Positions 1-64,000 of a stretch of 64,000 bases of DNA are shown piece by piece. The notes beneath the pieces are model-generated. The model was not told where the DNA came from and did no database searches. It worked only from the letters and a program-made list of their open reading frames with translations. The position numbers and the translations under genes are program-made. Within the stretch, counting starts at the first letter, position 1, and every line of letters starts with the position of its first letter. This DNA comes from Eledone cirrhosa (lineage: Eukaryota): NCBI GenBank assembly GCA_964016885.1, contig OZ024742.1:111724001-111788000 (forward strand). The letters are read 5' to 3'.

Positions 1-199
1 TGGTAAACGGAATAGAAAATGCTGACAAATTGTTCACAGTTGAAAAAAGGTTTAATTAGGAATAAAAGAGTATTAGTGATTGTATGGGTTAGTATTCAGT
101 TGTCGTTTTAAGTTTTTAAGTTTTTACCGGTTGCGCATTTCTGAATGCTTTTCAAAAATAATTTTGAGATAGAGTGTCCGTGCTGTTTGCTCTGATCTG

Positions 200-234
200 T
201 ATATATATATATATATATACATACATATATACGT

Positions 235-329
<95 letters not shown>
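200..329. repeat. (TA)n followed by (TG)n microsatellite
   Basis: Directly visible dinucleotide runs. Confidence 0.97.
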
Positions 330-332
<3 letters not shown>

Positions 333-863
333 TTCGCTTATCTAAAGATATCCGATATATTTATTAAGTAAATATTTTGGAAGCCAAGCAATGAATATTG
401 AAAGGCATACGTCTGGCAGATCACAGCAGAAGCAGCGCGAGATAACTGCCTATAAGTAGTTCGAAATTAGTGGTTCTCTTCGGAACAGAGCTTCCTGCTA
501 CCCTCTGCAGGAACGTGAAATCAGGTGAGACTATTCACTAATTTCGCCTGTGTAGGTGGACTGATTATCCTCATCTGCACATGAAGCAGTATAAGATAGC
601 TGAATTTAAGAGTTGAAGTAAAATGTAGCTTCAAATTAGATGTACGTTTGTAATTATATAAATACGTCGTTTACAACGATAAATGCTCCAGTTGTATTAT
701 CAACGGCAACGTCAGCCTGTTTTAAAAGTTGACTGAGCATTCTACAGACATTTGGTCTCTTAACGTACTTAACAAAGTTTTCCAACTTGACACTTTCTGA
801 GACAAAGCTGTTTCTTTGAATTACAGTTACAAGTCATGTTTACAGCTGAGTAGACTTAATCAA

Positions 864-866
<3 letters not shown>

Positions 867-941
<75 letters not shown>

Positions 942-955
942 TGAATATACATATA

Positions 956-1016
<61 letters not shown>

Positions 1017-1030
1017 GTATATATATATTT
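867..1030. repeat. (TA)n microsatellite
   Basis: Directly visible; source of the IYIY ORFs at 840-1248. Confidence 0.97.
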
Positions 1031-1504
1031 GTGTGTGTGTACGTACAAATATGTATATATATACAAGGGTGCCATTGTGAGAATGTGTGAGTAAAGAAAG
1101 AGTTTGATTTGTAAACACAGATAAGGGAAATGATGAATTCGCCATTCCACAAATAGCTTTTAGATTGATTGATCTTATAAAAACAACCAAATGAAACAAA
1201 CAATATAGAATAATATAAAAAGAAAATCAATCGAGTAAAATAGGACAACCTCGAATGATTTAAATATAACCAAAGGAATGGTGGAAGGAAATATATTCAG
1301 CAGGCCACAATATAGAGGTGTCAATAATCACGTTAGATTTGCTTAGGAGATCAGGAGTAATAGTTGATTAATAAACAATACAATATCGTAGTAAAATATT
1401 TAACTGAAATGAAGTTTTACTTTCTTTCTGGCAGATAATAGAAATAATTTTACCTCAAATATATCAATACGTAATTGTTTGTAAAATTATTTTTAATTAG
1501 GAAC

Positions 1505-1800
1505 AAACAAAAAGTGCGTAGATCGGAGTTCAGAGAGTCACTCCAGGTAGAACCGCTACTTCTCCAAATTGAGAGATCACAGCTCCGATACTGTGGAAAT
1601 TTGGTTAGAATAACTCTGGAAAGAATCACTGGATATATTTTACGGGCAAAACCAACCGGGAGAAGACCCAGGGGTAGACTCCGAGAAAGATGTTTGGATA
1701 ACATCTATGAGCTTGGCTGGTCAGGATTCGATACGGTTCAGTTAGATACTGTTCCTTCTGACAGGACCCGCTGGAGGTAGTATTTGTGGACCCGCTTGAG
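1505..1800 (+). mobile_element. RTE-clade LINE, 3' fragment
   Basis: ORF 1475-1780 reads KVRRSEFRESLQVEPLLLQIERSQLRY..LVRI..ERI....AKPTGRRPRGR, typical of the RTE ORF C-terminus; homologous to the copies at 2.6-3.0 kb and 46.5-47.1 kb. Confidence 0.85.
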
Positions 1801-2475
1801 GGAGTATTTGTGGACCCTGCCCCCACAATCCTTTCGGGAATAAAAGGTCGAAGAAAAGGAGCAGAAAACAAACAAAAATAATTCAAACATCATTTCCACA
1901 TATTTTCTATTTAATCTGGTATCAGGGTATAGCTGATTGAATTAATTCGAGATCTGATTAATATTTTATTTTGTTCACACGGGGTAACCAGTGAGATTTG
2001 AAGATGAAAGCAATTAACTTAAATTAATCAGTGCACTCCCATTCAGTTAATACTTTAATGGTCATGTCAATGCACCACCGTATAAATCACTTAATATTAA
2101 GACGTAAGCAGCTCCAATGCTATTATGCTAAACAATTTTGTATACTGTTGGGAAAATATGAACTGTCGATATTTTGATATTTTGCTGCGTGCCTTTATGT
2201 TATTAGTTTGGCTTTTAAGTCCTTAGATTGTCTTTTATACCTTCTCATATCCAGAAAATAAATACCAAGCTACTACAGTTGTTAATACGTATCTATTGAA
2301 ACGTTGTCGCTATTTTCGCTCCTGAAAACATTATTAACGCTTAGTTAGTTTGTAGACAGTAGATTACATTTGATATCTATGATTTGAAATATGGTAAGTT
2401 TATGGTTATCGAAAATAATATATACCACATATTTGTTATTTGGGAAAGTGTTCAGATATTGAGAATAATCCCAAT

Positions 2476-2998
2476 CTTCTTCTTCTTCTTCTTCTTCTTC
2501 TTCTTCTTCTTCTTCTTCTTCTTCTTCTTCTTCTTCTTCTTCTTCTTCTTCTTCTTCTTCTTCTTCGTTCACTTATTCCCAAGAGGGTCGTGGAAGCAGA
2601 TTCTTCAAACAATCCTTCCAGCTGATCTTGTCAGAAGCAACCATCTGCAACTGCTCCGACTGGATCCCAAGCAAGAGCAGCCAAGCTCACCAGCTTGCTC
2701 AGAGTCTATCCCTGGGTCTCCTGTCGGTTGGTTTTGCCCGTACAATCTGTCTAGCGATTCTTTCCTCATATACAATAAGCACATGTCCATAGTATCGAAG
2801 CTGTGATCTCTCATTCTCACTTCTCACTACCTGTAATGACACTCTGATCTCTGAGCTACGCACTCTATCGCCTAATGTTACTCCAAATACCCTTCCGAGC
2901 AACCCCATTTCAGCCGCTTGTATTCACGGTCGTATTCCAACGGGCATTAACCCGAGATACATGACCGTAGATAAGGGTAGGTACGAATACAGAATTGG
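2476..2998 (-). mobile_element. RTE-clade LINE, 5'-truncated, with (GAA)n tail
   Basis: Minus ORF LLGRVFGVTLGDRVRSSEIRVSLQV..ERSQLRYYGHV..ERIARQIVRAKPTDRRPRDR; (CTT)n at 2476-2566 is its 3' tail. Confidence 0.88.
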
Positions 2999-3334
2999 TA
3001 TATTATTTTTTTTATTGGCGGGTTATCTGAAATTACACAATAATTACATTACTGTTAGCATTTATTCGGGGGGACATTATTTTGTAAATTCCATGTATTG
3101 ATGTACGCTTGGCTATGACGTTCGATTTGTTACTACATGAATGCAGTTGGTCTCTTGTGTTTTACGAGATTTTTCAGGTCAAACGTAATCTGGTATGTAA
3201 AATTGAATATGAGTGAAAGGGCATGTAAAATCATTTTGGATAGTGAGTCAACTCCGCAAAGCCTCACACGGATATATTACATCAAACTCAACTGTAATTT
3301 TGTCTATTTAGTCTCTCTCTATATATATGTATGA

Positions 3335-3440
3335 TACATTCGGTACACCGACAGCCGAGCTCCTGCCGTTTCAACAGCTACATCCGTATCGCGTAATATA
3401 GTGCGTAATGGTCTAACTGATTTTTACTGTATCTATTGAT
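3335..3440. mobile_element. Diverged member of the short TA-flanked family D (3' half of an HHR on minus strand)
   Basis: Minus strand reads GAAA-CGGCAGGAGCTCGGCTG-TC; gtgcgtaatggtc resembles gtgcgttatggtc in the 21.8 kb and 45.7 kb copies. Confidence 0.45.
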
Positions 3441-3447
3441 ATATATG

Positions 3448-3498
<51 letters not shown>

Positions 3499-4170
3499 TT
3501 AAACAAAATACCAGTTCTGTAAAATCATGGAGCGAGTAACAAACGCCGACCTTGCCGAAATGTAATTTTTTTAGCTTTATAAATATGTATTTAATTCTCC
3601 CTAGTAACGGATTTTATCTCTGATCGTGATTTGAATGTTTATCATATAAATTCGATTCATATTTATTATGCAATTCTGATCGTTTTGTTTATAAAAGAAG
3701 TTGTTTGAATTTAACCGCCAAATGTGTGATTAGTTTTATCGGCTAGCATTGACAGCCTTCATTGGCTGTTCACGTGATGCTGTTGCTGTCTTGGACTGCT
3801 ACATGCAGTCACTGCTGCTATCGCGAACACATCCCCTCGAATATTAGCACTATACTCCGTTGATATTTTACTCCACCATTCCTAGCTGTGTGAATTCTCT
3901 ACATGTTTGGGGAAATAACACGTACATTCCGCGCATGGAATTTACGTATGCACATTCCATGTGTGGGCTGCAGTAATGAAACCACGGGTTCCAGGGCTGA
4001 AAATGATTTGTGTTCCTACACAACACCACAACACCGTTTGTACCACTAACCAACTGATAGTACGCGCTTTGATGTACGGATTTGTATTTACAAAATGCAA
4101 GTACTGTAATATCATAGAGAGAGTAGCAGTCGGCAATATTCAGCGAATTTTATTCGTCTGGCTCGTTAAA

Positions 4171-4216
<46 letters not shown>

Positions 4217-4225
4217 GAGAGAGAG

Positions 4226-4299
<74 letters not shown>

Positions 4300-4601
4300 T
4301 ATTTATACGTATATATTCATAAACAATTTTTCCGAACATATATAGTCTCGATCACGCAAGCAGGCAACAACAGCAAGAACGGCGCCAACGGTTGGTAATA
4401 ACCTAAGCTTGAACAATCTGCCGGGAAGCGTCTCCTGGTCTGTAGTTATTTACTATAGTGACATTTAACTGTCTCTTTCTCTCTCTGTCTCGCTGTATTT
4501 GCCTCGGAACGTTTCATGTGGGAAAGGTAATACGCTTTACAAACATTTCGGGTTAAGAAGGGCTTTCATGTACGAAACAATTTCGTTAACCGTCTTTCCA
4601 T

Positions 4602-4817
<216 letters not shown>

Positions 4818-5349
4818 TGAAAGCACAAACAAGAGACAGGATATTGGGGAAAGAGAAAAAGGTAGAAAAAATAAATTAAACAGAAGTGAAAAAATTAGAA
4901 GAAAAAAAACGCAACAGACATACCGATAGAGAGGACGGAACACGAAGAACAGGCCATGTATGTACAGTAAACATGGGAGAGAGGAAAAGGAGAAGTAAAA
5001 CTGGGGGCTGCACATAAGTCCGAGGTCTTATTAACAGCGAAGAAAAACAAGTCTAAGCTCGGCGGTAGGAGCGAAAACAGTGAGAGACGACAGGAAACGG
5101 AAGTACTAGAGGAGCAGAGAGAAAGACAGGATAAGTGAGTGGGAGAGGGAAATAGAGAGAGAATACCAGATTGGGAGCGCGAGAGAGAGAGAAAGGGAGA
5201 TGTTTTTTTTTGTGTGGTAGTGTGTGTTTGTGTTTATGTGTATGTGCGTGTGTGCGTGCGCGCGTAGCAGATATTGCAATAGCCCGCAGTTCTAGAGGCC
5301 ATAAGTCTTTAATAAGTTGCCAATAAATGTGAGTGATGTACATTGTTTA

Positions 5350-5480
5350 GACATGAATGTCTTCAAGAAATATCTTGACACTCTGCTATCCAAGATCACA
5401 GATGAAGCCACAGCACGGAATGGAGGGAACCTAAAGTCGGCGTCAAAGAATGCCCTTCTGCATCAATGGCCAGCCAACGC
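5350..5480 (+). mobile_element. CR1-like LINE, extreme C-terminal fragment
   Basis: Manual translation MNVFKKYLDTLLSKITDEATA..LKSASKNALLHQW fits the CR1-type tail pattern FKxxLDxxLxxxPDEP..SNSLxHQ. Confidence 0.6.
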
Positions 5481-5560
5481 GGCCAGGTTATAGAAAGTGA
5501 AGCGACAAAGACTCAAGGCTGATCAGTGCTAATGTCAAGGCTAATGTTAACATTACAAGG

Positions 5561-5645
5561 GGTCTGACGAGCCGCGTGTTACAGAGTCGGGTCAGATCGA
5601 TACAGATCGTGCCTTGAAATGATCAGTGGCGAAACGCGCGTCACC
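5561..5645 (+). ncRNA. Type I hammerhead ribozyme with enlarged stem II loop (family B)
   Basis: GGT-CTGACGA-GCCGC-[~50 nt]-GTGGC-GAAA-CGCGCG-TC-ACC. Stem I GGT/ACC, stem II GCCGC/GTGGC, palindromic stem III ACGCGCGT; followed by AATAAA and (TA)n at 5700. Confidence 0.75.
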
Positions 5646-5697
5646 ATCCAATAAATGTAATGAAAGAGTAACCAGTCGTCCTTGTTATCTTATTTCG

Positions 5698-5775
<78 letters not shown>

Positions 5776-5875
5776 ATAATAATAGATTTGAAGACTAAAA
5801 TCAAAAGAGAGCTCGATAAGGATAAATATATATGAAATATATATGAACCGTAGAGCAAATATTTATTAAAATAAC

Positions 5876-5950
5876 AGTTTCAGAAGATCCCATTAAGGGT
5901 GAAAGCAGTGATTCTTTGCTTTAAACTTTAATCTGTTATTTTAATAAATA
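5876..5950 (+). ncRNA. Hammerhead-like fold with CAGAAGA core in a short repeat ending at AATAAA/(TA)n
   Basis: AGTTT-CAGAAGA-TCCCATTAAGGGT-GAAA-GCA..TGC-TT-TAAACT; near-identical copy at 29498-29570. Confidence 0.55.
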
Positions 5951-6018
5951 AATATATATATATATATATAAATATTCATGCATGGTACTCAACACTCTTG
6001 GAAACCGAACTTAACGTT

Positions 6019-6058
6019 CACACACACACAGACACACACAGACACACACAGACACACA

Positions 6059-6156
<98 letters not shown>

Positions 6157-6189
6157 AACACACACACACACACACATCAACACGCACAT

Positions 6190-6223
<34 letters not shown>

Positions 6224-6225
6224 GC
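6019..6225. repeat. (CA)n microsatellite
   Basis: Directly visible. Confidence 0.97.
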
Positions 6226-8121
6226 ATCACAAACAGACACACATATCTATATGCATGCATATATATCTACATGTATGTGTATGCGTGTGTATTCCCGTGC
6301 ATGTTTGTATGTGTATGCATTTGTGAATGTATATATTTGCGCGGATGCATATACGTATATGTACATACGTAGCAAACAGGCTGATACACATGTATATAGT
6401 CACACATTCATGCGTTCATAAAATATTAACATGTATGCATTAGTGATGCCGTAATGTAGACCATTTGAATTTGATCATCATGATAATTTGAATACATTCA
6501 ATTATTAGTAATATTCTATTGATATTTACATTCTTGAGATGCCACTTTAAATTGTTATGGTTTAGTCTTCTGCAAGCATATCTCCGGAAAGTACTTATTT
6601 GTAATAAGGTAATTTTCTAGAACGATATTCAATATACGCTGAGTCGTATGGTCAATAGTCAGCCTCTGATTTTGAATAGTATTTAATTTCCATAAATGTA
6701 TTTTGATAGCACCTTTTATGAAATAATTTTCACTCACTGCGTTTAGAGAATGTTCACGAAGTATGATTACAAACAACAATTGGTAGTTGATGAGGTAGTT
6801 GATGAGATAAAAAAATAATAAAGTTTTCGATGTGAATGGCGAAATGCCATGAATAGCTACTGGAGCACTTGGCGATAATGTTATCCAGAAAGCACAAGGA
6901 GTTATTCTCTACTAGTCGATAAACCACACGTCAGTACGGCTGGTTTAATAACATCATATATGACATAAAAAGAAACTGCCGCATATAGCTGCCGAGATAT
7001 TCTAAGATAAGATACTAATGTCTATTGCAATGAATATTAAATTTGGCTAATGGTCAATTTTGGCTTCGTTTTAGGGCTAAAGGCGCCCTCGGCTATGTTG
7101 AGAGATAGGTGTTACAGAATAAACTATAGGTCTTAATCTTCCATATTCTAATGACCTCTATTCATTGAAGAGCTACTACTGGCCAGCCAAATCAAGGAAA
7201 ATGTGATTCATTATTTTATTGATTATACATTTAAATTCGTCAGCATAGAGTCCAGACGTCGGTAGAGAACCCCCCAGGCATGAGAAATCACTGTAGTCGA
7301 TAGTTGATACGGACGCCTATCAATCTCAAACATCATAACTTTCTATGGGATGAATGTATTTGGCTTCTGTAGATCTTTCAAAAGGAATTACCTGCAGTTT
7401 TCATAAAATTAACAACAATGAAAGAAAACAAAATCCGATAACTAAATAGTTATTTATTAAATGCATAGTTTTGAGCAGTTTCTCTTGCCACTAAAGTAAA
7501 TGCGAAAAAATAAATGCTTTGTCATGAGTATATTATATATATTGTTAGATCATAAACTTGAAAATCGTCGGGGGTCACATGAATATTTTTGATGTAAAAT
7601 GGGATTGTAGACTTCAACTGTTTATTATTCAGACATTACATATACCTAGAAACCATCAGCACACTTTTCAAATGCATAAAATAGATAGATTAAACTCAGT
7701 AGTAACACTTTTGTTTATTGGCTCATATTAAAGTTAAATTATAAAGACTGTAGATGAAATCGCATAAAGCAATATATGATACTAATATTATACTTTAAAT
7801 TCAAACAGAGCTCAGGTTAAAGTAACGTTAGTCTTCATTAAGATAAGAGTTACCTAGCTTTTTGCTGGAACTCAATATAGGCGAAAACATATTGTTTTGC
7901 CGCATTTGCATACGGAGCTGTAGGCTGGCTCTGCACCCCACCACAAGCGTCTAAATACATAGCTCAAGGATTTCAAATCTTTAAACATATACATATCGTA
8001 TATTATCAGATATACAAATACTCATATTTATATGTATATAGTTATGCTGGACCGACCATTTTCATCACACACACGCACACACGCACGCAGACATACAGAC
8101 ACCCCCCCACACACACACACG

Positions 8122-8176
<55 letters not shown>

Positions 8177-8254
8177 TATCGAATTTTATCAGACTTCCGA
8201 GGAAACGATGTTTCCATTTGTCTTTCCAATTGTTAATACTATATACCGGTAGCA

Positions 8255-8376
8255 AATCTAGGTAGTTAGAGCAATGTGAAATAGAGTATCATGCTCAAGA
8301 ATATAACTCATCGTCCGGTCCGTGAACACACAACCTCACGATTCCAATTCTCTAACCACTCATTCACGCGCCTTTA
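8255..8376 (-). mobile_element. tRNA-derived SINE 5' part (A/B-box-like head plus CORE-like segment)
   Basis: Minus strand ggcgcgtgaatgagtggttagag..gttgtgtgttcac..cttgagcatgatactctatttcacattgct. Confidence 0.55.
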
Positions 8377-8382
8377 CTATAT

Positions 8383-9016
8383 ATGATGCACTACTACGTC
8401 GATACCTGACGTATGAGTGTCCAAAAAAAGTTCAACTCTCTGGATGGCGGTGTCTCATGTGACATATCAATCTCGCCAGTGACCCACAGAACAAGCCACA
8501 TAGGTCGCAAAACAAGAGTTGATGGAAAGTCTTGCAGGTATGAAGACCCCTTACTTCATCCCTGTGCGACTGGATTCAAAGCTCTTGATCGCACTATGGC
8601 CCCTTTCTCTCCAGTCCTTTCTCTCAGCAGCAATTTGTTCGCAATCATGGAAAGGGATTACAAGAGCAGTGAGATTTGATTTTACTAATCTTTATAGCGT
8701 AGCCAAGGTCTACCAACCTATCAGCTGCCGCTGCAAGGCTGACCATACACGAGGACTTTTGGAATTCTGTCGTCACTCATATGGATGACATGGCCTGCCC
8801 AATGAAGTTGAGATTGTATAAGGAAAGTTTCAATTCCCACACTGCTGCATTTGGTTAGGATATCGACGTTGGAGATATTATCTTCTGTTACATGAACACA
8901 GAGGGATCCCAAACATCCCTTGTGGAACACATCCAGCTGGTTTATGCGTGACCGATATGGTGTCCAGGATTCTGATCCATAAGGCAATGCGGTGAGAACA
9001 ACTGCCTTCATACTCT
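8383..9016 (-). mobile_element. RTE (BovB-like) LINE 3' fragment bracketed by a ~38-bp target-site duplication
   Basis: ORF 8721-9011 [45 protein letters not shown]; C-terminal Cys/His remnant; direct repeat at 8345-8382 and 9017-9054. Confidence 0.88.
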
Positions 9017-9057
9017 CAATTCTCTAACCACTCAGTCACGCGCCTTCACTATATGTA

Positions 9058-9136
<79 letters not shown>

Positions 9137-9249
9137 ACATGTATATATACATATCTATATGTGTGTGTGTATCCCAGATTCAAACGGGGGCAACCACAGT
9201 AAGTAAGGTGCCCAATACTACATAGTAGAGTATACATGTTTAATATAGA

Positions 9250-12200
9250 AATTGCATCTACAAGACTAGAACTGTTTCATTCGAAGTAAAATGTCATTTT
9301 ATTTGGAATCTCCTAAAATATATGAATCTCCTAAAATATATGAAAAGTGGCTCAACTCTACCCCGATCATCGTCTGCAAAAAACTTCAAATAAAACCCAT
9401 CGCGAATGAACCAGAAAACCAACAAAAACTTGGGAAAAGATGGCGTTAGAAAAGTTTAAAATAGAAATAGAACTGTTGCGGATAAGAGCCAACTCCAACG
9501 AAGAAAAAATCAAGTCACTCGACCAACAGATGGAAACAGAAATCTCCAGGCACTCTGAAGGCCTACTCTATGAAAAAACCTTAAAACTTCGGAAAGAAAA
9601 TTCTGAGGATGAAGAACTAACATCCACCCAGCGATTGGAAAAAAACGCCACCTGGTTCAACAACTATGAAATGGATTTAAAAAATGAACAACATACAGGT
9701 AACCTATTTTTAAAACAAACTAAAACTCACACACCACACTCAAAAAAATAACAAAAAAAGTAACAAAACGTCCAACATAACCCCAGCAAAACTATGACGA
9801 TAATCCTAGAACCCATAGACAAAACTATAACGCTACTAACAAAAACCGAAGATTCCCCGACACAAGACAGGACACGATCCGCAGATTACAACCCACACAC
9901 AACCTATTCCAAAACCATAGACTCCAACCCACACAGAACCTGTTCCAAAATCGTAGATCCCAACCCACACAAAGGAACACAATCTACAACACGGAATATC
10001 AACAAAAGAACCTCCATACGTCAGAAACTTCCTTACAAGACCACACAACAACAGAGAAATGCTATTAGATATAATAATACCAATAAAAAAACAATTCAGA
10101 AAAATCATTTATTAGACCAAGGCTACATGACCCACGACACCCGGTTGCACAAACCGATTTTGAAAAACTGAAAATGATCAACCTTTCAAATACAAACTTC
10201 TCAGCCCAACAAATTAAAATTCTCTCCAAAGGACTGAAATTCACACCAACACCACAATACTCTAACCTCAATGAGATAAATGACGATATCTCATACTTCT
10301 GTAGAAAATTACGTGTCACAGAGGAATTTTTTGCTAAGGAGAATAACGATCAATCAATTACTACAACCCATCAAAAGGTAGAAACAGAGTTCTTGAAAAA
10401 TTTTATGACCGCATAGCAGCTTTCCCATACCATGAACTACCGCAACCTAAACCCAAACCCAACACGAGTCGAAGGGAAAGGGAGATTATCCATGAACTAA
10501 AAATCAATACGGACATTATAATTAAGGAAGGAAACAAGGGATGTACTGTCGTCATTATGGATGCTGAACAATATAAACATTCTATATTCTCTCTCTTACA
10601 AAATAATAACTACTATGTAAGAGTAAAAAACCACCAGCAATTTAAAAACGATAACCAGATTAAACACATTCATTTGTCGATACCAAGAAGACTTAACTAA
10701 AAAGGAACGCGATTATTTAACACATTTTGAATACAAAACCAACGGACTTCCGAAGATCCACAAGTGTAAAATAATTAACAATGGCTGTAAACAATCCACC
10801 TCAACCTGCATTGTAGCGGGCCTACAATGTGAAACACACAGACTAAGCAACTTATAGACATAATACTAAAACCAATTCTCAAACACATAGCAAGCCTTGT
10901 AAGAGACGATCGGGACCTCTTAAACCACCTCCCCAAACATGTCAACAACGACACTATTATTGTGTCTTTCAATGTAGTGAATCTCTACACAACGATCCCA
11001 CACCAATACGGACTAGGTGCAATAGGATTCTGGCTAGAGAAATATCCCAATGAGATACCTGAGAGAATAGAAAAAAGCTTCATCACCGAGGGATTAACAT
11101 TTATTTTACGAAACAACATTTTTGATTTCGATGGCAGTACTTACAAGCAAATATCCGGCACTGCGATGGGTACAAAAGCCGCTCCAAGTTATGCCAACTT
11201 AGTCATGGCATTCTTGGATGTCCAGATATATGAACAGTCCAAATCAAAATACAGATTGAACTTCCACAAATATTTATCAGAGAATTGGAAACGCTACTTG
11301 GATGATTGTCTCATTCTTTGGTCTCACACACTCGACCAACTAAATTATTTCAACAATTTAATTAAGGCATCAATAACCACATCCAATTCACAATGGAATA
11401 CAGCCAAGATTAACTCCCCTTTCTGGACATCTTAATCTTTAAAAAAGACACAAATATTGAAACTAACATACAAACCAACAGATGCCAAACAATACCTGCT
11501 ATTCACCTCCAGCCATCCAAAGAAAACGAGGATGAACATCCCTTCTAAGCTAGCAAGAAGAATTTGCACAATTGTCTCCAATTATGAAGACTTCAAGAAT
11601 TAAAGTAAATTCTACTTGAAAGACAGTACCCACCATTACTAATAAATAATAGAATAGAAAGGGCTAAAGCAATAGGCATTGATGAATTACGAAAACAGAA
11701 ACAAATTCAAGGTACGTCCAATATTCTATCATATATCTCAACACATAACCCAAGAAATGCAGAAGCTTACAACTCTATTCACAAGAACATCCCACTATTG
11801 AAACAAGACTCAAGAATGAAAAAGCCATTGAAACACACAAAATAATCAAAAGCAAAAGACAACCGAAATCACTAAAAACATTACTCACCAATGCCAAATT
11901 ACCTACCACAAACCAAAAAGCAACTGTCAAAAAATGTGGTCGCTCTAATTGTGGTACCTGCACTCACCTCATTGAAGGCAACACGTATACATTTCAATCA
12001 GGACAATATTTAGCTGTAAAAAATCACTTCACTTGCTCATCAAAAAATCTAATATATGCTAACTCACAGCCAGAAATAGAATGACAACAATTACGAGATC
12101 GCCAACAATTACGAGATCTAACCACGAGACAGATCCAACTAAGTGCACATCTAGACATATCGGCAAGTAATAAGACACCCAAATTCCAAGTCTTCCCAAT

Positions 12201-13477
12201 TTATCTTTGCGCTGACAATACAACAGAACAAATACGAATAAATAAGGAAAATTTATTTATTCAAAAATATAGACCAGCATTAATTATAGTTTAATATATA
12301 CATTATGTCAACACCATAACATGCTAACCATCCAAAGAGACACATAGATACACACACACACATAACACCTACTTTAGAAAATAAAAACCCGAACTAAATA
12401 AACCTTAACATACGTTAATGCTCTAACACCTTAACATGCTAACCACACACCCCACACACACATAACTCCCTCCCCCATTTCTACTAAGGGAATCACTTTC
12501 CTACACTACAAACACACACACACAAAATATATATATTCTCTCCATCTTAACATGCTAACAGTACTCCCCCTTACACATACACACACACACACGTAACACC
12601 CATACACACACATATAACACCCATACACATACACAACTCCCACCACCATTTCTACTATAGAATACTTTTCCTACACACACACTCACACACACAAAATATA
12701 TATATTCTCTCCGTCTTAACATGCTAACCATACTCCCACACACACATACACACACACACATAACACACACACACAAACTATATATATTCTCTCCCTCTTA
12801 ACATGCTAAATATGCTTCCCACACACACATACATACACACACAACTCCCTCCCCCATTTCTACTAATATAATCATCTTCATACACACACACACACACACA
12901 CACACAAGCACACAAATAAACATACATATCTTTACTTTCTTTATTTCAATAGAAAGTTTGAATTCTAACACCCCAGCGCACCAGCCATATTCACTGAACC
13001 AGAACAATTCTCCCCATCACATTTCACTTGACCATTATCTTTTGTTTGGCACAAAACTCTATAAAAGGCTACAAAAGAAATTCCCAAATAGGGGCGCAAA
13101 ATTTAATGAACTTGTTCACATGTCAGTCATAATTTCATTTATAACCAATCAAATTACATTTCACCACATGAGTCATACTCAGAACAACTCTCTCCATCCC
13201 TTTTTTCTTGACTATTATCTTTTCTTTGAGATAAAATTCTCTAAATGGCTATAAACAAATTCTAAAATACGGGCGCCAAATTTAATGTACTTGTCCACAT
13301 GACAGTCATAATTTCATTTATAACCAATCAAATTACATTTATAAAAATAAGCCTTCGTGAGCCACTTTTTTAAGTAAAAAGAAATTCAAACACAAACTGG
13401 CGCGAAAGCTGATGTGATTATTCACGTGACTGCATAAACCAACCAAACTACACTCATATATGAACAAACAACCTGAG

Positions 13478-13524
<47 letters not shown>

Positions 13525-13852
13525 ACTTTGTTTGAAGAACTTTGTAACGCGAACTGGCGCGAAATTTATTAAATATATTATATTATTCACCAACCAATCA
13601 AATTACTTCTCTAAAAACCTGGTATTTCGTGCCACTTTTTTTCCATATAAAACAAGTAACATTCAAAGACCAACCAGATGTGAGAAAAAGCACAGAGCCT
13701 CCATCTCAACTCTACTTTTGAAAAGTAGAAGAACTGCGAAACCGTTAAAGGAACGAAATAAATATATATATTGTTTTTAAAAGAGACCAGTTGCATTTTC
13801 GATTGCATATTTTCCCTTATACTTTCACTCATTTCCTAAAAAACACCTTCGA

Positions 13853-13860
<8 letters not shown>
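9250..13860 (+). mobile_element. Penelope-like element (Neptune-like), decayed near-full-length copy: RT + GIY-YIG + long 3' UTR
   Basis: INLSNTNFS..ILSKGLKFTPTP; SFNVVNLYTTIPH; QISGTAMGTKAAPSYANL; WKRYLDDC; linker KCGRSNCGTC and FTCSSKNLIY of the GIY-YIG; frameshifts and stops; ends at (TA)n 13860. Confidence 0.92.
13715..13750 (+). ncRNA. Degenerate hammerhead in the 3' region of the 9.2-13.9 kb PLE
   Basis: CTT-TTGAAAA-GTAG-aagaa-CTGC-GAAA-CCGT-TA-AAG followed by AATAAA; core mutated, and an alternative hairpin ctactttt/aaaagtag overlaps it. Confidence 0.4.
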
Positions 13861-13889
<29 letters not shown>

Positions 13890-13894
<5 letters not shown>

Positions 13895-14852
13895 AATTGA
13901 ACAGGGACAGAACAGAGAGGCAGTACAATAAATGTTTATTAAATTCACGCTCAGGAGAGTGGGTGGTAGGTGGGGGACGACGTTTCGGGCATAAGCCCTT
14001 CTTCAGGTGAGAAGTGTGTGGGAACAGAGTTCAAAAGGTGTGTAGGGGAGTGGTGGAGAGACATATAGCGAAAGGAAACGGTGCGAAAGAAAAATTAACA
14101 AATAAAGACAAAAATATAATAAATAAAAATAAAAATAAAGCATGATCAAAATACAAAGAATGAGAAAATTTAAAAATAAAGGCATGATCAAAATAAACTG
14201 AAATTAAAAGGGGGGGTAAACAGGTGGTGGAAGGGTGTGGGGTGAGTAGGGGTGGTGGCGGGTGGAGTGGGGAGAGGGAGACGGGGTGTCCGAGCGGGGA
14301 GGGCTGAAGGTGGTGTGTGTGGTTAGGTGTGCGTGTGTGTGTGTGTGTGTATGTGAAAGTGAGGGTTGGGGGAAGAACGGGGTTGCATGTTCAGGAAGGT
14401 GTGTGTGGGGGGTGTTTTTGTGGGTCGGAGTGTCTGTACGTGTATGGATAGAGGGGTGCGGGGAGAGGAATCAGGAGGCTGAGGGTGTAAATATGTGGTG
14501 GGAAGCACGTGTGTGTGGTTTAAGCGTGTTTAGGGTGTGGGTGGCGTGTGAATAAAAAAAAAATTGGGGGGGGGGGGGGGTGAGTTATATAGGTGATGGT
14601 GTAAGAGGATGGTTGAAAAGTTGGTAAGTTCCACGGATGTTTGGAGATTTGATTAGAAGTCAATTTCGCGTGTGGGTAATCCAAGAAGCGGTGGTCGGAA
14701 GAGGAGAGATGTGGGGTGCGCGCGCAACAGGAAGTGGTCAGCAGTGGGAGTGCTGTGGTCAGTTGGTGCTGAGAGGTGGTCGGAAGGGCATAGCAGCAGT
14801 CGGCGGAATGGTAGGGAGGCGAGGATGGGTAGGTGTGAGAGTTGGAGTGAGG

Positions 14853-14883
<31 letters not shown>

Positions 14884-15570
14884 ATTAGTAGGGGTGTTAG
14901 TGGGATGAGTGAGTGTGGAGCGGGGAGAGAAGGGTGTGTGTGGTTCTATGGAGGGAGTGTGGTGTACTGGTGTGTGTATAGTTTGGTGAAGAGGTGTTAG
15001 TGGGTGTTAGTATACGGGAGGTGGGGAGGGTTGGAATGCAGGTGTGAGTGGGGGTTAGTGGTGGTAGGGTGTGTAGAGTTGGTGGTGTACGAGGGTGTGT
15101 GGATACGTGTGCGTGGGGTTGGGGGGTGTTAGTGATGTTAGTTGCGTGTGGGGTGGGTGGTGTTAGTGGGTTCGTGTGTGCGTGGATAAGGAGGGGGGAG
15201 AGGGGAGGGAGGGGATGTTAGTATGTTAGTTGGGGAAGGGTGGTCAGATGAGGAGTGGGGTGGAGGTGTTAGTATTGTTAGTGTGGGGTGGGCGGTGAAA
15301 AGGAGGGGTGAGTTAGTGGTGTTAGTGGGGGATAAGTGTGGGGGAGGGGGGGGGGGGGTCGAACGCTAAAGGAATAAGGGTGGGGAGTTCAGGCCGGGGG
15401 GAGTGTGGGTCTGTAAGATGAAGATAGTGCGTTGTTCGACCGTAAGGCGATGGGCGGGTGTTCCGTGGCACTGGAGTAGGCCACAGACTGTGAGATGGCG
15501 TGCGGAGTGTCCAGGGCCACCAAAGTGGCGGGCGATGGGGGAACTGCCCCCGAGACGAATATCCCGGAAA
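13890..15570 (-). mobile_element. 5'-truncated Penelope-like element (GIY-YIG C-terminus + 3' UTR + HHR)
   Basis: Minus frame 15569-15366, not in the ORF track, reads FRDIRLGGSSPIARHFGGPGHSARHLTVCGLLQCHGTPAHRLTVEQRTIFILQTHTPPGLNSPPLFL*, a PLE GIY-YIG C-terminus (PxAxHF..HS..E..IF.L.T..P.GLN); HHR and AATAAA near the (TA)n end. Confidence 0.88.
13976..14009 (-). ncRNA. Minimal type I hammerhead ribozyme (PLE type)
   Basis: Minus strand CAC-CTGAAGA-AGGGC-TTAT-GCCC-GAAA-CG-TC-GTC; palindromic ACGT stem III; stem I only 2 bp. Confidence 0.8.
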
Positions 15571-16284
15571 ACGTTGCACTGATATGTTATTTTTTAATGT
15601 TAATGTAGAGTTAACCCACGTGTTTTTTTTTAACTATAAAAAATAGACTAACAAAATTTCCTTGACGGATAATTTGACAGCGTCACCCGTGATACACGAA
15701 CTCAAATCTGCCATATGTCAGAGCTACCATATGTCAGAGCTACCATATCCCCAAAGCGATATTTGATATTTGCTATTTCTTCAACCAATTCTGCTGAGGC
15801 AGGCCACATCTGCAATGTAGATGCCCGATATAACATCTTTCTGGAAGTTTCAAATATCCGTCAAAACCAAATTTTTCGCCGATGTCTCATATGTTGTATT
15901 ACGGTTTAAATTAACAGCAACAATGTTCTCAAACAATGATCACATGAAATCGACCTTTAATAACATACACTATGCTACAGCCATTGATACATTTAAGATT
16001 ATGGTATATCCAAACGCTGCAAATGTGACAATTATCTGTTTTTAATTAAATATGGCCTTATATTAGTAAGTAAATCTGTTTGATAACATTGTATCCTTTG
16101 CAGATTTTTCCAATAGATTCACTTCAATATACATTGTAACCTTGATTTTGAAATGACCCTCTCGCTCGCCACTGTATATGAGAATGAATGTAATATTCCA
16201 GAAGCTTTTTATCACTCTCGGAGTACCGGAACATTAGTATTATTACTAGAACATTCTTATAACAGCAGGTTATAAAAGGCACAT

Positions 16285-16399
<115 letters not shown>

Positions 16400-16468
16400 C
16401 AAGGTTTAGCAAATAGAGAAAAAAGTTTTAAAATAAATTTTTAAAAGTTCGCTGTACTTACTATATGT

Positions 16469-16551
16469 ACCTTTACCGCGCGGTTTCAAATCCCGAAATA
16501 AATGGATAATCCAGGCGGATTCCATTGAGAAGGGGAATCTCGGCAGAAGGT
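16469..16551 (-). ncRNA. Type I hammerhead, family A left-arm copy (core CTGCCGA, A6 mutated)
   Basis: Minus strand ACCTT-CTGCCGA-GATTCCC..GGGATTT-GAAA-CCGCGCGG-TA-AAGGT. Confidence 0.7.
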
Positions 16552-17404
16552 TCTTCTCGCTCGGAGAATATAAAATTCCCGAGTTCAAATCACAAACTGG
16601 CGCCATACAAAACTTCCCGGATGAGAGTGAATGAGGAAGGAAACAATTTTGTCTAGTGCCGTGTGTAAAGACAGAAGACAAGGGCGCACAAGTCAATGTC
16701 CTGCCACTAGATATAGCAGCAGTACACACGACCAAATGTTATCTTAACCTTAGGGTAGATTAATAATAATAAAGTATGTGTTCCTATGTCTAAAAAATAC
16801 GCATAGGGATACAAGTATTATCCAATCGTATGCCAATGTGGTTCTATGGCAGGTTAATAAATTAAAGAGCCAAGAACATATAAAATCAAAGTTTAGCAAA
16901 TAGAGAAAACATTTTTTAAATAAATTTTTTAAAGTTCGCTGTACTTACTATATGTACCTTTAACGCGCCGTTTCAAATCCCAAAATAAATGGATAATCCA
17001 TTTTGTTTTATAATCCGTTTATAATCCATAATTATTTAAAAACGTTTTTCTCTATTTGCTAAACCTTGAATTTATATGTTCTGTCTCGTTAATTTATTAA
17101 CCTGCCATAGAACCACATTGGCATACGGTTGGATAATACTTATATCCCTATATGCATTGTTTACACGTAGGAACACATACTTTATTATTATTAATCTACC
17201 CTAAGTTTGAGATAAGTTTTGGTCGTTTGTACTGCTGCTATTTCTAGTAGTAGGACATTGACCTGTCAGCCCCTGCCTTCTGTCTTTACACACGGCACTA
17301 GACAACATTGTTTCCTTCCTCATTCACTCTCATCCGAGAACAGTTTTGTATGGCGCTTGTTTGTGATTTGAACTCGGGTATTTTATATTCTCCGAGCGAG
17401 AAGA

Positions 17405-17488
17405 ACCTTCTGACGAGAATCCCCTTCTCAATGAAAATCCGCCTGGATTATCCATTTATTTTGGGATTTGAAACCGCGCGGTAAAGGT
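17405..17488 (+). ncRNA. Type I hammerhead ribozyme with intact core, family A
   Basis: ACCTT-CTGACGA-GAATCCC-[39 nt incl. hairpin AATCC/GGATT]-GGGATTT-GAAA-CCGCGCGG-TA-AAGGT. 5-bp stem I, 7-bp stem II, palindromic stem III ACCGCGCGGT; predicted cleavage after A17483. Confidence 0.85.
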
Positions 17489-17666
17489 ACATATAGTAAG
17501 TACAGCTAACTTTTTAAAATCTATTTCAAAACTTTTTTCTCTATTTCCTAAATCTTGATTTAGTATGTTCTGGCTCGTTAATTTATTAATCTGACATAGA
17601 ACCACATACGGTTGGTTAATACTTATATCGGTATATGTACTTTTTTACACGTAGGAACACATACTT

Positions 17667-17759
<93 letters not shown>

Positions 17760-17769
17760 TGTGTGTTTC

Positions 17770-18065
17770 TCATGTATTAATGTATGTTGATAGAGGGGTT
17801 GAATTCTGCAAGCGTCTGTTATTGAAAGTAATAAGATGAGAAGAAAAGCGGGATTTAAATGTATTTTCGGTCAGACAATTTTAATTTTCTCATGTACCTC
17901 TGACATGCATTCCTTCTCCAGTGGGCATCTGCAATTATATTCCCGGGATGCCTGAGATGTGTTAATTTCTGTAGTAGCTTACTCAGGCTTTGTAGTCTTA
18001 TATTATTGAGGCATCTGTTGTTTACCTTAATTGTATTCTTGTTGAACATGTTATAGTTACGGTCT
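17770..18065 (-). mobile_element. Penelope-like element fragment (thumb/linker + GIY-YIG remnant)
   Basis: MFNKNTIKVNNRCLNNI (cf. IFNRNTVKxSYSCxxN), YNCRCPLEKEC, LTENTFKSRFSSHLITF..NSTPLSTYI (cf. GIY-YIG TExxFKxRxxxH..STxLSxYI). Confidence 0.7.
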
Positions 18066-19622
18066 GTGGTGGGAAAGAAAACTTTATTATAAGCGACAAA
18101 ATGTGTTCGGCTATGCTAGAAGATATATTAAGATTGTGAGGGGGCGGGGGATAACTCAGATGATAAAAGTGGTTTTAGTGAGAAACTAATATATATTCAG
18201 CCCACACGCACTGACAGACCACTCAGAATTAGGATCCACTTTAGAATTTTGAGAAGTTTATAATCTGCAAAAACATATATATACTCGCGACAGAGCATTT
18301 TCTTTTCATATTTTCCTTTGCAGGAAGAGAAACAACTTAAAAACATTCATTCAATAAATGACTATTTAGTTAATGAATATATATATATACGTTTATGTGT
18401 GGGTGTACTGTTTTCTGTATGATAGAGTGTTTTCTGTGATTTAGCAGCATATAAAATTTAATTACGCATGAACATGAAAATTGCTCACTAAGATATGTAT
18501 TGTGTAATGCTCGTGAAATTATGAAGATTTTATCTTTCTCCAACCTTGATGCTTTGGCGACACACGCTGAGGAGAGGAAGTTAGTTAAATACGTGGGACG
18601 GACAAACCATTCACTCTTTCTACTGGTCTCCGTCTAGACCACATATTTCCTAAGTCCCCACATTACCGATTTCTCCCATAAAATCAGAAAGCATTGGCCC
18701 GCTTGAATTGGTGTGACTGTTGCAGTGGGTATCGTTGATTGGGTTGTTTTGATCATTCTCCACGGAGATGCCTTTGACATGTTGTCCGTGGTACGCGGCT
18801 GAGACCCCGCTCAGGCTGAGATGCAGTGTCTCTCCCTCTGCCTCTCCCTTTCTTTACTTAGTTATTCTTTTATTTCTATTGTTCTACTTTTCATTTTCTT
18901 CCGTTATCATCTTTTGTACCTATCAATAGTGACATTTTGTTTGTATAAACAGGTTTGTAAAATAAATAACCTCAATACTAAAATAAAGTGGAAATATATT
19001 TTACACAAAATGTAATACTCATGTAATTTAATTATTTTAAATAATTCAATTAACCAGAGCAGTTATTTGCATTGAAACACATCTAATAGACGTATAGCAA
19101 CAGCGACTAAAGTGTGTTGCTTATACAAAAAGTTCATATAATTGTTAAAAGTCTAGACATGACGATTTAGATATATTAAGCCACATATATTTTCAAAAGG
19201 TTGTTGTTTTTTATTTGAAAATATCTATTTCAAAGAGTAAACAATATTTTACGAAATTAAATTGAATCTAATGAAAAATATACCCTCACATATATAATAA
19301 TTTCCTATCACATCTATTAATCATATGTTCACTTGTTAGAAAAGGTCAAATTATTAATTTGATTAATTGTAGAAGTCTAGTGTTTGAAGTGATATGCATT
19401 TTAAAGATTATTTGAGATATCTACAAAAGATTTTCTGGAAAACAAGAAATTATATATATCTCATGATTAGACATATGACTACTTGCAACAACTTATATTC
19501 TGTACAACAAAATTGTCACCTATTGATTTGTGTTACTTTATTGTAAATCGCATAACGACACATTGCATTAAAATATGCAACTTACTTGGCAGCTATATAT
19601 ATATATACACACACACACTTAA

Positions 19623-19680
<58 letters not shown>

Positions 19681-19681
<1 letters not shown>

Positions 19682-20010
19682 TTCACCCGGGTGAGCACTC
19701 GATGTTTAGGTTCACTTCTGTGTCGAGGTGTAGAGCTATACAGAGTGTATTATATTGAAAAGATAACAAGGACGATTGGTTACTCCTTCATTAAATTTAT
19801 TGGTAGGAGACGCGTGTTTCGCCACTGATGAGCTCAACGTTTGATCTGTATCGATCTAGAATGTTAAGGGGTCCGTCAAGCTGCGGATTATTGAGTCGGG
19901 TAAGATCGATACAGATCGAACCTTGAGCTGATCAGTTCCGAAACGCGCGTCACCTACCAATAAATGTAATGAAGGAGTAACCAATCGTCCTTGTCATCTT
20001 TTCAATATAT
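19681..20010. mobile_element. Family B element as an inverted duplication (arms ~19751-19857 / 19903-20009) with degenerate HHR
   Basis: Arms are reverse complements; right side GGT-CCGTCAA-GCTGC..GAAA-CGCGCG-TC-ACC matches 5561-5700; flanked by (TA)n. Confidence 0.85.
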
Positions 20011-20049
20011 GTATATATATATATATAGTGTATATGTAATTCTGATTTC

Positions 20050-20198
20050 TTATATAGGTACAAGGCCAGCAATTTTAGAGGAGGGGAAGTCGATTAAATC
20101 TACGGCAGTGCGTGACTGGTACTTTATTTTATCGACCCCGTAAAGATGAAAGGGAAATTTAAACTCGGCGGGATTTGATCTCAGATCATAAAGGGCCA
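20050..20198 (-). mobile_element. tRNA-derived SINE (octopus-type family)
   Basis: ctggtactttattttatcgaccccgtaaagatgaaagg..ctcggcgggatttga; same family at 35.2, 43.2, 48.0-48.4 and 63.4 kb. Confidence 0.85.
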
Positions 20199-20211
20199 TC
20201 ACTCTATAATA

Positions 20212-20375
20212 ATAATAAAAGGACAATTTGTTATGCCATCATTACGTTTATTGAGGAGCAACGCGCCTTTCGCTATTGATCAGCTCACGGTTCGATCTGT
20301 ATCAATCTGGCCTGTCTCCATGCTGTCATTAACACAACAGAGGTCCGACGAGCTTTCGATTCCAGAGTCGGAACG
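20212..20375 (-). mobile_element. Diverged family B fragment
   Basis: acgcgcctttcgctattgatcagctcacggttcgatctgtatcaatctg is the reverse complement of the family B core; ggtccgacgagc follows at ~20342. Confidence 0.65.
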
Positions 20376-20526
20376 CATAACAAATCGTTCTTTTATTATT
20401 ATATTTACACGCTGCTTAGTTCTAGATCTCTTCACAGACTGGAAACTACGCATCGAGTTCTCACTCGGATGAACGCACAGTAACTGCAATTTACATCCCT
20501 ATATATATATATATATATATATATAA

Positions 20527-21615
20527 GTACAAATTAATATATGATAAACACTACAAGTATATAATTGTTTGTATTGCAAATGACCAAGTTAGCTAGATTG
20601 AAAAAATACTAATTAAAGTAATACAGTTTGCCTGTCTCGATTTAAAATAGTAAATCAATAAAAACAATCCCATATTGGCAATAGCCGTGATACCTGGACA
20701 AATTTAAGTTTCAAAAGTCAAATCTGTTTGACAAATTTAAGTTTCAAAACTCAAATCTGTTTCGCAACAATAAGTGAAAATTCCATTCACTTATTGTTGC
20801 GAAACAGATTTGAGTTTTGAAACTTAAATTTGTCAAACAGATTTGAGTTTTGAAACTTAAATTTGTCCAGGTATCACGGCTATTGGCAATATGGGGTGGT
20901 TTTTATTGATTTATTATTTTATATCGAGACAGGCAAACTGTATTAATTTAATTATTATTTTTCAATCTAGCTAACTTGGTCATTTGCGATACAAACACTT
21001 ATATACTTGTATTAGTGTTTATCATATATTAATTTGTATTTCACGGCTCAGAAATATCTCTTTCTTTGAGCTATTTAATTGTAAAAGACTGTTTGAGTTT
21101 ATAACTCTATATATAGTATTATCGGCTCCATATGTTGAGCTACATTTTTTAGTCCCATAAAAACGGCTGCTATTTCTGGCGGCATGAGTATAGGACTGGC
21201 TAGACGCTGGGACACCATGTGCGTTCAACAACATATTTTTCTCTCAGTCTTCCTAAGTATTTTGAAGTGAAACATACCAATTTCTGGATACCTGCAGCTG
21301 AGCACAGAAATAGAATTTTCACTTATTTTTGCGAAACAGATTTGAGTTTTGAAACTTAAATTTGTCCAGGTATCACGGCTATTGCCAATATGGGTTTGTT
21401 TTTATTGATTTATTATTTTAAATCGAGACAGGCAAATTGTATTAATTTAATTATTATTTTTCAATCTAGCTAACTTGGTCATTTGCAATAAAAACACTTA
21501 TATACTTGTATTACTGTTTATCATATATTAATTTGTATTTCACGGCTCAGAAATATCTCTTTCTTTGAGCTATTTAATTGTAAAAGACTGTTTGAGTTTA
21601 TAACTCTATATATAG
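20527..21615 (+). mobile_element. Non-coding ~500-bp HHR-bearing unit (family C): inverted copy + truncated copy + full unit
   Basis: 20527-20777 is inverted relative to 20787-21039; 20787-21113 repeats directly at ~21318-21613; flanked by TA-rich tracts. Confidence 0.9.
21287..21374 (+). ncRNA. Type I hammerhead fold with variant core CAGCTGA and long palindromic stem III, family C
   Basis: GATACCTG-CAGCTGA-GCA..AAATAG..TTATTT..TGC-GAAA-CAGATTTGAGTTT-tg-AAACTTAAATTTG-TC-CAGGTATC; perfect 8-bp stem I, ~14-bp stem III. Confidence 0.72.
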
Positions 21616-21633
21616 TATATGTATAAGTATATG

Positions 21634-21667
<34 letters not shown>

Positions 21668-21698
21668 GACATACACACACACATATATATATATATAT

Positions 21699-21863
21699 AT
21701 AGGAACAAGTAAGACCCCGACGGCTGAGCTCAAGCCGTTTCTACGGCTAATTCTGTACAGCCGTCGGGGTTTTACTTGTTCCTATTACCCACTCTACTAC
21801 CCTAAGTATTGAGTATTTTGGTGCGTTATGGTCCACCTGGTTCCTTACCACATTTCCTTCGTT
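21699..21863. mobile_element. Short TA-flanked family D element with 28-bp inverted arms and HHR 3' half
   Basis: ataggaacaagtaagaccccgacggctg / cagccgtcggggttttacttgttcctat; minus strand GAAA-CGGCTTGAGCTCAGCCG-TC; second copy at 45629-45778. Confidence 0.75.
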
Positions 21864-22109
21864 ATATATATATATATATATATATTCGTGTGTTTGTAAG
21901 AGTGAGTACGTGTGCATGTACATGCATGCTTGTCTGTGTGTGCATTTACGTTGACTGCTAGTTTATGGAATTTGCTAAATGAAATACCAGTCTTAAAGCA
22001 AAACCACACTGGTACCGGTAAGTTCACATACCGCGGCGAATCGACTTAGGAAATACGTTAATGATACAGGTCTATGTAGAACTCTCTGGCAAGTTATACT
22101 TTATAAATA

Positions 22110-22245
<136 letters not shown>

Positions 22246-22644
22246 GCATACAAAAATGCCATGCCATTATCCTTGACATATGTATTAGGAAATACATAGG
22301 TAATTCTTGCTCCGAAAATATTCATATTTTAAATTTTCGGCTCAACGAATGCCTTCATGTATATTTTCAGCTAATGAAAAATCATGTAATCGTGAATGGC
22401 GTTAAGCATAATTTGCTCCACTGCAGTAAGATATTTATACCATTGAGATAAGTAAAGTGTTGTCAATGTTAATGTTAAACAAATTTGATTCGATGAGTAT
22501 AGTATATAAATTGATTACACATTCAGTACTCCATAATATTTATCTACTTGAAGTTGGATTCTAAATTATTATTTGCAATATAACTACATATAAACCGTTT
22601 TATCTAAGTTTGAGAACAACACTCAATTCAAGCGTCCATTGTTA

Positions 22645-25600
22645 TCTATATATTAATTTCAATAATGTCAGTATTCCGTGTGTCATAATTCTTGATTACC
22701 ATTGGTTCATAGGTTTCAAACGACTCCGCCCACTACAACGACGCCTAACTTAAATTAATATGCATAATTTCCAATGAGGGAGTGAGAGGGGAGAGTAAGA
22801 CACAAAGAGGAAAATATGAACGCTGTGTTGGATACACTATGTATATGTGTCAGTGTAGAGACATGTGTGCGTGTGTGATGTGTGTGGAAATAAGAGGGGG
22901 AGGAAAGCAATAACCATTAACATGTGTGCGTGGGAATGTACGTGCGCGTATGTTTATATGTGTGTGCGTGTAGCGTTCCACAGAAAGTAAAAACTATCAA
23001 CATGTGTGAGTGTGTGAGTGTGTGTAAGTGCACGGGTGCGTGTGTGCAAGTGTACGGGTAATTGTGTAAGTTTGCGTGCGTGTGCGCATTTCCATGCGTG
23101 TATGTGTGTGTACGTGCCGCGTACCACAATCGCCACGCAGTTTATCTGTCTGTGTGCCTGTCTGTCAGTCTAACATAAACAGAGTTGTGAAGGGAGTAAA
23201 TAGGGACCTTTTTTTACATTGACAGACATCTTTTATGTTTATTATTATGTCATTTTTTGACAATTGCTCGAAATGAATACTGATAATAAAAGCAATTCGA
23301 CTTTATCAAACAGTGACCTACAGCGGCGACGGCGTGCAGCCAGCAATTCTGAAAAACGGGCCGATCAGCGCCATTGTAACGCCGAACTTCAGAGGCGAAG
23401 ACGTGCCGCCATGAATAAAGAGGAGCTGGCTGAACAACGCAAACGAAACACTGGAGCCAAGCAGAGACGGCGTGCAGCGATGGTTGAAGACGAACTGGCT
23501 GAGCATCATCAGCAGATGGCCAGAATTCAGCGGCAACTGCGTGCTGCGATGGATGAAGAGGATCTGGCTGAACAGCGCCCGCGCAATACAGAAGTTCAGA
23601 GAATGTGTCGCCAAAGTGCTCCTCATTCCGGCAAAGAGGCTAGAAGGCGAACGAATAATATTGAAAATGGATCATGGCAACCGTGTCATTTTCAGATTGG
23701 TGGACGAGCAGAGTGTCCACATTGTGGAGCATTGCATTGGAGGCACGAACAGACGTGGACCACAATATGCTGTCATAAAGGAGCAGTTGAACTAGAAACC
23801 TTGCGAATGCCGGATGATGAGGAGTCACCGGAGTTTAAAATACTCAGTATGTGGGATGATCAAGGAGACCGAGGTAGATCATTGCGCAAATATTCGCGGC
23901 AAATTAACAATTCACTAGCTTTAGCATCGCAGAGAGTTAGTGAGATGTTTGAGAGTGGAGTATGGCAACCGAATGTAGTCATTCAAGGTCGTTTGTATCA
24001 TTGTATCGGTAATTTAGAAGTTACCCCAGGAGAGAGGCCTCGATTCGCTCAAATTTACGTTAACGATCCAGATTATAGTGAATCGGAGGAGGATATCAGG
24101 ATCGGTTGGATGAAGTTGCCGGGAAATATAACTGAACTTGATTTGCAACCATGGCTTAGACAGTGTAATCCTTATGTTATGGATTTCATGTTGGTGGCTG
24201 AACTGAAAAATGTTCAGCAGCAAACATTGGTGATTAAGGCTGACGCAGTGCCAAGGAATCAACACGAACGGCGATATAATGCCCCTGAAGGATTTCGTGA
24301 AGTTGCTGTGTTGATGGACGATAAGCCTGGATCGAGAGATATCGTCCTCAATCGCAGTGATGGTGCTCTCAAGACTATCAGTGAGTCAAATAGGGCATAC
24401 GATCCATTGTATTATTTTCTTTTATTCCCAAAAGGTGAAAATCCATGGAAAATGTCTGTTCATTTAGATGATCATGAGAATCAGCATCAATAGGGAGGTG
24501 TCAGTAGACACAATAATTCGATTCGCGATTTTTACGCGTTCCATTTGAACGAGAGGAATCAACAGAGAAATGCACTATTTCAAGGTAGCAGATTTTTCCA
24601 GGAATACTGTTGTATGGCATTCGCAAAGATAGAAGATCAAAGGCTAAATGATATAGCTACACATCAGCAATATATCAGAGCTGAATTGTATAATAATATA
24701 CAGGATGTGATAACAGCCGATGGTGCCAATTACAAGCAAATTGGTTGACATATCATTTTGCCATCGTCGTTCATCGGCGGCCCGAGACATCTGAACATTC
24801 GCTATCAGGATGCAATGGCTATTGTCAGAAAGTTTGGAAAGCCAGATTTGTTTATAACGGTTACATGCAATCCTGAATGGACTGACATTAAGGATGCACT
24901 TTTGCCACCAGTACAACAGCCAAAGGAACGTCCTGATATTGTGGCAAGAGTATTCAAAGGACATCTGAAAAATATAATGGATGATGTGGAAAAAGAAGGA
25001 ATCTTTGGAGGTATAGTTGCTTTTACATACATAATTGAATTCCAAAAAAGAGAATTGCCACATGCACATTTGCTGATTATTTTACATAGAGATTGCAAAT
25101 TGAGATGTGCTGAGGATGTCGACAGCATTGTGTGTGCTGAACTGCCGGAGAATGAGGCACTACGCAACTTGGTGGAAAAGTCATTGATGCACAACCAATG
25201 CGGAGTGGAAAATCGGAAAGCGCATTGCATGAAAAATGGCCAATGTAGTAAGCACTTTCCGAAATCTTTCGTCACGAACACTTCCTGGAACGATGGGGAT
25301 GCTCATCCCACATACAGAAGACGGTCGCCTGCCGATGGCGGTTTGGTCGAAAATGTAAACGGTCGACAGGTTACAAATCAATGGGTTGTGCCATACAATC
25401 CATATTTGATTATGAAATATCGTTGTCATATTAATGTGGAAATTTGTAGCTCAGTGAAAGCTTGCAAATATCTGTTGAAATATGTTTACAAACGTCATGA
25501 TCGGGCAATGATCAATGTCAGGAATGAGGCAGGTCCCAGGATGTTCACTCGATTGGATCTAGCGAAGCTTGCTGGAGATTGTTCGATTTTCATCTGATGG

Positions 25601-28600
25601 TTCACTGATGGTTCACTGATTGTTCGATTTTTCAGAAACTGACGGTTCACTTAGAGAATAGGCAAATGGTCTGTTTTCATGACACTAGAAGAGGTGTCGA
25701 AAGAATTGCTAACGCACCACCTCCTAAGACGGAATTGACTGAGAGCTTTACGTATGACAGGGGACATGCTTTGAACCCGGATCAAAGGCAACTCTACTGC
25801 GATTTCCCTTCGCACTATACGTGGGATAAGAAGGGAAAGAAATGGAATGATAGTGAACAAAAGTTGAGATACATGACTATTGGGCAGGTTTGTAATGACC
25901 ATCCAGCATCTGGTGATGTGTTTTATCTCCGAATTCTGTTGCATAGTGATTTTTCGAGAGGTAAACAGAGCTTCGCTGATTTGAAAACAATCAATGGCGT
26001 GGAATATGAAACATACCAGGCTGTGTGTCAGCATCTGGGACACCTTCAGGATGACGCTGAATAGAATAACGCCTAGGAAGTTGCAGGAACAACACAGATG
26101 TCAGCTCAAATAAGGCAGTTGTTTGTCACGATTCTAGGATTCTGCAATTCTGCCAATCCAGGAGAGTTATTTGAACGCGATTGGGGAACTATGTCTGATG
26201 ATTTTAGGCTTCATCTTCAGGTCGATGATGAAAATTTGATGAAGACTCTTGTTTTGCTCAATATTGAGCAACTGCTTGAAGTTCATTTCAAATGTTTAAC
26301 AGATTTCAATTTGCCAATTCCTGATGAAGAAATGCGGCAACGTGTCTTAGCATTGAACATGAGATTACAGCTTAGACGGTTGCCACTCAATAGGAGGGAA
26401 CTATTCCAGTTTGATCTATTGGAACAGCAACGTATTGTGGATGAACGTATGCGAATGTTGACCCAATCTCAGAGAGAATTGGACGATGGCGTTCTCCACT
26501 CGATTTCCACTAATGAGCAACTTTGTGTTTTCATAGATGCTCCAGGAGGCAACGGAAAGACATTCTGTTTCAACACTATGTTATCGGCAGTCAGAGCTCA
26601 GAGGAAGATTGCTCTCCCTGTGGCCACCAGTGGGGTTGCTGCCACTTTGCTGAGTGGTTGAAGTACCTTCCACTCATGCATCAAAGTTCCATTGGCTCCG
26701 GATGAGTTGAGTGTCTGTAACATTACAGGGAAAGTGAACTCGCGGGCCTTATACGCAATAAGTCTCTGATTATTTGGGAAGAGGCTCCAATGGCACACAG
26801 ATATTTGCTGGAGGCATTGGACAGAACTGTAAGAGATATCTGTGGTAGTGACCTGCCATTCGGTCGTAAGACTATCGTTATTGGTGGCGATTTCAGACAG
26901 GTGCTACCAATTGTTAGGAATGCTCAAAGAGCGCAAATTGTCGATGCATGTCTGAAAAAGTCCCCGTTGTGGCGCCATTTCAGAGTTTTGCGAATACACG
27001 GTAATATGCGACTTCGTATGTTCGTTCAAAACGAAGAGGCTGAGACATACAGCCGATGGTTGATGCAGTTGGGAAACGATAAATTGCCACACGATGGTGA
27101 TAATCAGACTGTAAGAATCCCATACCATTTGGTAATACCACTGGTCCGCCAAGCATTGATTGTCTGTGTGCTTCCTAATTTGAATTCTTCTTGGCAGAAT
27201 ATCTCCTGGATATCGGAACGCATTATTCTAACTCAAACGAATGCAACGGTCGATGAAATAAATTCACAAGTAGCCGGAATGTTTCCTGGGGAGGAATGGT
27301 TGACCGTCAGTGCAGATGCAATGAAGCCTAATCAGCAGAACAATATGGATGTTCCGACTGAGTATCTGAATTCACTTAAAATACCCGGATTTCCCCACAT
27401 ATTATATTGCTTAGAAATATCAATCATAATATCGGTATTTGCAATGGTACCAGATTGATTGTTGAGAGATTGATTAACGGAAGAGTTTTAGAAGCTAAAC
27501 TCCCAGGCAGAGAGGAATGGGTTCTCATTCCGAGGATCATGCTGAGACCAAGTGAAGATCTGCTGCCATTCATTTGGCAAAGGAGACAGTTTCCCGTCAA
27601 TTTGGCCTTGACTGTCAACAAGGCACAGGGACAGACTTTCAAGAGAGTCGGTGTCTACTTGAATGATCCAGCATTCAGCCATGGGCAACTGTATGTTGCT
27701 GCATCTCGAGTGTGCGATCCTGAGGGCATAACATTTGCAATTGATACCACTAACAGAGGAACAACCCTGAATATTGTCTATAATGAAGCTTTTAGCTGAT
27801 GTATACATATCTTTAATGCTATAAAGAAGCGCGTAAATGATTCGGACATTGGTGTTTTTTCATCAGTATTGTGAGCTTTGACAGAGTTATCATTTATGTT
27901 GAATGTCATTTATTGTCGATAATGAACAATAAAAACCAACAAGTTTTGTTAGAAATTGCCTTCAAACTTATCGCTTCTGATTGCCGTGGTAATAAAACCT
28001 CATCATATGCTGAGTCTGGCAAAAAGTTTGGTGCCTATAGCCGGCGAGGGCTAGAGTAATATTGAAAAACGATTCTATTTTCTAAGTAGAAGGATCCGCC
28101 ATTTGGAGTTCAAACCAGGCCACCTCCCTGAGTTGAACTCTGGGCAACATTGACTGTCTATTACTCAGTGGCTAAGACCTGGAAATTACTGAATAAATGT
28201 TTGTGTCATATAATTTGTTGTTTTATTATTATAGCTCACCACTTATAGATAAGCATGTTATCCATATCCATATTAATTTGGCATTTGTATAAACCATTTC
28301 AAGTAAATAGAGACCTTTTTTACATTGACAGACATATTTTATATTAATTATCCATATCTACATATAATATAAAATATTGGAACTTCCATCATCCTTTTGA
28401 GAAACGTGGAACAACCACCTCTATGCAATGATAGATACACGTTTTACAGTCAGGCAGACATGAACCACCTCCAAGAGGTCACTATTCTAGGTGGGAGCAC
28501 CTAGAATTGTTCATAGACTATGCACAAACCGTACAACGAAGAATCTGGTATATCTGGAAGATTTTGTTTACTGTTTTTTGAATCACACAGACAACACGGA

Positions 28601-28706
28601 CTCGCCTCATACTGTAACCAGACAAACATCCAATACAGTCATTTTCTCTTTTACCTGTCTTCTCTTAGCATCTGTTTACGCGGGCGAAGCTGGGTACGTC
28701 AGCTAG
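22645..28706 (+). mobile_element. Helitron (canonical Helitron1 type), near full length
   Basis: Candidate 5' end A|TCTATATATT at 22645; 3' GC-rich hairpin-like CGGGCGAAGCTGGG then CTAG|T at 28703-28707; contains the RepHel pseudogene. The 5' boundary is less certain than the 3' boundary. Confidence 0.8.
23264..27799 (+). pseudogene. Helitron RepHel (HUH-Y2 Rep + PIF1-family helicase), disrupted by stops and frameshifts
   Basis: Zn motif CPHCGALHW..CCHKG; Rep motifs PDLFITVTCNPEW, IEFQKRELPHAHLLI, KYLLKYVYK; helicase DAPGGNGKTF, GGDFRQVLP, QFPV..TVNKAQGQT, FSHGQLYVAASRV; split across ORFs 23264-24493, 24545-24748, 24758-25597, 25666-26064, 26098-26661, 26790-27458, 27407-27799. Confidence 0.96.
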
Positions 28707-29153
28707 TAATGATATAATTCCAACAATTCGTATATGCAATTAGAATAAAGCGCAATGCTATATCAACATAAATTTCTACTGACTCTGCCAAATTTAGTCT
28801 GTGACACCATGCACGAATTAAGTGATGAAATACACCAATGATATAAGTGAAGCGAGTTGATATGGTTTTAAAGAGGATAAGTAAGAAAACGAGTTAAATC
28901 TCGCCACCACAATGTACATTAAGACATATATTAAAGATTGCGATTTGATTAAATATATTCATCCAATTTGACATCATGGCTAACTAGCAATTTACCATGT
29001 TACATACTAATAAATCAGTCTATCTCTCTATATCGTTTATGATATAATTTCATTTATCATAATGTAATACCTTTCAAATTCTAGACATCTTAATACTAAA
29101 TGTATTTACAGATTATGTTCAAGAACATGTTGTATCTTATTCATGACATGTAC

Positions 29154-29196
<43 letters not shown>

Positions 29197-29497
29197 TACA
29201 CATTCACACACACACACATATATATATAAATGTGTGTGTATATATATACATGTTTACATTTATATATATATATATATATATATATAAATTTCTAAAGCCA
29301 GCATGTATATGTGAAGGTATGTATATTTCCTCTGATAATTTGTATTATTTTTACATAGATCTATAAGATATACATACCAACACACATATACATCCTAGAA
29401 ACGATCGTAAAATGATGAATCTTTAATATAAGGAACTTGTTCTTTGTTTTTATTTCATTGTTTTTTATTAATTTATATATATTATTTTATCTTTGTT

Positions 29498-29570
29498 AGT
29501 TTCAGAAGATCCCGTTAAGGGTGAAAGCAGCGATTCTTTGCTTAAATTTTAATCTGTTATTTTAATAAAT
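29498..29570 (+). ncRNA. Hammerhead-like fold with CAGAAGA core, second copy
   Basis: AGTTT-CAGAAGA-TCCCGTTAAGGGT-GAAA-GCAGCGATTCTTTGC-TT-AAATT, then AATAAA and (TA)n. Confidence 0.58.
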
Positions 29571-29605
29571 ATATATATATATATATATAAATAAATATGT
29601 GTGTT

Positions 29606-29736
<131 letters not shown>

Positions 29737-30907
29737 GTGTGTGTGGGGGGAGGGGGTCTGTGTGTGTGCGTGTGTGTGTCTTTATGTCTGGATGAAATCA
29801 ATATCATTAACAGCATATATCTTTATTTGACCTTCATAGAAACGTGGTTTAGAAAAAGATCACTTTAATTTAGGATGATAATCGACTCAACATTAACAAA
29901 AACATTAATATAGGAATAGTATTAGGTCTAATGAATCGCAAAGTGAACACGTTTCTTTGTGGCGTCAATCATTTATATGAACCTCAGTACTTGATCATTA
30001 ATACCAAACGTGACATCGGTGGGATTTGATCCCCCAACGTAACAAGCCTTACATTAAGTATTGCAAGGCAATCTTCTCCAACTCTATAAAGATTTCATCA
30101 AAGAGTAACTAAATTAATCAATACGCCATTATATTTTTTCATCTGTGCGTGTGTCAGGGTGGGGGCGGATTCAATTAGATGGACAACTTTATTTGACTAG
30201 TACATTATTTTATCTTTCTCTGAAGGATGAAAGGCAAAGCTTTCCTTGGTGAGACTCCAACATAGATCATTAAGAGCTGTAACTAAGTACGATATGGAAA
30301 TTTTGCCAATGATCTGAAGAATCGGCCAAAATAATATTAGTAAAATGGTCTTTTATTTTGTTACTATAATGCATTCGTACATGCAAAAGCAGCTACAACG
30401 GTCTGCCGTGTTGTACTTCCACAGTAATTGAACCGAATGTTAAAGCAAGTATGATATAGAATATTGTTGAACATTAAACATATAAGAGTGTATAGAAATA
30501 AGTTGATTAATATGCAGTATATATAAATAAAATGCAAACAAATCGACTTTGGCTAATATATCATTAACGGTCCAGCTTACTACCCTGTACTGTTAGATCT
30601 TTCGGCTTTCGTAATACAACAACAGCGTACACACACATGAACATTTAGTGGTTTCAGTACGAAGCCGACCACATATAATTCAGTATTATCACGTCACTAA
30701 TCTACTGCAGAAGTTCAATGTCAATGCCTATGCCTTCGGCTCTGATCCCCCCGTTCTACTTTGGCCAATATTTTGTATTACTTAAAAGTATTGACTTGAT
30801 TTCTTGCCATGTTTTCATTTTTTTTCTTTTCCTTTCTAAATACATATCGTTACATGGATTAGTTTCTTTTTCCACTTCCGACGCTTTACATATTCTTCTA
30901 TTTCTAT

Positions 30908-30940
<33 letters not shown>

Positions 30941-31234
30941 CTGTGTGTGTGCGTGTGTGTACGTCAGAAATGATAATTATCATTTCCTTTCCTATATATA
31001 TTTGACACAACTTGAACATCTGAGATGTGTGCGTGCACTATTTCATCGCTGCACGAGATCAGGACTACTGACACAACTACAATATATGAAAGGATCACGA
31101 TATCATCATCATATCATACACAGTGGGACTTTTCACGTTGTTTAATACAATTCACTGTGTATAACATTTAATCAATCATCATATGTGTTAGTCAGATAGT
31201 ATATTTATTTTTATTGTCCATTTTAAGTTTATTA

Positions 31235-31600
31235 TTCTTCTTCTTTTCGTATTTTCGAACCATGTGGTTATATGAAAGTTTCCCGTTTCCTTACACCGTC
31301 CTTTGAATTATTATTAAATTCTGCGAGATCTTTTAAGCTGCACTGGTTGGGTAGTAGAGGGCAAACAAGGCAGTACTGTATCGTATGGTCCTCCTCTCCG
31401 CATTCACAGATGGTTGGGCCGGTCTTGTAGCCCCATCTGGCCATAGCAGCTATTGATCGCCCATTCCAGTTCTCAGGTGGTTGACTCTCTTCCGCTGGAC
31501 CCATGGTGCTTCTGAGCCACGAGGGAGAGCTTCAGAAGGGGGGATTCCCATGTCAATAGGAGTGGAGTCATTCTCTAACTTTCTAGTCCATAGCTGTAGT
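31235..31600 (-). mobile_element. LINE C-terminal fragment (Vingi/Ingi-like)
   Basis: GRSIAAMARWGYKTGPTICECGEEDHTIQYCLVCPLLPNQCSLKDL, a CCHC-type C-terminus; (GAA)-rich 3' end. Confidence 0.65.
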
Positions 31601-31744
31601 ATTATTGATATCATATAAATAACTAAAAAAACTTGTGATTGTTTTATTGGTCACAGATGGCAAATATATTAACTATGGAATAGAAGATATGAGGAATAAA
31701 CGTTATTATAATAGATCATTTAATCAAGGCGAAAATTACATTTT

Positions 31745-32420
31745 CAGTTAAAGGCCTAGGTCAGGAGAGAATGAAAGCTGTTTGATGGGCATAAGTGGCA
31801 GAGGCACAGCACAGCATGGAAATATATCGACCATTGAACATTGGCGGACCGAGGTAGCTGCATACCATTTGATTTCAAGAACCCGGAAATGTCTGTGGGC
31901 TTGGCGGACGGACCGTTTAAGTTGTTCGAGGCTTTGGTTAGTCTGTACATCCCTGAGTCTAGGAAATGAGAGCAAAGGTGTCACTCACAAACAGAAATTG
32001 GTGAGGAGGAAGCTATCTCTGAAAGGTTAAGTTAAGGTAGTGAATGTGTCCATCTCACTCTTATGTATTACCACCTGACTGTTGTACCTTGCACTAGATT
32101 GCACATCACCTTGCTGGAGCAACTGTACCTTCAATTCTTATGGGAGGGACTTGTTTCTCTAGTTATGCAACCTCTCTGCTGCAAACACCCTTCGCATGGA
32201 GTGCTCCGGATGAAGTGCCTGATGATGACCAAATATGCGCCGCATATTCAGCATTTGCAGATATTCCTAAACTGTAAGGAGGTGTTATCAGACAAGTTTC
32301 TTTCCGGGGCACTTGGCTTTGGCTACAGTTTTTGGTTAAGGGAAGGCCGAGACTGGAAGCCTGGCACCTGGAATCTTGTCAGGCGGCTACAATCATCGTC
32401 CCCTCAGGTAATACTATTAG
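31745..32420 (+). mobile_element. L1/Tx1-like LINE fragment, decayed
   Basis: YYHLTVVP..LEQLYLQFLWEG..VMQPLCCKHPSHG aligns by eye with ERLLFRLLSKGR..VRQSICCQHPLRG of the 41.6-43.1 kb element. Confidence 0.7.
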
Positions 32421-33064
32421 TGGAAATTCCACGTTAGCCTTCTATATTAAAGTAGTGATTGAAAACAGCGACGAAGTTCTCGGAGAAAAGTGTGGCCGTT
32501 GACGAGAATGAATTAACCAGTCTGTTCCGGACAACTATAGCCAATGTACAGAGATGTATAGCCTGACAAGGCATTCGTTGTGCACTGCGGGTTCCCGGGA
32601 AAGCCTACGATTGTATGCCTGCTGTCAAAATCCTTGTTTGATTGGCACGCACAGAGACGAGACAGTTTGCATGCATTCGTCTTATGGATCAAACAGCATT
32701 TATCCCGCGTGGGATGGATCCGGCTGTCGGACTTCTCCAGTACGATGTTCACTGAGCCTTCTTCTTTTGTCCAGGAAACCAAATGCTGAATAACCGGTGT
32801 ACATTTTTCTTAGTAACATGGCTATGGCCAAATAAGATGTTCTTTGGACGTAACTCATAGATCTGTAGACAGACAAATTACTCGTCGACCATGTCCTCGT
32901 CGACGTTTCCAAGTAATTCTTGGAAAGGAACTTCAGGAAGAAGAGAAATATGCTGTCTCATGGAAATTTGGGAAAAGGTGAATGAATGTACCTTGGATTG
33001 CTCGAGTAAATAGGCCTACTCTAAGGAACTGACTCTTGTCGGTCGATCCTATCTTGATCAACCA

Positions 33065-33284
33065 ATTAAATCAAGTTCATGTAATCTGTGTAACCAATGA
33101 TTTTAAATTATAGACACCCTATTCAATGCTTGAATCCCAGCCTAATAAATACTTGTGGACACAGCAAAAACACTATTGGTCATCAAGATCGTACCTAGAC
33201 AGAGTATTTATTAGGCCGGAATTCAACGATTGAATAGAGTGTCCACAATTTAAACTCATTGGTTACACATGATCTTGATTTAAT
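33065..33284. repeat. MITE-like inverted repeat (~85-bp imperfect arms)
   Basis: attaaatcaag..tgtgtaaccaatga..cctaataaatact / agtatttattagg..tcattggttacaca..cttgatttaat. Confidence 0.75.
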
Positions 33285-34329
33285 ATGCAAATGCTTCTAG
33301 TGATTGAGATCGTTTGGCAAGTGATCTTGCTCCCATGCTTACCACAAGCCACGCACATTTATACTTTCTATTCTGAGTGTAATCATGGTAGTCATTTAGA
33401 AATAGGGCTTTCAGAAATCCAACTGATTCAGTGTTCTCCTTAGATGAAAAGTTCATTTCAAGGTTCTTTTTGATGAGCCTTAAACCAAAAGAGCCCACCA
33501 TCCACGGGAAATATATATTTCAAATTTCTAAATGTTATTGTCTGTTACATGGTGACTTTTTTTAAATTTATTAAAGCCAACCTTTTTTGTTTCTATATTG
33601 TGGTTGTACAAAACGTCGTTCAGCAGCTCCCTGTTGCTCATTCGAACAATCGAGAATTTGATGCGAGATAATTTTGTTCGAGTTTGTTGATTTCCTTGTT
33701 CTCGTGCCATTGTGATTTTCCTTTTTGTCTGTGTGTGTTTCATGGGAATGAGGATGCCTGTTTTCAGTTGCGTTTGACTAACCTTGTTGCCTATTATTGG
33801 TGTCCCAATTTAGCGTGGGCCGAACTCTGATGGGGACAATGTTAAAATCCCCATCACTGGCCGCTTTTGTGTTTGTTTTGTTTTGTGGGTATCTTTCTCC
33901 CTGCACATCGGGGTGTCACGATTGGAGAGGTTGGTATTTGAGAAATAGAAGAAGAAGAAGAAGAAGAAGAAGAAGAAGAAGAAGAAGAAGACTACTAGCC
34001 TTCGATAACATTGCAATAATATAAATGTATAATGAAACAAATATTATTTACATTACGAAAATATTAACTGCCATTCATGTCAGTTGTGGGTCACAGAATG
34101 TTACATTAAAAACCGGATGGGCGTAAGCATAATTGACAGTCACTAGGATTAGATGTAACTGATCATATTTTTCAATGAGTTTCATTCAACGATGCATATT
34201 ATTCATTCAACGATGCATATTATTCATTCAACGATGCATAATATTCTTTATTACCAATATCTAGCATTTCATTTACAAATAATACTTCATTTTGTTGTGT
34301 GGAAATAAATTTATCTTCATCACATTGTT

Positions 34330-34625
34330 AGAGCTTCATTTTCTTCTGCTCTTCAATGGATTCTTCTTAATGTGTTTGTACTGTCTAAAAGCATTATTTA
34401 TCTTATTTCTACAATATATTTAGTCGCTATAAATTGCTTTAATACAACGGATTATCAAAAATTAAAACAGATTTTGTTAAAATCTTTTTATTTTTTGATA
34501 ATCCTTCGTAATGAAGTAATCTACGGCGACTAAATATATTGCAGAAATAAGATAAGAAATTATACATTGAGGCAGTGCAAGTAAGATGATTCCATTTAAG
34601 TGCAGAAGAAAATTAAACTAAAGAA
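34330..34625. repeat. Old diverged palindrome / foldback element centred near 34477
   Basis: ttatcttatttctacaatatatttagtcg..ggattatcaaaaa / tttttgataatcc..cgactaaatatattgcagaaataagataa. Confidence 0.75.
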
Positions 34626-35162
34626 ACGTGTTTGTTTGTGTAAATACGGTACATGATGCCAGTATGACACAATAGTCCCTTTATAGAAACACATCGTTGA
34701 TAAGCATGTAAGTTATAAGGAGGCCATGGTAGAGTCGGGCATTCCGTATTAATATCGCCGAAGCATATAGCTTGCTTAATCTTGAGATACTCTTATGTCG
34801 ATAAAGACAGCCTCTATTAACTATATTTGAAAGAAGGTAACCGAAAAATGGACGCTCCCTTCTGTTAGGCAGATATCTCTGAACTTGGTTCGCAAGGAGG
34901 TCAACATAAAATGTATTAGGGTGTATTGAAATCCAATACCAAAATATACTATATTCCCGAAGACAAAGAAGAAGGTTAAATAAAGTATTCCGTCAAAAGG
35001 GCATTCAAAATGGTATGCTGGACCTCTCAGCATTGATTCGAAACAACGGGCCAGTCCCTACACTCTTCAAGTACAGAAAACCTATAGAGCAAAAGGAAAA
35101 ATATGAGGTCAGTTGAAAATGGCTTCACTTTAGCGCATTATGTGTTGTAAAACTATATAATT

Positions 35163-35278
35163 GTTTCTACCTTTTGGCACAAGGCCAGCAATTATACCAG
35201 TATATTACTGGTACTTTATTTTATCGACCCCGTAAGGATGAAAGGCAAAGTTAACCTCGGCGGGATTTGAACTCAGAC
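35163..35278 (-). mobile_element. tRNA-derived SINE
   Basis: Same family as 20050 and 48026; B-box-like GAGTTCAAATCC on minus strand. Confidence 0.85.
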
Positions 35279-35739
35279 CAACTCCACGAATATACTTCAT
35301 CGGAATAATATATGATATATTGTATCGGAATGAACGGAGGAAACATTGACCACAAGTCTGTTACTGTCTAAGGAAGCTACTGAATACGCAGCAGTGTACA
35401 TATTAGTCTACTTCAATGCTACTGCGCTAAAATAAAATGAACGGGAAACAACGATTAGAAGCCATTTTAACAAAACTATTCATTTCTCCATTTTAATTTA
35501 ATTATTTTTTTATTTATCCAACTATTAATCTTTCTGCATATATATGAATATATGTATATATTTATGTGGAAATATCGGTGATTATATATATATATATGTG
35601 TGTGTGTGTGTATTTGTGTACAAGCGTATACGATTTATTTAGTGTGGATGAACTAGTATATGCTCACACCACTCATGCTTTCATACATGGGATAGTATAT
35701 ATGTTCATGAATGAGTGTGTCATCAGTAAATGTGCAGGT

Positions 35740-37640
35740 CCTTCAAGCAATTTCTGTCAATTTTTCTCCATTAAAATCACTCGAAGTACGCCAGAAACAA
35801 TTCACTGGTGGCACTACCCACGCTGCTTAACATCACTGATGCGATAATTGGAAGGAGGAGCACGGCGCAATATGAAATTAACTTCACCCAGCCGAGATGA
35901 GGTCATAATAGGGATTTGCCGCCTCAGGCATTTGGGGAATGTCATCATCAGGCGGCCTGCACAATCATGGCTGAAGCACTCACGTGATCCATCGACTAAA
36001 CGCTCAATATCAACAGCCTGTACGACTGGAATAATTAATTCAGTTTTGCGACACCCATGCTAGGGATCCCGATGGTCCGGTACGGTTCTATTACCTGCTT
36101 GACTTCGAAGCGCAGAAGCAACATCGCTTACTTCTGCCAACTCTAAACAACTTGGTTCTCATATTTCATGCTACCCACATGAGCCGACACCACACATGCA
36201 GTCCTATTCCGACTGCACGAACCGGCTCGAAACCGAAGCAATCGTAAATTAATTGAGGGTGACGTTTCTGCTTCACTGTATGTCTTATCATATATTGACA
36301 CAGTACTGCGGATGTTCTAGCCGCTCTCCTACTTAATAATCCACACCCATTCTGCGGTCGATGCATTTCAGGGACCTGCGACCATGAATACGCGCAGGTG
36401 TTTCAGCGACGACATCAGCTAGATAATAAGTCATGTCCAGCTCGCAGTTAAAAGTGGATGTGGGCGGCAGCTCATGAACTTATGCACATTATAGAGTGCA
36501 TTCCTTAATTGTCACCTACCCTTTTGGTGAAGCTGGACATCCGAAAGGCCTTCAACAGCAATGGGCGTGATCACATCTTTGAGACGTTTCTATGATTTCT
36601 TTTCTCGATACTCCTTCATGATCACCTCTCCTATGAGACACCGAGCACATCTATGGCTGTTGACAATTATTTCAATTTTTCCACACATATCCAGCCAAGG
36701 GCCCACGCAGTCCACTCCTCTTTGTGTCGGCTGTCGATGACCTTTCCTTCGCACTCCTCCCCCCAATAATAATGATACTATGACTATGCGACCCTGTGTG
36801 GCTTAGCTGAAATTGTTTTAGAGGACCTTCAGCAAGTTATTCTAACGCTAAAGCTGCGAAGATGTTAATGCGTGCGTCAGCGAGCTGAATTTGAAAATTC
36901 CGTACAGGGGCTCGGCTGGTGCTGAAAGACGCAGTTTACGACATCAAATTTATGTCTACCTTCCGGCAGATTGTGTCTTCCTTGGACCAACACAATATCA
37001 CCCGCCTCCGAACCAAAAATCGGCGTGTGGTTCAATTCGTGTACCTCGTCTTCATCAGGTACTCATCTGGATGATGAGTGCATTTGCAATGGAATGCTGC
37101 TGCGTATTGTCCTCAATATTTGTGAACCATACATACGCTGTTGAAGAGCTGTAGGTGAATAGGCCATTCTGCATCCGCTCACGTAACCATAGTGCAGGCC
37201 GGTCGGTTTCCTGGACAACCCCATCTGACCGATTCATGAGCAGGAACCATGATGCAGTCGAGTTCCAGTCTAAACTAGAGTCAGTTGGATGTACCATGTT
37301 AAGGGTAAGTGCCCCGACGGAGCAATCCCCTTCCAATTTGAGGGAGGTTAAATATATTCTTCGCTTCCAGAATAGTCGCAGCGGTTGAAAACCCGGAGAT
37401 CTCTTCCCGCAAGGCATAGGAGATGAATATAACTATACACCGGAGCTTGATTGATCTCTTCCTTATCATATCGGTCACTGTCGACACCTCGGTTGTCATT
37501 GGTCCCCTCACTATTGATTTCGTTTGAAAAATCATAAAGAGAGTCGCGCACCTGACGAAGGAGTCCCTTGAATAAGAGTGACAGTTGTAACAAGACACGT
37601 TGATTCTTCTCCATGGTAATACATATGCCATTTTATGCGC
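35740..37640. mobile_element. Rearranged, heavily decayed RLE-type LINE (CRE-like)
   Basis: Plus strand ~36430-36880: QLAVKSGC..AAH..LVKLDIRKAFNS, SPLLFVSAVD (RT remnants). Minus strand ~37150-37600: ETDRPALWLRERM, resembling the RLE C-terminus. Confidence 0.45.
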
Positions 37641-39452
37641 GAGTTACAGCGCAAACACTGCTCAGACTGGGTGTTTTTCAGTCACTCCCTTCCCTGTTCC
37701 TTTCTTTGGTTGCATGATTATATTGTATTACTCTTTTTTTCTAATTTTCCTCTTTTTGTTTTCTTATTACTATGTATATAGTGCAGAGTTTACTTCTAGA
37801 TATATTGTATTGTAATAAAATTTAAGAAAATGGAAAACAGTTCTAATTTATTTCTAAAAAAAAAAAAAAACCCAAAACATAGAAACCTGACTTTTGAATT
37901 TGAACAAAGTCATCTGTGTGGGGTGTGAATTATCTAATTGAATACTGGTTATAATATCACCACGGAATACAAATTTAATATGTTTGTAATATTTTTCTCC
38001 ATTGTTTTGATCAGGTATACCATTGCAACCATTAAACACATTCTGGTTTAGATAGTGTGTCTAAATATACCACCATTCCCTATTTGATGAGACTCGATTT
38101 AATAGGATTATTAACGACACATGCTCTCTTCCGATTATAATATCAATGTTTTCCAATTGTACGTTTCCTCTTGTTTATCTTGCAAACCCCAAGTATAACG
38201 ATATTCAAGTCAGTAATATATTGTTCATAACGTTTGTGATAAAAGGTGCTTCGTTTCATTCATTAGGTATATTAGTGAAATTAGATCTCTACTGAAAAAC
38301 GAGGTAATAACGAGCTAGGCTGCGCAATTTACTTTTTATATAGAGATAGCTGGTATTTTTTCACTGCCTCTTCTTCTTACAGAATTATTGATGTAATTCA
38401 TTTTGACATGTCATGATTGATATCCTGTCTTAGATTTGGAAGTGATTTGTTCATATAAGTTATCTTCAATATCAGTGAAAATGTTAGCTGTCGAAAGCTT
38501 TATGGTAATCGATCAACGCTACACTTATATTTTTATTTCTTTTGGCCTCCGATAACTCTTATTTACAGATACTTATTTCAGATATATTTTACTCCGCTAG
38601 TAATATAATATAATCTATGAAAGAACATCTAGTATGATATATATTATTACCCAATTTGCATCATGAGTTCAAATTAGGATTGGAGACAAATTTGCAAATG
38701 AAGTTTTTTGTGAGAGTTCTTCATGATAAAATGCCAATAAATGACGGTGGATGGGTGAAATACTTGTCATCATGCTCTTCACGGTGGGCCATAGAATCAT
38801 ATAACTGAACAGACATACGACAACAACCTGATACACCATCAACCTCATACGTAAAAGACGAATCAGATTTCAAAATTACGTGTTGTATAAAAAGTTTAGA
38901 AATTAGTTATTGTTTCACTGTAGTAATCAGCCGTGGTTTGATTCTGCCATAATACATTATTTCATATATTTCATATATTTCATTTGTACCTTTATATATA
39001 TATATAGATTTTCTTTTGCTTAATCACATGTTTCAGTCAGAAACCGAACTTCATCCTAATGTTTCCCAGCAACGTTTCAAATATGGTGTCGATGAAGAGG
39101 ACTAGTAAGATCGAATTAGATAATTACTAGGTAAATAATACTCAAAATATACTTCAAAATTTAATTTTAAAGAATTTAATTTGCACAGCTACCTTCAGTA
39201 CCTATACCAAAACTTTAGTCATGATCTCTATGCTCCCTCGTGACCATTATATATTAAATAATTAAACAACTGTGTGTGCTCACGATATCTTCTGTTTTAA
39301 TAATTATTTTATTGTTAAAACTACATGTATCTTGGTTTATCTAGCAAATGGTATGGTTATCAATACTCTGAGCATTCCTGCTTCAATGGATCACTGTCAT
39401 ATTTTTAAAGGTCCTTGGTATCTACGCTTACATACGTTGTATATATATATAT

Positions 39453-39667
39453 ATCGTTTCTGAATTTGTTTAGCAAGATTCTTTATCTGAAAACGTGTGT
39501 TGAAACCGATATTGTTACACTTTGGGAGGGTCATGCTGCCAATAACAAACACACGCACCAGTCGCTTTCACTCCAATTTATTCTAAATTAAATGTATAAT
39601 AAATTGGAGTAAAAACTGATGGTGCGTATGTTTCTGATTGGCAACATGACCCACCCAAAGTATAAGA

Positions 39668-39671
<4 letters not shown>
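39453..39671. mobile_element. Palindromic element derived from a PLE 3' end (family G)
   Basis: Inverted arms ctttgggagggtcatg..ctccaatttatt / aataaattggag..catgacccacccaaag; homologous to 62032-62278 and to 56495-56627 downstream of an HHR. Confidence 0.85.
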
Positions 39672-39699
<28 letters not shown>

Positions 39700-41469
39700 C
39701 AGGCTGGATTCACTGCTTTAGTGTGCAATCTCAATGGTAATGAATGTATATATTTGACGGTGTCCCTTTCATTATATAGGTATTGGGCCTGAATGTATGA
39801 CATAGGGCGTATCTGAACTGCGAGCTCGGAGAATCGGAATAAACCACAAATGATGACATAATTAATCTGTCATATCCTTCAATATAAATAAACAATGTGC
39901 ATTTAGCTAATTGGGGTTTAGTTTGCATCTGTAGGTAATTTGGATGTAATAAAACAGATAATTTTTAGATAATTGTGGTAGATTTTCCGTAGATCAGTGT
40001 TGATTAGAATTCAGTTTTCGTCCGTATAATTGTTCTGTGTATAATATTTGTGACTATTTCTATTGAATAGCGCCGACGTTCTCGAAAACACGGGATCCTT
40101 TTTCTGTTCGCCCCACAGTTCTTCATGTTCTAATTTAAATAGTTACATTTCCAAACCTGTATTAATTCGAAATGTAAATGAAATATGGCATATTCCGCAC
40201 GAGTGCATATAAGCAGCACATTTCTGATACAATGCGAAAAGATAAATTCTATAACCCTGTATGCTGTCCCGTAATACTGTGATAGATTTTGTAGAGGCAC
40301 CGTTTTGATATACTGCGTTTCTAGGGCATCTCTCCAAATCTGATAACAGCAGGTTTCTTCCTCGGAAGGATAGAAAATGAGAGAATGGAAGTGAGAGAAA
40401 GGAAGAATCGATCCGGAACTGTTATTTTTGTATCGACTTCGAATGGATGAAAGAGAAAGTTGACCTCGACAAGTCTCCAAGTCATTCAGCAGAAACACGA
40501 AACGAATATTGCAAAGAATTCTATTCGAAGTGTTAACGACTCTACCAATTCGCTGCGTCTTTTATAACAAATAACTTCAATATTATGTTTAAAATGAAGC
40601 CTTGTGGTTACTATTTAATACAAACCTGGAGTTATTCTCAAAACGTTTTCCCCGTATTTTCTATTATTATTTGTTTCTTTGTTTTATACACAACATAATA
40701 TAAATATATCAAAATAACATTTTAAAATGTGTTGCAGTTATTTTCTACAAGCCATGTTTCATAAATTTTGTTAAATAGATTTAAGAGATATACTTACAAT
40801 TGTAGACAAGCTTGCAGCTAATAAGCAGACTTATTTGTACGTTTCAAATGTGGTGTTTCAAAGAAAAACAAGACAATTATTTATTCATTTATTTATTTAT
40901 ATTCAACTAAAAGAAATCAAATAAATATATGTGCATTATAATACATTGATCATGACATATTGTTAAATATTGCTTAAAGTGATCATTATGGTTCATTCAA
41001 AAATAGTGCATATATATGTATATACTTATAAATCAACGAAATTTTCTACAGCGACTTTGCCAAAATGTTACAATAAAATAAGAGTAAAAAACGTTCTTTG
41101 TGTGCTCTTTGATACGGTTAGATGCTTAGAGAAATTATTTGATATTTTCATCTATCTTTAGTAGATTTCTTTATATAGTATGGCAATAAAAGCGAGATAT
41201 ACAATGGTTAATCACATACCACATATATATTTGTAATGTACCTTAAAAGTACAGGACTAAATATATTATTCTCGTTCTTGCAAATTAGTCAAAGACACTT
41301 ACACAAACGTACACACACACCCACACAAACACACAAAACACACTCACACATATCTATAGAGCTTAATGTGTTGTAAAATTATGTTACTGTTGCTTCACCC
41401 ACTTCAGCACTTGATGCGTAGATGGTTCCGTTTAGGTACGTGGTGTTATACTATGGTCGTTTTCTCACA

Positions 41470-41565
41470 TAAGCAGAGATTAATAGAGTATCATCATTAA
41501 TTTCAATTCAGATGTAACGCGTGTTTCGCTGTTGATCAGCTCAAGGTACGATCGCTATCGACAGA
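41470..41565 (-). mobile_element. Family B fragment
   Basis: acgcgtgtttcgctgttgatcagctcaaggtacgatc is the reverse complement of the family B HHR 3' half. Confidence 0.6.
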
Positions 41566-41574
41566 AACATCCAC

Positions 41575-43140
41575 CTCATGCAATCTATCATAGAGAGGGT
41601 GGTTAAGTAACCTGGCACGGGCGGGGCCCTGATTAAGTTGGATCAATCTAAAGCCTTTGATAGGGTCGAGCATCTGTACCTGACGACGGTCTTCGAGGCG
41701 GCCGGCTTCGGGCCCGCATTCAATGATTGGATTGCTGCGATGCACAGAGACATCTGCTCGGTTGTGGGGGTAAACGGTCACCTGTCGCAGCCGTTCAGCA
41801 TCATGCACTCGGTCCGCCATGGTTGTCCTCTCTGGTCCTTCTTCTACGTATTGGCCCTCACGCCGTTACTGCACAAACTGGAGACGATGAGAGGTGTCCC
41901 ACGCAAACGGCGACGACTTCATCCAGAAATGAGACGGGGGAGGCTGTCTCCCGCCCAACTCTGACCAAAATGGAGCGCCTTCTCTTCCGCCTTTTGTCGA
42001 AGGGACGTGCTATCATGGTTAGACAATCCATCTGCTGTCAGCACCCGTTGCGTGGGGAAATGGGCATGCCATGGTTGATGATGCACAAACATCTGCTGAG
42101 GCTACGACATCTGTGGTGCTTTCCTCAGGGTGAACAGGTGTGGTCGCCGTTTGCCAGTGCGCTTTTCCTCAGCTCGTCTCCTTGAAGGAGCTGCAGTCCT
42201 GGATCAGGAAACATCCGAGGGATAACGCTTAGAAGCTAGTATGTCTCCAAGCGCTCACCAACCTCTACCAGCTGGGCACTGGTATCGGTTGAACATCCAC
42301 CTCGGCGTTCTATAGAGGAGTAGTGGCGGGAGGAGGGACGACGTACTCGCGGAGGCTCTGGGCGTTGTAAACGATCAGCTGTTCGCTGTCTTCGAGAGAC
42401 CTTTTATCCTGGGGCCTATGGACAACTTCCAGCAATCCTTGGCCTGGGAGTGCTACCGAGGAGCGTTGACGGTTCGGGATAAACTCTACAGGCACGGAAG
42501 TGTTGTCAGCCGAGCCTGTTGGAGATGCGCGCAAGGCGACAAAACCGTGCTGCACACACTCGCTCAGTGCCCGAGCATTGGTGACGTGTGGGGCTATGAC
42601 AAACCGTTGCTGTCGCGTGTAGGACGGATCCGGTTATCGATTGAGCCCATTGTTAAAAAGAAACCGCCATCCTCCTTTCATCTGCCTGGTGGCCATGCCA
42701 AAAGAGATTGTATGGAGGACAAGGTTGAAGGAATGAAGACGGACATTTTCCTCTCCGGCGAATCCTTGATGATCTTTATCAAGGTTTACTTGAAGAGGAA
42801 AATCAGGGAGGCAAGTGCTTCTTCTAGTAACTTTGTTGAAAGGTGGGTGAAAGTGACGAGTCTAGCTGAGTATGCACCTGTAGACTGAGGAGTGGGAGAA
42901 CTGAGATAGGGTGCTTGCCTCGGTGGTCAGGTTGGCCGCGGTTTTTTGTGTGGTTTTCGCCAGGAGTGACCCTCGGGAGTTTCCCTCTATTGGAGAATTT
43001 TCGTTGTTTAAATTTCTTAATTTGTTTATGTCTTTTTTGCTATAACCATTTTTTACACGGCCAAAACCAACACTGTATCATCCTGTGTCGTCTCTAATGT
43101 CTTTCTTTATGTTAGCCCCTGTGGCCAATAAAGAAACCAT
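41575..43140 (+). mobile_element. L1/Tx1-clade LINE, 5'-truncated and internally deleted
   Basis: DQSKAFDRVEH..VNGHLSQPF..SVRHGCPL (RT); WECYRGALTVRDKL..CWRC..KTVLHTLAQCP (zf-RVT); ends with AATAAA near 43128. Confidence 0.9.
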
Positions 43141-43169
43141 TATTTATTATTATTATTTTTCTTTGAGTC

Positions 43170-43264
43170 GAGGTTGACTTTGCCTTTCATCCTTAATAGG
43201 TCGATAAAATAAAGTACCAGTAATGCACTGGGTAATTGCTGGCCTTGTGCCTAAAGTAGAAACA
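43170..43264 (+). mobile_element. 5'-truncated SINE with ~18-bp target-site duplication
   Basis: gaggttgactttgcctttcatcc..ggtcgataaaataaagtacc, flanked by attatttttctttgagtc on both sides. Confidence 0.85.
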
Positions 43265-43282
43265 ATTATTTTTCTTTGAGTC

Positions 43283-44010
43283 TCAGTCATTGATGGTATT
43301 TAACTGGGAAAGTTTGTTCAAATGAACATCAAGCCGTTACCTGCAGCCTCAGATATTCAGGACGTATCGGAGGGTTTTTGCTGTTCCCAGCAAGTATGCC
43401 TTTTGAAGTGTTCCAAAAAACGGTGCTGGACTAATCTTCTTTAACCATCCTTGTAAACTGTTTGAGATACTACCTAGTGCTCATATAACAACCAGGACGA
43501 CATTGATATCATGACAGTCCTAAACCCTTTTTAACTCACATTTTAAATCCTGGTATCGGTTGATTTTCTCCCTCTCCTTTTCCTGCACTCCCATGACAAA
43601 TTGGCAGGCTACATCTACAATCAAGCAGGATCTTGTTTTCTTGTCCAAAACCACCACGTCAGGCCTATTGCGTTGTAATTTCTTGCCCGTCTGTATCCTG
43701 AAATCCCACAGCACCTTCACCTGATCGCTTTCTATCATCGACTCTGGCTTATGCTCATACCACTTCTCAGAATGTGGCAAAATGTTTACTTTTCATAGAT
43801 ACCAGTGGATCACCCAACCTATCACATCATGTCTCCAGCCTGTATAGTTGGCCTGGGCTAGGTGTTTACACTCGGATACAATGTGAGCCACGGTCTCCTC
43901 GCTCTATCCACAGATCCCACACAGAGAGCTAGCCTCCTTCTTATGAATATGGTGTTTCACCCACTTCGTTCTGAGGGCCTGCTCTTGTGCAGCCGTTAGC
44001 ATTCCTTCAA
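43283..44010 (-). mobile_element. R4/Dong-clade LINE 3' fragment (CCHC + restriction-like endonuclease)
   Basis: EGMLTAAQEQALRT..CGICG..ETVAHIVSEC..RHD; WYEHKPE..LWDFRIQT..NRPDVVVLDKK..IVDVAC..EKINRYQDL; TAA-rich flanks. Confidence 0.9.
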
Positions 44011-44203
44011 TTATTTTTATTATTATTGTTATGTTATTAGAATCAATGATATTATCTGCATTAACACTAACCATTAATGCTACCAATAATATTGTTTATA
44101 TTGTCTTCACCCTAAAACACTAGCAATTTGTGTATAGATATACTTGTGTATATGTATGTGTGGGTAAATTTGTAATGTGTATGTGTATATATATGCATAG
44201 GCA

Positions 44204-44372
<169 letters not shown>

Positions 44373-44430
44373 CCGGCGGCACGGACTGCAGTCGAATGCT
44401 GTCGATCGATTGATTATTGATTAGGCGAAA

Positions 44431-44541
44431 CCCGCTGATGAAGCCACATGCGCCTCTTATGCACGGTTGCATAATATATGCGGACAGAGGGTGCTGTGCA
44501 CTCTGCTGCAGCAAAAAGAGTGGCAGAAACACGTGTACGGG
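44431..44541 (+). ncRNA. Type I hammerhead with large structured stem II insert, in a ~320-bp TA-flanked non-coding element (44372-44690)
   Basis: CCCG-CTGATGA-A-GCCAC-[~70 nt with hairpins TATGCA/TGCATA and CACTCT/AGAGTG]-GTGGC-A-GAAA-CACGTG-TA-CGGG; palindromic stem III ACACGTGT. Confidence 0.8.
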
Positions 44542-44765
44542 AACTACTGTAGGTACCCGTTTACCTGTTTTCTATTGAAGCGAATAACTATGTATATACT
44601 CTGGGAGTGTATTTAACATTACCTATTGAATACGCTGTGATGCAACCTGTCCTAGCATTGATACCTATGCTGGGTCCGTCAACTTCTTCTTATATATATA
44701 TACACGACACACTAAAGCCAGATGGTGTAGGACAGTTCAAAGGACACATGCAATATAACAAATTA

Positions 44766-44905
44766 GTCACTGAGGAGATCACATGTATGACGAATGAGCT
44801 TTGACAATAAACATGCGGTTATGTATGACGAAAGAGCTTCGACAATAATCATCCGGTTATTAAACCAACTAAATGGAAATTTGTGATAAAATGAAGTGAA
44901 AACCA
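44766..44905 (+). ncRNA. Family G PLE 3'-end fragment with hammerhead (GAAA mutated to GAAT) and duplicated 3' half
   Basis: GTCA-CTGAGGA-GATCA..TGAC-GAAT-GAGC-TT-TGAC, then atgtatgacgaaagagcttcgacaataa; matches 56407-56449. Confidence 0.65.
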
Positions 44906-45499
44906 AACAAATGATTCACAGCCAAAACATTATTTGCAGCATTTATACACTGAAGACATATGCCTGCTGAAGGCATTTGCATATATGAGTAATATATTGA
45001 ACTTCAGCAGCTTTTCTCTATCAACTACATTGATTATAAAAAGCTGTATCAGAATGACCTGTTGCAGAACTCTATCTGCCGCTAAGGAGCAAATCGCAGC
45101 AACACACACTAATTCAGAACCAAGACTGTTGCACTTTTTCCTCTAAAGGTCCCCTTTCAGCATTGGACATTGTTAAAAATGGATATAAGAAGTTTTTCAG
45201 CCGAAAGAGAGATAGTGAGTTACTGATGTGGAATTATACGTTACATCTCAATTCTCTTTTAAGTTTATCCATTATTCCATTATGCATTAGATATTATGAG
45301 ATACCCCCCCCCCACATACATATATATATATTAGTTTAGTAAAGTTATCTCCTAGGTATAGAGCAACTCACGTCGTTATGACGAGTTTTAATAAATTAAT
45401 AATGTCAATCATTAGAACGGAGCCATGTGAACCGGTTCATTTCCATCATTTTGAATCCAACAGATTGAATATGTTGGCCCTCCACTCTAACGAAACAGA

Positions 45500-45778
<279 letters not shown>

Positions 45779-46426
45779 ATATATATACATATGTATGTGT
45801 GTGTGTATATATATAAAGTTGTTGAATATTATTTAATAACTTATGAAATGTCCAATTAAAAATTTAATATTTAGAATGACTCATCAATTATTGGTGCTAA
45901 ATTATTTTTCTGCCCAATCTGCAATTTAAAAAAAAAACATTTTAGCATAATTTAAATAATATATGGAAATTAAAATGAGAGAAACAGCTTTCGTGTAGAT
46001 AGGAGAGTAATCTACATAATAAGTGCTAATAGAAAAGGAAACGCCATTTTCAAATGTGTGTCCCATTTGCATATAATATAGGAAATCAATTTCACAAGGA
46101 GATGTATTAAGCTAGATAGGATTGACCATATAAAATTATGTAATTAGATTTTATAATATTTTCGGATTTTTCAGCTTCAACTAAAACTGTCAGATCGATA
46201 TAATGACCGATTCAACGTTATCTTCTTCTGTTATTGTCTATTAGAATACAATATTGAGTATTTGACAGTGTTTAGCATACATACGTGTAGGAACGGAATT
46301 CAAATATCAGACAGAAAATGTTTAGAAATCTGGATATAGAACATTTGAAATAATCTCTTATTAATTATTAGGAGTTATGAATATATATATATTTTCTTAG
46401 AGTTTTAAAATGTCCGTTATACTTAG

Positions 46427-47375
46427 TCTTCTTCTTCTTCTTCTTCTTCTTCTTCTTCTTCTTCTTCTTCTTCTTCTTCTTCTTCTTCTTCTTCTTCTTC
46501 TTCTTCTTCTTCTTCTTCTTCTTCAGGTGAGACCAGCTAACCTCATGGCGGTTATCCAACCATCTTGTTTGGGATCTACCACTGGGTTTCCTGCCACTTG
46601 ATTTTTCCCGTAAAATCTGTCCAGATTTCCATTCCTGAGGCATTCTAAGCACATGCCCATAATGACGGAGCGGTAATCTCTCGATTCGTAGAAGTAGCGA
46701 CTAAACATGGAGCTATTCACTGATCCCCAAGCTACGCCGTCTATCGATTAACGTTGCACCAATGACTCCTCGGAGTAACCCCATTTCGGCAACTTAAATT
46801 CACGTTCGTATTCTTCCGGTAATTACCGTGATACATGACCATAATTAAGGCATGGTACGAATACCGAATTGAAGATAGTGAGTTTTGCTTTGGCAGCAAG
46901 CTCTCTCCGTATGATTGTAGAATGTTGAAGCTTGCACATTACTGTCCCAGCTCCTGCAATTCTTGCAATTACTCAGCCCCTGCCTTCCATTACACTGCCC
47001 CGAGATAGTTGAAAATCTCCACCTATTTCAGTGGAATTACATTCATATGTAGATTGCACTACACAGGCTTATGTGAGAGTAGGGCGTGATCATCTCAATT
47101 TTCAAAGAACGAGAGAAGAGAAATTGCTCCATTTATAGAGGGATCTCCTTGTTAAGCCTCCCCGGTAAAGTCTATGCTAAGTGTCTACCAACAAGATGTA
47201 GGGAGTTCAAGCTAGCTTATGAACTGCCTGATTTTCGCTACCGACGCAGCAAAGCTGACCAAATATTCACACCATGGCCAGTCTTTAAGAAATCTTGGGC
47301 ATATTTTCGCGAGGTGTATTCTTGGTTTGAATACCTCGAAAAGGTATATGACTTCTGTGGAAGTTTCTGCAGGAG
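46427..47375 (-). mobile_element. RTE LINE with (GAA)n tail and an inverted 5' segment
   Basis: Minus strand 46525-47085: VEIFNYLG..LRMPQEW..SGRKPSGR. Plus strand 47086-47375: IISIFK..NCSIYRGISLLSLPGKVYAK..DQIFT..LEKVYD (upstream RT region in opposite orientation). Confidence 0.85.
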
Positions 47376-48025
47376 TATATTTAGGCTAATTATTAAAAGC
47401 GATTAATAACTCATATTAGACACATTTTTATATAGCAAGATTTACTAATAAGCCTCATTTCCATAAGATATTGTTCATGATATTCTTTAATTGTATATTG
47501 AATTATGCTAATGTAGCAATTCTTATATACCATTGTACATGAACATTACAGAAACTCTCAAATAAATATCATTATTGGAATAGAATAAATAAATTCAATT
47601 ATATTCAGTCTCCTTGCCTCAACATTATAATGAACATGAAACAATTCAATATTTAGCAAAACATTTTCATCCGAGTGGCGGGATAGTTTTACTAAATAAG
47701 TAGGTAGGAATGAGGTTTGACCCTAAAGCGTAAACAACACGAAGAAATCCTACAAGTCATTTGATTCGACTCTGTAACAATTCTGGAGAATTCCCAACCC
47801 ATTTTTGAAGTTATGAAAATCAAACTTGATTTCAAAGAGATATGAATTCATTCATATAGCTATTGTAGTCTAGAATCTATGGCGAAATACATTTTTAACT
47901 ACTTAACAAAAGGGGCCACAAAAACTTCTTCGTTCAAATATATAGCAGTCATGAGACATTAAAAAAACAATAAGAAAAAGAAAAATACAACGGCGTTTTC
48001 AACTTTATAACATATTCAACATTAT

Positions 48026-48392
48026 TGTGTGAATTGGCAGTATCGGTAGAGGGTCGGACATGCTTTCCAGCATAGTTACATCCCTTTACGATCTGAGTTC
48101 CAATCCGGCCGACATTAATTTTGCCTTTCATCCTTACAGGATCAATAAAATAAAGTACCAGTAATGTACTGGTTAATTGCTGGCCTTGTGCCTAAAATAG
48201 AAACAATTATGTGAATTGGCAGTATCGGTAGAGGGTCAGACATGCTTTCCAGCATAGATACGTCCCTTTATGATCTGAGTTCAAATCCCTCTAAGGTTAA
48301 CTTTGCCTTTCATCCTTACAGGGTCGATAAAATAATGTATCAGTAATGTACTGGGTTTGCTGGCCTTGTGCCAAAAGTAGAATCAATTATTA
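48026..48392 (+). mobile_element. Two tandem full-length tRNA-derived SINEs (~183 bp each)
   Basis: tgtgaattggcagtatcggtag (A-box-like)..gagttcaaatcc (B-box)..gcctttcatcc..cttgtgcc..aattat repeated head-to-tail. Confidence 0.88.
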
Positions 48393-48769
48393 TAAAGAAC
48401 TTAATACCCTATCCTGGACAGAAAGGACAACAAATACATTTACATGTTTAATAGTTCGTCATTAAGACATGAAGATCCTTGCATAAAGGTTTGTAAGAAA
48501 ATAGACATGATTCACAAGAAAGAATGTCATGATATCAGTTTGCTCATTAGAATAGTGACTGTCCAACATGTACACAGACAAAAATTTAGTATAAAAAAGT
48601 GAAGAACATCACTTAACAGACCGTTCGATCATCCACACACTAACCTTGACTTTGCATACGCATTTAAATATACATATGTACATCACAGTTTTGGTGAATC
48701 TTTATATATTAGTATTCATACATTGAAATGTCATCATTTATATGTGTGAGAGCCTATGTATATATATAA

Positions 48770-48817
<48 letters not shown>

Positions 48818-49802
48818 ACATATATACACATATATGGGCGTTTATAAATTGTTAAGCCAAAAGCATGCAGGGAATACATTCTTTTTTACGACCCGTAAAA
48901 AGAAGAAAAAATACATGAAATGCCAGTATGAAAAAATAAAAGTATCGTATCTCCTATCAAATTATCATGCATCAGAATTAACCTATAATATATCAGAATA
49001 ATGCCAAAAGAATTGAGATGAGAGAGATAAATGTATTGCTTTCCTTTAGTTAACATTTTACTATTCAAGTTAGCACGTCTATTTTTGAACGTTATCGATA
49101 TGATTTTGATTCGTGTTGACTTGCAGCGCGAAATATAATCAAGGAAGAAATCTGGCGTCACATTCCGAATGGAATAATTCGAAATTTAATGCGACATTCT
49201 AGTTATTTCACATATTATTTATTTCTCAAGAATATATGCCAAATGTAAATATGAGTTGTTTTAGAGAGTGAATAAATAATATTATCATAAAAGAGTTCAG
49301 GTTATTCTTCTCTGTACGCTTTATGCATTTCCCAGCACCAGGTATTACATATGAATACATACACGCAGTTATTCCCAGATTATCTATTTTAGACACACGC
49401 ACATACACACATGCATAAACATATGAACACAAACAAATACATAGGTACATATGTTCACGAAAGGGTACATACAACCAACTTAATAATGTACCAACTTCGA
49501 AACCATGATCACAACCATATTATGCTTACAGTCTAATATTTTGTGTTCCTCAAGAATTCAGAATTCCCAAAGAAATCCAAAATAAAAAAGGGGCTACCGT
49601 TAGTGGATCATTGATACATAGCTCCTAAACATGATACCGGACTAGCCAATTATTCAAGGATACACTCAAGGAAGACCAACATATAGCGTAAATACTCAAC
49701 CAAAATTGTAATACATTATATTTATGCGAATCTCCACCATGGCCCCAGTCCAAAACCAGAAATCATTAAGAGAATAAAACAATGTGTACTCACACACACA
49801 CG

Positions 49803-49859
<57 letters not shown>

Positions 49860-49862
<3 letters not shown>

Positions 49863-52800
49863 AACAACAACTCTACGGACAACAACAGCAATAATAACGA
49901 TAGTAGTAATATAAACAATAACTCTGAGTATAGAAATAGCAGCTATAATAGTCATAACATTAGCAATAGTAATATTAACTATAGACAGAACAACCACAAC
50001 TACCACAATAATAATAAAAATAATAATAGAAACATTAACTAAAGACACAGCAGCAGCGACCACAGTAGTAATAACGGTAACAATACGAATAACAACAACA
50101 ACATCCACAGTCGTAATAATAGAAATAATATATGTAGCAACACTAATGATAGACAACAAAAAAAGAAACATAATACAAGTAACAACCACAATGGTAGAAA
50201 TAACAGTAACAATAACAATAACGGTGGAGAAAACAACAATACATCTAACAATCACAGCAACAATACATCTAGCAATCATAACAATAATAATAATGCTAAT
50301 GATAGGAACAACAACAACAACCATAATAACAATAATAGCAACACACACAACTATGACGATAGATATAATGACAACCCCTTAGAGAAACTATTCTTCAACC
50401 CAGCTGACAAAACATATAAGATGGGTAATATCTATCCTACGAGGTTACCCTTTAATAACAGAGTGTGCATACCATAACAAATAGATGACGAGACAGAGGC
50501 ACAGTTCACCATAGCTAGAAATAAGATTAGACAAATAGTAGACAGGTATGTAGAGGTCCAACAACTTGGGAGGAAACCAGTAGAAGGCTTGGTTAGCCTC
50601 AAGCAGCGCACAAGGGATGGTGAGGCAGTATGTCTACCCACGGATAAGTCTGGTAGGATGTCAATAGACAGCATGCTGAACTACATCAATGCTATGCAAG
50701 CCCACATCACCAAGACGAGCGAAATTGCACAGCAAATACATGATGTGGGAGAGAAAATCCTCAACCCTCACATGATGATATGGACCGACAACCTAAAGCT
50801 AAGCAGACGCACTGCCAACAACTTCCAGGCGTCTAAATATAGCATACCACACTTGTATGAGCTCCGCAAATACCACAAGACAGTCGACGACCCGACAACA
50901 AGACGACCAACAAGACCTGTATGCGGAGCAAATATAGCTAGCAACTACAGGATCTCCTACTTCCTCTCAATGGTTATACGCCCCATAATCAATATCTCCC
51001 CAGATGTATGTGACAGTACAGAGGACCTCCTCAGCAGAATCAGTGAGTGCAACAACAACAGGAACCTATCCAACTGCATAATAGGCAGTATGGATGTGGT
51101 ATCACTGTACCCACCCATTAACATTGATTTTGATGTGGAAAAATGTGTGGAGATGATCATTGAGAGTGAGGTGGAGTTCAGCGACGTCGACACAGACGAA
51201 CTGGGCCTCCTACTTAGACTTACCTACGACACTGACTACCTAGACAGCCATGACCTTAGACGTTTCTGTCCCAGTAGACCCATAAGAGGTAGACCCTCCA
51301 CCATAACCTCAATGGCAAAAAAGACTCCCATAGGAAGGTGGATTGGGTGGACCAAAGCTATACGGACCCGCCAAATCAATGATCAGGTAAGAAAAATGGT
51401 CGCACATGCAATAGGGGCTAGTATGAAAACTACCCTAAAGGGCTACATATTCAAGTTAAACGAGAAGATCTACACCCAAAATGAGGGAGCAGCCATTGGC
51501 GTCAGCATAGTTGGTGATGTTGCCAACCTTTTTATGGTATGGTGGGAAAGGAGACTGAAATATCTCCTTGATGAGAGCTCCATATACCTCATCATGTACT
51601 ATCTTAACGTAGACGACATCAATATCGTAATAAGGACATCCCCATAAGATTTAAAACGTAGCACAATGGAAAGTATCCAGCAGATACCTAATTCCATACA
51701 CCAGAGTATAAATTTAACTATCGACTACCCTTCCAAACACCATAACAATAGACTACTCTCTCGCCTATAGTGTTAATCCAGACTATCACTATAGACGAGA
51801 TTAAAACTATAGACGAGAGAGACCAAATTCTCCACTCACAATATGCTAAACCCATGGCCTCCAAATACCTGATACTCAAATACTAAGCAATGCCCAGTAG
51901 TGCTAAGTTTAATATTCTGATCGCAGACAAGGTACGAGTGATGAAGAATGTGTCCCGCATGTGCGACCCAACATAAATGGAAAGACACAACCAACACTTC
52001 ATCTACCGCATGCAGTTCTCTGGCTACAACCAAAGAGACAGAATCAGAGTATACGAAAGAGCCACGGAGAAGTATAAGACCCTCATAGAACTGGACATGA
52101 AAGGAATTTGACCATTGTACAGGAGCAAATCATGGAATAGCTTAGATAGGACTAGACATAAGATAGGGAAAGCCACCTCATGGTACGACAACCAGAGATA
52201 CCAGAATGTCATGTTTGTGGACGCTACCCCTGGAGGGAAATTAGCTAACCAGTGTAGAAAGGCCTTGAGAAATATCCACTTAAAGATTAAGGTGGTAGAG
52301 AAGCCAGGAACCAGCATAAAATCCCTGATCAGCAAAACCTACCCTTTTAAGAAAACCCACTGTACTAATAGGAAATGTATCATATGTAGAGTAAACCCCC
52401 GGATAAACTGTAAAACTAGAAGCGTAGTCTATAGCATAATATGTACAGAGTGTACTTGCAGAAACATGACAACAACATACATAGGCGAGACAGCTCGTAG
52501 CATAGGTGAAAGCATAGACCAACACTGGGGGGAACTAAAAGGACGAAAAAAAACGGTTCAGTACTATACAAACATAGAAGACAACAACACAACGGTGACA
52601 TAGACAACATAGAAGTTAGAATAATATCTAAACATAGAAATGACCCAGCAGATAGCCATATCAGAGAGCCGAGTGAAATAGAACTTAGAAGGCCAAGGCT
52701 AAACAGAAAAAATGAATGGAATAACAACACAAAAACAAACAACACTGACCTAATATAAGTATAAATACATAAATAAATAAACAAATAAATAAATAAATAC

Positions 52801-53280
52801 ATACACAAGCACAATAACAACAAACACATATAAGCACACACTAGTAAACTAAGATAGAATACATTAACCAATACACAGTCACACAAACAAGAACACACAT
52901 CACACAAAACACTATACACACACGCAAACGCATGCGCAGAGAAGACAACAAAATAAACAAGTAAATATATAAATAAACAGACTAAATAAAAATGGCGTAA
53001 GCATACAATGCAACGGGAGGAAACATAATAGCACCACTGACGATGTTGCAGATGTGCAACGAAAGAACTTTGTTAGACTATATATATGTGTTTGTGTCTA
53101 TATTGTATCTGTATTTTTGACCGTTGGTCAGTCAATGGCAATATTGAGGACCGAATAAATTAAATTAACCGATATAAAAGACACAGAAGCGAAAACCAAC
53201 CAAACAGTGAGTGTGTTCTGTTATTAATTCTGGCAATATTATTACACAAATATGAACCTCCCCAAGTATATCAATATATA
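49860..53280 (+). mobile_element. Penelope-like element, decayed: AAC-rich leader, RT, GIY-YIG, 3' HHR
   Basis: PTDKSGR..; GSMDVVSLYP; YTQNEGAAIG; YLNVDDIN; CIICR..NCKTRSVVYSIICTEC..YIGETARS..; RLNRKNEWN; 5' limit uncertain. Confidence 0.92.
53033..53074 (+). ncRNA. Minimal type I hammerhead in the 3' region of the 49.9-53.3 kb PLE
   Basis: ACCA-CTGACGA-T-GTTGCA-gatg-TGCAAC-GAAA-GAAC-TT-TGTT. Confidence 0.72.
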
Positions 53281-53304
53281 TAGATATATATACATGTATA
53301 TATG

Positions 53305-54700
53305 TAAAAGTTAAACAGATGTCATAACACAAACGGTACAGTATATCGAAAGAATATATTAGGTTAACGCTTGAAATAGCAGAAATAGTGTCTTAACGTT
53401 TCGGATACTAGTTCTTCATCAGAAGAAAGAATGAGAAATTAGCTATATTGAAGGGATGGTTAGGATGTAATTGGAAAAAATGTTTTTATAGAAAAATAAC
53501 TGGTACATTCATGTTGTCATCTCTTGGAAAAAAAAAGATATGTGTGTGTGTCTATATAAAATTGTGAAAGGCAAACATAAAATACAAAGCAAACGATTCG
53601 GTACAATGATGAAATATATGAGTTTAACGCTTGTTTGATTAGGAAATGTGTCTCAAAGTTTCGGATGTTAGTCTTCCATCGGGAAACAGAATGAGAATTT
53701 AAAGAAATAGAAAGATAGAAAAAAATTATGAGTGGCAGAAACGAAAAATATTTTCTTTGATACAAATAAAAATCAGGCCTGTTTATTCGCCAACTCTTGG
53801 GAACTAGTGAATCGAATGTTGGTGTCGAAGTTCAATTTGTCCTGTTTTAATAGGCAGTTATCGAATGCATCTGTGTTAAAAACGAAACACGCTTGTGTTT
53901 GAAATTAAAAACGTGAGAAATAACGGTTAGAAAGTTGGATTCACAACCGTGAGTTTGGATTTTCGAAAATATGTGTAACCGGTTGATATGTCGCAGGAGA
54001 TTAACAATTACAAAATAACAGGTACGTTACTACATCTACTGTAATAGCATATCCTGTTAAGCCCGTTCACTTCTTGTCGGATCCACTCAGGTTCTCCCGT
54101 AGGACTCGTCATGCATATTTTTTTTTTAAACCTGCAGCTCTTCGCACTAAATAATACGCGTGGCCATTTCTTTCCAGAACGTTGAATAAATAATTCTAGC
54201 ATGTGTCGTGCGGCAATATATAATGTTCATCAACAGTTTGAAACTCTTCGATTTCGGAGGACTTATGAAGATAATGGGCATCACCCACTACTCTAGACCT
54301 GCTAAAATGAAATATATGGTGGAGATTTCACGTGTGTGACCACGGGCTGGAATGTGACAGGTAGAGAATTTTAAACGAAGATATATATGGCTTTTTTCAC
54401 GATGAGATCAACATCACAACCAATATGTTGGGTCAGTATTTATTTCTGTCTCTCACATTTCCAGGGTTGAGAAGAATTGGGAGAGATGCTGTCATTACTA
54501 TGTTGATGTATATTATGTATAAGAGATCCACGGTGATTATGTGGTCTAGCATTGAAGGGAATTTGTTTCTTGAGATAGGCATTGCATGTTTTTTTGTAGG
54601 TTTAAATGATGTTGCCATGATCCCATTGAGTGTTTTAATCTGTCTTAAAATTTCGTAACATCGGTGAAATTCCGAATTAGGCTTTCATAAGTAATATATT
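53305..54700 (-). mobile_element. Highly decayed Penelope-like element
   Basis: IITVDLLY..NI (RT motif A remnant), YQPVTHIFENPNS (GIY-YIG PVAxHF remnant), HHR at the 3' end. Confidence 0.5.
53391..53426 (-). ncRNA. Minimal type I hammerhead ribozyme
   Basis: Minus strand TCTT-CTGATGA-AGAA-ctagta-TCC-GAAA-CG-TT-AAGA; 4-bp stem I, ACGT palindrome, one stem II mismatch. Confidence 0.78.
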
Positions 54701-55831
54701 GGCTCTATTCAAAGTAAATACATACTTCGTTCAGTAAATGTTTAATGTGTTCATTTCAAATATTTATAATTACACACACACACGTGCACACACACACACA
54801 CGTGCACACACACACACACGTGCACACATACATACCCCCCCCCCGCACACACATATATATGTATATATGTGTGTATTTTAACTTTGTATATCGTATACTT
54901 TACTATATGATTACGAATACACATTGGAAAGCCGTTAGCAATGACTTTTAAGGGTGATGTGTGAGTTGAAAGTAAGTTCCAATTTCTGGTGCCTTGAGGA
55001 GTGTTTTTCATGTTACCTAGAATATTGCATAATTTGTCGGTTCGATATAACATTTCGTTGTGCGTTTTTGTTCAAATAATTTTCACTATAACTATGAATA
55101 TATGTATCAAATGTTCAAAAGTGTGTGTTTGCACAGTCTCCATCGGAAATAAAAATTAATTGATATACGTTTCATCTGTTTGTGTGTGTGTGTGCGAGTG
55201 TGTGACCATATTTACATGAGAAGCAACACACCACTATTTCCACCTGAATAATGAAATTAATATACAGAAACTATATATTGATATTCTAATTGTGACATAC
55301 AATGTTATTCAATGAGCAAAACTTATAAAAAATATTTATAAGTAGATACTATAAAGCTACAACTCCATTAAAAGTAATCCCAATACACGACGATGGTGAT
55401 CGTCAATATGTAGTTTAAAAATTAATCAAAGCATTTACAGTTTAATGCTAACGTGTAATAGATATCAGCAGGATGTAAGGAATCGTATAACCTTCTTTTA
55501 TAAAACATACACCTCTATTGAAAACACTGAATTTATGAAGTACGTGCTGGGATATAGTTTACACAGCAGGTAAGATTTTCATTTCATATTACAAAAATCT
55601 GACTTTTTAATATGTAGATGTAACACGAGCATAAATAATCGAAGCCTTACGCACTATGAAAGAAAAAAAGACCTGCACTGATTGAAAATGTATACTCTGC
55701 CGATTAAGCCCGTAAATTAACTGTAAAAGTAAGTACGTAGTATATAACATTGTAAGTACGGAAGGACAGTGTAGGAAAAGAACACCATTTACATAGGTTA
55801 GATGGTGCGTAGCATGGGATAATTTATAGAG

Positions 55832-56208
55832 GAGCACTTGCGGGAACTCCTAGATGGGAAAAAAATCATCAGTACTCCAGCATAACAAAATGAAACATGA
55901 GGTCATAATAGAAAAGCTCGAGATTAAAATCCTGTCCACACACAGCACAGACGCAATGCTCCTACAGATTACAATAGCTCAAACATAAACGAAACAGAAA
56001 GAAAAATGAGTGGAACAGCAAAATCTCACAACAAGTATTTAAGGACAAGACAAAACTCCTACAGATAAACACAAGAACTACTAAAACAAACTTGACACGC
56101 ACGGATAGAACAAGTAAACAACTGGTGACAAGTAAATAAATGCATAAATAAATAAATAAGTAATATAAATGTATCAAAATAGAAAAATGAATAAAACACA
56201 CGTAAACA

Positions 56209-56299
<91 letters not shown>

Positions 56300-56628
56300 A
56301 CACACACAAACCGGGATATAAGGCATGCGTAGCCTAAAAACACAGCTTACAAAAACAAGATGATGTAAATAGAACATAAGAGAGACAGAAAATAACAACA
56401 AATGTAGTCACTGAGGAGGTCACAGAATGTATGACGAAAGAGCTTTGACAATAAACAAATAACCCACCATCCGTTTATTAAACCTATCAACCGGAATTGA
56501 AGTGAAAATCAACAGGCATGTGTGTTTTTCTTGGCAGCATCACCCTCCCAAACTATAGCAATAGCTGTTTCAATACACGTTGTCAGATAAGAAATCTCGC
56601 TAAAGAAATACAGAAACGAGATATATAG
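55832..56628 (+). mobile_element. 5'-truncated Penelope-like element (GIY-YIG C-terminus, CA tract, HHR, family G 3' end)
   Basis: EHLRELLDGK/SVLQHNKMKH..KLEIKILSTH..DAMLLQIT..KNEWN, paralogous to 52520-52720. Confidence 0.8.
56407..56449 (+). ncRNA. Type I hammerhead ribozyme (PLE 3' region)
   Basis: GTCA-CTGAGGA-G-GTCA-cagaatgta-TGAC-GAAA-GAGC-TT-TGAC followed by AATAAA. Confidence 0.78.
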
Positions 56629-57997
56629 GTACATTAGGATTAGCTTATCCTCACTGTCTCTGATATGCTGCACTTAAATATGATCATAGTGTAGTGTGAC
56701 TAATCATATAACACTGAGTGCCCAATCTAATTGCAGACAACTTAACATGTTATGAGCTCATGCAGTTCAGCTGTAGCCCAAGGAATGTAGTGTTGTAGAC
56801 GTAATCAATTCTTATGCAGATCGCAGGTGTTAAGTCCTGCCAAATTAAAATCCATTGCACGAGAATCTCCCACAGCATTCTACACAGTATACGACTCTTC
56901 TGAAAAGATGTGATGAGGGCACAGCAGACCTCCCAGACTAGAACAAAGCAGAAAAATAACAAATCCTCAAAGAATGGCTTGCGACCTAGACCGTAGCCCA
57001 TTCCAGTTCATTAAAGTAGCTGATTTTATTGAACATACTATTTGAAAGTACAAGAGAAGCAGCACTCATCTTCAATACCGAGAAGTATGCTTATTTAGCA
57101 AGCATACTGAGTAAAACCAACATTCAGTTCAATGTTCCCGCCAAAGAAGTTGAAGTCAGATGATTTGTAGACATCTATCTACAATCTTATGGAATAGCGC
57201 TCAATCTCTGGGGAAGTAAATCCTTAAAAACAAACGCCGAGGCTGCACAATGACGATCCGACTTATTTTGGTCCAAAACGATCAAAATTGATGTCTATAT
57301 AATCTAAGTGCAGCACGCTTGCATTTCAAAGTAAGAAACCCGTTCGGCAGGCTTTGATGTGGACACCCCAAAATCCGTTGTACCGATGTAAAAAAAAAGA
57401 CGTTTTCAGGAAGCTCGTGGACATGGTGCGACTATAACAGGTAATAAATTAAATGACCACGTGAAATAACAGAAAGCTATAAAGAAATGGGTAAGTTTAT
57501 GGAATCAAACCATTCGGAACTTTCTTTACAAAAATTGAAAAAAAAAGAAAAAGAAAAGCATCCTGAATACAGCACGATACACATTCACACGTGCACCCTC
57601 AAACCCAAATATAAACATATAGTAGGGAGAATATAAAATCAGTATGTACAAGAAACATATATACATCTCGCTACGGGGTTTTGAGCTGTGATCATGTCAC
57701 ACGTAACTGTGTAGTTGAGTGTAAACGCAAAACATTAGTGTTCCACGATTTCTGTCCGTCGAAAGTGAATCATACTCATTCAGTACTGCAGCAAGTATAG
57801 ACTATAACTTATATGAATTTTTGGCAAAGAAAGGTCTGCTGGCTATGTTCATTTGCATATAATGGCTTTGATTAATTATTATTAACAATAACAGATTGTG
57901 ATTCATAGTGAAATTGTATAAGAAAGCATACACACATGTCACCCAACGAGTGTTTAAGATGTGATCAAGTTACAGCTATCCACATAGAGAGATACGC

Positions 57998-58083
<86 letters not shown>

Positions 58084-58091
<8 letters not shown>

Positions 58092-58637
58092 CCCCCTCGT
58101 TATCGAGTATGGCCATTGCACGATATACCATTATTAATAATTGTTAATTAATTTTATTATGAAATGCCTGTACGTGAAGATATTTTTTTAAACTGAGGAA
58201 AGACTGTGCACTGAGCCAATCCCACACTCTGAGCGACAGTAGCTATAGCCAGAAAAGAAGAAAATATCAACATCATCGGTAACTACTGAGCCGCAGGTTT
58301 TATATCGGAATTATCCCAGTTTCATGAGTTGCTTTTTCCTAGAAGAATGCCTTGACAAAGGCTAGGGGTCCTTCACTCCCAGTGGTTTAACTCCGCGATC
58401 GGGTGTCCAGCCAAACTATGTCTATGTCCCGGTGGACCCATGTATATACACACATATGTACATGTGTATATACATATGTACACACTTATGGATGGCCGTT
58501 GACTCTTATGAGTTCTTCCACCCTTTGTCATGTTTTAATTTTTGTCCTGCAGGGTGTCCAAAATCCCCCTCCTCACCAAGTATACTTCGTGGGGTTGCCG
58601 GTTTAGTCGCTGACGACCCGACCATGCGACAGGTTGC
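58084..58637 (-). mobile_element. Probable RTE-related non-autonomous element between microsatellites
   Basis: GC-richer island; tttttcctagaagaatgccttgacaaaggctag and gggttgccggtttagtcgc recall RTE/BovB 5' UTR sequence (from memory, unverified). Confidence 0.35.
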
Positions 58638-58655
58638 ACATATATATGCACATAA

Positions 58656-58779
<124 letters not shown>

Positions 58780-60279
58780 ACGTATGTGTGTGAGTGTGAA
58801 TTTCAAACAATGCCAAGTTAATCGAATAAGAATACATAGGCACCGACAAATATTTAAGAATTTCAATCTATATTCTGTTTCTTTCAATGTAAATTTCTCT
58901 TGTAAATCGTTGACTTTCCATTTATCTTTCTCTCTCCTTGCTGCGGTCAATCACTAACCCTATTGATTCTAGTGTCTAAGTAGCAAGCAAGAAAACATCA
59001 ATCAGTCTACTGACCGTTGCTGCTGTTAAAGTGATAAGGATCAAAGTAGATGTCTTCCCCTTGCTAAGACTCAGCAAACAGAATCACAAGAAAAGCAGGA
59101 AATCTACTTTGTACTGGTTGTAACAAAAAAACAGCATCGGCTAGGGAGATAAATCGACAGTGAGACAGAATATTGACAGAAAATACATTACAAAATGTAG
59201 GACGTGACGATCGCTGACAGATAATAGATTAAATGTTAAAAATTAGGGAAAGAATATCGATAATAAGATTTGCGTTCAAACGACTAAAGTTTGCTTTATT
59301 CATCCTCTAAACGAGTTTGAGCAGATCAAAATCATTGCGTATTAAATCATGATACAAATATCTATAGGAGACGTTCGCTGTGAGAATCATTTAAAACGTT
59401 AGCGCTATATTACTTGGAACAAGAAAATACGAGCGTTATAAAAAAAAACATGAATTATTTAAGCACTATAAGAGAATGAATATTAATATGTTTGCTAATA
59501 TTATATTTCACATGAACATAAAACAAACGTACTGATAAGACAACAGGAAGAATTACATCGTCATTTGACATACTAGAAATGACAGCCAAATGTTCCACAT
59601 AACATATCCTGCCATCATAAAAATAGTGAAGATGATATTCAGGAATACTGTCCACTTATTTAAATTCACCGACTTTCCCCGTATGGCTGCGCTATCAATT
59701 TGGATCAGGACATATCATCATCAACAATAAACGACAACTGACAACATTAATGCTCAGATTCGGTGAGGTACTGGGCAAAACTATAATTGAACAACCATGA
59801 GAAACGAATGTTCCAGTCCTTCAGGTTCCATTTCAATACTAGAATCTCTATAACGGATTAAATCCTATTTGAGTTGTTCATTAGCAGCAACAAATTCTTA
59901 GAATGGAATTTATTAAAGGTAATATAGGAATATGAGAAATATTATATCGTAGATCTAACTGCCTGTCTGAATGGTCCTCATAATCCCTCAGTCTTTTAAC
60001 ATGCTCTATATAGTCGAGGAAACAAAATTCATAATAAGCCCGAACATTTTAGCTGGAGAAGACACATTATAGTTACTACAGGAAAAGCACAAGAAATGCA
60101 GTGCATATGCGTCACACTAAAATATTTAAAAAATAATTTAAATAAATTGATTCTGTAATATGACTTTGTTATATGACTATGTTCACGGATTAAAATAGCA
60201 TTAAATTACAGTTTTCCACATTCACATCAATTTCTATGATTATATTTCCCTACATAAAATGCATAGAATTATTAATTTA

Positions 60280-60745
<466 letters not shown>

Positions 60746-60774
60746 ATATATATATGTTACTAGATATACTAATT

Positions 60775-60846
<72 letters not shown>

Positions 60847-61852
60847 GAACAAAACGGCTGGAATACAAAGATCCATGGCCTGCACAGTACTGTCGGGGAT
60901 CCAGGAAGGAGTACATTAATCATCGATTAATATAAAATCAATAATCTGAAAATCCCGGACAGAAAGTCTTCGGCAAACTAGACCATTTGCGGTGTTCAGA
61001 TTATCGACATTACAATTAAATCTCCTTGTCGATGCTGGTATACCCCATGTGGAATTAATTGCTATTCGGTCAACATGTGACAGCAGTAATGGCAGTTTGG
61101 CTGGGATTGACGGTAGCGCTAAATATCGCTGGCATTATGAGCATTCAAGGGTGATTAAAGAAACAAATTTGGGAGTTCATCATCATAATAAGTGTTTAGA
61201 TCGATATCGAATGGTATCAATCTCATTACTTACAATGAACGCAACAAATCCATTTGGAGTACATTCATAGGATCAATTGAACGGCAACATTCCAAGCCAG
61301 TACTTGTAGTCGTGAAACCAGCTTAATATATGAAAACTAAATATAGCAGCTATTGAAAAGGGAGGTGCATTTCCAAACAAATTAAATATCATAAGTAAAA
61401 CAACAGGCATCACGCGCATGCATCTAATTGACTTCTTTAACCCGATACAATGAATTTGTTTACTATTAAATATTTGTTTACATTAAATATTTTTGCCTGT
61501 GTCAAATACTACCTGTTGCGATTGGTATGTCAATTTTATCAAATATGAAAATGAGTGTTCTTATATTCTGTGGGAGTTAGAACATATATGATGTTCTATA
61601 AGAGTTTCAACAGAGCGGGATTAAATTGATTCTCAAGAAAACTTTCTTGGTTTAAATAGAAAATTGCTGCAATATGCATATTCTACATAGTCACACAACT
61701 GATTAAATTGTGCACCACTAAACTCTATACTACTAAGTACTTTCAATCACATAATTGGTGTCAAGATTCTGCGGTATTTTAAATCAATACGCACACATAC
61801 TTGCGCTCGCTTGTATGTATGTCGCTTTTTATATACACCGAATATATATATA

Positions 61853-61916
<64 letters not shown>

Positions 61917-61919
61917 AAA

Positions 61920-61963
<44 letters not shown>

Positions 61964-61979
61964 CTCTCTCTCTCTCTCA

Positions 61980-62031
<52 letters not shown>

Positions 62032-62039
<8 letters not shown>

Positions 62040-62278
62040 ATACTTTGGGAGGGTCATGTTGCCAATAAGAAACACACGCACCAGATACTTTCACTTCAAT
62101 TTATTATTATAATAAATTTATAAATTTATAAATTTATTATAATAATAAATTGAAGTGAATGCAACTGGTGCGTGTGTTTCTTATTGGCAACATGACCCTC
62201 CCAAAGTATAACAATATCGGTTTCAACACACGATTTCAGATAAATAATCTTGCTAAACAAATTCAGAAACGAAATATA
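62032..62278. mobile_element. Palindromic family G element
   Basis: Near-perfect ~90-bp arms centred near 62122, with the right arm extended; homologous to 39453-39671 and 56495-56627. Confidence 0.88.
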
Positions 62279-62763
62279 TATATATATATATATATAAAAT
62301 CGTCTCGGATACTTAAATATCTCAATCGAAGGATAAGATATATATTTAAAAATCTACTCGGAAATGTAATATAATATATTAAAACTTATCCAAATTCTGT
62401 TTTTGGAGGGATATAAGCTAGACAGTTTTACTTACAGAGTTCCCAACCATGGTTTCTGGAGTTCAAAAAGCAACATTAACCATTCAAAGACATTGGAATG
62501 AACAATATTGGAATAATTACAATTCCATCATAATTTTGAGAATTCTTTGGAACAAGTGAAGTTGAATACATTTCATAATACCATGTCATTGCCGGACACA
62601 TGGTGTCCAACGTGTCACTGAATTTTCATATAAATATATCCTACTTAATGTAATAGGAGAAAACGATATGTTTATATTAACACTGGAAATATCAACCAAA
62701 CCGTCAATAATAGAACTGCTTACATCCCTCCAAAAAGTGATTTTGGCTTATGTTTTAATATCT

Positions 62764-62798
<35 letters not shown>

Positions 62799-63403
62799 AT
62801 GTGTGTCTGTATGTTTGTGTGTATATGCATGTATATATTCCTCTCTTTGTTGAACTAATATATTGAACCCACTAGTAAACGGACAGTAATTAGTGCAGAT
62901 TCTAATTTATGTAGGTAACTATGAACTAATTAAATATGGCTTGTGACATTTATCGAGTTTTTATTCCATAGACCTCTTTAATTTTCAGGAAAGTTATATA
63001 TGGATCTAAATGAAGTAAATGTTGCAACGATATGTTATGCATCAAATATCGAATAGTATTTCAGAGGGATTGTTTAAATAATGCTTTAAAATTCTGCAAA
63101 CAGTAACATTTTCTGTGTGTTAAAGTTGTTCCCAAATGACTTATAAATATATGAATCTTCATTGAAAAGTAAAACGTATAAGTATGCATAAACTGCTTGT
63201 TCTACTGGAAATAAAAGGAATTTTCTCAATTTATACTTTATTGTGTATACATGTGACATAATGTTATCTAGTATAAATGCTTCTACAAGCACGAGTTTAA
63301 CATGCATAGAATGCTGCAAAGCTTGTTGTCTGATGCTATACCAACACTACCAAACCACAAGCCATAAAATAAAATTCAATGTGTTTGTTACAGCATAATA
63401 AAA

Positions 63404-63535
63404 TTTCTATTTTTGGCACAAGTCCAGCGATTATCCCAGTGTATTACTGGGGCTTTGTTTTATCGAACCCGTAGAGATGAAAAGCAAAGTTAACCTCGGC
63501 GGGATTTGAACTCAGACAATAAAGGGCCGTAATTC
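63404..63535 (-). mobile_element. tRNA-derived SINE
   Basis: ggcacaagtccagc..tatcgaacccgtagagatgaaaagcaaagttaacctcggcgggatttgaactcag. Confidence 0.85.
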
Positions 63536-64000
63536 TTCTAAAACTACGTTATCTATTATGAACATGCGATAGAATCGCTAAGCTATAACAGCAATAAATA
63601 TCGAACTGTTATAACAGCAATAAATATCCTTCAAATAATGCATTAGAAAACGTAATTCTTGTAAATCAGTTGGAATGCTAGATTGTCTCTGCATACTCCA
63701 TAGCTAGGACACTTGGACCTATGCTAGTCCACCAATGTGAACTTCTATTATTTAACTGGCACCTCTCACCTCTCAAATCAAACCCCACCATCTAAAGATG
63801 TTAACGGCCCATCGGATATCGTGCCTCACTATTCAAACAAACGACATACAAATGGGCAAGTACGCTATGTTTAGACTAAAGATCCGCTGAATACGTACAA
63901 CCATTGATTTAAAAAGAAAAAGAACAAATTAAATATAAATAATTCACTTACTTCTGCGTATAACAGTTTAATCACTATTTAATATTATACAATTTCCTGA

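What the first reader, a model, noticed from the sequence alone, without database searches (positions are those of the whole stretch)
20527..21615. Second, unrelated ~500-bp HHR-bearing non-coding unit with the same inverted + partial-tandem architecture
Seen: an inverted arm, a 5'-truncated copy and a full ~500-bp unit. The full unit holds an HHR fold (21287-21374) with a perfect 8-bp stem I and an unusually long (~14-bp) palindromic stem III. The inversion point (~20781) falls in the stem II loop, and the stem III hairpin is tandemly duplicated (~32 bp) in both palindrome arms, so that duplication predates or accompanied the inversion. Inference: an independent retrozyme/mini-PLE family, with template switching at ribozyme structure.
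Basis: partly seen in the sequence, partly recalled or inferred. Interest (0 to 1): 0.75.

Follow-up and report, generated by a model that had tools for sequence, protein, structure and literature searches.

The report
Penelope-copied repeat with core-mutated hammerhead
This is one copy of an abundant 499-base non-coding repeat that was likely pasted into TA microsatellites by a Penelope-type jumping-gene enzyme; it keeps the shape of a self-cutting hammerhead RNA but has changed letters in the cutting core, so it is predicted to cut slowly, and its relatives likely lost and later regained one of those letters, which gives a natural series for testing whether such elements need their ribozyme.

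Summary
The anatomy is real: an inverted arm, a 5'-truncated copy and a full 499-bp unit in (TA)n, with a type I hammerhead fold at 21287-21374 (z -4.55; 5 of 8 stem I pairs change on both sides across relatives). It is a non-coding family with at least 742 exact-match hammerhead halves in this genome. In 60 of 74 two-armed insertions one arm ends at unit position ~420 and the other at ~500: the Penelope 'tail' footprint. The core is not CUGANGA: U4 is replaced in 431 of 434 matches, and this copy's subfamily adds A6C. What does track the ribozyme is the stem III duplication: three independent ones, including this copy's unique 33-mer, end exactly at the predicted cleavage base. A tree places the U4-less lineage between relatives with U4, implying loss and regain. 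No coding partner is proven and cleavage is untested. The scan has noted two-armed hammerhead repeats and U4 variants before on other DNA in this genome. Verdict: new variant of a known kind.

The parts
20500..20525 (.). (TA)n target microsatellite, left flank
   Evidence: 161 of 179 fixed-site arm ends in the family have (TA)3 within 24 nt
20527..20787 (-). Inverted arm: unit positions ~420 (outer end, inner start site) to ~188, with the 33-nt duplication
20697..20762 (-). Tandem 33-nt duplication of A13..C17 (stem III) in the inverted arm
   Evidence: found at no other locus by the pattern
20779..20787 (.). Inversion junction: 7-nt spacer read on the inverted arm (stem II loop) and a 2-nt overlap at 20786-20787
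20786..21119 (+). 5'-truncated copy, unit positions 199-499, with the 33-nt duplication (20802-20867)
21120..21618 (+). Full 499-bp non-coding unit; outer end at the outer start site
21124..21141 (+). GGCUC..GAGCU hairpin 4 nt downstream of the outer start site (seen across the tandem joint); candidate start signal
   Evidence: sequence; kept in relatives B, C, D and in other repeats; not significant by folding energy (z -0.17)
21287..21374 (+). Type I hammerhead fold with U4A and A6C core, 8-bp stem I, weak stem II, 13-bp stem III; predicted cut after 21366
21539..21618 (+). 80-nt 'tail' between the two fixed arm ends
21544..21571 (+). GGCUC..GAGCU hairpin 5 nt downstream of the inner start site; candidate start signal
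   Evidence: sequence; region not significant by folding energy (z -0.54)
21619..21700 (.). TA/CA microsatellite, right flank

Best explanation
This is one insertion of a non-coding 499-base repeat family that is likely copied by the reverse transcriptase-endonuclease of a Penelope-like element, and whose hammerhead fold has a changed core and is predicted to cut slowly. Shown: the family sits in (TA)n; two-armed insertions nearly always have one arm ending at unit position ~420 and the other at ~500; arms run through the hammerhead and through the unit-to-unit joint; the arms meet at scattered points with short overlaps; stems I and III are kept by compensatory changes; U4 is replaced in nearly all copies. 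Inferred: the borrowed protein nicks both strands of a TA run, the two DNA ends prime reverse transcription inside the RNA at two sites 80 nt apart, each just 5' of a GCUC..GAGC hairpin, and the two cDNAs are joined head to head, giving inverted arm + partial copy + full unit. Inferred: the template is mostly RNA that is continuous across the cut site (uncut multimer, or monomers re-joined or jumped end to end), so fast cutting is not needed in each cycle. Inferred: cutting still happens at times, because three independent stem III duplications end exactly at C17 with no microhomology, as a jump or ligation onto a cut 3' end would give; such duplications lengthen stem III while keeping the fold. 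In this one copy the inverted arm likely folded back at the stem II loop and re-copied its own duplication into the start of the other arm.
For: Fixed ends: 60 of 74 two-armed insertions have one end at ~420 and one at ~500, 2 have both at one site, 12 have one other end (119 non-redundant loci of 133). Ends lie at TAT next to (TA)n. Partial tandem + inverted 5'-truncated copy + tail in (TA)n is the published Penelope-like pattern (PMC8557442, passages); the tail is the stretch between two internal RT start sites, both strands are nicked and extended, and hammerhead mutants still insert in vitro (PMC11167929, parts 1-2 of 4). Read-through: among the 148 arms, 119 passes cross the predicted cut and 1 stops within 4 nt of it; 43 arms exceed 520 nt, longest 981. 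Joints: 52 of 74 overlap or abut. Same template: rare variants shared by both arms 11 of 286 against 9 of 2307 in random pairs. Structure: 97% of cells paired, 7 pairs with two-sided changes, 0 of 500 shuffles reach the score (26 rows chosen by me to span subfamilies). Core: 3 of 434 exact matches have U4; 3 of the first 100 of 308 in the older branch; no other letter at position 4 reaches 10% in three DNA runs of one sample. CUGA-turn mutants had low activity in a mutational scan (PMC9901934, passage); A6C lowers activity in Mg2+ (PMC7151607 part 1 of 4; PMC3088659 section 8). Duplications of 33, 20 and 37 nt all end at C17; 16 of 17 genome-wide pattern hits have that junction and the 17th is not a family member. 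Two loci join this unit directly to a coding Penelope-like family within one two-armed structure (L047, L100).
Against: No cleavage or RNA data. No coding element shares detectable DNA with the unit: none among 30 loci of the window's own coding family, and no GCUC..GAGC motif in three further coding 3' ends read. The L047 and L100 joins could be deletions between neighbours, since that coding family abuts about 10 of 119 loci anyway, and in L100 both arms end at outer sites. The tail is 80 nt, not the 30-40 nt described. The C17 argument rests on three events, and slippage at the base of a strong hairpin could favour the same place; one further internal duplication (16 nt, in the tail of L077) lies elsewhere. 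The start hairpins are not significant by energy. Only one stem II pair column varies and none on both sides. Shared variants between arms could come from gene conversion. The window's two + copies share a variant at unit 335 that the inverted arm lacks while the inverted arm and partial copy share the duplication, so this copy needs the extra fold-back step or conversion.
Confidence: 0.6

Rival explanations
1. Same Penelope-type copying, but the hammerhead is efficient in the cell (helped by protein or by its long stems), the RNA is cut to monomers and circularised like a classical retrozyme, and both reverse transcriptases run round the circle.
For: Read-through of the cut site and of the unit joint fits a circle; successive passes share rare variants, 10 of 194 against 0.4% in controls; duplications end at C17; the anole element's hammerhead cleaves only with protein present (PMC11167929); a U4C viroid variant stays infectious (PMC3088659); stems kept by compensatory change during the U4-less period.
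Against: Two core changes in the window's subfamily, each reported as harmful; arms are short (median 379 nt, maximum 981), unlike long rolling arrays; stem II is weak in this copy.
Confidence: 0.2
2. [quoted passage not shown]
For: U4 replaced in 431 of 434 matches; A6C spread on top of it; hammerhead mutants do not block insertion in vitro; stem III length varies even between arms of one insertion, so the region is slippage-prone.
Against: The duplicated units have no flanking microhomology and stop one base beyond the hairpin, at C17, in 3 of 3 cases; U4 returns in descendant families together with further compensatory stem I changes, which is easier if some activity was still under selection.
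Confidence: 0.15
3. One reading: the inversion arises by template switching at the ribozyme's stems.
For: This copy's junction is in the stem II loop and looks like a fold-back; fold-back-like joints are a real minority, 6 of 74 with both arms stopping within 5 nt (p 0.006).
Against: No enrichment in the hammerhead (12 against 13.1; 14 of 148 against 26 under a uniform model); of the 9 joints with arms stopping within 15 nt, only this copy's lies in the hammerhead.
Confidence: 0.03
4. The unit is the terminal repeat or a fragment of a long coding element, or a DNA-level satellite or foldback transposon.
For: Penelope-like pseudo-LTRs carry hammerheads and leave many truncated ends (PMC4209133, parts 1-2 of 4); two loci join the unit to coding sequence.
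Against: The unit joins its own start directly in tandems; 45 one-armed loci share no common 5' extension; no open frame over 58 codons; strand-specific fold and covariation; copies are dispersed and 5'-truncated.
Confidence: 0.02

Closest known systems
Metazoan non-LTR retrozymes (Cervera and de la Pena 2020, PMC7229834, passages seen; Li, Clavereau and Pollet 2026, 10.64898/2026.07.22.740005, parts 1-3 of 5 read)
   Same: Non-coding unit of a few hundred bases with one type I hammerhead, in monomers and short tandems, proposed to be moved by Penelope-like elements.
   Different: Core is U4A (plus A6C here), so it would fail a canonical descriptor; stem III is 13 bp rather than 1-2 bp with a palindromic loop, so it should fold as a monomer; insertions are two-armed with fixed ends and at most about 2.5 units per arm; no circular RNA shown.
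EN+ Penelope-like elements: insertion structure (Craig et al. 2021, PMC8557442, passages and section 11) and Poseidon PAc mechanism (Frangieh et al. 2024, PMC11167929, parts 1-2 of 4)
   Same: Partial tandem plus inverted 5'-truncated copy, a tail at one end only, (TA)n targets, two internal start sites, hammerhead cleavage apparently not needed for insertion.
   Different: No ORF; tail 80 nt against 30-40; arm ends carry TAT matching the target, whereas PAc starts at a site not homologous to the cut DNA; partner clade not determined.
Non-autonomous Chlamys elements such as MRC1 (PMC8557442, passage)
   Same: Non-autonomous, pLTR-forming, head-to-tail derivatives moved by Penelope-like proteins.
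   Different: Those resemble their autonomous partners at the 3' end and mostly lack hammerheads; no such resemblance was found here.
Natural hammerhead core variants: U4C viroid, A6C Bcep176, U3-A8 (PMC3088659 section 8 and passages; PMC7151607 part 1 of 4; PMC4209133); large-helix-III hammerheads of fungal and protist PLEs (PMC4209133)
   Same: Single core changes with low but detectable activity are known; U3-A8 occurs in relative C; long stem III occurs in fungal and protist PLE hammerheads.
   Different: U4A fixed over a long lineage, U4A with A6C together, and apparent regain of U4 were not seen in the papers read.

Membership tests
Type I hammerhead ribozyme | Three stems around the core, stem I open, supported by covariation | tested here: met
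   Stem I 5 of 8 pairs and stem III base 2 of 7 pairs change on both sides; stem II base 94.6% paired but no two-sided change; fold z -4.55
Type I hammerhead ribozyme | Core CUGANGA..GAAA..UH | tested here: not met
   Window CAGCUGA (U4A, A6C); 3 of 434 family matches have U4. C3-G8, G5, A9, GAAA and UC are present in the window copy. Relatives B and D are mostly CUGANGA, C is UUGAGAA
Type I hammerhead ribozyme | Self-cleavage after H17 | not testable with these tools
   Only indirect: three duplications end at C17
Metazoan non-LTR retrozyme | Non-coding repeat unit with one type I hammerhead per unit, monomers and tandems | tested here: met
Metazoan non-LTR retrozyme | Complete (canonical or minimal) hammerhead motif in two consecutive units | tested here: not met
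   The window has one whole fold with a variant core; tandems with two folds exist but carry the variant core
Metazoan non-LTR retrozyme | Expressed as circular RNA | not testable with these tools
   No RNA run was available
Penelope-like element (non-autonomous derivative) | Partial tandem plus inverted 5'-truncated copy | tested here: met
   74 of 119 loci two-armed
Penelope-like element (non-autonomous derivative) | Tail at one end, between two fixed start sites | tested here: met
   60 of 74; tail 80 nt, longer than the described 30-40
Penelope-like element (non-autonomous derivative) | Insertion into (TA)n | tested here: met
   161 of 179 fixed-site ends
Penelope-like element (non-autonomous derivative) | Shared terminal sequence with an autonomous partner | tested here: inconclusive
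   No match in the coding 3' ends examined; two direct joins to one coding family; most coding families of this genome were not examined
Autonomous Penelope-like element | ORF with RT and GIY-YIG endonuclease | tested here: not met
   Longest stop-free frame 58 codons; no shared 5' extension

The most novel reading that the evidence does not exclude
A hammerhead lineage lost the conserved U4 yet kept cutting weakly in the cell for about 0.26 substitutions per site of master evolution; reverse transcriptase jumps or ligations onto its own cut 3' ends duplicated and lengthened stem III at least three times; and the lineage carrying the 37-nt duplication then walked position 4 from A to C back to U, restoring a canonical core in young, abundant descendant families. 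The ribozyme's cut site would thus be a recombination point that reshapes the ribozyme itself.
Probability: 0.3. Interest if true: 0.72.

Novelty: new variant of a known kind. Interest (0 to 1): 0.5.

Why it matters
What the hammerhead does for Penelope-like elements and animal retrozymes is still open: it has been proposed to cut out monomers for circles, and also found dispensable for insertion in vitro. This superfamily gives a dated natural series in one sequence background (CUGAGGA, CAGAAGA, CAGAUGA, CAGCUGA, CCGAAGA, CUGAUGA, UUGAGAA; stem III from 6 to about 28 bp), each with copy numbers, so cleavage rate can be set against amplification success. Duplications ending at C17 would be a genomic record of cutting in vivo. 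It also shows that descriptor searches requiring CUGANGA miss whole mobile families.

Tried and rejected
Rfam scan: no hammerhead family among 96 matches at E<=1; no tRNA. Sequencing runs: no RNA holder listed; three contig sets of one sample hold the family as DNA and no piece spans the locus. First junction mapping with single-unit references gave a false excess at unit positions 1-10 (18 against 3); it vanished with natural tandem references (2 against 3). The apparent depletion of junctions in the hammerhead vanished after allowing for how loci were found (the exclusion rule is approximate). Partner search: no profile match in 30 loci of the window's coding Penelope-like family; no start-hairpin motif in three other coding 3' ends; no CAGANGA minimal hammerhead of another family in 1.08 Mb of loci. 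A pattern for intermediates between subfamilies gave only 2 hits. A first tally of letters at the cut site failed through a bad pattern and was redone: no excess of junction errors is evident. RNA-editing scar: among variants shared by all passes A>G 25 against T>C 15 (p 0.037) and G>A 24 against C>T 7; private variants 62 against 93; weak and not independent across sub-lineages, so not used as support. The age proxy contains a few artefacts from flanking repeats (four 0.0 values, one 18.2) and loci picked as best hits; used only for order. Per-column core counts are biased by the extraction pattern and are not used. One apparent off-site duplication (L264) was a chance match. Luense et al. 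2017 (PMC5785218) is not held. Circle against linear multimer was not resolved.

Full report
OBSERVATION. The window holds, between TA microsatellites, an inverted arm (20527-20787), a 5'-truncated copy (20786-21119) and a full unit (21120-21618, period 499). The full unit folds on the + strand as a type I hammerhead: stem I 21287-21294/21367-21374, core CAGCUGA, stem II 21302-21332, GAAA, stem III of 13 pairs, UC, predicted cut after 21366. It was the only hit of my hammerhead descriptor in the window (the descriptor needs a 6-bp stem I and misses minimal motifs). z is -4.55 on + and -1.76 on -. In the context of the whole unit stem III pairs at about 1.0, stem I at 0.6-0.7 and stem II at 0.05-0.07; with the partial copy included stem I falls to 0.06. 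Rfam gives no hammerhead hit. A 33-nt tandem duplication is in both palindrome arms and not in the full unit.

FAMILY. A DNA search of the own genome (3.0 Gb) gave 3103 first-look candidates, 40 scored, with full-length matches at 89-97%; candidates include relatives and are not a copy number. Exact patterns on the 5' half of the hammerhead give 434 and 308 matches for two branches, with 0 in the reversed controls: at least 742. The unit has no frame over 58 codons, joins its own start in natural tandems, and 45 one-armed loci share no common 5' extension. So it is a free-standing non-coding unit.

INSERTION ANATOMY. Of 133 loci, 119 were non-redundant and 74 two-armed; in 60 of 74 one arm ends at unit ~420 and the other at ~500, in either order (31 and 29); 2 have both ends at one site and 12 have one other end. 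Ends fall at TAT running into (TA)n (161 of 179). I noted the two fixed ends before reading earlier notes (note). This is the Penelope-like pattern of partial tandem, inverted truncated copy and one-sided tail (PMC8557442, passages), and in the anole Poseidon element the tail is the stretch between two internal RT start sites, with both target strands cut and extended (PMC11167929). Here the tail is 80 nt. Arms read through the predicted cut 119 times and stop at it once; 43 of 148 arms exceed 520 nt, the longest is 981. Rare variants are shared by both arms ten times more often than by random pairs (11 of 286 against 9 of 2307), which fits one template but also conversion.

INVERSION POINTS. 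Mapped on natural tandem references, 14 of 148 inner ends lie in the hammerhead (26 under a uniform model), 3 in the stem II loop (3.6 expected) and 1 near the cut. Allowing for how loci were found, 12 are seen against 13.1 expected (p 0.88). 52 of 74 joints overlap or abut, 11 have 1-10 extra letters and 11 more. Fold-back-like joints are a minority: 9 within 15 nt (p 0.048), 6 within 5 nt (p 0.006), and only the window's is in the hammerhead. In the window the loop is read on the inverted arm, that arm and the partial copy share the duplication, and the partial and full copies share a variant at unit 335 that the inverted arm lacks. The simplest reading (inference) is that the cDNA primed at 420 made the duplication, folded back at the loop, re-copied it and then joined the other cDNA.

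THE HAMMERHEAD IS UNDER STRUCTURAL SELECTION BUT ITS CORE IS CHANGED. On 26 rows chosen to span subfamilies and relatives, 97% of cells pair, 5 of 8 stem I pairs and 2 of 7 basal stem III pairs change on both sides, and no shuffle of 500 reaches the score; slid controls pair at 15-43%; the three basal stem II pairs show no two-sided change (related rows inflate such counts). The core: 0 of 73 have U4 with long flanks; 3 of 434; among the first 100 listed, 73 are CAGAAGA, 10 CAGCUGA, 9 CCGAAGA, 5 CAGAUGA, 2 other A4 forms and 1 CUGAAGA (counted by hand); in the older branch 3 of the first 100 of 308 have U4. Published data: mutations in the CUGA turn gave low activity apart from the C-G swap (PMC9901934, passage); A6C gives low activity in Mg2+ and better in Mn2+ (PMC7151607, PMC3088659); a U4C viroid variant is weak in vitro but infectious. 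I found no rate for U4A in a natural long-stemmed hammerhead. The prediction is slow cutting; it is untested.

LOSS AND REGAIN OF U4. Searches from neighbours in the flanks found three related families: B (547 nt, CUGAGGA), C (597 nt, UUGAGAA with the known U3-A8 swap) and D (about 500 nt, mostly CUGAGGA/CUGAUGA, 6-bp stem III). A maximum-likelihood tree of 46 rows (56 chosen, 10 dropped because my extraction pattern failed; U4 copies are over-represented among the 5 old-branch rows) is a ladder: D, old branch, middle branch, CAGAUGA and CAGCUGA copies, the 37-nt duplication lineage (CAGAAGA then CCGAAGA), then B and C, with L220 (CUGAUGA) intermediate. The same order appears with the whole hammerhead left out. 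Holding B, C and D together is rejected (p-AU 0.001 without the core, 0.004 without the hammerhead), but I named the group after seeing a first tree, C has a long branch, and B shows some old-looking states, so mosaic inheritance is not excluded. End branches shorten along the ladder, and median divergence between passes within an insertion is 5.7% (old), 4.2% (middle), 3.0, 2.9, 2.6 (B), 2.3 (CAGCUGA) and 1.7% (C), which supports a root at the D/old end. Inner branches over the U4-less stretch sum to about 0.26 changes per column.

DUPLICATIONS END AT THE CUT SITE. Stem III grows from 6-7 bp in D and the old branch, by added AAATTT units, to 13 bp, and by tandem duplication to about 28 bp; a duplicated palindrome refolds as one longer stem, and B and C carry further compensations in it. 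Three independent duplications (33 nt in the window, 20 nt in L064/L074/L099, 37 nt in a whole lineage) all end exactly at C17 and have no flanking microhomology; one other internal duplication, 16 nt in the tail of L077, lies elsewhere, and the rest detected are at inversion joints, flanks or AAATTT runs. A genome-wide pattern found 17 hits: 2 in the window (so its 33-mer is unique by this pattern), 14 of the 37-nt kind, 1 chance match. A jump of the reverse transcriptase, or an RNA ligation, onto a cut 3' end would give this; slippage at a hairpin base is the alternative. Three events are few.

PARTNER. None proven. The window's coding Penelope-like family (50478-53260) and three other coding 3' ends show no shared sequence or start hairpin. 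Two loci join the unit directly to a second coding family with a C-terminal GIY-YIG domain inside one two-armed structure: in L047 a sense RT-coding stretch runs into unit position 84 and the opposite arm is that family's 3' end; in L100 the opposite arm is its 3' UTR. That family abuts about 10 of 119 loci, so deletion between neighbours is possible. Earlier notes label such families Hydra-type; I did not test the clade, and the linker and DKS motifs seen do not match the CxCX5C and DKT of section 11 of PMC8557442.

COMPARISON AND VERDICT. It works like a non-autonomous Penelope-like derivative and resembles metazoan non-LTR retrozymes (PMC7229834 passages; preprint 10.64898/2026.07.22.740005 parts 1-3 of 5), but fails the canonical-core test, and circles are not shown. 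I did not see U4A fixation, its regain, or cut-site-anchored duplications in the papers read; Luense et al. 2017 and the supplements of PMC8557442 and PMC4209133 were not seen and may bear on this. Earlier notes of this scan report two-armed hammerhead repeats with fixed ends, oversized hammerheads of 518-601 nt (possibly B and C) and U4A, U4C and U3-A8 cores in other families of this genome; no note matched this unit by sequence or place. New variant of a known kind; interest 0.5.

Noticed in passing
window 19751-20009, 20219-20321 and 5557-5727: Another two-armed hammerhead repeat family, unrelated in sequence; the copy near 5579 has a canonical CUGACGA core, a very long stem II and a short palindromic stem III.
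   Followed up: partly
window 50478-53260: Broken coding Penelope-like element with C-terminal GIY-YIG domain and a minimal CUGACGA hammerhead at 53037; its endonuclease region gave 26,368 first-look candidates in the genome.
   Followed up: partly
window 9400-12290: Broken Penelope-like element resembling the Neptune type (label recalled; weak RVT_1 hit, E 8e-6).
   Followed up: no
window 23261-27799: Helitron remnant (Helitron_like_N E 6e-40, PIF1 E 4e-37).
   Followed up: no
window 62035-62270: Short two-armed 3' end of the second coding Penelope-like family (the one joined to the unit in L047 and L100), again with a tail on one arm only.
   Followed up: partly
window 21699-21785: Short inverted repeat of a very abundant family right beside the element; by far the deepest part of the stretch in the DNA runs.
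   Followed up: no
window 44770-44860: CUGAGGA minimal hammerhead-like motif with a 38-nt tandem duplication reaching into it; a similar motif at 56411 has none. Worth checking where that duplication ends relative to its cut site.
   Followed up: no
L047:150-1757 and L100:2719-3760: Two-armed structures with one part from this unit and the rest from a coding Penelope-like family; possible template switches between co-bound RNAs.
   Followed up: partly
L225:200-1000; L161:300-1400; L211:1-700; L115, L117, L209: Further unrelated-looking repeats with the same pair of GCUC..GAGC hairpins 79-135 nt apart; L225 has a canonical hammerhead with a long stem III.
   Followed up: partly
L251:520-2980: Penelope-like element resembling the Poseidon type (label recalled) with long open frames and a minimal CUGAAGA hammerhead in its 3' UTR.
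   Followed up: no
family-wide: Variants shared by all passes of an insertion are skewed to A<->G on the RNA strand (49 against 22 T<->C), a weak hint of A-to-I editing of the template.
   Followed up: partly
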